Of a DNA stretch of 18,297 nt, positions 1-18,297 are shown piece by piece. The notes under the pieces were generated by a model that worked only from the letters and a program-made list of their open reading frames with translations, was not told the origin of the DNA and did no database searches. The translations under genes were made by a program, and so were the position numbers. The stretch spans positions 1 through 18,297 of the forward strand of contig NJBF01000053.1 of assembly GCA_003144275.1 (NCBI GenBank), given 5' to 3'. Every line of letters starts with the position of its first letter. Within the stretch, counting starts at the first letter, position 1. The stretch is from Candidatus Heimdallarchaeota archaeon B3_Heim. GTDB taxonomy: Archaea > Asgardarchaeota > Heimdallarchaeia > Hodarchaeales > Hodarchaeaceae.

Positions 1-1322
1 CCTCCACAACATCGCGCGTGAGATCTATTGAACGTCATTTCTGTTAATTGAAGATCTGGTATTGCTTCCAAGATTTCACGAGGTGTATTATAAATACCAC
101 AGTGTCTTCCAAGAGAACATGGATCGTGGTATGTTATTTTTGCATTTAGAGGATTCAATCTCAATTCCTTAGTTTCTATCTTGTTTTTAATATATTGCGT
201 TGAGTGGAGAACTTCACACGGAATATTGAGATTGAAAATCTCTGGAAAAAGTTTCGTGAAGGTGTAAAAACATCCTGCACAAGGTGTAATTACCTTTTCA
301 ACCCCTGTTTTTTCAATTTTTTGAATAATTTCCTTCGCAATTATTTTTGCTTCATTCCACAGACCTGATGAAAATAAAACATATCCACAACATCCCTCAT
401 CTTCCCCTAGCATTGTAAAATTAGCTTGAACCTCTTTTAAAATGGTATAAAATGCTAAGGCGGTTTTAGGAGTACGATTTGATACCATACATCCAACCCA
501 ATAGAGAATATCTGGATTTTCGGAGAAATTCTTGTTAGTAATGTTGTTTAGCCAAGTAAAGCGTTTTTCACTTGGAGTTGCAGCTGGATCTCCAGTTCTT
601 GAAATATTGAAAGCAGTTGTCTGAAATATGTCAGGTCCTAATTTTTTTTCAGCAATTATATTTCTTACGTGAAAAATTGCTTTATGAAAATCTGATTGCT
701 TAGAGCTTTCACTAAAACAGTTCCCACACTCACTACAGGTGTATAGAATATCAATAAGCTTTTTTGAGGTTTCTAAATCCCCCTTCATTAATCCTCTGAT
801 CAAAAGCATTCTCCCCTTGGCTGACCATGTTTCAATTCCGTTACGAGAACGAGTTATTGTACAATATCTTCCACTAACATTATTTTGTAAGCACTTAGTT
901 AAGTTACTCTCTGAGATCAATATTTGTACTGCTAACGTAATGTTGTTTTGGACACTATGGGTATAATTCTGAATCTTATGTTTAAGCAGTGTCTTTCTTT
1001 TTCTTGGTTTTTCTGATCCGCTGCTGATTTCAGGTATTTTTGTATTATCTAGCAAAATTGATATTTTTGAAGGATCTCTCAATAAGAATGAATCTGATGT
1101 ATTTTTTCTATATATCGTGATATAATTTCTTCTCCCCCATTCTAATAATTTTGTAGAAGCAGTGAATTGATCATCCCTTACTATAATGTCAAACATTGGA
1201 TGAACTGGTTTTGTATAAATGTTTTCAAATGAATAAACATAGCGATCTTCAATATCAGTTAATACTTGAACCTCTGTGAATAATTGGCTCAATTCCTTAA
1301 CGAGCTCGCTTATAGATCTCAT
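1..1322 (-). CDS. HdrD/GlcF-like (Fe-S)-binding oxidoreductase with CCG domains; runs off the left edge (partial, 440 codons visible)
   Basis: Not in the ORF track because no stop lies in the window. Manual translation from ATG at 1322 is open to base 1: MRSISELVKELSQLF...ETWSAKGRMLLIRGLMKG...YTCSECGNC...LYWVGC...EGCCG...TPCAGC...TYHDPCSLGR...RCCGG. This is the ferredoxin-like domain plus two-CCG-domain layout of HdrD/GlcF proteins. Confidence 0.9.
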   Translation of the reverse strand, partial: MRSISELVKELSQLFTEVQVLTDIEDRYVYSFENIYTKPVHPMFDIIVRDDQFTASTKLLEWGRRNYITIYRKNTSDSFLLRDPSKISILLDNTKIPEISSGSEKPRKRKTLLKHKIQNYTHSVQNNITLAVQILISESNLTKCLQNNVSGRYCTITRSRNGIETWSAKGRMLLIRGLMKGDLETSKKLIDILYTCSECGNCFSESSKQSDFHKAIFHVRNIIAEKKLGPDIFQTTAFNISRTGDPAATPSEKRFTWLNNITNKNFSENPDILYWVGCMVSNRTPKTALAFYTILKEVQANFTMLGEDEGCCGYVLFSSGLWNEAKIIAKEIIQKIEKTGVEKVITPCAGCFYTFTKLFPEIFNLNIPCEVLHSTQYIKNKIETKELRLNPLNAKITYHDPCSLGRHCGIYNTPREILEAIPDLQLTEMTFNRSHARCCG

Positions 1323-1590
1323 TGCATTAACTCTGTATTAGTGTAAATAAGTATAAAATGGTTGTTCAGACTGGGAAAGGGATTCTATATCTTAATTATC
1401 AGTCTCGAAATATTGAAAATACAATTAAACAACGATCAAACTCATAAACTAGTACTTAATTTAAACCTTTTCATGACACTAGAGGTTTTTCCTTAAACCC
1501 ACGTTGAACAGAGCGATTCAAAATTGTAGCTTGGCTTGAACTTAAGTGAAAATAATGTTGATTAATCTGCAATTAGAGTAAAGGAAACAA

Positions 1591-1596
1591 AGGTGA
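1591..1596 (+). promoter_or_regulatory. Shine-Dalgarno-like site AGGTGA before the TTG start of dch
   Basis: AGGTGA lies 7 nt upstream of TTG 1604 and is complementary to the 16S rRNA 3' end (UCACCU). It supports the TTG start. Confidence 0.6.
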
Positions 1597-1603
1597 AGAA
1601 AAA

Positions 1604-2368
1604 TTGAGTGATGAATTAATTTTAGTCGAAAAAAAAGACTTTATTGGGAAAATTACCTTTAACAACGGCCCATTAAATATTTTGAATATTGAAATGATGG
1701 AACAGATCAATAAGACACTTGATAAGTTCCTAGAAGAAAATTCTCTCAAAGTGATTGTGTTTGATCACCTTGGAAAAGCATTCTCTGCAGGAGTCGATAT
1801 TGGGGAACACATGGGGGATTCTGTTAAAAAAATGTTAGAAGTATTCCATGGTATGTTTAAAAGGTTAAATCATATGAAAATCCCTACAGTCGCTTGTGTA
1901 AAGGGAGCTGCATATGGTGGGGGATGTGAGGTAGCTGCTTTCTGTGATATTGTATTAGCTTCAGAGAAAGCGAAATTTGGTAATCCAGAAATAAAAGTAG
2001 GAGTCTTTCCTCCTGTCTCAGCAGTCATATTTCCTTCTATACTTGGAGAGAAAAAAGCATTTGAACTTATATTACAAGGAGAGATTATCAGAGCGGAAGA
2101 AGCACACAGAATAGGCCTAGTCAATCAAGTATTCCCCTTAGAATCTTATGAACAAGATGTATCAGAATTTCTTGAAAGATTTAACAAATTAAGTACAATT
2201 GTGTTACAATATTCTAAAAAAGCTGTTAAAATAGGAATATCTGACTTTGAGACCAAATTAGACGAAGTAGAAGCTCTTTATCTCAATGAACTTATGGCAA
2301 CAACTGATGCGAATGAGGGGTTACAAGCTTTTATTGAGAAACGTCCACCTCAATGGCAGAATCGATAA
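1604..2368 (+). CDS. dch: Cyclohexa-1,5-diene-1-carbonyl-CoA hydratase (Dch/BamR-like, crotonase family), 254 aa
   Basis: Crotonase motifs AFSAGVDIGEH, GGGCE and GNPEIKVGVFPP with both catalytic Glu. The C-terminus EALYLNELMATTDANEGLQAFIEKRPPQWQNR resembles Dch/BamR. Directly upstream of had, with oah in the same cluster. Confidence 0.85.
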   Translation: MSDELILVEKKDFIGKITFNNGPLNILNIEMMEQINKTLDKFLEENSLKVIVFDHLGKAFSAGVDIGEHMGDSVKKMLEVFHGMFKRLNHMKIPTVACVKGAAYGGGCEVAAFCDIVLASEKAKFGNPEIKVGVFPPVSAVIFPSILGEKKAFELILQGEIIRAEEAHRIGLVNQVFPLESYEQDVSEFLERFNKLSTIVLQYSKKAVKIGISDFETKLDEVEALYLNELMATTDANEGLQAFIEKRPPQWQNR

Positions 2369-2435
2369 ATATTACTAATCTGAGATACTAGGAAATTAAC
2401 AATGAATAATTATAAGAAGACTGGAAGAAAATAAT

Positions 2436-3482
2436 ATGAGAGCTGCTGTTTTTGAAAAAATAAGAGAACCATTAAAAATTGTGAATGATTATCTCTCTCC
2501 TACTATTGATGGGAGAAATGGACAAGTACTAGTGGATATCACAGCCTGTGGTGTTTGTCATACCGATTTAGGATTTCTTGATCATGGAGTACCTACAGGT
2601 AAATCTCCACCATTAATTTTAGGACACGAAATGGCTGGACGAGTACATGAAATCAGTGAGGATGTTACAAATTTTAAGAGAGGAGACCATGTCCTTATTC
2701 CCGCAGTCATTTCTTGTGGTACCTGTTTTCAATGTAGGACAGGACGGGAAAACATATGTTCAAATCAAGTTTTTTTCGGAAGTAATGTTGATGGAGGGTT
2801 TGCAGAACAGATTATGGTTCCAGCGAAAGACATATTCCATCTTCCAGTAGAAATACCTTTGGAAGAAGGATGTATTATAGCTGATGCAGTGTCTACTCCA
2901 TATCATGCTGTTAAAAATCGAGGTCAAGTCAGACCAGGTGACTGGGCTGTTGTTTTTGGGTGTGGTGGGATAGGACTCAACGTGGTCCAGAATATTAAAG
3001 CTGCAGGTGGATTACCTATCGCAGTTGACATTATCTCAGAAAAACTAGATATTGCTAAAAAACTTGGAGCTGTTAAAACACTTTCAGCAAAGGAATTAGA
3101 TGACCGTGGTATAGTAGGAGCAATCCGAAAAGCTACAGGTGGAGGTGCAGACATTGCTTTTGAAGCAATTGGAAATCCTACGACATTTAAGCAAGCTTTT
3201 AATAGCTTACGAACTGGTGGAAGATTAGTTGCTGTAGGTTATTCTCCAAAACGATGGGATGGCTTTGATATTGGTCGTGTGATGTTTCGTGAAATGGAAA
3301 TAATGGGAAGTTTGGGGTGTCGCACCGTAGATTACCCACGTATCATAGAATTAGTTAAAAATGGTACACTTGTGGTTAAACCACTTGTAACAGGAAAATA
3401 TCCCCTTTCCGAAATAAATGAAGGATTTGATGTCATGCGACGAGGTGAAGGAGTACGAACTGTTGTTTTATGTCAAGAATAA
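2436..3482 (+). CDS. had: 6-hydroxycyclohex-1-ene-1-carbonyl-CoA dehydrogenase (Had/BamQ-like Zn-dependent MDR), 348 aa
   Basis: ACGVCHTD and LILGHE (catalytic Zn), CGTCFQCRTGRENIC (structural Zn), IADAVSTPYHAVKNR, and GCGGIG...VDI (NAD-type). DHGVPT...PPLILGHE and PAKDIFHLPVEIPLEEG are typical of Had/BamQ. Adjacent to dch. Confidence 0.88.
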   Translation: MRAAVFEKIREPLKIVNDYLSPTIDGRNGQVLVDITACGVCHTDLGFLDHGVPTGKSPPLILGHEMAGRVHEISEDVTNFKRGDHVLIPAVISCGTCFQCRTGRENICSNQVFFGSNVDGGFAEQIMVPAKDIFHLPVEIPLEEGCIIADAVSTPYHAVKNRGQVRPGDWAVVFGCGGIGLNVVQNIKAAGGLPIAVDIISEKLDIAKKLGAVKTLSAKELDDRGIVGAIRKATGGGADIAFEAIGNPTTFKQAFNSLRTGGRLVAVGYSPKRWDGFDIGRVMFREMEIMGSLGCRTVDYPRIIELVKNGTLVVKPLVTGKYPLSEINEGFDVMRRGEGVRTVVLCQE

Positions 3483-3577
3483 TATAGAGAAGTTCGATAG
3501 TGTATTTGAAGAGAGATTTCTTAGGAGAACTCATAAAAATGCAAACTAGATAACAGTTCTCTTGGGATTGAAAGAAA

Positions 3578-4720
3578 ATGAAAATCGGTATTGTTGGTAT
3601 TGGTCATAGCAAGTTTGGTAGACGTGATGATGTAACAGTTCAAGAACTTGCATTTGAGCCATTTGTTGAAGCGCTTATTGACTCAGGACTTCAGCGAGAA
3701 GAGATTGACGCTACAATTATTGGGGCATCTCCCGTTTATATGACCCAAAGAAGTATCGCAGGCCCCGTCACAGAATACTTGGGATTGAATCCGCAACCTG
3801 TTTGGTTGACTGAAGCTGCTTGTAGTAGTTCCGCATCAGCTCTAAGAACCGCGTATGCATTAATTAAATCTAAAATGCATAACACTGTCTTAGTTCTTGG
3901 TGTTCAAAAGATGTTAGAAAATCCAACATCAGAAATTCTAAAGATTATGGGACGAACAGGAGATGTTCAATGGGAAGCTCCCTATGGAACAACCTTTGCT
4001 AATTATTATGCAATGTATGCGAATGCTCATATGACGAAATATGGGACATTGTCGGAACAGCTTGCTGAAGTAGCGGTAAAGAATCACTATTATGGGTCGA
4101 AGAATCGTAAAGCCATGTTCCAAAAAGAAATTACGGTTGAAAAAGTTCTTGAATCACGGATTATTTCCTCACCTTTACATCTTTATGATTGCTGTGCGAA
4201 TGCGGATGGTTCAGCAGCTCTGATAGTATCGAATGAGGAAATATCCAAAAAAATATCTGATACTCCTATCTGGGTTGAAGGTTTAGGTGCAGCAACAGCT
4301 CCGTTTTCCCTTCTCACTCGACCCGAACTGAGTACCTTAACCAGTGCTGTTGAGGCCTCACAGGCCGCGTATACGCAGGCAAAGATTGATCCAACAAATA
4401 TTGATGTAGCAGAAGTTCATGATTGTTTCACTATAGCAGAAATCATGGCTTACGAAGATTTAGGTTTTACAGAGCGAGGCAAAGGTGGAGAGTTTGTGGA
4501 GAATGCTTACATTGGTGGTAAAGTGCCAATCAATGTCGATGGAGGCCTTAAAGCAAAAGGACATCCAGTGGGAGCCACAGGGTGTTCTCAAGTCGTTGGA
4601 ATTGTCCAACAACTTCGTGGAGAAGCAGGACAATGCCAAGTGGATGGAGCAGAGAAGGGTTTAACCCACAATGTTGGTGGTCATGGCCAGTATTGTCTCG
4701 TCCATGTCTTTTCGAGGTGA
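3578..4720 (+). CDS. SCP2/archaeal-type thiolase (acetyl-CoA acetyltransferase), 380 aa
   Basis: EAACSSS (nucleophile Cys), EVHDCFT (HDCF loop, 4418-4429), GGLKAKGHPVGATG and THNVGG. Immediately followed by a DUF35 domain, the usual partner of this thiolase class. Confidence 0.9.
   Translation: MKIGIVGIGHSKFGRRDDVTVQELAFEPFVEALIDSGLQREEIDATIIGASPVYMTQRSIAGPVTEYLGLNPQPVWLTEAACSSSASALRTAYALIKSKMHNTVLVLGVQKMLENPTSEILKIMGRTGDVQWEAPYGTTFANYYAMYANAHMTKYGTLSEQLAEVAVKNHYYGSKNRKAMFQKEITVEKVLESRIISSPLHLYDCCANADGSAALIVSNEEISKKISDTPIWVEGLGAATAPFSLLTRPELSTLTSAVEASQAAYTQAKIDPTNIDVAEVHDCFTIAEIMAYEDLGFTERGKGGEFVENAYIGGKVPINVDGGLKAKGHPVGATGCSQVVGIVQQLRGEAGQCQVDGAEKGLTHNVGGHGQYCLVHVFSR
4714..4720 (+). promoter_or_regulatory. 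Shine-Dalgarno-like GAGGTGA overlapping the thiolase stop codon
   Basis: GAGGTGA includes the TGA stop at 4718-4720 and lies 4 nt before ATG 4725. It supports 4725 as the true start and translational coupling. Confidence 0.6.
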
Positions 4721-4724
4721 AGTG

Positions 4725-5936
4725 ATGAAGCAATTTGGATATCGCGATTATATCTCCCAATCCAAGGTAGGAGTACAGCTTTTAAAGTCTTTAAAAGAGG
4801 GGAAATTAGAGGGAACTCAATGTACAAAATGTAATATTCCTTATTATCCCCCTAGAGCCTATTGCCGTGAATGTTTATCCGATGGAAATATAATAGGTCT
4901 TATTTTTTCAGGTAAAGGAACGATACTATCTTTTTCAGAAGTTCAGGTTCCTCCCGCAGGTTTTGAACGTTTTGCTCCATATACAGTTTGTATCGTGGAA
5001 TTAGATGAAGGAGGCCGACTTGTTGGTTGGATTGATCCAGGATCCCAATCTCTGAAAATTGGAGATAAGGTCCAAGTAAAGCCCGAAGTGATTGAGGGAG
5101 ATCGAGTAGTTTATAAAATTACAAGAGGAACATCTCCAGATGTCGATGTAAAGGCTGAAAAAGTAGCTCAAAATCTTGTAACAGGGAGTAACAAACTTCA
5201 GGGTAAGGTTGCAATAATAACTGGAGCAGGAAAGGGGATTGGGCGTGAAATTGCTTTAAAATATGCACGAGAAGGAGCTATGGTTATTGTAGCAGCTAGA
5301 ACGCTCAGTGATATCGAAACGGTGGCAAAGGAAATCAAACAATCTGGAGGAGAAGCAACTCCTATCATATGTGATGTTGGAAATGTAGAAAGTGTTCAAC
5401 AATTAATTATGAAAACTCTAGAAAAATATGAAACAATTGACATCCTTGTGAACAACGCAGGGATTTCTAAGAGTGCCCTAATTAGTAAAATGACTGATGA
5501 TCTTTGGAATTCAGTTATTAATGTGAATTTGAAGGGTACTTTCAATTGTATTCGTGCTGTTATTCCTCATTTCTCAACAAAACGACCTCTTGGAGGGAAA
5601 ATTATTAACTTCACGTCAACCGCGGCAAAATACGGTAACGTGGGTCAAAGTGCTTATAGTGCATCAAAATGGGGTGTTATCGCCCTTTCTAAATCTGCTG
5701 CACGCGAACTAGCCACTTACAAAGTGAATGTAAACTGTATCATGCCTGGTTATATAGAAACAGCCATGACAGCAGACACTCCATCTGTTTATAAAGAGCA
5801 AACCATAGCTCAAATTCCTCAAATGCGTATTGGTTACCCCGAAGACGTAGCGAAGGTTGCTGTATTTCTAGCCTCTTCCGATTCGGATTATATGACGGGT
5901 TCAATCCTTCAGGTCGACGGTGGATTGAGGATGTAA
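4725..5936 (+). CDS. Fusion of DUF35 (Zn-ribbon plus OB-fold) and a FabG-like short-chain dehydrogenase/3-ketoacyl-CoA reductase, 403 aa
   Basis: N-terminal CTKC...YYPPRAYCREC Zn ribbon and OB fold (GKGTILSFS, PYTVCIVELDEGGRL, LKIGDKV), a linker of about 20 aa, then an SDR with TGAGKGIG, NNAG, S...YSASK and PGYIET, all in one frame. Start moved from 4671 (inside the thiolase gene) to ATG 4725. Confidence 0.88.
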   Translation: MKQFGYRDYISQSKVGVQLLKSLKEGKLEGTQCTKCNIPYYPPRAYCRECLSDGNIIGLIFSGKGTILSFSEVQVPPAGFERFAPYTVCIVELDEGGRLVGWIDPGSQSLKIGDKVQVKPEVIEGDRVVYKITRGTSPDVDVKAEKVAQNLVTGSNKLQGKVAIITGAGKGIGREIALKYAREGAMVIVAARTLSDIETVAKEIKQSGGEATPIICDVGNVESVQQLIMKTLEKYETIDILVNNAGISKSALISKMTDDLWNSVINVNLKGTFNCIRAVIPHFSTKRPLGGKIINFTSTAAKYGNVGQSAYSASKWGVIALSKSAARELATYKVNVNCIMPGYIETAMTADTPSVYKEQTIAQIPQMRIGYPEDVAKVAVFLASSDSDYMTGSILQVDGGLRM

Positions 5937-5979
5937 TTATCTTTAAGTTTTCAGAAGAAAGACGATTTAATGAATTTGT

Positions 5980-7179
5980 CTATTCATCAGGAGTATATGG
6001 AGGAAGTTCATATCTTAACTTAGCAGATTTTCGGTATCCTAGAATGTATGATCCTTGGATTAATTTTTGAATTTCATTAGTTCCTTCAAGAATCGTATTA
6101 GCACGTGCATTTCTCCAGTATCTTTCAACTGGAAAGTCTCCACTATAACCCATTGCACCATGGATTTGGATTGCACGATTCGCAGCATCAGAAGCATGAT
6201 TTGTAGCTTGCCATTTTGCCATAGCTGTTTCTCTAGTATTTCTAATTCCTTGGTTTTTTAACCACGCGGCTTTATAGACTAATAACTGAGATTGATCATA
6301 GCCTGCTTGCATATAGGCGATATGTTCTTGAATTAATTGTAATTTTCCAATCTCTTGACCAAATGCTTTGCGTTCATGAGAATATTTCACAGCTGCTTCA
6401 ATACTAGCTCTTATAACACCACAAGCACCAGCTGCAACTGTAAACCTACCACTATCTAACGCTGTCATGGCTATTTTGAATCCTTCTTGCTCCTTCCCAA
6501 GGAGATTTTCAGTAGGGATTCTAACATCCTGCAGTATAATTTCACCAGTATCACCTGTCCTAACCCCTAATTTATCATGAAACGAACTTGTAGAAAGACC
6601 TTGCGATTCTTTTTCTACAATGAAAGCCGAAATGTCTTTATAGCCCTTTTCCTTCCCTAATCGTGCAAAAATTAAGAAATGATCTGCTACATCAACTAAA
6701 CTAATCCATTGTTTTGCTCCATTAAGAACAAACTCATCTCCTTCTCGTACTGCTTTCGTTTGAAGATTAGCAACATCTGATCCACATCCTGGCTCCGTAA
6801 GACCGTAAGCTCCAATTTTAGTTCCTTTTCCTTGAGGTAGAAGAAATTTTTCTTTTTGTTCTTTTGTTCCCCATTGGTACATTGTTAAACTCGACAAAGC
6901 CGTATGGACTGATAATATTACACGTAACGAGGTGTCTACTCGTTCCAATTCTTCACATGCAAGAGCTAAGGCCACATAATCAAGGCCTGCGCCTCCCCAC
7001 TTCTCTGGAATGCATACTCCAAGTATCCCCAATTTTCCCATTAATGGAAGCACTTTTTTGTATACAGATTTTTGTCGTTTATCATAATCGCTAATAATTG
7101 GAGAGACTTCACGCTCTGCAAAGTCTCGAACACTATCACGTAGCATAATATGTTCTTCTGAAAGTGAAAAATCGATCAT
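5980..7179 (-). CDS. Acyl-CoA dehydrogenase, glutaryl-CoA dehydrogenase-like, 399 aa
   Basis: YGLTEPGCGSD, NGAKQWIS, ERKAFGQEIG, QIHGAMGY and ILEGTNEIQ (catalytic Glu365). ELERVDTSLRVILSVH keeps the Arg that binds the distal carboxylate in glutaryl-CoA dehydrogenases. Start set at ATG 7179 (MIDFSL) rather than TTG 7194. Substrate is inferred. Confidence 0.8.
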   Translation of the reverse strand: MIDFSLSEEHIMLRDSVRDFAEREVSPIISDYDKRQKSVYKKVLPLMGKLGILGVCIPEKWGGAGLDYVALALACEELERVDTSLRVILSVHTALSSLTMYQWGTKEQKEKFLLPQGKGTKIGAYGLTEPGCGSDVANLQTKAVREGDEFVLNGAKQWISLVDVADHFLIFARLGKEKGYKDISAFIVEKESQGLSTSSFHDKLGVRTGDTGEIILQDVRIPTENLLGKEQEGFKIAMTALDSGRFTVAAGACGVIRASIEAAVKYSHERKAFGQEIGKLQLIQEHIAYMQAGYDQSQLLVYKAAWLKNQGIRNTRETAMAKWQATNHASDAANRAIQIHGAMGYSGDFPVERYWRNARANTILEGTNEIQKLIQGSYILGYRKSAKLRYELPPYTPDE

Positions 7180-7333
7180 ACAGTAACCATCCAAGTTTTT
7201 TATTTGATATTTTGAGCTGTTATACGGAATTTTCGTTTCTATATAGAGTAGTTGAGTTGGATTGTTGTAGTAATATAATTTTTATGATGAACTAAATAAC
7301 GTGTATACTATCACGATCAGAATCAATAGAAGG

Positions 7334-8452
7334 ATGAATGCTTTGAAAGATCATAATCTTTGGAAAGAGGAATATTTTGGAACGGATCCTCCGAATATAA
7401 CGTATGAGCTAAAGCCACTGGTCAATCCAAACGGTGATACGGTGGATAACCTATTTTCAGCATGGATTATACTCAATAATCCTCAACAACTGAACTCTTA
7501 TACAACAAAAATGGTGAAAGGAGTGATAGCAGGATTTTCTCGCGCATCAATGGATCGTAATGTAGTAACAGTTGTTTTTACGGGTGCAGGTGACCGTGCA
7601 TTCTGTACAGGAGGTAATACAAAGGAATACGCTGAATATTATTCTGGGAAGCCCAACGAATACGGACTTTATATGGATTTGTTTAATGCGATGGTAGATG
7701 CTATCCTGAACTGTAAAAAACCTGTCTTATGTCGTACCAATGGAATACGAGTTGCAGGAGGGCAGGAAATCGGTATGGCTGCTGATTTAACTATTTCAGC
7801 TGATACAGCTATATATGGACAAGCTGGCCCTCGTCATGGATCTGCTCCGGACGGTGGTTCGACTGATTTTCTTCCATGGATGCTTTCTATTGAAGACGCG
7901 ATGTGGAACTGCATTTCATGTGAGTTATGGAGTGCATATAAAGTGAAGCAATTAGGAATGATAACTGAAGTCGTTCCTGTGCTAAAAAGAGATGATAAAT
8001 TCATCCGAAATCCCACCATTATAACTGACAGATATATTCACGATGGAGAAATCGTTTATGGAGAATTCCTTTCTGGAAAGGAGTATAAAGATGCGAGAGA
8101 GGTTTTGAAAAGCTGTGAAACTGATTTTTCACTTCTTGATAAGGCAATTGATGATATAATATGGAAGTTCGCGAACCTATTTCCTGGATGTTTAATGAAA
8201 TCCATCGATGGAATCCGAATGAAGAAAAAATTCTTTTGGGATCAAACAAAACTTGCCAATCGTCATTGGTTATCTGCTAATATGTCTACTGAAGCATTAT
8301 TAGGTTTTCGTGCATTTAATGAGAGGAAGTTAACTGGAAAGGACACTATTGACTTCATCCAATATCGTCAGCTAATCGCTAACGCACACCCCTTCGATCA
8401 AAATCTTATTGATACAGTTTTACCTAAACCATTGAAAAATGAGGACTCTTAA
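7334..8452 (+). CDS. oah: 6-oxocyclohex-1-ene-1-carbonyl-CoA hydrolase (Oah/BamA, ring-opening), 372 aa
   Basis: Diagnostic stretches NSYTTKMVKG, AFCTGGNTKEYAEYY, GGQEIGMAAD, GQAGPRHGSAPDGGSTDFLP and GFRAFNE match Oah/BamA. Start set at ATG 7334 (MNALKDHNL) rather than GTG 7301. Confidence 0.95.
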   Translation: MNALKDHNLWKEEYFGTDPPNITYELKPLVNPNGDTVDNLFSAWIILNNPQQLNSYTTKMVKGVIAGFSRASMDRNVVTVVFTGAGDRAFCTGGNTKEYAEYYSGKPNEYGLYMDLFNAMVDAILNCKKPVLCRTNGIRVAGGQEIGMAADLTISADTAIYGQAGPRHGSAPDGGSTDFLPWMLSIEDAMWNCISCELWSAYKVKQLGMITEVVPVLKRDDKFIRNPTIITDRYIHDGEIVYGEFLSGKEYKDAREVLKSCETDFSLLDKAIDDIIWKFANLFPGCLMKSIDGIRMKKKFFWDQTKLANRHWLSANMSTEALLGFRAFNERKLTGKDTIDFIQYRQLIANAHPFDQNLIDTVLPKPLKNEDS

Positions 8453-9660
8453 TGCAATTTTCAAACACTTTCATTCCCTATGGATGCTATTGGAGCTCTC
8501 CGTTTGTACGTTGGCAGGGGAGCTTTGCTAACCAAAACTCTATACAACTCGCTGCGGAAGTTGCTACTCTAGCTCTAAATAAACGAAAGATACAACCTGA
8601 AATCTTTAATTCAATATATTTAGGGATTACTATTCCTCAAGTACATAGTTTTTATGGTCAAACTTGGTTATCTGGTCTTCTTGGAGCTCCCAATATTACA
8701 GGGCCGATGATTGCACAAGCATGTGCCACTTCTACACGAGTAATCGCCAATGCAGCATCTGAAATCGAAACACGAAGTAACCCCAATCATACCATACTAG
8801 CCATTACTTGTGATCGAACAAGCAATGGTCCTCATATCCTCTATCCTGCTCCTTTAGCACCTGGTGGAAAACCGAATACTGAAAATTGGGTCTGGGATAA
8901 TTTTAGCTTCGATCCATATGCAAAAAATCCAATGATTCAAACTGCAGAGAATGTATCGAGAGATGCAGGAATAACACGAGAAGCCCAAGAGGAAGCTACA
9001 TTACTCCGTTACAAACAATATGACCAAGCATTAAAGAATGACGCAGAATTTCTCAGAAAATTCATGATCTCACCCATTGAGGTAAAGTCTGGAAGAAAAA
9101 TTATTGCTACAGTTGAAAAAGATGAAGGAATTTACCCTACTTCAAGAGAAGGATTAGCTAAACTAAAACCAGTGTCAAAAGATGGTTCAGTAACTTTTGG
9201 GACACAAACTCATCCAGCAGATGGAAATTGTGGATTGATTCTTACAACTCGGGAAAAAGCCAATGAAATTTCTCTAAATTCAGATTATGAGATTCAGATC
9301 CTCTCTTTTGGTCAGGCTCGTAGCAAGAAAGGATTTATGCCCATGGCTCCAGTACCTGCTTCCCAAAAAGCACTTGAATCAGCTAAACTCTCAGTTGGTG
9401 ATATTACTGCTACTAAGTTACATAATCCTTTTGCTGTTAATGATGTCTATTTTAGTGAGGAAATGGGAATTTCACTTACCTCAATAAATAACTATGGTTC
9501 ATCACTTGTATGGGGGCACCCTCAAGCCCCAACTGGGATGCGTTTACTTATTGAACTAATCGAAGAACTAGTGATAAAGAAAGGGGGTCACGGTCTTTTT
9601 ACAGGCTGTTCTGCCGGTGATTCTGCAGCAGCAGTCGTCATCAAAGTGAATTCGGTTTAA
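8452..9660 (+). CDS. Thiolase of the family found in anaerobic aromatic-degradation clusters (candidate 3-oxopimeloyl-CoA thiolase), 402 aa
   Basis: IPYGCYWSSPFVRWQG N-terminus, AQACATS (Cys), DRTSNGPH, HNPF loop (9421-9432), WGHPQAPTG (His) and GCSAGD (second Cys). The ATG overlaps the oah stop (TAATG at 8450-8454). Confidence 0.85.
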   Translation: MQFSNTFIPYGCYWSSPFVRWQGSFANQNSIQLAAEVATLALNKRKIQPEIFNSIYLGITIPQVHSFYGQTWLSGLLGAPNITGPMIAQACATSTRVIANAASEIETRSNPNHTILAITCDRTSNGPHILYPAPLAPGGKPNTENWVWDNFSFDPYAKNPMIQTAENVSRDAGITREAQEEATLLRYKQYDQALKNDAEFLRKFMISPIEVKSGRKIIATVEKDEGIYPTSREGLAKLKPVSKDGSVTFGTQTHPADGNCGLILTTREKANEISLNSDYEIQILSFGQARSKKGFMPMAPVPASQKALESAKLSVGDITATKLHNPFAVNDVYFSEEMGISLTSINNYGSSLVWGHPQAPTGMRLLIELIEELVIKKGGHGLFTGCSAGDSAAAVVIKVNSV

Positions 9661-9668
9661 ATTAAAGG

Positions 9669-9703
9669 AAAAAATTGGCAGTATTAATCCCATTACTGCC
9701 GAT
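9669..9703. terminator. Hairpin terminator between the convergent thiolase and hbd genes
   Basis: GGCAGTA (9677-9683) and TACTGCC (9694-9700) form a perfect 7-bp stem with a 10-nt loop, extendable by 3 pairs including one G-U. An A-run at 9669-9674 becomes a U-tract after the hairpin on the minus strand. Confidence 0.6.
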
Positions 9704-9718
9704 GAATTCTTTAAATTT

Positions 9719-10609
9719 TTAGAAAGACCGAGGCGTTGGAGGATTTGTGGAATAATCGTAAAATCCCATTCCTGTTTTCCTTCCAAGATGATTTGCACGC
9801 ACCATTTTTCGAAGTAATGTTGGAACACGGTACTTTGAATCTTGAAACTCTGTAACGAAATAATCAGCTATGAAAAGTGTTGTATCTAGACCTACAAAAT
9901 CTAACAGAGTAAATGGACCCATAGGATGATTTAAACCTAAAGTTATTGCTTTATCCATATCTTCAACCGTTGTTACTCCTTCTTGTAATGTAAATATTGC
10001 CTCAAGGAAGAATGGTAGCAGGAGACGATTAACTGCGAACCCAGGTGCTTCATTAACGAGTACAGTCTCTTTTCCCAATTTCTGGGAAAGTTCATCAATG
10101 AACTTATATGTTTCATCTGAAGTTTCATATCCTTTAATTATTTCAACCAATCGCATCACAGGTACAGGATTGAAAAAATGCATACCAATGAACTTATCTG
10201 GACGTTTTGTTGCTGCAGCCATGTCAGTAATAGATATTGATGATGTATTAGAAGCAAAAACCACGTTTGGATCACAGATTTCTTCCAATTCTGTATAAAC
10301 TTTACGTTTTAAGTCCCTATTTTCAATTATTGCCTCAATAACCACATCAGCTCCTTCTGTGGCTTCTTTCAAATCGGTAGTTCCTTTTATTCTACCTAGA
10401 ATTTCGTTCATTTGATCTTGAGTCATTTTTCCTTTTTTAACCCCACGTGACAAATTTTTATTAATCATAGACAGACCTTTTTCTATGAAATGGTCTTCAA
10501 TATCCCTCATGGCAACTTGATACCCAGCTTGAGCACAGACTTGAGCTATACCATTACCCATTAATCCTGCTCCTATAACACATATTTTTTTCACATTATC
10601 AATCTTCAT
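9719..10609 (-). CDS. hbd: 3-hydroxybutyryl-CoA / 3-hydroxyacyl-CoA dehydrogenase (NAD-dependent), 296 aa
   Basis: VIGAGLMGNGIAQ...RDIE (NAD-type Asp), FASNTSSIS, GMHFFNPVPVMRLVEII, PGFAVNRLL, HPMGPFTLLDFVGLD and LGRKTGMGFY. Start set at ATG 10609 (MKIDNVKK); the 20-aa extension in the ORF track is AT-rich upstream sequence. Confidence 0.88.
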   Translation of the reverse strand: MKIDNVKKICVIGAGLMGNGIAQVCAQAGYQVAMRDIEDHFIEKGLSMINKNLSRGVKKGKMTQDQMNEILGRIKGTTDLKEATEGADVVIEAIIENRDLKRKVYTELEEICDPNVVFASNTSSISITDMAAATKRPDKFIGMHFFNPVPVMRLVEIIKGYETSDETYKFIDELSQKLGKETVLVNEAPGFAVNRLLLPFFLEAIFTLQEGVTTVEDMDKAITLGLNHPMGPFTLLDFVGLDTTLFIADYFVTEFQDSKYRVPTLLRKMVRANHLGRKTGMGFYDYSTNPPTPRSF

Positions 10610-10799
10610 TTGATGAACACCGTTAAATATAATGATGGTAGAAAGTAATAAATAATTATAGAAGAGCATTTTTAGAATTTTTGTTTATTTCAAAATCGAA
10701 AGGTTGTATGAAGTGTTATAAATTCAAACTAGCAAGAAATACAAAATTATTTTACTCTAAACCTAATGAAATATCAAGAAGAACCAAGATACACATAAA

Positions 10800-12389
10800 T
10801 TACAGTTTTTGAGAAATTAAATTATTGTATCGCTCACGTAGGATTCTGTGAATGATTTTACCAGAGCCTGTTCTTGGTACATCTTCGTAATCAATAAAAA
10901 AGACCTTTTTTGGAACTTTGAATCTAGCTAAATGCTCTTTACTATGATTCATTATATCCTCCGCTAAATCTTCGGTAGCTTCAAAATTTGGTGCCAGAAC
11001 ACAAATAACGGTAACAGACTCTCCCCATTTATAATCCTGTAATCCTATCACTGCACATTCAAGTACAGCAGGCATTGCATTAATAGTTTTTTGTACTTCA
11101 GATGGAAAAACATGTTCTCCACCCGTAATTATCATATTCGCCTTTCTATCAACGAGATATAAATATCCATCCTCATCTCTTTTAGCCATATCTCCTGCAC
11201 TGAAAAAACCATCTTCCATACTCTCTAATGTTTTTTCTGGTAACTTATGGTATTCTGTGTGTTGCATAGGACCACGAGAAAATAATTCACCGATTTCTCC
11301 ATCAAGTATTAGCTTTCGTGAATTGGGATCCAAAATTTTGATATTATCTGTTCCAATACATTCCAAACCTATTGAACCAGCTTTTTTGAATTGATCTTCT
11401 GGTCTCAAAATTGTTACGAGGCCTGCTTCGGTAGAACCATATGCTTCAAAAAGCCTTACATCCTTAAATAACGCCATAACTTCATATTTCATCTTTTTTG
11501 TTGCAGGAGCTGAGGATGTCAAAAGTGATCGGATGGAACTTAGATCATATTTCTTCAGGATTTCATCTGGAAGACACAGGATTAAATTATAATGGGTGGG
11601 GATCATACTGGTAAACGTGATTTTTTCCTGTTCAAAAATTTGTAATACATCTTCAGGGTTAAATTGATATTCAAGATGAACATAGACACTTGCACCGATA
11701 TATGTGAAAACAAAAGCGTAAAACGTAGAATTAACATGGGACAAAGGCATTAAGACTAATCCGTAATCATCTGGTGTGAAGGAGAATTCTGCTGCATTGA
11801 TTAGAAAAAAGGATATATAGGAACGATGGGAGCGAACAACACCCTTAGGTTTGCCAGTTGTGCCAGAGGTATATAGAAGAATCCATGTATCTTCGGAGTC
11901 TACCTGAATTAAAGGATATTCATCTTCACCTTCTTCTACAATATCCTTGTAATAACTCCAGTTTTCTAAAACTGGAATTTCCCCAATCAAAACATGTTGA
12001 AGATTATCTAGTCCGAATTCAATGACCAAATCCCAACTCTCAATTGTTAGGTCATAATATCTATCTTGAACCATGACCATTTTTACTTCAGCATTTCGCA
12101 CGATCCAATAAAGATCAGTTGGTAGAAGTCGGAAATTCAGGGGAACAATAATTAGACCTGCTTTTGCAGCTGCGCCGTAAATTTCCATAAATTCAACACA
12201 GTTATTTAGTAGAACCGCTATTTTATCTCCTTTCTTCAAACCTCTTTTGAGTAAACCGTTCGCTAACATATTAGTTCTTATATCATAATCTCTAAAGGTA
12301 AGTGAGCGGTTTTTATCCTTAACTGCTAATTTATTGGGATATTTAAGAGCATTAACCCGAAGAATTTCTCCCAGATGTAACCAATTCAT
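10800..12389 (-). CDS. AMP-forming acyl-CoA synthetase/ligase, substrate unknown, 529 aa
   Basis: LYTSGTTGKPKG P-loop, YGSTEAG, GDMA, DRKANMIITGGEHVFPSEV and FKVPKKV...PRTGSGKI. It lacks the WLYSSGSTG and FFAYGLGN signatures of benzoate-CoA ligases as I recall them. Confidence 0.88.
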   Translation of the reverse strand: MNWLHLGEILRVNALKYPNKLAVKDKNRSLTFRDYDIRTNMLANGLLKRGLKKGDKIAVLLNNCVEFMEIYGAAAKAGLIIVPLNFRLLPTDLYWIVRNAEVKMVMVQDRYYDLTIESWDLVIEFGLDNLQHVLIGEIPVLENWSYYKDIVEEGEDEYPLIQVDSEDTWILLYTSGTTGKPKGVVRSHRSYISFFLINAAEFSFTPDDYGLVLMPLSHVNSTFYAFVFTYIGASVYVHLEYQFNPEDVLQIFEQEKITFTSMIPTHYNLILCLPDEILKKYDLSSIRSLLTSSAPATKKMKYEVMALFKDVRLFEAYGSTEAGLVTILRPEDQFKKAGSIGLECIGTDNIKILDPNSRKLILDGEIGELFSRGPMQHTEYHKLPEKTLESMEDGFFSAGDMAKRDEDGYLYLVDRKANMIITGGEHVFPSEVQKTINAMPAVLECAVIGLQDYKWGESVTVICVLAPNFEATEDLAEDIMNHSKEHLARFKVPKKVFFIDYEDVPRTGSGKIIHRILRERYNNLISQKL

Positions 12390-12647
12390 ATTTAATCAAA
12401 TCTCGACTAATATTTGTTGTCATTATATACAATAATTCCTTATTGGAGGTCCTATTTTAATAACTGAAATTTTTATAAGTTCTACACGTATTATTGAAGG
12501 ACTGAAGGAATCTTATTAAACCTTGAAGAACCTATAATTACCACTTATAAATTCTTAGATTATAATCCAAGTTCTTCTAATACAGTTTTAATTGCTTCTA
12601 ATTTGTTAGAGGAAAGACATCAATAATTTCAATAACCAGGTTAGAAA

Positions 12648-13311
12648 CTAAATATTCAGTCTGAGAAGTCGTCTTAAAACTAAAAAAACAGTAAATACTG
12701 AAATAGACAAGACCGGTGCCCAAATAAGTCCGTCAATCACCATCGCGCCTCCAAAATATACAATATTGTATCGAGAAGAGGCAATGGTTAGATCAAAACC
12801 CATAGCAGTAAGTCCAATAACCGAAAATAATAAAAGAATGAACACGATAAGTTCCTTATTGTTATAATATTCCATTTTTCTTGATTTAAAGATAGTGTTT
12901 TTCAAATATCGGTCTGCTATAAAATAAATCAAGATCCAAGCTAGAAGAGGAGCAAGAATGAAGGAAATGACATTTATGGCCGGTGATTCCACCCCAATTT
13001 GCTTTTGGTTTATCAACAGGGTACGGAGTTTCAATTATGTCTAGTAAGTCCCTCAGAGGGACTAAAGAACCGACTGGTTTTTGAGTTAAACGATAGAAAA
13101 TAGTCATCAGTTGATCTAACACGGCTTCAGTGGCATTTTCTTCATCAAATTTTCCACCGAATTTTGCTAGAAATTTGGCTAAATTTGAGTCTCCAATAAA
13201 AATGCTCATTGATTTTTTCTCGATATGAGCTCTTGTTTCTTTCCTAAGTTTCTGTATAAATTCAACAGGGGTTAATTTCGGATAACTAATTTCCTTCATT
13301 TCCGTATGCAT
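12648..13311 (-). pseudogene. Frameshifted gene for a hypothetical membrane protein of about 220 aa (ORFs 12886-13311 and 12648-13034 joined)
   Basis: The two same-strand ORFs overlap by 149 nt and span 664 nt (3n+1). Removing one base near 12978-12984 gives a continuous read ...PYPVDKPKANWGGITAINVISFILAPLLAW...: a soluble N-terminal domain followed by about 3 TM helices. Confidence 0.6.
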
Positions 13312-13560
13312 TCGTGTTGTTTTGGATTAGAAAAGATTAAACATTTCATTGACTTTTAATTGAGTAAGATTGATATTTCAGAATAATTAAAAAAGTTTCA
13401 CACAAATAACTTTGTCGTAAAATATTAGTTATACCCAAGATAACATTTGGGAGTATAGGCACTCAACCGAATAGATTTTGAGCATTCCTGAATTTAATAA
13501 CCAATACTCCAATAAACAGCTGATTAATTCAGTCATTTTCATTTTTGGTAGACAATAACT

Positions 13561-13598
13561 TAATAAAAAACTAGGAAAGAGGAAAAATGAAAAAAAGA
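13561..13598 (-). terminator. Oligo(T) tracts after the large surface-protein gene (archaeal-type terminator)
   Basis: The minus strand directly after the stop reads TCTTTTTTTCATTTTTCCTCTTTCCTAGTTTTTTATTA, with no hairpin. Confidence 0.45.
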
Positions 13599-16500
13599 TT
13601 AGATGTTCTTTCGTCTACGTACTGTAATTACCAGTACGATCAAGAAAAATAGGCTTACATAAAAAACAAGAAATGGTGTGTTAACAAAAGTAGATGACGG
13701 TTGGGTAGTAATAGTTGATGAGGTACTTGAAGTAAGTGCTGTCACTGTCATACGTTTAAAGACACCTGAACCAGCACTGCCAAAATAGAGAAAATTTCCG
13801 TCTGCTGAACACACCATCATATTCGCGACGTTGTTGCCGTTAGTACCAGCCACCAAGTCAGTTAGCCCCTCGTTCCAGGATAGCCAGCTAGCACCACCGT
13901 TACAACTAATAAAGACTCCTTCACCCTGTGTAGCCAGATACAATATGTCAGGATCTCGCTTGTCAACAATGATCTCGTAGAATTCCTGATCGATATTCAA
14001 CCCAGTAGTAATTTCAAACCAATGAGCCCCACCATCAGTGCTTTTCATCACTGTCCCTCGGAATCCCTCACACCCACTTCCCTCGTTCTCCCCGTTCTTG
14101 GAACAGGCATACATCACATTTGGATTCTCAGGATCGAAATCTATGGAAAAGACCCATTGTTCACTTGGCCAACCTCGATTCCACGTTTCCCAATGACCAC
14201 CGCCATCTGTTGCGAGGTTCACCCCATTGTAAGTGCCAGCATAGATAATATCTGGGTTCTCAGGATGGAATACCAGACAAAAGACGCCATCATTGGCCCA
14301 ACCGATGTTACTTTCCTGCCAATTTTGACCCCCATCTACGCTTTTGTAGATACCAGATGGGAATGTACCAAAGTAGATCACGTTGGGGTTTTTGGGGTGA
14401 ATAAGCAGTGAAGTATATTGATAAAGTGGCCTGTTGTCCCAAATAGGCCAGAGACTCCCAAACTGGCCAAAAGCATTCATCTGTACCCATCTATCATCTG
14501 AAGTACTATAGTAATATAGTTCATATCCTAGGCTGCCACACAATAACATTCCGTCAGCAGACCATGCAAGGCTTTTAACTTGAGACGTGTGTAGTCCAGT
14601 ATTGAAAGAACTCCATGTTTTGCCTCTATCACTCGTAACAAACACTCCTTCTTCGCTGCTGACATATATCGTATCCGAATCAGTAGGATCAACCACAACA
14701 GCAGTTACTAGTCTCCCACACATCTCGTTAGCGTCCCCAAATAGAGGTATCTGACTATCAGCGCCATCATTCGATGCATAAACTCCTTTACCATAAACAG
14801 TAAAGTAGAGTCTGTCTGAATTCGTAGGATCAATTGCAAAGTTATAATATCCCTGCCTGATAGGGTCATCCACCTCAAAACTTGGTAGAAAGAAATTCTT
14901 GTCTTTCCATGTTTTTCCACCGTCCACTGTCTTGAACATGCCTCCAGGATAAGAACTTGCATAAACTACATCAGAATTTGTGGGATCAACGACTATCTGG
15001 ATGTTGTAGATTTCAGGTTTAGGTCCATCAGTAGAAGTCCAACTTACTGTATAATCTACATTGACATCACCAACGTAGACTCCCCCACCGCGGCTTCCAG
15101 CATATATTTTATTCCCGCTGATAGATAATGAGCCTATGCTTCTGAAATCAAGTCCATTATTCTGGATTGTCCAAATATCACCGCCATCTGTTGTTAGATA
15201 AACACCGTTCGCTCCTCCAGCATAAATTACGTTTGAATTCTCAGGATGTATAACTAATGCCCTACAAGGACTATTTATAACACCTCGATTTATATTTTCC
15301 CAGCTTGATCCATTATCATCACTCTTATATACTCCATGTGTTCCTATATCTTCAGGTGAGACTGGAGGGAAAAAGTTTGGATCTAAGAGCTCTTCAGGAC
15401 ATCTTCTTCCCATAATAGTAGCAGCATAAAGAATATCTGTATTAGAAGAGTCTATTTCAATGTCAAAGGTACCAACTATTGGCATAGAGTCCAAATTCAG
15501 CCAACTTACTCCTCCATTAGTTGTCTTATAAACATTCTCGCCATGTAATGAAACGTAGATCATTTGTGAATCTGTGGGATCAACGGCAATGTCAATGATG
15601 GCTCTGGGAAGGCTGCCTGTTATATCCGTTGATACTTCTCCCGTAATTCTGAACAAACTACCAAGAATAGCATTATGTTTGAAAGCTGATACATAGACAG
15701 TATTAGGGTTGCTTGGATCAAGCTTTATCTTAAACAATCTGGAGTAACCAGGACCCGCATCAAAAGCAATTTCCCAAGTCTGTCCACCATTTACCGATCT
15801 ATACAAGATAGGTTGCGCCCTACCCGCAGCATAAACTATGTCTGGATTCACAGGATGGGTAGTGACACTTGCAATCGATAAAGTGGAGATGTTCTCTAAT
15901 TCTATCCAAGATTCACCGCTATTTACAGTCTTAAACAATCCTGCCCCCCAAGGGGCGGCATAGAGTATTTCTTCGTCCGTTGGATCAATAGCTAGTTGAT
16001 TCTGGGAGTGTATTGTGCTGAAGAAGAAATGTTCGTTGAGGTTGATCCAGCTACTCCCCGCGTTGTAACTAACCCTGATATTACCTCCATATCCCGTGTC
16101 ACCTACGTAAACTGTATTAGGGTTGGTGGGGTCGATGGTCACTGAAGTAATCCCATGGGAACCGGATACATTAAGAGATGTCACCCATGAATCACCTCCA
16201 TCGGCCGTCTTACGGACTATCGCAAATTTTTGGAAAGGCTTAGGGAGGTAGCCGCTATAAACGATGTCGGAATTTGTAGGATGGACAGCTATACTATAGG
16301 TATAATCCACTTCAGATTGGTGTAGGAAACGCCAACCTTTCCCACCATTTGTGCTCTTGAAAATTCCAAAACCGTTCTTTAGCGCGTAAATTGTGTTTGA
16401 ATCTGATGATGCTGGTGCCAAAGTATACACCGAACCAAAACGGAAACCCTCACCATAGGAGTCGATAACTTTGTCCCATGAAACACCCCCGTTCGTTGAT

Positions 16501-17810
16501 TTGAAGACCTCCCCCACATCTGCTACCTCCCAGACAGTTTCTGGGTCATGGGGATCGATTACCAACTCATCAGCCCAAGGGTGAGTGATTCCGCCCTCGT
16601 TGATATTAACCCAGGAGTTTCCATAGTTGGTTGTCTTGAAAGTCCCTTCTCCATTGACTGATGCCGCATATATTGTACCACTCCCAGCTACAGCCAATAG
16701 ATTGATACCTACATTGAGCAGACCTTGGTTGATAGATGTCCAACTTTCTCCGCCGTCGGAGCTTTTGACGATACCATGGGCTCGACGCGGCAGGTAGAGA
16801 ACATTACTATCGCTTGGGTCAACCGCAATGTCATACATATCACCATTCCTTCCTGGTGGTCCAATCCAAGCCCAATTCTGCCCGTTATCACTTGATTTAT
16901 AGACATTACCTCCTGAGCCAACATAGAGCGTATCATCATTCGAAATTCTACCTATTATATTAATCATAGCGTCAGTGGAGGGAAGATGAAGTCGTGTCCA
17001 AGTTTTACCGCCATCTTGTGTTTTGAGCAGATAGATGTCATTTTTTTGATCGAATACTTCATTATGAATGTTAACTAGGCCGACGTAGATGATATTTGTA
17101 TCTTCAGGATCGACAAAGATGGTATGGATATCTGTCTCCTGTTGCTGACCGATTTTCTTCTCCTCCCAAGAAACGCCTCTATTGGTGGTGTGGTAAAGAC
17201 GACCTGTACCAACCCAAAACTCGTCATTAGCGCCGATAGCGATGTCAGCGATACCATCACCTGGCAAATTGCCTGTAATATCTGTCCAATTCTCGCCACC
17301 ATTAGCACTATAATAAGCCTTGCCAATCCCCGTACCGGCAATCAGAACCAAAGGGTTTTCCAGGCTTATCGTCACACAACTAAAGCTGTGGTCTTGGTTA
17401 AGGATTCGCCAACTCTCTCCACCATTGGTGCTCTTGTATAGCTTGCCAATATGGGCGTAAACAGTCTGCGGATCATCGGATGAAATGAGTATGTTACTGA
17501 CTTGGTTAGATGGTGACATGATCTGTTCCAGCATTGTCCATGTGGTGCCTTCATCAGTTGTTTTGTAAACGCCACCACCTGTCCCTCCAGCGTAAAGAAT
17601 GTCTGGGTTGGTTGGATCGATCTCAATGGTATTGATTATACCGCCGTAAGGACCATTTGTCTGAACCCAAGGGTTGGTATTCTTATCATCGAAGTTGTTA
17701 CTAAGAATAACAGGATAACTTGTTATGTATACAGGTGTACATGCTATTACAAAGAGAAAGATAAGCAAAGATGAAAGGAAAGTTCCTAAGATTGTTGTGT
17801 GTTTGATCAT
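13599..17810 (-). CDS. Large secreted, membrane-anchored Asp-box (BNR) beta-propeller protein (VPS10/sortilin-, YCF48- or GH74-like fold), 1403 aa
   Basis: N-terminal hydrophobic signal. About 23 repeats of [KR]-[ST]-x-[DN]-G-G-x-[ST]-W, mostly preceded by (I/V)-D-P-x-[ND]-x-x-x-x-Y. The C-terminus has a Ser/Thr linker, a TM helix and RRRK. Confidence 0.9.
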   Translation of the reverse strand: MIKHTTILGTFLSSLLIFLFVIACTPVYITSYPVILSNNFDDKNTNPWVQTNGPYGGIINTIEIDPTNPDILYAGGTGGGVYKTTDEGTTWTMLEQIMSPSNQVSNILISSDDPQTVYAHIGKLYKSTNGGESWRILNQDHSFSCVTISLENPLVLIAGTGIGKAYYSANGGENWTDITGNLPGDGIADIAIGANDEFWVGTGRLYHTTNRGVSWEEKKIGQQQETDIHTIFVDPEDTNIIYVGLVNIHNEVFDQKNDIYLLKTQDGGKTWTRLHLPSTDAMINIIGRISNDDTLYVGSGGNVYKSSDNGQNWAWIGPPGRNGDMYDIAVDPSDSNVLYLPRRAHGIVKSSDGGESWTSINQGLLNVGINLLAVAGSGTIYAASVNGEGTFKTTNYGNSWVNINEGGITHPWADELVIDPHDPETVWEVADVGEVFKSTNGGVSWDKVIDSYGEGFRFGSVYTLAPASSDSNTIYALKNGFGIFKSTNGGKGWRFLHQSEVDYTYSIAVHPTNSDIVYSGYLPKPFQKFAIVRKTADGGDSWVTSLNVSGSHGITSVTIDPTNPNTVYVGDTGYGGNIRVSYNAGSSWINLNEHFFFSTIHSQNQLAIDPTDEEILYAAPWGAGLFKTVNSGESWIELENISTLSIASVTTHPVNPDIVYAAGRAQPILYRSVNGGQTWEIAFDAGPGYSRLFKIKLDPSNPNTVYVSAFKHNAILGSLFRITGEVSTDITGSLPRAIIDIAVDPTDSQMIYVSLHGENVYKTTNGGVSWLNLDSMPIVGTFDIEIDSSNTDILYAATIMGRRCPEELLDPNFFPPVSPEDIGTHGVYKSDDNGSSWENINRGVINSPCRALVIHPENSNVIYAGGANGVYLTTDGGDIWTIQNNGLDFRSIGSLSISGNKIYAGSRGGGVYVGDVNVDYTVSWTSTDGPKPEIYNIQIVVDPTNSDVVYASSYPGGMFKTVDGGKTWKDKNFFLPSFEVDDPIRQGYYNFAIDPTNSDRLYFTVYGKGVYASNDGADSQIPLFGDANEMCGRLVTAVVVDPTDSDTIYVSSEEGVFVTSDRGKTWSSFNTGLHTSQVKSLAWSADGMLLCGSLGYELYYYSTSDDRWVQMNAFGQFGSLWPIWDNRPLYQYTSLLIHPKNPNVIYFGTFPSGIYKSVDGGQNWQESNIGWANDGVFCLVFHPENPDIIYAGTYNGVNLATDGGGHWETWNRGWPSEQWVFSIDFDPENPNVMYACSKNGENEGSGCEGFRGTVMKSTDGGAHWFEITTGLNIDQEFYEIIVDKRDPDILYLATQGEGVFISCNGGASWLSWNEGLTDLVAGTNGNNVANMMVCSADGNFLYFGSAGSGVFKRMTVTALTSSTSSTITTQPSSTFVNTPFLVFYVSLFFLIVLVITVRRRKNI

Positions 17811-17846
17811 CGTGATCTTCCTAATTGTTTGGATCCGATATTGAAG

Positions 17847-17859
17847 AAATATATATTTA
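17847..17859 (-). promoter_or_regulatory. Candidate TATA box for the surface-protein gene
   Basis: The minus strand reads TAAATATATATTT, 37-49 nt upstream of ATG 17810; 17847-17858 is the perfect palindrome AAATATATATTT. The region is AT-rich, so a chance match is possible. Confidence 0.35.
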
Positions 17860-17955
17860 CTAGAAATAGTATTTGTATTGAAACCATCTCTTCTATTTTA
17901 TTAGCTCATAAAATTACAATAATAACTATATCTCGATTGATGAGTAACTTCAATT

Positions 17956-18297
17956 CACTGGCCGTTTTAAGTCTAATGGATTAGTTCATCACATTTTTAT
18001 CACCTGACCTTTAAAATAACCTTTCCGCTATCAAGTAAGAGTTAGGCCACGGTTCCAAGTCTGAATAACGTAAATTCTCTAGTAATGATGTTAAATGATC
18101 TTGCCAACGAGTAAAACCGAGAAGGAGAAGATAATAAAAGAGGATGATTTGTAATAAAGTCACTAACAAACAATGGGTGACAAAACTCATCCAAGATTTC
18201 CCCAATGGACGTTTAATTGTGGTGTGTTGTTTAATCCATTGAAACAAGGTTTCGATCTCCCAGCGTTCCTTTTGGAGTTGAAGCACCGTTAAGGGAG
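17956..18297 (-). mobile_element. Downstream end of an IS4-family insertion sequence (continues beyond the window)
   Basis: Contains the transposase C-terminus. The candidate terminal inverted repeat starts CACTGGCCGTTTTAAG at 17956, resembling CACT-starting IS4-family ends as I recall them. The boundary is tentative because the partner repeat is outside the window. Confidence 0.55.
18011..18297 (-). CDS. IS4-family DDE transposase, C-terminal part (5' partial)
   Basis: The frame stays open upstream of GTG 18286 to the window edge (..PLTVLQLQKERWEIETLFQWIKQHTTIKRPLG). R-(3)-E-(6)-K spacing matches the IS4 YREK signature, and RWxIExxFxWIKQH is typical of the family. Confidence 0.85.
   Translation of the reverse strand, partial: PLTVLQLQKERWEIETLFQWIKQHTTIKRPLGKSWMSFVTHCLLVTLLQIILFYYLLLLGFTRWQDHLTSLLENLRYSDLEPWPNSYLIAERLF

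Follow-up and report, generated by a model that had tools for sequence, protein, structure and literature searches.

A putative one-cubane variant of a soluble HdrD/GlcF-type electron-transfer protein in Hodarchaeales

The first gene of the DNA analysed here (18,297 nucleotides, positions 1 to 18,297 of contig NJBF01000053.1 of Candidatus Heimdallarchaeota archaeon B3_Heim; hereafter the window) encodes an Fe-S protein in which the ferredoxin-type domain keeps only five of the eight cysteines that two [4Fe-4S] clusters would use. The original prediction saw in it an HdrD-like protein that had deleted exactly one of these clusters and was kept by selection as a mono-cluster form, with a rewired electron path and probably a different partner. 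Thus, it was our interest to clarify which of the two clusters lost its ligands, whether the reduced form is maintained or decaying, and whether path and partners of the electrons changed with it.

Domains, cysteine motifs and the missing cluster

The gene and its surroundings in the window are organised as follows:

3..1322, minus strand: gene for the Fe-S protein (~513-aa product), residues 1-440 (440 codons) inside the window
1023..1322, minus strand: stub of a VAO/PCMH-type (GlcD-like) FAD-binding domain, residues 1-100; first subdomain, the remaining flavin domain being absent
528..905, minus strand: alpha-helical ferredoxin-like (HdrC-type) domain, residues 140-265, with ligands left for one cubane only
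861..893, minus strand: remnant of motif 1, C144-x9-C154, with Cys I and Cys IV present, Cys II replaced by Asn147 and Cys III by Ser150 (codons: C144, 891-893; N147, 882-884; S150, 873-875; C154, 861-863)
705..737, minus strand: motif 2, C196-x2-C199-x2-C202-x3-S206, with Cys I-III present and Cys IV replaced by Ser (codons: C196, 735-737; C199, 726-728; C202, 717-719; S206, 705-707)
258..509, minus strand: CCG domain 1 (PF02754), residues 272-355, with five of five Cys (278, 311, 312, 348, 351)
3..137, minus strand: first part of CCG domain 2, with C402, C438 and C439; the closing CxxC (CPLC) lies on contig C46
1323..1603, no strand: divergent intergenic region between the Fe-S gene and an enoyl-CoA hydratase operon, an arrangement kept in relatives of the genus

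The window starts at base 1 of contig C52, where the open reading frame runs off, and the gene looks truncated there, as might be expected if the ferredoxin domain or the whole gene were decaying and the protein were no longer a functional redox enzyme. However, the final ~58 residues were found in frame on contig C46 of the same genome (G000:C46:1-177, plus strand), a piece that carries the closing CPLC of CCG domain 2 and the stop codon, and ~17 residues fall in the C52/C46 assembly gap. It is the assembly that breaks off at the window edge, and the gene itself is full-length; a real truncation beyond that edge, which would have spoken against the original prediction, was not found. The genome holds one gene of this ~511-aa family, in addition to a 394-aa paralogue with 27% identity that was assigned to another group.

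Cysteines stand at positions 144, 154, 196, 199, 202, 278, 311, 312, 348, 351, 369, 402, 408, 438 and 439 in the translation of 3..1322 (minus strand). The motifs were assigned by alignment to 8-Cys relatives with C-x2-C-x2-C-x3-C twice, and translation and alignment agree with the residue pattern predicted for both motifs at 700-893 as well as with the predicted completeness of the first CCG domain. Two CCG domains were recognised by Pfam (76 bits), and all ten of their cysteines are present in the window and on contig C46. The codon of S206 (AGC) is one base away from TGC. The cysteine pattern is not a sequencing error, because the C-x9-C form of motif 1 is common to six sequences of differing sources and S206 recurs in P0004, which is 79% identical and comes from a different metagenome. 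A random loss of three among the eight cysteines would confine all three losses to a single cluster with p = 0.14. A compensating cysteine was not found in the ferredoxin domain of the loss clade, in which the sole enriched cysteine is C408 in CCG domain 2. In Hodarchaeales, C144 (Cys I) is kept without exception, also where only five or six cysteines remain. Cys III and motif-2 Cys IV have both become Ser, a residue that occasionally ligates Fe-S clusters.

The ligand scheme of the original prediction, three cysteines from one motif and the distal cysteine of the other, agrees with the structure of EtfD, in which cubane D3 is bound by Cys311 and Cys412/415/418 and cubane D4 by Cys301/304/307 and Cys422, electrons passing from ETF via D1 and D2 (CCG clusters) to D3, D4 and heme (PMC13083937). 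The corresponding chain of BamD is E4-D1-D2-D3-D4-ETF, and its distal cubane D1 takes electrons from BamE (preprint 10.64898/2026.04.10.717634). By profile alignment, residues 196/199/202/206 of the window protein correspond to EtfD 412/415/418/422 (E = 1e-60). C154 and C196/C199/C202 are hence the complete ligand set of the CCG-adjacent, proximal cubane, and the distal cubane, equivalent to EtfD D4 and BamD D1, has lost three of its four ligands; which of the two is proximal and which distal was taken from the EtfD paper together with the sequence alignment. The loss of ligands suggests that the old distal site holds no cluster, and the one-cubane state of the window protein is proposed with moderate to high confidence. 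As the distal cubane is the terminal one, the wire has become shorter on the outer side and is neither interrupted nor rerouted, so that the notion of a rewired electron path found no support.

Order of cysteine losses and selection in the family

The window protein belongs to a family of '(Fe-S)-binding proteins' (~511-516 aa) that occurs in Hodarchaeales and further Asgard archaea as well as in Bathyarchaeia, and its relatives (120 proteins, 44-88% identity, 100% query coverage) are collinear with it including the N-terminal stub. All eight cysteines are kept in 96 of the 129 family members. Only Cys II is missing in 26 members with seven cysteines, Cys II and Cys III are missing in five members with six, and the two 5-Cys members, the window protein and P0004, lack motif-2 Cys IV as well. 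The motif left in the 7-Cys form, C-x5-C-x3-C, is the classical [3Fe-4S] signature, as in 7Fe ferredoxins and SdhB. The expectation that the pattern would recur in relatives was borne out for C-x9-C in six sequences and for S206 in two; the closest relatives of the window protein other than P0004 retain C206. The statement that exactly one cluster was deleted therefore describes this protein, in which three of four cluster-I ligands are gone, but it is overstated as a conserved state, S206 being shared by P0004 only.

On the maximum-likelihood tree the loss states are nested, leading from eight to seven cysteines, from seven to six (twice) and from six to five. The origin of the 7-Cys state lies at the root of a clade with 34 rows. 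Six cysteines were reached in P0008, where Cys III became Trp, and separately in the common ancestor of P0003-P0007 and the window protein (SH-aLRT 100), and the 5-Cys state had a single origin (SH-aLRT 98). All 33 incomplete patterns in the ~511-aa family touch cluster-I ligands alone, namely Cys II, on two occasions Cys III, and Cys IV of motif 2, besides the complete ligand set in a clade of Bathyarchaeia; loss of a proximal-cubane ligand was not found within this family, and in the wider superfamily a cluster-II position is changed in two of 154 sequences (P0225, P0265).

A deep subfamily of Bathyarchaeia (L040, L043, L044, P0131, P0132) displays the pattern xxxCCCCx, in which all four ligands of the distal cubane are lost and exactly the four of the proximal cubane are retained. 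It resembles the window protein in architecture, including the stub, in the cluster lost and in the four ligands kept, and differs from it in its low identity (30-38%) and in the absence of all four distal ligands including Cys I. This loss is independent of that in Hodarchaeales, and a cluster-loss variant has thus evolved on at least two separate occasions in the family.

With this distribution, the possibility can be weighed that a cluster is still built at the old site with C144 and Ser150, Ser206 or Asn147, perhaps with altered nuclearity or potential. Such a site would fit the constancy of C144, the two Ser among the three replacements, and the fact that in BamD and EtfD an exchange of Cys for Ser or Thr leaves the distal non-cubane cluster in place, though remodelled. 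However, a single thiolate is left, Ser is a single-base neighbour of Cys, and many different residues occur at the position of Cys II (N, S, R, H, K, G, T), which suggests that it is unconstrained; Cys III is replaced by Ile in P0005 and by Trp in P0008, and the position of C144 itself is lost in the Bathyarchaeia clade. We regard a cluster with such ligands as very unlikely.

The integrity of the gene was assessed by dN/dS after Nei-Gojobori (NG86), a crude estimate here with dS of 0.6-1.4, near saturation. Whole-gene values ranged from 0.19 to 0.25 across comparisons; for the window gene against two 6-Cys orthologues they were 0.21-0.25, compared to 0.15-0.16 for the ferredoxin domain taken by itself. 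For the same domain, 0.12 was obtained between the two 6-Cys orthologues and 0.15 in a 6-Cys/7-Cys pair of the sister clade (G020/G005), and dS was undefined through saturation in the pair G003/G005. Identity within the loss clade is 76% in the motif-1 region and 73% in the whole protein, a ratio of 1.04 compared to 1.15-1.2 in the 7- and 8-Cys clades, and relaxation is therefore at most slight. Decay could be suspected from the score for Pfam Fer4_8 (PF13183), a domain hit that many 8-Cys relatives carry but that here, at 14 bits, lies below the gathering threshold of 27 bits, and from the low AF2 confidence at residues 137-149 (motif 1; pLDDT <50), the latter in a cofactor-free model of the 5-Cys homologue alone. 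However, the values of 0.12-0.16 in the ferredoxin domain, like those of the sister pair, argue against decay as far as these crude tests reach; the reading frame is open in seven of seven loss-clade sequences, and 10/10 CCG cysteines and 4/4 proximal-cubane ligands are retained. The family profile also matches HdrC (5odc_C and 7bkb_C). From the alignments, the proximal cubane and both CCG sites appear intact and under purifying selection, and decay is extremely improbable. A maintained mono-cluster form, as originally proposed, agrees with this low dN/dS, with the conservation of the degenerate motif, with the nested losses and with the convergence in Bathyarchaeia.

Origin, gene neighbourhood and candidate partners

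The N-terminal stub points to the ancestry of the protein. In a fold search with residues 1-100, about the top 24 matches were N-termini of VAO-type flavoenzymes (Z 8.8-4.7), D-lactate dehydrogenases among them, and FAD_binding_4 was the commonest weak Pfam match (5/23 family members). Among bacteria, the Fe-S part has its closest relatives in proteins that either are full GlcD-Fer4_8-CCG fusions or have a 460-aa GlcD gene immediately upstream. The fusion in L060 (Desulfobacteria, 864 aa; FAD_binding_4, FAD-oxidase_C, Fer4_8 and two CCG domains, a GlcD-GlcF type) shares ~33% identity in the ferredoxin and CCG part, and the N-terminus of the window protein corresponds to the first ~100 aa of its flavin domain, the rest being deleted. 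The archaeal family descends from a GlcD-HdrD fusion and lost the flavin domain apart from the ~100-aa stub. With it the original internal donor beside the distal cubane disappeared, which is a plausible reason why this cubane became dispensable.

The divergent flank of the gene is taken up by one cluster:

1604..12389, no strand: context cluster (Pfam, synteny) with genes for ECH (Dch-like), Zn-ADH (Had-like), thiolase, DUF35-SDR and acyl-CoA dehydrogenase, continued by a 383-aa ECH (Oah-like), thiolase, 3-hydroxyacyl-CoA dehydrogenase and acyl-CoA synthetase

This cluster is read as a lower benzoyl-CoA pathway with beta-oxidation. The other flank consists of convergent Fer4 and AOR-family genes, which were found in five relatives of the same genus and, on contig C46, in the window genome. 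The gene order in these relatives (L014-L018) is ECH operon, Fe-S gene, Fer4, AOR, ThiS, GNAT, HGD-D (two genes) and BcrAD (two genes). Of 19 informative loci of Asgard archaea and Bathyarchaeia, 16 have AOR and Fer4 next to the gene despite differing orientation, which argues for a functional link. The neighbouring AOR scores 350 bits against 1aor vs 235 bits against BamB (4z3w), its score against 8c0z likewise exceeds that against BamB, and the Fer4 subunit is nearest to AorA (8c0z_C) of the Aromatoleum AorABC. A reading as BamB-BamC-BamD, prompted by these two flanking genes, was rejected, the AOR being nearer to true AOR/AorB and the Fer4 protein nearer to AorA. ETF was also considered as an encoded neighbour and dismissed: its genes in the window genome lie elsewhere, on contig C30 beside an acyl-CoA dehydrogenase gene, ETF adjoins a family gene only in two Loki-type loci (L028, L035), and the link to ETF is one of analogy to EtfD, EMO and BamD only.

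A switch to a different redox partner along with a rewired path, the second part of the original prediction, would accord with the place of the lost cubane, which faces the partner in BamD and the heme in EtfD and whose loss must alter the docking geometry; adjacent AOR genes were moreover lost in one 7-Cys clade (L019, L020, L021, L029, L031), so that partners may vary within the family. However, the neighbourhood is identical in 7-Cys (L017, L018) and 6-Cys relatives (L014, L015, L016), that is, across the transitions from seven to six cysteines, and that of the 5-Cys window genome, with the same Fer4 and AOR downstream of the gene, matches theirs as far as assembled. AOR and Fer4 still adjoin the gene in the mono-cubane Bathyarchaeia L043 and L044, and the remaining chain from the cubane to the two CCG clusters is unaltered. 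A partner switch is thus unlikely, and the presumption of a different partner found no backing in a lineage whose 7-, 6- and 5-Cys members have the same neighbours.

We consider it probable instead that the protein is a soluble HdrD/GlcF-type electron-transfer protein which gave up its distal cubane stepwise and works as a wire of one cubane and two non-cubane clusters. In a first step Cys II was lost, leaving a [3Fe-4S]-type ligand set, in a second Cys III, and in a third motif-2 Cys IV, by then useless. Most likely, the remaining cubane is itself the point at which electrons come in or go out. Its partner would most likely be the AorA-type polyferredoxin of the neighbouring tungsten aldehyde oxidoreductase, and that of the CCG end ETF, as in EtfD, EMO and BamD, or a thiol/disulfide substrate; these partner identities, suggested by neighbourhood and analogy, are proposed with low confidence.

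Comparison with known systems

None of the NCBIfam equivalogs reached its cut-off, the best being TfrB, GlpC, LdhH and DsrK, and GlcF scored 28 bits vs a cut-off of 333. The designation 'HdrD-like' is accordingly apt for the architecture but not for membership in any named family. The window protein shares the domain architecture of HdrD/HdrBC and has ten CCG cysteines as in HdrB; it differs in that motif 1 keeps two and motif 2 three of four cysteines and in scores far below the NCBIfam cut-offs. An HdrE-type gene was found neither in the window nor in the loci of eight relatives. Synthesis of CoM-S-S-CoB is not known from Asgard archaea.

The best solved homologue is EtfD of M. smegmatis (PDB 9OJN; profile E = 1e-60 over residues 193-511, Foldseek E = 2e-20), which, like EMO of S. 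aciditrophicus, has the soluble module of an HdrC-like and two CCG domains in common with the window protein. EtfD has in addition a heme b in a membrane part of five transmembrane helices, and it carries two cubanes and, as distal CCG cluster, a linear [3Fe-4S] cluster, whereas the window protein has a soluble N-terminal stub, one cubane site and ten CCG cysteines. It lacks a hydrophobic segment (maximum KD19 = 0.97) and is therefore not an EtfD or EMO. Of the non-cubane clusters, the distal one has been remodelled in EtfD (PMC13083937) and in EMO, and it is disrupted in the majority of BamD homologues. BamD of G. metallireducens (class II benzoyl-CoA reductase) is likewise a soluble subunit resembling an HdrBC fusion, occurs in a context of aromatic degradation, and docks ETF with its CCG end (preprint 10.64898/2026.04.10.717634). 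However, BamD is wired to the HdrA-like BamE, and neither genes for BamE, F, G, H or I nor an HdrA-like gene of ~1000 aa were found near the gene studied here. The window protein is neither a true HdrD nor a BamD and belongs to an unnamed archaeal ~511-aa stub-HdrD family; in the literature searched, no description of this family or of a mono-cubane HdrD-type protein was found.

The structural definition of HdrD/EtfD/BamD-type modules has only just begun, and according to a published generalisation every non-cubane (NCB) domain is attached to, and fed by, a domain with two cubanes. We regard it as evenly balanced whether one cubane suffices in HdrD/NCB-type oxidoreductases, the distal cubane being dispensable after deletion of the flavin domain and lost convergently in Hodarchaeales, via a [3Fe-4S]-type intermediate, and in Bathyarchaeia, and whether the minimal unit of one cubane and two non-cubane clusters couples AorAB to ETF or thiol chemistry. 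If true, this would be an exception to the published rule. The broader effect is limited, the loss of a single cluster in ferredoxin-like domains being a familiar theme; new is the one-cubane form, recurrent in a family and accompanied by graded intermediate states. The finding moreover points to a protein that is widespread in Asgard archaea and Bathyarchaeia but uncharacterised, and that is encoded between genes of aromatic/acyl-CoA catabolism and a tungsten aldehyde oxidoreductase.

The natural versions of one protein with eight, seven, six and five/four ligands, all in the same gene context, offer a test bed for the relay stations that a wire needs and for the evolutionary dismantling of a [4Fe-4S] site. 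Within this series the 7-Cys intermediate resembles the [3Fe-4S] sites of 7Fe ferredoxins and SdhB, whereas the window protein stands two steps beyond and, unlike these, cannot bind a 3Fe cluster with Cys ligands. The pattern of the Bathyarchaeia subfamily is met again in P0228, a 393-aa relative of bacterial type.

Contig junction and the AOR genes

The window contig (C52) adjoins, at window bases 1-2, the start of a second contig of the same genome, C46 (G000:C46:1-2568), on which the following features were found, the last feature below lying in the window itself:

C46:1-177, + strand: 3' end of the Fe-S gene (last ~58 codons), at the C46 start
C46, between the Fe-S gene end and the AOR gene: Fer4 gene, convergent
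C46:682-2568, - strand: AOR gene, after the Fer4 gene
window 13599-17810, - strand: 1403-aa ORF adjoining the catabolic cluster

AOR-family matches occur at eight places in the window genome. In a same-genus relative (L015:12907-18339), a ThiS/MoaD-like gene and a GNAT gene lie downstream of AOR, together with two genes each for HGD-D subunits and BcrAD ATPases, these last having the layout of the four subunits in class I (ATP-dependent) benzoyl-CoA reductase; this gene set is known from the relative, its counterpart in the window genome not being assembled next to the window.

The link to AOR is not universal, because one 7-Cys clade of stub-HdrD proteins (L019, L020, L021, L029, L031), in which the divergent ECH/Zn-ADH/thiolase neighbours are retained, has no AOR and Fer4 genes adjacent to the stub-HdrD gene. 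In L019, methyltransferase genes come next.

ETF genes and an additional cysteine

The ETF genes of the window genome sit apart from the window, on a third contig (C30), where no HdrD-type gene was seen in the part examined:

C30:6434-10672 (L022, L023): gene for a 419-aa acyl-CoA dehydrogenase, immediately followed by those for ETF beta and alpha

The window protein carries an additional Cys, C408 (window 99-101), six residues past the first CCG2 Cys (HDPC-SLGRH-C), which is present in 5 of the 6 loss-clade sequences and in 26 of 123 other members of the stub-HdrD family.

Related gene sets in Loki/Hermod-type loci and Desulfobacteria

A single-strand operon of Loki/Hermod type was found in a member of the Hermodarchaeota (L026:2875-14232) and also in L024, L028, L035 and L039, with the content:

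acyl-CoA synthetase
thiolase
one HGD-D subunit
MaoC
stub-HdrD protein
AOR
Fer4
PanE/ApbA-type reductase
one BcrAD/HgdC-type ATPase

In Desulfobacteria (e.g., L054, L057, L059, L072) a related HdrD-type Fe-S gene, which in L060 encodes an 864-aa GlcD-HdrD fusion, is accompanied by the same set of genes for HGD-D, BcrAD, ligase and thiolase. Together, the archaeal operon and the desulfobacterial sets look like an undescribed 2-hydroxyacyl/aryl-acid route common to both domains.

Follow-up and report, generated by a model that had tools for sequence, protein, structure and literature searches.

A thiolase gene and the gene directly downstream of it, which joins a DUF35 domain to an SDR, probably encode the 3-hydroxypimeloyl-CoA dehydrogenase/3-oxopimeloyl-CoA thiolase complex of the lower benzoyl-CoA pathway. 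Such a complex would be a fused version of the thiolase assemblies that DUF35 is known to mediate in Sulfolobus and methanogens. Both genes lie in the window, by which we mean the whole 18,297 nt stretch of Heimdallarchaeota DNA analysed here, and they provide candidates for two anaerobic benzoyl-CoA steps whose definition is poor in strict anaerobes and lacking in archaea.

We propose that thiolase (3578-4720) and fusion (4725-5936) are translated together and assemble into a single complex, in which the N-terminal DUF35 would clamp the thiolase in the manner of the free DUF35 proteins of solved complexes, and a flexible tether of about 27 residues would keep the FabG-like SDR beside it. After ring opening by Oah, the SDR would interconvert 3-hydroxypimeloyl-CoA and 3-oxopimeloyl-CoA, and the thiolase would interconvert 3-oxopimeloyl-CoA plus CoA with glutaryl-CoA plus acetyl-CoA; one particle would both make and consume the labile 3-oxoacyl-CoA. 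A 4:4 particle is plausible, given that SDRs usually assemble as tetramers and thiolases as dimers.

Anatomy of the fusion gene

The annotated features of the window are as follows.

3..1322, minus strand: CCG-domain (HdrD/GlcF-like) protein, divergent from the cluster (Pfam CCG)
1604..2368, plus strand: crotonase-family hydratase; best NCBIfam match dienoyl-CoA hydratase (Dch; TIGR03189, 184.7 bits, below the cut-off of 292.5)
2436..3482, plus strand: Zn-dependent MDR dehydrogenase; best match Had (TIGR03201, 219.4 bits, below the cut-off of 338.65)
3578..4720, plus strand: SCP2/archaeal-type thiolase (KT), 380 aa (Pfam Thiolase_N/Thiolase_C_1; NCBIfam PRK06064)
4714..4720, plus strand: Shine-Dalgarno-like GAGGTGA, read from the sequence, overlapping the thiolase stop and 5-11 nt before ATG 4725
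4725..5936, plus strand: DUF35-linker-SDR fusion gene, 403 aa plus stop (translation, Pfam, homologue clusters and a junction-spanning contig)
4725..5114, plus strand: DUF35 domain (residues 1-130), comprising N-terminal arm, Zn ribbon and OB fold and predicted to form the face that binds the thiolase (Pfam; PDB 6ESQ_E, E 1.7e-16)
5115..5195, plus strand: linker (residues 131-157), 27 aa, charged/polar, variable in sequence with its length kept
5196..5933, plus strand: classical SDR, FabG-like (Pfam adh_short, 208.8 bits)
5980..7194, minus strand: acyl-CoA dehydrogenase (NCBIfam, below cut-offs)
7301..8452, plus strand: Oah (TIGR03200, 567.3 bits against a cut-off of 464.45)
8452..9660, plus strand: second thiolase, classical (type II-like), whose start overlaps the Oah stop (Pfam Thiolase_N/Thiolase_C; TIGR01930, 185.8 bits, below cut-off)
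9719..10669, minus strand: NAD-type 3-hydroxybutyryl-CoA dehydrogenase (Hbd; NF004474, 416.1 bits against a cut-off of 408)
10800..12389, minus strand: AMP-forming acyl-CoA ligase (Pfam AMP-binding)

The initial annotation had described a single open reading frame holding a complete DUF35, a short linker and a complete SDR, and translation and Pfam bear this out: zf-ChsH2 covers residues 22-53 (38.7 bits, cut-off 23.2), OB_ChsH2_C residues 62-118 (55.0 bits, cut-off 27.1) and adh_short residues 161-352. All four Zn-ribbon ligands (Cys33, Cys36, Cys47 and Cys50) are present; across the 20 homologues of alignment A1 the first three are invariant and Cys50 is missing in a few. Linker length stays within 24-29 aa among homologues at a mean column identity of 0.39, against 0.73 for the DUF35 and 0.81 for the SDR, and linker residues 137-154 have an AF2 pLDDT below 50. 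The start 4 nt past the thiolase stop and the Shine-Dalgarno site over that stop, both noted originally, are likewise legible in the DNA (stop TGA at 4718-4720, 4 nt spacer, ATG at 4725-4727). An in-frame ATG lies upstream at 4671; the homologues start at MKQFGY, which places the conserved start at ATG 4725.

We attach practically no probability to the fusion being an assembly or frameshift artefact that joins two genes, and we found no support for that reading. The junction, which the initial annotation wanted confirmed with reads, is crossed without indels in independent data: aligned over 4403-5500, a 3913-nt contig of another marine-sediment run differs by 56 substitutions and has no gaps, and four sequencing runs list no indels. 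The fusion is free of internal stops across 15 GTDB species genomes. The search of domain architectures that had also been suggested found the same DUF35-SDR layout in about 70 protein clusters (53-79% identity), on dozens of contigs from differing sources. Two seemingly unfused Asgard SDRs downstream of the thiolase in NCBI MAGs, P0074 and P0075, proved to have mis-called starts, the open frames (5142-6362 of locus L023 and 1568-2800 of locus L024) including the DUF35 part. Among the best 150 of 2163 DUF35 matches, P0047 is the one representative with the DUF35-SDR architecture, and fusions with more distant DUF35 domains, beyond those 150, may have arisen independently. A scan of the whole contig collection with alignment A1 returned mostly bacterial FabG, the 80 loci kept spanning only residues ~129-403 and nearly all beginning at ~150; comparison with the ESM Atlas returned generic SDR clusters only. 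In the literature we found no published description of a DUF35-SDR fusion beside a thiolase.

The thiolase partner and known DUF35 complexes

The thiolase scores 467.7 bits against NCBIfam PRK06064 (cut-off 420), has a Cys81 nucleophile, an HDCF motif (281-284) and His329, and has relatives in the PDB (7YVY, 6ESQ_A and 7PXP_C). The KT clade to which it belongs is linked to Oah in two phyla. The thiolase lies directly upstream of the fusion in each of the eight loci examined (the window, L004-L008, L023 and L024), in L023 and L024 after correction of the mis-called start, and the gap is 4-18 nt in the six loci with both gene ends annotated (the window and L004-L008).

The thiolase-DUF35 pairing put forward in the initial annotation is mirrored in a predicted complex, which docks the DUF35 part on the thiolase with an ipSAE of 0.79 (three runs, 0.79-0.80; controls, best of three, 0.00). 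Of 80 solved complexes 58 attain this level, as do 2 of 110 mismatched pairs; as similar DUF35-thiolase complexes are already solved, the score shows likeness rather than binding, and the result may be a memory of 6ET9, 7PXP or 6OK1. The runs share at least 97% of contacts, with a partner pLDDT of 86, and all confident contacts lie within fusion residues 1-130. Interface columns of the DUF35 have a mean identity of 0.82, against 0.69 for the remaining domain. Two segments with low confidence in the monomer model, the N-terminal arm (residues 1-13) and the loop at 76-79, nevertheless belong to the modelled interface.

The DUF35-bridged ketothiolase/reductase assembly of Sulfolobus to which the initial annotation referred does exist: the 'archaeal FAS complex' of Sulfolobus acidocaldarius comprises a KT/DUF35 pair (Saci_1121/1120), the SDR ketoacyl-CoA reductase Saci_1104 and a MaoC dehydratase (bioRxiv 10.1101/2024.07.05.601840). 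The shared features are an SCP2/archaeal-type thiolase and a DUF35 that recruits, or here would recruit, an SDR for 3-oxoacyl-CoA, the SDR being of NADP(H) type, which here is read at motif level only. Unlike the three separate proteins of Sulfolobus, DUF35 and SDR are one chain here; whereas the Sulfolobus complex serves fatty-acid synthesis, our genes neighbour and co-occur with genes for Oah, Dch-like, Had-like and Bzd proteins; and instead of a MaoC partner, this genome yielded only a 30.5-bit fragment (39 profile positions matched, within a 67-aa frame of contig C45), which is not convincing. The same paper describes many KT/DUF35 pairs in Asgard genomes, and no fusion (10.1101/2024.07.05.601840).

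Among solved structures, the thiolase/HMG-CoA synthase/DUF35 complex of Methanothermococcus thermolithotrophicus (6ESQ, 6ET9) contains the DUF35 most similar to ours (E 1.7e-16) and a close thiolase (E 1.3e-64). There too DUF35 bridges the thiolase to the next pathway enzyme, but that partner is HMG-CoA synthase and is unfused. The HMG-CoA synthase of our genome sits on a contig other than the window, and contig C43 carries a second KT/DUF35 pair with greater similarity to archaeal acetoacetyl-CoA thiolases. In ChsH1-ChsH2(DUF35)-Ltp2 of Mycobacterium (6OK1) and Shy-Sal of Proteobacteria (PMC11321319), which set a precedent, DUF35 is fused to a neighbouring pathway enzyme and docks it onto a thiolase-fold protein. 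Our fusion, whose DUF35 is N-terminal and followed by an SDR, differs in that theirs is C-terminal to a MaoC hydratase; their partner is a Cys-less aldolase, whereas the window thiolase keeps Cys81, HDCF and His329. BbsAB, the benzoylsuccinyl-CoA thiolase of anaerobic toluene degradation (7PXP), is also a thiolase with a Zn-ribbon DUF35 subunit in an anaerobic aromatic pathway, and BbsB is a detectable relative of the window thiolase (E 4e-47), but BbsA has no second enzyme domain, and substrate and pathway step differ. The same 3-hydroxypimelyl-CoA dehydrogenase and 3-oxopimelyl-CoA thiolase reactions, likened here by description, have been proposed for AabC/AabD of Aromatoleum sp. CIB (PMC9795900) and for Gmet_2057-2059, an adjacent, benzoate-induced ECH-thiolase-SDR trio of Geobacter metallireducens (PMC1924859). 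Unlike in the window, no DUF35 gene is listed beside the thiolase-SDR pair of Geobacter, and no fusion is reported for either system.

Association with Oah and the split counterpart

The initial annotation had placed the fusion in a ring-cleavage operon, and the Oah gene 1.4 kb downstream, above its cut-off (567 versus 464 bits), narrows that setting to a lower benzoyl-CoA cluster. Elsewhere in the genome, contig C46 carries BzdN (494 bits) and BzdO (681 bits); a Bcr-type reductase was rejected, TIGR02263 reaching only 133 bits, with bzd-type models above their cut-offs instead. Hbd and the type II thiolase of the window fit the C4 steps, so that the C7 steps remain for the SDR/KT pair. Counting against the lower benzoyl-CoA reading, the Dch-like and Had-like proteins fall below equivalog cut-offs. 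The hydratase shares 50-53% identity with the one that flanks the Thermoplasmatota operons described below; the MDR, whose translation has catalytic (Cys38/His63/Glu64) and structural (Cys94/97/100/108) Zn ligands, is only 31% identical to the MDR of one of these loci, L030. The acyl-CoA dehydrogenase matches glutaryl-CoA dehydrogenase and acryloyl-CoA reductase models, the latter as top match and both below cut-off (NF045552, 352 bits versus 470; NF042972, 369.3 versus 640). The CCG-domain neighbour recurs in L004, L005 and L007, and shares 30% identity with the L026 CCG protein.

The fusion was found in 15 of 400 Asgard genomes, and Oah in the same 15 plus two incomplete genomes. Within the window's genus, 14 genomes have fusion and Oah, seven neither, one Oah only and none the fusion only; the two genes may be neighbours, lie 13-129 kb from each other within one contig, or occupy separate contigs. 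As the co-occurring genomes belong largely to one genus, they represent few independent events. Among 221 genomes of a second phylum, that of a Methanomassiliicoccales-labelled record (G400), Oah occurs in 12, the KT clade in 16 and both in 11; the five with the KT clade and no Oah count against the C7 reading. Three genomes with Oah and neither fusion nor KT clade yielded no P0002-type thiolase at E 1e-100 (G160, 70% complete; G031, 76% complete; G429, only 1.4 Mb).

The Rosetta-stone argument advanced in the initial annotation has gained its split counterpart, in the form of Oah-SDR-thiolase-DUF35 operons in Thermoplasmatota. Locus L031 has Oah, SDR, KT and DUF35 in this order as separate genes with gaps of 1-14 nt, and in L030 the same series is followed by BzdN (482 bits, cut-off 454), BzdO (613, 449) and BzdQ (432, 380). 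L026 reads ECH-SDR-KT-DUF35, and its flanks, as far as they were read, contain no Oah; in the L027 genome Oah is located elsewhere. The KTs of split loci are 60-67% identical to the window thiolase, and their DUF35 proteins are 33-35% identical to the window DUF35, versus 21-23% for the genome's own DUF35 paralogues. The fusion-paired KTs form one clade (SH-aLRT 100) that nests inside the split-form KTs, in a tree with two very long paralogue outgroups. The fused SDR domains also form one clade (SH-aLRT 99), and are only 36-43% identical to the split-operon SDRs; as the SDR tree does not resolve the relation among the fused clade, split-operon SDRs and bacterial FabG, orthology of the fused and split-operon SDR parts is not established.

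Fusion and split counterpart make a natural Rosetta-stone pair, which predicts that thiolase, DUF35 and SDR assemble directly beyond Sulfolobus as well; with the fused form, purification and structure solution of the complex are expected to be easy. The comparison also brings to light a compact Oah-SDR-thiolase-DUF35 operon in Thermoplasmatota. A caution follows for Asgard KT/DUF35 pairs, which, though many, should not be taken as evidence of fatty-acid synthesis: the pair of the fusion tracks aromatic-ring catabolism, and only those 15 of the 400 genomes searched have it.

Cofactor type, direction and alternative functions

The SDR has the motifs TGAGKGIG and AART, with the NADP-type basic residues K170 and R192, and a catalytic tetrad (N268, S298, Y311 and K315) that is invariant in alignment A1. 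In the 20 aligned members R192, after beta-2, is also invariant, and position 170, in the Gly motif, is always K or R. The domain misses the FabG equivalog cut-offs (NF004198, 275.5 bits versus 296; TIGR01830, 267.2 versus 297.75) and passes only the subfamily model NF009466 (235.2 versus 222), so we call it FabG-like rather than FabG; among unfused relatives it is closest to bacterial FabG encoded in fab operons (49-52% identity). Judged from the residues, the NADP-type motif and FabG kinship suggest a reductive, (R)-specific enzyme, unusual in catabolism. To call it a 'reductase' is to assume a direction, one that the NADP-type motif favours but the catabolic context does not. This conflict of motif and context turns the direction and stereochemistry of the steps after ring opening into a concrete question that can be tested.

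The cassette might be a Sulfolobus-type module for ACP-independent fatty-acid synthesis or reverse beta-oxidation, in which the thiolase condenses acyl-CoA with acetyl-CoA, the SDR reduces with NADPH, the crotonase dehydrates and the MDR reduces enoyl-CoA. The NADP-type motif and FabG likeness fit such a module, as do the ECH-MDR-KT-fusion order of the window, L004 and L005, the Thermoplasmata locus L026 with no Oah in the flanks read, and the NADPH-dependent, (R)-specific SDR ketoacyl-CoA reductase bound by the Sulfolobus KT/DUF35 (10.1101/2024.07.05.601840). It is nevertheless unlikely, given that the fusion occurs in just 15 of 400 Asgard genomes and in no searched genome without Oah, that the split form shares an operon with Oah and adjoins BzdNOQ, that Oah lies elsewhere in the L027 genome, that the MDR has full Zn sites and best matches Had rather than an enoyl reductase, and that MaoC is represented by just the 30.5-bit fragment. 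Alternatively, the same complex could act on the same C7 substrates reductively, its NADPH-dependent SDR pulling the condensation of glutaryl-CoA and acetyl-CoA and feeding pimeloyl-CoA synthesis or a reversed benzoyl-CoA pathway with alicyclic or aromatic acids as electron sink, a use that has reportedly been made of such acids by Syntrophus aciditrophicus. The NADP-type fingerprint in 20 of 20 aligned members points this way, as do the DUF35 complexes described to date, which pull thiolase condensation (HMG-CoA synthase, 6ESQ/6ET9; Sulfolobus FAS), and the match, below cut-off, of the acyl-CoA dehydrogenase to the NCBIfam model for Desulfococcus-type glutaryl-CoA dehydrogenase. We consider it rather unlikely, because the acyl-CoA ligase and full downstream beta-oxidation gene set of the window indicate degradation, and genome and split operon encode an ATP-dependent Bzd-type benzoyl-CoA reductase. 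An ATP-hydrolysing reductase is not expected to run in reverse. More generally, and again with low probability, the tethered NADPH-type FabG-like domain could make the unit a condensing machine whose in-cis reductase pulls the unfavourable Claisen condensation of glutaryl-CoA, or another acyl-CoA, with acetyl-CoA; some Heimdall/Hod-group Asgard archaea would then have an ACP-free chain-elongation module that supplies either an alicyclic/aromatic-acid pathway run in reverse or the synthesis of fatty acids or pimelate.

The fusion might also serve only equal expression or stability, with no channelling and an SDR substrate that is not the thiolase's, for example an alicyclic 2-hydroxyacyl-CoA as for BadH. 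BadH of the Rhodopseudomonas route is likewise an SDR, and the docking model names no confident SDR-thiolase contact, the unnamed residues being uncertain rather than excluded. Yet we think this decidedly unlikely and favour the 3-hydroxypimeloyl-CoA dehydrogenase/3-oxopimeloyl-CoA thiolase complex. The identification of the SDR as BadH (2-hydroxycyclohexanecarboxyl-CoA dehydrogenase) was rejected (TIGR03206, 175.6 bits versus a cut-off of 431.2), the ring-opening enzyme is of Oah type rather than BadI type (567 versus 108 bits), and the linker is held to 24-29 aa while its sequence is free. In the split form, SDR-KT-DUF35 comes straight after Oah, and this order places the SDR between Oah and the thiolase.

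The DUF35-SDR fusion and its predicted thiolase partner

The fusion is the last member of a run of four genes in the window:

1604-2368, + strand: crotonase, first of the run
2436-3482, + strand: Zn-dependent dehydrogenase (MDR), second of the run
3578-4720, + strand: thiolase KT, third of the run
4725-5936, + strand: DUF35-SDR fusion, fourth of the run

The sequence GAGGTGA at 4714-4720 overlaps the KT stop codon (TGA, 4718-4720), and the ATG that follows lies at 4725. An upstream in-frame ATG at 4671 is likewise open, but more than 40 homologues, about 403 aa in length, begin with the residues encoded from 4725, which was therefore taken as the start. Three Pfam domains exceed the gathering cut-off in the fusion:

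residues 22-53: ChsH2-type Zn ribbon
residues 62-118: DUF35 OB fold
residues 161-352: full short-chain dehydrogenase (SDR)

KT is a thiolase of the SCP2/archaeal type (PRK06064, 467.7 bits against a cut-off of 420) that carries Cys81, an HDCF motif and His329. The sequence and the Pfam matches bear out the coordinates of the initial annotation, and its description of KT, a 4-nt spacing, an overlapping Shine-Dalgarno site and a single DUF35-SDR reading frame.

The DUF35-SDR protein is a real, conserved gene fusion. The junction, for which a check by independent sequence had been proposed, is intact: an unrelated marine-sediment run yielded a 3913-nt contig that spans 4403-5500 with 56 substitutions and no gaps, and in four runs not one indel was listed. 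About 70 protein clusters of 53-79% identity share the architecture, and all the named clusters are Asgard metagenome-assembled genomes (MAGs; Hodarchaeales, Heimdall-, Thor-, Odin-, Hermod- and Kari- labels). When the search was scored on fusion residues 1-150 only, 49 proteins were returned, all 49 with DUF35 plus SDR. When the DUF35 part served as query, an exhaustive HMMER search yielded 2163 relatives; among the best 150 of these, just one 50%-identity representative had the DUF35-SDR architecture, and the nearest free DUF35 was 50% identical to the DUF35 part of the fusion.

Two proteins that appeared to be unfused SDRs (P0074 and P0075) were rejected as such, their starts being mis-called and their frames extending upstream through a complete DUF35. 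Their genes, in two NCBI MAGs (L023:5142-6362 and L024:1568-2800), are annotated only from an internal Met, as SDRs of 255-264 aa, and architecture counts made from such mis-started records overlook the DUF35 part. The HMMER search also returned P0160 (376 aa), in which an N-terminal DUF35 (Zn ribbon and OB fold) is joined to phage tail-sheath domains, and which represents an unusual fusion, if not a chimeric gene call.

Conservation was scored on an alignment of 20 fusion sequences, in which the Zn-ribbon residues Cys33, Cys36 and Cys47, the SDR tetrad N268, S298, Y311 and K315, and the Arg192-Thr193 pair after beta-2 are invariant, and Gly-motif position 170 is always Lys or Arg. In classical SDRs, basic residues at the sites of 170 and Arg192 favour NADP(H) as cofactor. 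Every aligned member has a linker (residues 131-157) of 24-29 aa. Mean column identity is only 0.39 there, compared with 0.73 in DUF35 and 0.81 in the SDR, and the AlphaFold monomer model gives the linker a pLDDT below 50. The fusion may be pictured as a pair of folded domains joined by a flexible tether whose length is constrained.

The KT gene lies immediately upstream of the fusion in all eight loci read. In six of them, the window and L004-L008, the two annotated gene ends are separated by a gap of 4-18 nt; in L023 and L024 it immediately precedes the corrected open frame of the fusion. A complex model of KT with the full-length fusion gave an ipSAE of 0.79-0.80 in three runs (best of three controls, 0.00), a mark attained by 58 of 80 solved complexes and by 2 of 110 mismatched pairs, with contact agreement between runs of at least 97% and a partner pLDDT of 86. 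On the fusion side, the confident contacts all fall within residues 1-130 (N-terminal arm 1-13, loop 68-80, and 97-102), and on the KT side they involve 118-153, 194-200 and 245-251. Conservation averages 0.82 at the fusion contact positions, higher than the 0.69 of the remaining DUF35 domain, and the N-terminal arm and contact loop are disordered in the monomer model. Because DUF35-thiolase complexes have already been solved (6ESQ/6ET9, 7PXP, 6OK1), the predicted docking of the DUF35 part on KT is a likeness and not a proof. The model names no contact between SDR and thiolase, a result to be read as uncertain rather than negative.

Split counterparts and association with the ring-opening hydrolase

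The nearest non-Asgard relatives of KT belong to Thermoplasmatota (59-67% identity), and the four loci read there carry SDR and KT as separate genes, most with a free DUF35 and two with Oah, the ring-opening hydrolase of the lower benzoyl-CoA pathway:

L026, closed Thermoplasmata genome: crotonase (ECH)-SDR-KT-DUF35, a set of four genes preceded by FAD-oxidase and CCG genes
L031:6182-9656 (G404:C4): Oah-SDR-KT-DUF35, gaps 1-14 nt, MDR gene divergent
L030:2646-11208 (G479:C5): Oah-SDR-KT-DUF35, GNAT, BzdN, BzdO, BzdP-like ATPase, BzdQ; crotonase and MDR divergent
L027, closed Methanomassiliicoccales genome: ECH-SDR-KT, full Oah elsewhere in the genome

The benzoyl-CoA reductase proteins BzdN, BzdO and BzdQ of L030 exceed their equivalog cut-offs. 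These operons give concrete form to the Rosetta-stone argument that the initial annotation had built on the fusion.

The DUF35 part of the fusion is 33-35% identical to the DUF35s of the split operons, as against only 21-23% to both other DUF35s encoded in its genome, and the window crotonase shares 50-53% identity with its split-locus counterparts. Identity of the SDR part to the split-operon SDRs reaches only 36-43%, lower than its 49-52% to bacterial FabG genes located in plsX-fabH-fabD-fabG-acpP operons. In maximum-likelihood trees, a single clade (SH-aLRT 100) takes in all Asgard-labelled KTs and every KT that is known to lie before a fusion; with the root placed on two very long paralogue branches, it nests among the split-form KTs. 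The fused SDR domains likewise form one clade (SH-aLRT 99), which the tree joins firmly neither to split-operon SDRs nor to FabG. The simplest history would be a single fusion event in an Asgard lineage that started from an older, Oah-linked SDR/KT/DUF35 module; the SDR may have been kept from that module or exchanged.

Of the 400 genomes covered in the window's phylum, 15 have the fusion (14 of the 22 members of the window's own genus, and one of another family), and none has it without Oah. Oah is found in the same 15 genomes and in G160 (70% complete), and G031 (76% complete) has it in truncated form. Neither gene is present in seven members of the genus. The two genes are adjacent, 13-129 kb apart (129 kb in the closed genome CP070695.1) or on different contigs. 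Of 221 genomes sampled from the phylum to which a closed, Methanomassiliicoccales-labelled genome (G400) belongs, 12 have Oah, 16 the KT clade and 11 both. These counts overstate the statistics, since related genomes are not independent samples and linked genes disappear jointly; still, the association of the module with Oah recurs in two phyla.

A proposed role in the lower benzoyl-CoA pathway

The ring-cleavage setting that had been described for the fusion is upheld by a bona fide Oah in the window (TIGR03200, 567 bits against 464). Also encoded in the window are an NAD-type 3-hydroxybutyryl-CoA dehydrogenase (Hbd; 416 bits against 408), a second thiolase of the classical type, an acyl-CoA ligase and an acyl-CoA dehydrogenase that matches the glutaryl-CoA dehydrogenase model below its cut-off. 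The best NCBIfam matches of the crotonase and the MDR, both below cut-off, are the dienoyl-CoA hydratase (Dch) and dehydrogenase (Had) models, and the catalytic and structural Zn sites of the MDR are complete. Contrary to the impression from the window alone, the ring-reducing entry step exists in this organism, as BzdN (494 bits) and BzdO (681 bits) are encoded on another contig of the genome (G000:C46:4038-6475; L032, L034).

A CCG-domain (HdrD/GlcF-like) protein is encoded at 3-1322 (- strand) in the window, and recurs beside the module in Asgard loci (L004:5150-6682, L005:4329-5864 and L007:2596-4083); in Thermoplasmata (L026:1349-3925) an FAD-linked oxidase comes before it. A block of acyl-CoA dehydrogenase, ETF-beta, ferredoxin-fused ETF-alpha and acyl-CoA dehydrogenase genes (L004:13530-17290, L005:16509-20972, L006:4576-9034) follows the KT-fusion pair within a few kb in these three relatives and is absent from the window.

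The lower benzoyl-CoA pathway requires two dehydrogenase/thiolase pairs, one for the C7 steps (3-hydroxypimeloyl-CoA to glutaryl-CoA and acetyl-CoA) and one for the C4 steps, and the window holds exactly two. Hbd and the type II thiolase would fit the C4 steps, and the SDR/KT pair was assigned to C7 because it directly follows Oah in the split operons. This predicted pathway assignment is well supported, and we consider it fairly probable, taken as a whole, that the SDR/KT pair serves the C7 steps. Holding the SDR and KT active sites in one particle would be sensible in either direction. Thiolysis pulls the unfavourable oxidation of a 3-hydroxyacyl-CoA by NAD(P)+, whereas in reverse it is reduction that pulls an unfavourable condensation. 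The same principle is at work in the thiolase/HMG-CoA synthase complex and in bacterial beta-oxidation complexes of the FadBA type. What a catabolic role would chiefly leave unexplained is that the SDR is NADP-type and FabG-like, and this keeps alive the reductive alternatives, a reversed pathway or chain elongation, which even together we regard as rather unlikely.

The fusion with KT would be a variant of already known DUF35-thiolase complexes. The closest characterized system is that of Sulfolobus acidocaldarius, in which, in line with the initial annotation, a KT/DUF35 pair binds an NADPH-dependent SDR ketoacyl-CoA reductase, together with a MaoC dehydratase; the same study counted Asgard KT/DUF35 pairs and mentioned no fusion (10.1101/2024.07.05.601840). 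In ChsH2 and Shy, DUF35 is likewise fused to a neighbouring pathway enzyme, but the partner is a MaoC hydratase (6OK1; PMC11321319), and BbsAB of anaerobic toluene degradation is also a DUF35-thiolase (7PXP). The reactions proposed here for SDR/KT are assigned in Aromatoleum to AabC/AabD (PMC9795900), and are plausibly performed in Geobacter by the benzoate-induced thiolase-SDR pair Gmet_2058/2059, alongside which no DUF35 gene is listed (PMC1924859). For Hermodarchaeota, generic beta-oxidation genes have been given for the C7 dehydrogenase/thiolase steps (PMC8163825). A full-text literature search found no published description of a DUF35-SDR fusion or an Oah-SDR-KT-DUF35 operon.

Other thiolase/DUF35 pairs of the genome

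A second thiolase/DUF35 pair is encoded at L009:5465-7005 (G000:C43). Its thiolase is the genome's closest to archaeal acetoacetyl-CoA thiolases (7YVY, 300 bits), and has Pro at the position of the nucleophilic Cys (NGPASG versus AACASG), so that it may be catalytically dead or repurposed. The third pair (L010:5111-7054, G000:C47; 422 aa and 220 aa) adjoins a UbiA prenyltransferase gene; its thiolase-like protein is without the nucleophilic Cys in the alignment, and its DUF35 protein has a long N-terminal extension. The sole HMG-CoA synthase-like match in the genome (L011; G000:C19:51843-52898, - strand; 199.6 bits, below the cut-off of 244) lies within a 560-aa open frame and adjoins no thiolase/DUF35 pair.

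Follow-up and report, generated by a model that had tools for sequence, protein, structure and literature searches.

An NADP(H)-type short-chain dehydrogenase fused to DUF35 is linked to the ring-opening hydrolase of anaerobic benzoyl-CoA degradation in Asgard archaea

[quoted passage not shown] The cofactor signature of the DUF35-fused dehydrogenase is conserved and of the NADP(H) type, so NADPH, not the textbook NADH, is the probable product of the step that comes after ring opening. The protein is encoded in the window, a stretch of 18,297 nucleotides that stems from an archaeon of the Hodarchaeales/Heimdall type for which benzoate breakdown without oxygen is predicted. We observed the motif and its conservation directly, as well as the domain architecture and the genetic linkage to Dch, Had, Oah and Bzd; which cofactor and substrate are used, in which direction the enzyme works and what becomes of the NADPH are inferred from these observations. 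A literature search returned no report of the cofactor of 3-hydroxypimeloyl-CoA dehydrogenase and no description of a DUF35::SDR fusion.

Gene neighborhood and domain architecture

The genes of the window that bear on this interpretation are the following:

1604..2368, plus strand: Dch-like enoyl-CoA hydratase (best NCBIfam match TIGR03189, 184.7 bits, below the cut-off of 292.5)
2436..3482, plus strand: Had-like Zn-dependent MDR alcohol dehydrogenase (best NCBIfam match TIGR03201, 219.4 bits, below the cut-off of 338.65)
3578..4720, plus strand: archaeal-type (SCP-x-like) thiolase, the DUF35 partner (NCBIfam PRK06064, 467.7 bits, cut-off 420)
4725..5936, plus strand: DUF35::SDR fusion gene (403 amino acids plus stop)
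5980..7194, minus strand: glutaryl-CoA-dehydrogenase-like acyl-CoA dehydrogenase (NCBIfam GlutCoADH_Des, 352 bits, below the cut-off of 470)
7301..8452, plus strand: ring-opening hydrolase Oah (TIGR03200, 567.3 bits, cut-off 464.45)
8452-9660, plus strand: classical thiolase II, C4 end of the pathway
9719-10669, minus strand: NAD-type Hbd (Asp56), C4 end of the pathway

The first four of these, Dch-Had-thiolase-DUF35::SDR, form a conserved operon led by Dch, which is kept in eight loci (L009, L010, L011, L114, L116, L118, L120 and L121). The acyl-CoA dehydrogenase corresponds to the step after thiolysis. We consider ATG 4725 (MKQFGY...) to be probably the true start of the fusion gene, rather than the ATG at 4671 proposed by the ORF finder, because it gives 403 amino acids, as in most homologs, and lies 4 nt past the thiolase stop. 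The fusion protein is organized as follows:

4788..5078, plus strand: DUF35 part, with a Zn-ribbon (about 4788-4883) and an OB fold (about 4908-5078), from Pfam matches
5133..5186, plus strand: flexible DUF35/SDR linker (residues 137-154 of the 403-residue protein; AlphaFold2 pLDDT below 50)
5205..5933, plus strand: classical SDR domain of the FabG-like type; N-S-Y-K tetrad intact, NNAG motif present (adh_short, 208.8 bits)
5220..5243, plus strand: Gly motif TGAGKGIG (codons act gga gca gga aag ggg att ggg; Lys at 5232-5234)
5298..5300, plus strand: Arg directly after beta-2 (VIVAA-R-T), the position of Asp in NAD-type SDRs

The zf-ChsH2, OB_ChsH2_C and adh_short domains all exceed their Pfam cut-offs, the DUF35 part with 38.6 bits for PF12172 and 55 bits for PF01796. 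In the family alignment, C33, C36 and C47 of the Zn-ribbon are invariant; C50, the fourth cysteine of the window protein, completes the CxxC...CxxC motif and is absent from the list of invariant columns. A four-Cys Zn-ribbon, an OB fold and an adjoining gene for an SCP-x-type thiolase are thus all present, as in a DUF35 adaptor. The linker columns are poorly conserved, and the AlphaFold2 model (mean pLDDT 70, pTM 0.56) serves to define the domain limits and the disordered linker, not cofactor contacts. Likewise, the C-terminal domain shows the features of a classical, FabG-like SDR, with TGAGKGIG, VNNAG and YSASK all present and an invariant catalytic tetrad (N268, S298, Y311, K315).

Cofactor fingerprint

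Basic residues at two positions, in the Gly motif and after beta-2, define the cP1 and cP3 coenzyme classes of the classical SDRs (PMC8007833). The fusion SDR conforms to this NADP(H)-type rule with the Lys at 5232-5234 and the Arg at 5298-5300: from 5280 onward, atg gtt att gta gca gct aga acg encodes M-V-I-V-A-A-R-T, and the end of beta-2 holds neither Asp nor Glu. A preliminary description had noted both motifs and had contrasted them with the NAD-type Asp in the Had-like MDR (GCGGIG...IAVDI, Asp198) and in Hbd (GAGLMG...AMRDI, Asp56), all of which is borne out by the codon reading. Its proposal of an NADP(H) preference is sound as a prediction, in agreement with the coenzyme classes and with conservation across the family.

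The alignment of full-length DUF35::SDR fusion homologs shows [K/R] in the Gly motif together with A-R-T after beta-2 in 64 of 65 members. Only P0061 departs from this, with both positions switched to the NAD pattern (TGAGSGIG, VVVVDMN), which suggests that the two positions act as one functional unit. Among the 48 nearest unfused SDRs, by comparison, 26 have the NAD-type Asp at the end of beta-2 and only eight have both basic residues, three of the latter being short Asgard relatives (255-303 amino acids) that share the motif of the R-type fusions, a subfamily comprising P0065-P0072. Judged from these alignments, the basic fingerprint goes beyond chance, since it is kept in nearly all fusions, whereas Asp is so frequent in the unfused SDRs. 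Its most telling feature is the Arg, instead of an Asp, after beta-2.

The fingerprint could nevertheless mislead, if the enzyme relied on NAD+ or made equal use of both cofactors, the basic residues being a legacy of a FabG ancestor without physiological meaning. For a minority of SDRs, the cofactor predicted from such fingerprints is wrong, and some SDRs with the Arg use both cofactors. A PDB search with the 48-residue cofactor segment is suggestive at most, in that it recovered many NADPH-dependent enzymes (malonyl-CoA reductase, 11-beta-HSD1, naphthol reductases and carbonyl reductase 1cyd) but NAD-dependent enzymes as well. We nonetheless regard this explanation as rather unlikely, given the near-complete conservation of the Arg and of the missing Asp in the family, the paired change in P0061 and the separate clade of Oah-linked SDRs described below. 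The closest solved relatives, 2et6 (VVVND) and 4nbu (VVIADF), have an Asp at the end of beta-2, and these are enzymes that we take to be NAD(H)-dependent. The best-scoring of the solved relatives is the yeast peroxisomal MFE-2 (3R)-hydroxyacyl-CoA dehydrogenase (2et6), which resembles the fusion SDR in being FabG-like and acting in catabolic 3-hydroxyacyl-CoA oxidation, but which has an NAD-type Asn-Asp at the end of beta-2 in both of its SDR domains and no DUF35.

The reference reaction of EC 1.1.1.259 is given with NAD+. The fingerprint had initially been called unexpected for a catabolic dehydrogenase, which is fair when measured against this reaction, but it looks like the rule for the Oah-linked unit.

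Linkage to the lower benzoyl-CoA pathway

In a set of 301 Asgard genomes, Oah was present in all 15 genomes with the fusion, and the fusion in none of the 284 genomes without Oah; these counts are not independent because the fusion genomes belong mostly to one GTDB genus. The Oah gene follows immediately after the fusion operon in G238, lies at a distance of at most 2.5 kb in G000, G107, G181, G292 and L011, and is 13-128 kb away in G256, G136 and G208, while the fusion in G025 is found in an unrelated gene context. Most fusion genomes also carry an ATP-dependent Bzd-type reductase, often in one supercluster with the fusion. The Bzd operon abuts the fusion operon in G181 and G292, and BzdN, BzdO and BzdQ of G000 exceed their NCBIfam cut-offs. 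In the genomes with this reductase, an acyl-CoA ligase, a glutaryl-CoA-dehydrogenase-like acyl-CoA dehydrogenase, Hbd and thiolase II are encoded as well. The fusion is thus linked to, or co-occurs with, Oah, Dch, Had and benzoyl-CoA reductase. Bzd, Dch and Had also occur in a second Asgard family (G204), where only a crotonase of 31% identity takes the place of Oah and no DUF35::SDR fusion was found; the fusion therefore tracks Oah itself.

One alternative is that the ring-pathway enzymes work mainly in the reductive direction, such that glutaryl-CoA and acetyl-CoA are condensed, pulled by the NADPH-dependent reduction of 3-oxopimeloyl-CoA, and that Oah, Had and Dch in reverse produce cyclohexane-carboxylate-type acids as an electron sink, or that the flux goes either way depending on conditions. 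Syntrophus aciditrophicus runs the ring pathway in both directions, and in the Sulfolobus acidocaldarius complex discussed below, a Claisen condensation is pulled by just such an arrangement, a condensing-type thiolase with a tethered NADPH-type reductase. The relatives of the thiolase and DUF35 in Methanothermococcus thermolithotrophicus point the same way. Moreover, BzdO was not found in three genomes that bear both the fusion and Oah (G102, G133 and G280), so that the module can exist without ring reduction. The combination of Bzd-type reductase, ligase, acyl-CoA dehydrogenase, Hbd and thiolase II is however a catabolic layout, Had and Hbd are NAD-type, and none of our data are specific to the reverse direction. 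We therefore consider a mainly reductive pathway unlikely.

Unfused triads beside Oah

Among 80 metagenomic Oah loci, we identified 16 unfused SDR-thiolase-DUF35 triads beside Oah. Like the fusion unit, they combine the three activities with an Oah neighbor, and all 16 SDRs read [T/N]-[Y/F]-R-[K/R]-H, with Arg in the column of the Arg of the fusion and no Asp. They differ in that the activities are encoded by three separate genes, in the order SDR-KT-DUF35, on contigs of uncultured organisms; their SDRs, in which Q, L, M or I replaces the Lys of the Gly motif, make up a clade of their own, apart from the Asgard fusions, and their thiolases share only about 37% identity with the window thiolase. 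In contrast, SDRs beside Oah that lack a KT/DUF35 partner carry Asp. The linkage to an SDR is not universal, since no SDR adjoins the KT-DUF35-Oah-ECH operons of three bacterial genomes (G301, G302 and G305). A contig scan with patterns from the fusion alignment (DILVNNAG and similar ones, which are generic to FabG) returned 80 loci, all with ordinary bacterial SDRs and none with a KT/DUF35 pair or a true Oah. A catabolic precedent is the ech-thiolase-SDR trio Gmet_2057-2059 of Geobacter metallireducens, which is induced on benzoate (PMC1924859).

Comparison with known thiolase-DUF35 systems

The best-studied archaeal KT/DUF35/SDR complex is biosynthetic, which speaks against a catabolic reading: in S. 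acidocaldarius, the KT/DUF35 pair Saci_1121/1120 binds the FabG-like ketoacyl-CoA reductase Saci_1104, which is strictly NADPH-dependent and (R)-specific (bioRxiv 10.1101/2024.07.05.601840). As in the fusion unit, an archaeal thiolase, a DUF35 adaptor and a FabG-like SDR are joined in one physical assembly. However, the S. acidocaldarius components are separate proteins whose further partners are a MaoC dehydratase and an MDR enoyl reductase, whereas in the fusion unit DUF35 and the SDR are one polypeptide that is tied to Oah, Dch, Had and Bzd, with no MaoC found; a DUF35::SDR fusion is not mentioned in the preprint.

The preliminary description had left two physiological readings open, chain elongation or fatty-acyl synthesis on the one hand and NADPH harvest from 3-hydroxypimeloyl-CoA on the other. 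Our comparative genomics favors the harvest, which fits the restriction of the fusion to Oah-bearing genomes, its operon with Dch and Had, the nearby Oah and BzdNOPQ genes, and the unfused triads with Arg and no Asp. The other reading would make the genes an ACP-independent module for fatty-acid synthesis or elongation of the S. acidocaldarius type, with the ring-pathway neighbors being incidental. It is formally attractive since the four-gene operon consists of a thiolase, a ketoreductase, a crotonase and an MDR, and KT/DUF35 pairs are numerous in Asgard genomes; G000 has separate pairs on C43 and C47. But the adjoining MDR keeps the Zn-ligand motifs of alcohol dehydrogenases along with its NAD-type Asp and has Had as its best match, a crotonase would need the (S)-alcohol whereas FabG-like enzymes make the (R)-form, and the unfused triads are located directly beside Oah in many unrelated contigs. 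No convincing MaoC dehydratase was detected in G000 (94% complete), where the sole PF01575 match had 30.5 bits in an open frame of 67 amino acids. Elongation is thus not supported, and we reject a fatty-acid synthase as the main reading on account of the phyletic test, the MaoC search and the MDR motifs; we consider such a module quite improbable overall.

The closest solved structure for the DUF35 part is chain 6esq_E (E = 1.6e-16) of the thiolase/HMG-CoA synthase/DUF35 complex of M. thermolithotrophicus (6esq, 6et9), which, together with 7yvy, also provides the closest solved thiolases. In this complex, too, DUF35 is a docking adaptor for channeling, but the partner is HMG-CoA synthase, not an SDR, and the product is used for mevalonate synthesis. 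The thiolase and DUF35 of the window are closest to such condensing archaeal acetoacetyl-CoA thiolase/DUF35 pairs, an observation that also runs counter to the catabolic reading.

BbsCD and BbsAB of anaerobic toluene degradation offer a catabolic parallel, in which an SDR step is followed by a thiolase with a DUF35/Zn-finger subunit. Both BbsD (7pcs_B, 3.7e-49) and BbsB (7pxp_C, 4e-47, the latter for the window thiolase) are recognizable relatives. They differ from the fusion unit in being unfused and in acting on another substrate, and the BbsCD dehydrogenase is NAD+-dependent. The window thiolase is not a BbsB equivalog (NF053628, 178.6 bits against a cut-off of 750), and BbsA was not among the solved-structure matches of the DUF35 part.

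Proposed mechanism and implications

In the mechanism that we propose, the protein consists of an active, FabG-like SDR in its C-terminal half, which would prefer NADP(H), and of an N-terminal DUF35 half by which the SDR is docked onto the thiolase, whose gene lies 4 nt upstream. The two enzymes would jointly perform the two steps that come after the hydrolytic opening of the ring in anaerobic benzoyl-CoA degradation: the SDR would convert 3-hydroxypimeloyl-CoA and NADP+ to 3-oxopimeloyl-CoA and NADPH, and the thiolase would cleave 3-oxopimeloyl-CoA to glutaryl-CoA and acetyl-CoA. The exergonic thiolysis could, via the tether, pull an oxidation that is unfavorable with NADP+, and the gain per ring would be one NADPH, which is more strongly reducing than NADH. 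A plausible sink for it would be the NuoG/GltD-like Fe-S flavoprotein encoded right after BzdNOPQ, which could hand electrons on to the ferredoxin for ring reduction. This 859-residue protein follows BzdQ in nine of ten Asgard loci (in G000 on contig C46, positions 8525-11104), and in Azoarcus, BzdV is annotated as a putative NADPH:ferredoxin oxidoreductase (PMC5658619). FabG-like SDRs are usually (R)-specific, and a stereochemical mismatch between the Oah product and the SDR is therefore possible.

The enzymes acting just past ring opening in the anaerobic degradation of aromatics are ill-defined, and in the publications consulted they go by generic names such as "fatty acid oxidation" genes, "3-hydroxyacyl-CoA dehydrogenase" or "thiolase family protein." Our findings indicate a specific and widespread unit of SDR, SCP-x-type thiolase and DUF35, for which NADP over NAD is predicted in two separate SDR clades. 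If this is true, the redox balance of benzoate-degrading anaerobes changes in that one reducing equivalent is NADPH, and the Asgard fusion represents a natural Rosetta stone for the docking of a dehydrogenase on a thiolase. It also cautions against taking KT/DUF35/SDR genes in Asgard genomes as evidence for fatty-acid synthesis.

A more far-reaching idea, which we put forward as speculation with a low chance of being correct, is that the SDR-thiolase-DUF35 unit is a general, unrecognized NADP-linked module of anaerobic ring degradation. With the dehydrogenase tethered or fused to the thiolase, thiolysis would drive NADP+ reduction, and the one NADPH per ring would be returned through the NuoG/GltD-like Fe-S flavoprotein to ferredoxin for the next ring in a closed two-electron loop, with the pathway also being reversible towards alicyclic acids.

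Cofactor motifs of the fused dehydrogenase

The window, contig C52 of a 3.95-Mb genome that is 94% complete, has its top protein matches in Hodarchaeales, Heimdallarchaeota and other Asgard archaea, and its genes are arranged in the following order:

3-1322, - strand: CCG (HdrD-like) gene
Dch-like hydratase
Had-like Zn-dependent MDR
3578-4720: SCP-x-type thiolase (KT)
4725-5936, + strand: DUF35::SDR fusion
glutaryl-CoA-dehydrogenase-like ACAD
7301-8452: ring-opening hydrolase (Oah)
thiolase II
9719-10669: Hbd
acyl-CoA ligase

The fusion lies in an open reading frame (4671-5936) in which a DUF35 domain, made up of a Zn-ribbon and an OB fold, precedes a complete classical SDR, the two being joined in one chain by a linker of about 18 residues that is predicted to be disordered. 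Most of its homologs have 403 aa, with an N-terminus that corresponds to a start at 4725, 4 nt past the stop of the upstream thiolase. The preliminary description had assigned an NADP(H) fingerprint to the SDR, and the translation bears this out: TGAGKGIG is encoded at 5220-5243 and the Arg of VIVAART at 5298-5300, with no acidic residue at the end of beta-2, whereas the neighboring Had-like MDR (GCGGIG...IAVDI) and Hbd (GAGLMG...AMRDI) are of the NAD type, as also described there.

In an alignment of full-length proteins, 64 of 65 fusions combine a Lys or Arg within the Gly motif with A-R-T after beta-2. The sole exception, P0061, carries TGAGSGIG and VVVVDMN, both positions having switched together to the NAD pattern, and is placed on a long branch nested within the Asgard fusion clade; the protein comes from a metagenomic contig some 2 kb long. 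The nearest unfused SDRs are mixed, with Asp at the end of beta-2 in 26 of 48 and both basic residues in only eight, three of which are short (255-303 aa) Asgard relatives with the motif common to the R-type fusions (P0065-P0072). Since many Asp-bearing unfused relatives also have Arg in the Gly motif, the Lys alone says little; the informative mark is the Arg that replaces Asp after beta-2.

It could nevertheless be that the fingerprint mispredicts the cofactor of the fusion SDR. The closest solved relatives, the yeast MFE-2 (3R)-hydroxyacyl-CoA dehydrogenase (2et6) and a FabG (4nbu), bear Asp, and both are NAD(H)-dependent. A structure search with the cofactor segment alone recovered mostly NADPH enzymes and some NAD enzymes, a result that is only suggestive.

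Unfused units beside Oah

What this analysis adds is a comparison of the cofactor motifs of fused units with those of unfused ones. A metagenome scan with the Oah alignment identified 80 loci, with an SDR nearby in 36 and a thiolase plus DUF35 in 20, the recurrent order being Oah-SDR-KT-DUF35. All 16 SDRs adjoining an SCP-x-type thiolase read TGGS[Q/L/M/I]GIG ... [T/N]-[Y/F]-R-[K/R]-H, with Arg in the alignment column of the window's Arg and no Asp, which makes the NADP-type pattern look like a general property of the Oah-linked SDR/thiolase/DUF35 unit, not one peculiar to the window gene. Five Oah-adjacent SDRs that are not paired with such a thiolase have Asp at the beta-2 site, and four of these, for which the downstream neighbor is visible, are located beside an ACAD, ligase or MDR.

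In a maximum-likelihood tree, the SDRs of the unfused triads are fully supported as one clade and those of the Asgard fusions as another, separate one. Independent recruitment of the two is at most suggested, because the grouping of the fusions with ordinary FabG-like proteins has weak support (84/69). A KT-DUF35-Oah-ECH operon without an adjoining SDR is present in a member of the Desulfomonilaceae (L131, G302:C2, 8201-12134) and in another deltaproteobacterial genome (L130), and the thiolase/DUF35 link to Oah thus exists in bacteria too.

Phyletic distribution

Among 301 Asgard genomes, Oah matches (E <= 1e-60) were obtained in 17, of which 15 were over the family cut-off. The fusion is present in 15 genomes, all 15 of which have Oah, and was found in none of the 284 Asgard genomes without Oah, counts that are not independent events because 14 of the 15 fusion genomes share one GTDB genus (the remaining one, G025, is from a different family). 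Oah without the fusion is seen in two genomes, which are 70% and 76% complete; in one of them the match to Oah is only partial. BzdO is far commoner (46 of the 301 genomes; 45 above the family cut-off, against 15 for Oah); several BzdO matches in family f17 hold a single in-frame TAG or TAA.

In G204, a genome from a second family, orthologs of Bzd, Dch and Had are clustered with a ligase and thiolase II (L220, G204:C13, 4113-19980), with only a 31%-identical crotonase at the place of Oah. The KT-DUF35::SDR fusion was not found in G204, the family of which may use a different ring-cleaving hydrolase. Because this family has Bzd, Dch and Had with neither Oah nor the fusion, the fusion tracks Oah itself, which points to the Oah product, 3-hydroxypimeloyl-CoA, as the substrate of the SDR.

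The SDR/thiolase/DUF35 unit is in principle reversible, and fatty-acyl synthesis had been raised as an option in the preliminary description. A role as fatty-acid synthase is, however, disfavored by the confinement of the fusion to Oah genomes among the 301, by the missing MaoC dehydratase in a search of the window's own genome, and by the MDR, which is a Zn-ADH of the NAD type. That the unit acts reductively within the ring pathway, or in both directions, we regard as rather unlikely.

Proposed mechanism

Our preferred reading is an NADP(H)-preferring 3-hydroxypimeloyl-CoA dehydrogenase tethered to its thiolase. DUF35 proteins bind SCP-x-type thiolases and keep a partner enzyme in place; the nearest solved DUF35 and thiolase are those of the M. 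thermolithotrophicus thiolase/HMG-CoA synthase complex. In S. acidocaldarius, a strictly NADPH-dependent FabG-like reductase is bound by a KT/DUF35 pair (bioRxiv 10.1101/2024.07.05.601840), whereas the window gene has the DUF35 adaptor and the SDR in a single polypeptide. The SDR would oxidize 3-hydroxypimeloyl-CoA with NADP+ and the oxoacyl-CoA would be handed directly to the thiolase, where thiolysis to glutaryl-CoA and acetyl-CoA would pull the unfavorable oxidation. The NADPH might be used in biosynthesis or, more speculatively, by the flavoprotein encoded after BzdQ.

Gene neighborhood

The window Oah scores 567 bits against TIGR03200 (cut-off 464), and the Dch-like and Had-like genes score under their NCBIfam cut-offs. 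Two modules recur in related genomes: CCG followed by Dch-Had-KT-DUF35::SDR (module A), and (ACAD) Oah-thiolase II followed by Hbd-ligase (module B). They adjoin in G000 (the window's own genome), G107, G181, G238, where Oah is directly 3' of the fusion, G292 and L011, and are separated by 13-128 kb in G208, G136 and G256.

The CCG gene is always divergent from the Dch-Had-KT-fusion operon, and has homologs in L009, L010, L116, L118, L120 and L121 (46-70% identity); its product may be a partner of the pathway in electron transfer. Two more thiolase/DUF35 pairs without a fused SDR are located on C43 (68473-69944) and C47 (32332-33900) of G000, with thiolases of 35% and 31% identity, and one of these pairs presumably serves the mevalonate pathway. 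The catabolic cluster is adjoined by a gene for a 1403-aa protein of BNR/sortilin-Vps10-type repeats (13599-17810, - strand), and a transposase fragment is found at 18011-18295.

Bzd loci and a candidate electron donor

BzdN, BzdO and BzdQ are over the NCBIfam cut-offs on C46 of G000, where a GNAT-BzdN-BzdO-BzdP-BzdQ operon is followed by a gene for an 859-aa protein (L031, 3481-11104). This is a NuoG/GltD-like Fe-S flavoprotein, with 2Fe-2S, NuoG-type and 4Fe-4S domains and a GltD/NfnB-like NAD(P)H-flavin module. The operon with such a gene after BzdQ is kept in nine of 10 Asgard Bzd loci, from three families, and abuts module A in G181 and G292. A candidate function for the protein is that of an NAD(P)H:ferredoxin oxidoreductase feeding the ring reductase; it is analogous to Azoarcus BzdV, a putative NADPH:ferredoxin oxidoreductase (PMC5658619).

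L031 also contains an aldehyde:ferredoxin-oxidoreductase-family gene (685-2568), homologs of which are present in L214-L217, L222 and L223. In L215 (G181), L216 (G292) and L222 (G262), it has the CCG gene on one side and the Bzd operon on the other; in the remaining listed g1 loci it adjoins the Bzd operon.

Follow-up and report, generated by a model that had tools for sequence, protein, structure and literature searches.

An acyl-CoA dehydrogenase (ACAD) encoded on an 18,297-nucleotide contig of the Asgard archaeon Candidatus Heimdallarchaeota archaeon B3_Heim probably acts on a dicarboxylyl-CoA, most likely glutaryl-CoA, as judged from a carboxylate-binding arginine, phylogeny, and gene context. 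The Tyr that stands beside the catalytic Glu in decarboxylating glutaryl-CoA dehydrogenases is replaced by Leu in this protein and in its closest relatives, which points, tentatively, to the release of glutaconyl-CoA.

The window, by which we mean the whole stretch of DNA analyzed, is the entire contig C52 of a 3.95-Mb genome with 36% G+C that is 94% complete. The ATG at position 7179 is the likely start of the ACAD gene, because MIDFSL opens every close homologue. The features discussed below are collected in Table 1.

Table 1. Genes of the window and sites of the ACAD protein, in order of position.
Feature	Position	Strand	Basis or remark
CCG-domain iron-sulfur oxidoreductase (HdrD/GlpC-like), cut by contig end	3..1322	-	Pfam CCG x2
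Enoyl-CoA hydratase, Dch-like	1604..2368	+	TIGR03189, 185 bits (below cut-off of 292); ECH_1
Zn-dependent alcohol dehydrogenase, Had-like	2436..3482	+	TIGR03201, 219 bits (below cut-off of 339)
SCP-x-type thiolase	3578..4720	+	NF004720, 468 bits (above cut-off of 420)
DUF35 (Zn ribbon + OB fold) fused to SDR 3-oxoacyl reductase/dehydrogenase	4671..5936	+	Pfam zf-ChsH2, OB_ChsH2_C, adh_short
ACAD, putative glutaryl-CoA dehydrogenase	5980..7179	-	Intact 399-aa ORF; Pfam Acyl-CoA_dh_N, _M, _1
ACAD: C-terminal tail LGYRK...PLRxELPPY	5983..6042	-	Common to the entire ACAD family
ACAD: Leu364-Glu365	6085..6090	-	Leu364 CTT 6088-6090, Glu365 GAA 6085-6087; inside TILEGT; script on translation
ACAD: Asn361-Thr362-Ile363-Leu364-Glu365	6085..6099	-	Remodeled motif ahead of the catalytic Glu
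ACAD: Ser90 (+4 from Arg86)	6910..6912	-	Alignments with 2EBA, 3MPI, and GDH_Des equivalog
ACAD: Arg86-Val87	6919..6924	-	Arg86 CGT 6922-6924, Val87 GTA 6919-6921; inside SLRVILSVH; script on translation
Oah	7301..8452	+	TIGR03200, 567 bits (above cut-off of 464)
Thiolase II (acetyl-CoA C-acyltransferase type)	8452..9660	+	TIGR01930, 186 bits (below cut-off of 240.55); Thiolase_N, Thiolase_C
3-Hydroxybutyryl-CoA dehydrogenase (Hbd)	9719..10669	-	NF004474, 416 bits (above cut-off of 408)
AMP-forming acyl-CoA ligase	10800..12389	-	NF004837, 412 bits (below cut-off of 476); AMP-binding

An earlier note on this DNA, made from the letters and their translations, had singled out Arg86-Val87 and Leu364-Glu365 as the residue pattern that a glutaryl-CoA dehydrogenase of the non-decarboxylating type has. 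Both pairs were located by script in the intact translation, and alignment confirmed that they match the corresponding sites of decarboxylating as well as non-decarboxylating glutaryl-CoA dehydrogenases. For comparison we used GDH_Des equivalogs from Desulfobacteraceae, Syntrophobacterales, and Desulfarculaceae genomes that score 660 to 802 bits against the NF045552 model. In BLASTP against the equivalog chosen (802 bits to NF045552, 720 bits to 3MPI), the window protein showed 39% identity with three gaps, and SLRVILSVH lay opposite SLRVQVNMQ, TILEGT opposite FMVEGS, and LGYRK opposite LGYRK. When the equivalog was searched against the PDB, the Desulfococcus multivorans enzyme (3MPI) was found to read ALRVQLNM and YYMVEGS, so the Arg-Val and Val-Glu that the note gives for this enzyme are correct. 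Arg86-Val87 falls opposite its Arg87-Val88 and Leu364-Glu365 opposite its Val366-Glu367; a local alignment of equal length, and so presumably gapless, likewise puts Leu364 at position 366 of 3MPI.

Equivalence to canonical GCDH was based on alignment ranges together with published numbering. Equal-length, presumably gapless local alignments brought Arg86 to position 94 of 1SIR, to position 97 of 3D6B, and to the Arg of ERVDSGLRSFVSVQ in Thermus 2EBA, while the end offsets of full-length alignments brought Leu364-Glu365 to positions 369-370 of human GCDH and 373-374 of the Burkholderia enzyme. Those positions are the Tyr and the catalytic Glu of these enzymes in a numbering that also gives Arg94, and the Tyr hydrogen-bonds Arg94/Arg97 and contacts the carboxylate that is lost as CO2 (PMC3169403). 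The decarboxylating pattern given in the note is correct as well, with Arg-Ser in Thermus 2EBA and Tyr-Glu in the human and Burkholderia enzymes (PMC3169403). By these alignments, Arg86 is the equivalent of the omega-carboxylate-binding Arg94 (human) or Arg87 (3MPI). Ser90 matches the decarboxylating-type enzymes (LRSFVSVQ in 2EBA), whereas GDH_Des has Asn there.

The window protein scored 352 bits against NF045552 (GlutCoADH_Des), under the equivalog cut-off of 470. None of the ACADs of the genome passed this cut-off; the top scorer, at 371 bits, was a paralogue on contig C19, the neighbors of which are unrelated. Among solved structures, the best matches were the butyryl-CoA dehydrogenases (Bcd) of Acidaminococcus and Clostridioides and rat SCAD (334 to 309 bits), followed by 3MPI (266 bits) and human GCDH (176 bits). 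The highest NCBIfam match was the acryloyl-CoA reductase AcrC (369 bits, far under the cut-off of 640), and no GCDH model was among the NCBIfam matches. Scores were also well below threshold for PimC and PimD (TIGR03204 and TIGR03203; 97 and 94 bits, cut-offs 624 and 653) and for the cyclohexanecarboxyl-CoA dehydrogenase models TIGR03207 and NF043006 (218 and 277 bits, cut-offs 575 and 650). The closest database homologues came from Hodarchaeales and Heimdallarchaeia, then from Bacillaceae and Chloroflexota at 57 to 59% identity, and many of the close ones bear the IMG/JGI automatic name "glutaryl-CoA dehydrogenase (non-decarboxylating)."

We built maximum-likelihood trees with 11 other ACADs as the outgroup, three of them Bcd-like, and all 11 fell outside a joint clade in which the family of the window protein and the GDH_Des clade grouped together at 97% and 100% SH-aLRT. 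Membership of the GDH_Des equivalog was rejected on the score of 352 against 470 bits, the 39% identity, and the placement in a separate sister family. On this phylogeny, the window protein is placed in an uncharacterized, all-Arg family that forms the sister group of the GDH_Des clade; the family was found in Heimdallarchaeia and in some bacteria.

When 121 sequences of the family were aligned, the Arg86 column was Arg in every full-length sequence, a residue that Bcd/SCAD do not have there, and was followed by Val, Thr, Ile, or Ser. Because Arg-Val also occurs in 32 family members with Tyr-Glu, it is not diagnostic, which leaves a single informative marker. That marker, the residue ahead of the catalytic Glu, was Tyr in 83 sequences; in the other 38, which are the closest Hodarchaeales ones, it was Leu. 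Leu was present in 38 of 38 members of this subclade, and all 83 remaining members of the family had Tyr; Leu364 is therefore the product of neither chance nor sequencing error. In the maximum-likelihood trees, the Leu sequences came together in a single clade (100%) that is embedded among Hodarchaeales sequences of the Tyr type. Only eight columns separated this clade from every Tyr-type member, and three of the eight, Asn361, Thr362, and Leu364, lie directly ahead of the catalytic Glu. The monophyly of the Leu clade within the Tyr type, taken with the eight diagnostic columns, argues for one Tyr-to-Leu event, independent of the Tyr-to-Val change of GDH_Des. We conclude from the alignment and trees that Tyr-Glu is the ancestral state of the family and that Leu-Glu is a single derived change, fixed in a Hodarchaeales subclade. 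The papers searched mention neither a Tyr or Leu dimorphism by lineage in a family sister to GDH_Des nor the missing decarboxylase partner.

The statement in the earlier note that both decarboxylation-promoting residues are absent needs a qualification: the Tyr has indeed been replaced by Leu, but Arg-Val is a family trait that is shared with the 32 Tyr-Glu members. Much the same applies to its description of the whole as a non-decarboxylating pattern. The residues are equivalent, but the protein falls short of the NF045552 cut-off, belongs to a separate sister family, and has kept Ser90 as in decarboxylating enzymes.

The ACAD and Oah genes are divergent neighbors, and their adjacency is kept in related genomes. 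At least three relatives have a matching gene order (Dch-like/Had-like/thiolase/SDR/Oah/thiolase/Hbd/ligase), and the CCG-domain oxidoreductase is kept at the same cluster edge in loci L010, L012, and L017. In Candidatus Hodarchaeum mangrovi the cluster is present and the ACAD is missing at the corresponding place. The window contains no etf genes; the single EtfBA pair of the genome is on contig C30, beside another ACAD. On contig C46, BzdN, BzdO, and BzdQ were recognized over curated cut-offs; the contig also carries a fourth subunit, of the activase type, and a module that regenerates ferredoxin. BzdNOPQ is the ATP-dependent class I benzoyl-CoA reductase and lies on a contig other than that of the ACAD. 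To judge from gene content, the surroundings (Dch-like, Had-like, Oah, two thiolases, two 3-hydroxyacyl-CoA dehydrogenases, and a ligase) and BzdNOPQ fit a glutaryl-CoA dehydrogenase of the lower benzoyl-CoA pathway. The standard route by which benzoyl-CoA becomes acetyl-CoA calls for an ACAD only once, in the oxidation of glutaryl-CoA, and this is our main argument for glutaryl-CoA as the substrate.

We looked across 301 Asgard genomes and found the family in 54, all of one class, the Heimdallarchaeia. Oah was confined, among the Asgard genomes examined, to the genus of the window, where it was present in B3_Heim and in 14 of the 20 other genomes. Every matching genome within the genus carries one type, Leu or Tyr, and both types occur beside Oah. 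In four genomes of Heimdallarchaeia without Oah, the neighbors of the ACAD are housekeeping genes and are therefore uninformative on function. Extra ORFs were found in the Tyr-type clusters (LRR, DUF4037, WD40, peptidase, and UbiD/AcnX of the mevalonate route); having unrelated functions, they were ruled out as a decarboxylase that tracks the type. Predictions of a benzoyl-CoA pathway in Asgard archaea have been published, with GcdH and GcdA listed (PMC8163825).

The earlier note had gone on to propose a separate, possibly Na+-pumping biotin-dependent decarboxylase and an energy-limited fermentative or syntrophic lifestyle. OAD_beta/GcdB (PF03977) was absent from the B3_Heim genome (94% complete) and from 43 other Heimdallarchaeia genomes in a search that was positive in control bacteria. 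Nor was a GcdA-type carboxyltransferase found in the B3_Heim genome, the single PF01039 protein of which is of the MCC-beta type (767 bits to human MCC beta, MCCC2, versus 174 bits to GcdA). This carboxyltransferase is encoded on contig C63, in an operon with biotin carboxylase, BCCP, and a methylglutaconyl-CoA-hydratase-like gene. It occurs in 20 of the genus's 21 genomes, in the Leu type and the Tyr type alike. A decarboxylase that tracks the Leu type was rejected, since OAD_beta was absent everywhere and the carboxyltransferase is MCC-beta and independent of the ACAD type. The proposed Na+-pumping partner is thus not supported by these genome searches. The lifestyle fared no better. Obligate anaerobes pair non-decarboxylating enzymes with Gcd and facultative anaerobes have decarboxylating enzymes (PMC5852087, PMC6129605), and it is to the latter, with their decarboxylating enzymes, that ATP-dependent class I benzoyl-CoA reductase has been linked (PMC5852087). 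The genome carries this reductase rather than the energy-limited set-up.

We propose the following route. Dch, Had, and Oah, identified by family matches, would take the substrate through ring opening to 3-hydroxypimeloyl-CoA, and one dehydrogenase-thiolase pair would convert this to glutaryl-CoA and acetyl-CoA. The FAD-dependent window ACAD would then oxidize glutaryl-CoA, with Arg86 gripping the distal carboxylate and Glu365 serving as the catalytic base, and the electrons would probably pass to the single EtfBA of the genome. The Tyr, which hydrogen-bonds the Arg and the leaving carboxylate in decarboxylating enzymes, was replaced once by Leu, in parallel with the Tyr-to-Val exchange of GDH_Des. 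Decarboxylation may thereby have been weakened or lost, with release of glutaconyl-CoA, and the Na+-pumping Gcd complex would not be what processes it further.

We hold a glutaryl-CoA dehydrogenase that releases glutaconyl-CoA to be a tentative reading, with somewhat less than an even chance of being right. It is favored by the loss of the carboxylate-contacting Tyr, fixed together with two neighboring changes, and by kinship with GDH_Des. Against it stand the lack of GcdB in the genomes searched, a carboxyltransferase of the MCC-beta type only, the retention of Ser90, the NF045552 score of 352 against 470 bits, and the fact that the nearest solved relatives are Bcd (334 bits, versus 266 for 3MPI). 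If the Leu form does release glutaconyl-CoA, then novel handling is needed, because the known decarboxylase is missing. The combined reading, in which the enzyme releases glutaconyl-CoA and this is metabolized with no biotin-dependent Na+-pumping decarboxylase at all, seems improbable to us, but two routes can be drawn. The crotonase, dehydrogenase, and thiolase enzymes of the cluster might hydrate and oxidize glutaconyl-CoA to 3-oxoglutaryl-CoA, a beta-keto acid, which would shed CO2 and leave acetoacetyl-CoA, or glutaconyl-CoA might pass through the methylcrotonyl-CoA carboxylase/methylglutaconyl-CoA hydratase module on C63.

The missing decarboxylase genes, not found in the genome or its relatives, would pose no difficulty if the enzyme still decarboxylated glutaryl-CoA to crotonyl-CoA and CO2 in one active site, with Leu tolerated or tuning the kinetics. 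The cluster otherwise covers all steps to acetyl-CoA without a separate decarboxylase, Arg86 and Ser90 are retained as in decarboxylating enzymes, and the class I ATP-dependent reductase is paired with such enzymes in the literature (PMC5852087). Tyr-type orthologues occupy the same position beside Oah in sister species, and the Tyr-to-Leu change may therefore leave the pathway unchanged. What was lost, however, is the very Tyr that contacts the leaving carboxylate; the change is fixed across the subclade with two adjacent residues, and the closest characterized clade is non-decarboxylating. We therefore regard continued decarboxylation as unlikely, though deserving of serious attention.

Leu364 might instead have no part in controlling decarboxylation and serve to accommodate some other acyl-CoA, carboxylated or bulkier: pimeloyl-CoA, which the earlier note had also named, adipyl-CoA, or a methyl-substituted glutaryl-CoA derived from methylbenzoates, for example. 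In other ACADs, Leu, Val, Ile, or Gly in place of the Tyr accompanies alpha-substituted or bulky substrates, and the Leu-Glu-Gly motif of isobutyryl-CoA dehydrogenase is tied to substrate shape (PMC8360864). The cluster holds an acyl-CoA ligase without an assigned specificity, the methylglutaconyl-CoA hydratase-like gene beside MCC could accept (methyl)glutaconyl-CoA, and members of the family are present in Heimdallarchaeia that lack Oah. Such a substrate is nonetheless quite improbable, given that the Oah product, 3-hydroxypimeloyl-CoA, requires no ACAD before glutaryl-CoA, that Arg86 lies opposite the C5-carboxylate-binding Arg of both types of glutaryl-CoA dehydrogenase, presumably without a gap, and that the protein, with such low PimC and PimD scores, is not of the known PimCD type. 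More doubtful still is an ordinary butyryl-CoA dehydrogenase or crotonyl-CoA reductase that acts alongside the adjoining thiolase, Hbd, and crotonase in a set-up like that of clostridial butyrate operons. The top structure matches to Bcd and rat SCAD and the top NCBIfam match to AcrC agree with this, but Bcd/SCAD have Gly or Thr for the invariant Arg and have Tyr-Glu, the Bcd-like ACADs lie outside the joint clade with GDH_Des, and etfBA does not adjoin the gene but sits on C30 with another ACAD. We consider this reading very improbable.

Whether a glutaryl-CoA dehydrogenase decarboxylates or not is a textbook marker for the way in which anaerobes gain energy from the breakdown of aromatic compounds. 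One Asgard genus has orthologues of the Tyr type and of the Leu type, both natural and both set in the same gene cluster, and so offers a clean pair for asking if this one residue decides what becomes of the carboxyl group. Should the Leu form not release glutaconyl-CoA, the residue rule used in metagenome annotation would need qualifying, as would the automatic "non-decarboxylating" name given to the whole family, Tyr type included.

Among known systems with solved structures, Bcd and SCAD (4L1F, 5OL2, 1JQI) have the highest overall similarity to the window ACAD and share its fold and length, but they differ from it in the Arg86 column and the Tyr-Glu motif and have no C-terminal tail. The decarboxylating GCDHs (human 1SIQ/1SIR, Burkholderia 3D6B, and Thermus 2EBA; EC 1.3.8.6) have lower overall similarity (176 to 224 bits) than Bcd or 3MPI. 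They have in common with the window ACAD the motif ERVDxxLRxxxSV, with the carboxylate-binding Arg, the Ser at +4, and the catalytic Glu all placed alike, and their Tyr-Glu is the ancestral state of its family, in which the window ACAD itself has Leu for Tyr.

The non-decarboxylating GDH_Des, from the sister clade, resembles the window ACAD in having Arg-Val where the carboxylate is bound, an aliphatic residue in place of the Tyr ahead of the catalytic Glu, and LGYRK near the C terminus; the start of the tail of the window ACAD recurs in GDH_Des as QLG[YIV]RKANR. A role in the lower benzoyl-CoA pathway would also be shared, that of the window ACAD being predicted from its context. The structural study of GDH_Des is said to have given the Tyr-to-Val exchange mechanistic weight. 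The two differ in that the window ACAD has Leu where GDH_Des has Val, Ser in place of Asn at the +4 position after the Arg, and 12 further residues in its C-terminal tail, and the B3_Heim genome is without the GcdABCD partner. The Leu of the window ACAD, moreover, arose independently, from a Tyr-type ancestor.

We looked at the genes accompanying the acyl-CoA dehydrogenase (ACAD) and Oah, the benzoyl-CoA lower-pathway enzyme encoded divergently beside it. The CCG-domain iron-sulfur oxidoreductase at the start of the window may serve as an outlet for the pathway's electrons.

Other genes in the window
Coordinates	Feature	Remark
3-1322	CCG-domain iron-sulfur oxidoreductase (HdrD/GlpC-like)	at cluster edge, conserved in relatives
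3578-5936	SCP-x-type thiolase, then DUF35 Zn-ribbon/OB-fold domain fused to SDR dehydrogenase	50-base overlap between the two genes
13599-17810	Sortilin/Vps10 and BNR-repeat protein, 1403 aa	
18011-18286	DDE transposase fragment	at contig end

The cluster order of the window recurs in Candidatus Hodarchaeum mangrovi (locus L012, 8668-11125), where no ACAD lies between the DUF35-SDR gene and Oah. The database matches include a homologue with Leu-Glu, as in the window ACAD (Leu-type), that is named to this organism (P0027, 76% identical). In a related Hodarchaeota genome (L011, 1-1161), the gene directly 5′ of Oah encodes an EtfA that carries a 2x[4Fe-4S] ferredoxin domain at its N-terminus. In the source genome, G000, the EtfBA genes are closely followed by one for a membrane protein of 740 aa (G000:C30:10611-12830).

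Elsewhere in G000, the Leu-type ACAD occurs once more, as a copy at G000:C19:64469-65665 (L099, 9467-10666) that shares 82% identity and the same motifs with it. Its surrounding genes are unrelated, and it adjoins a small GTPase of the Ras/Roc family. A class I (ATP-dependent) benzoyl-CoA reductase of the Bzd type is also encoded in full by the genome (G000:C46:4008-8174; L135); its BzdN, BzdO and BzdQ exceeded curated cut-offs, and its fourth subunit is activase-type. Downstream of the reductase genes lie two oxidoreductases, one of the NAD(P)/ferredoxin type (859 aa) and the other of the 2-oxoacid:ferredoxin type.

The sole biotin carboxyltransferase of G000 is of the MCC-beta type and is encoded in an operon (G000:C63:13541-18354; L098, 6542-11355) with biotin carboxylase, BCCP and a methylglutaconyl-CoA-hydratase-like crotonase. 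This operon looks like a leucine-catabolism module; crotonyl- or glutaconyl-CoA could in principle be a substrate of its enzymes.

In trees of the ACAD family built from the best 120 matches, the bacterial members (Bacillaceae, Thermoactinomycetaceae and Chloroflexota) formed one clade nested among Heimdallarchaeia sequences, a topology that suggests transfer between the domains. A further variant at the same two positions as in the window ACAD, the carboxylate-binding Arg with its following residue and the residue before the catalytic Glu, is an uncultured Syntrophaceae protein (L093, 1477-2679) with Arg-Ala and Gly-Glu. It has a long C-terminal tail, adjoins a CoA-transferase-like gene and scored 407 bits, below the 470-bit cut-off, against the model for the non-decarboxylating glutaryl-CoA dehydrogenase type, GDH_Des (NF045552). 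Two bacterial ACADs encoded near Oah (L087, 5606-6832, and L079, 2370-3557) clustered with the GDH_Des clade. Both resemble GDH_Des in having Val-Glu and the C-terminus ALGYRK, but they lack its Arg, having SWGLPFNLQ at that site.
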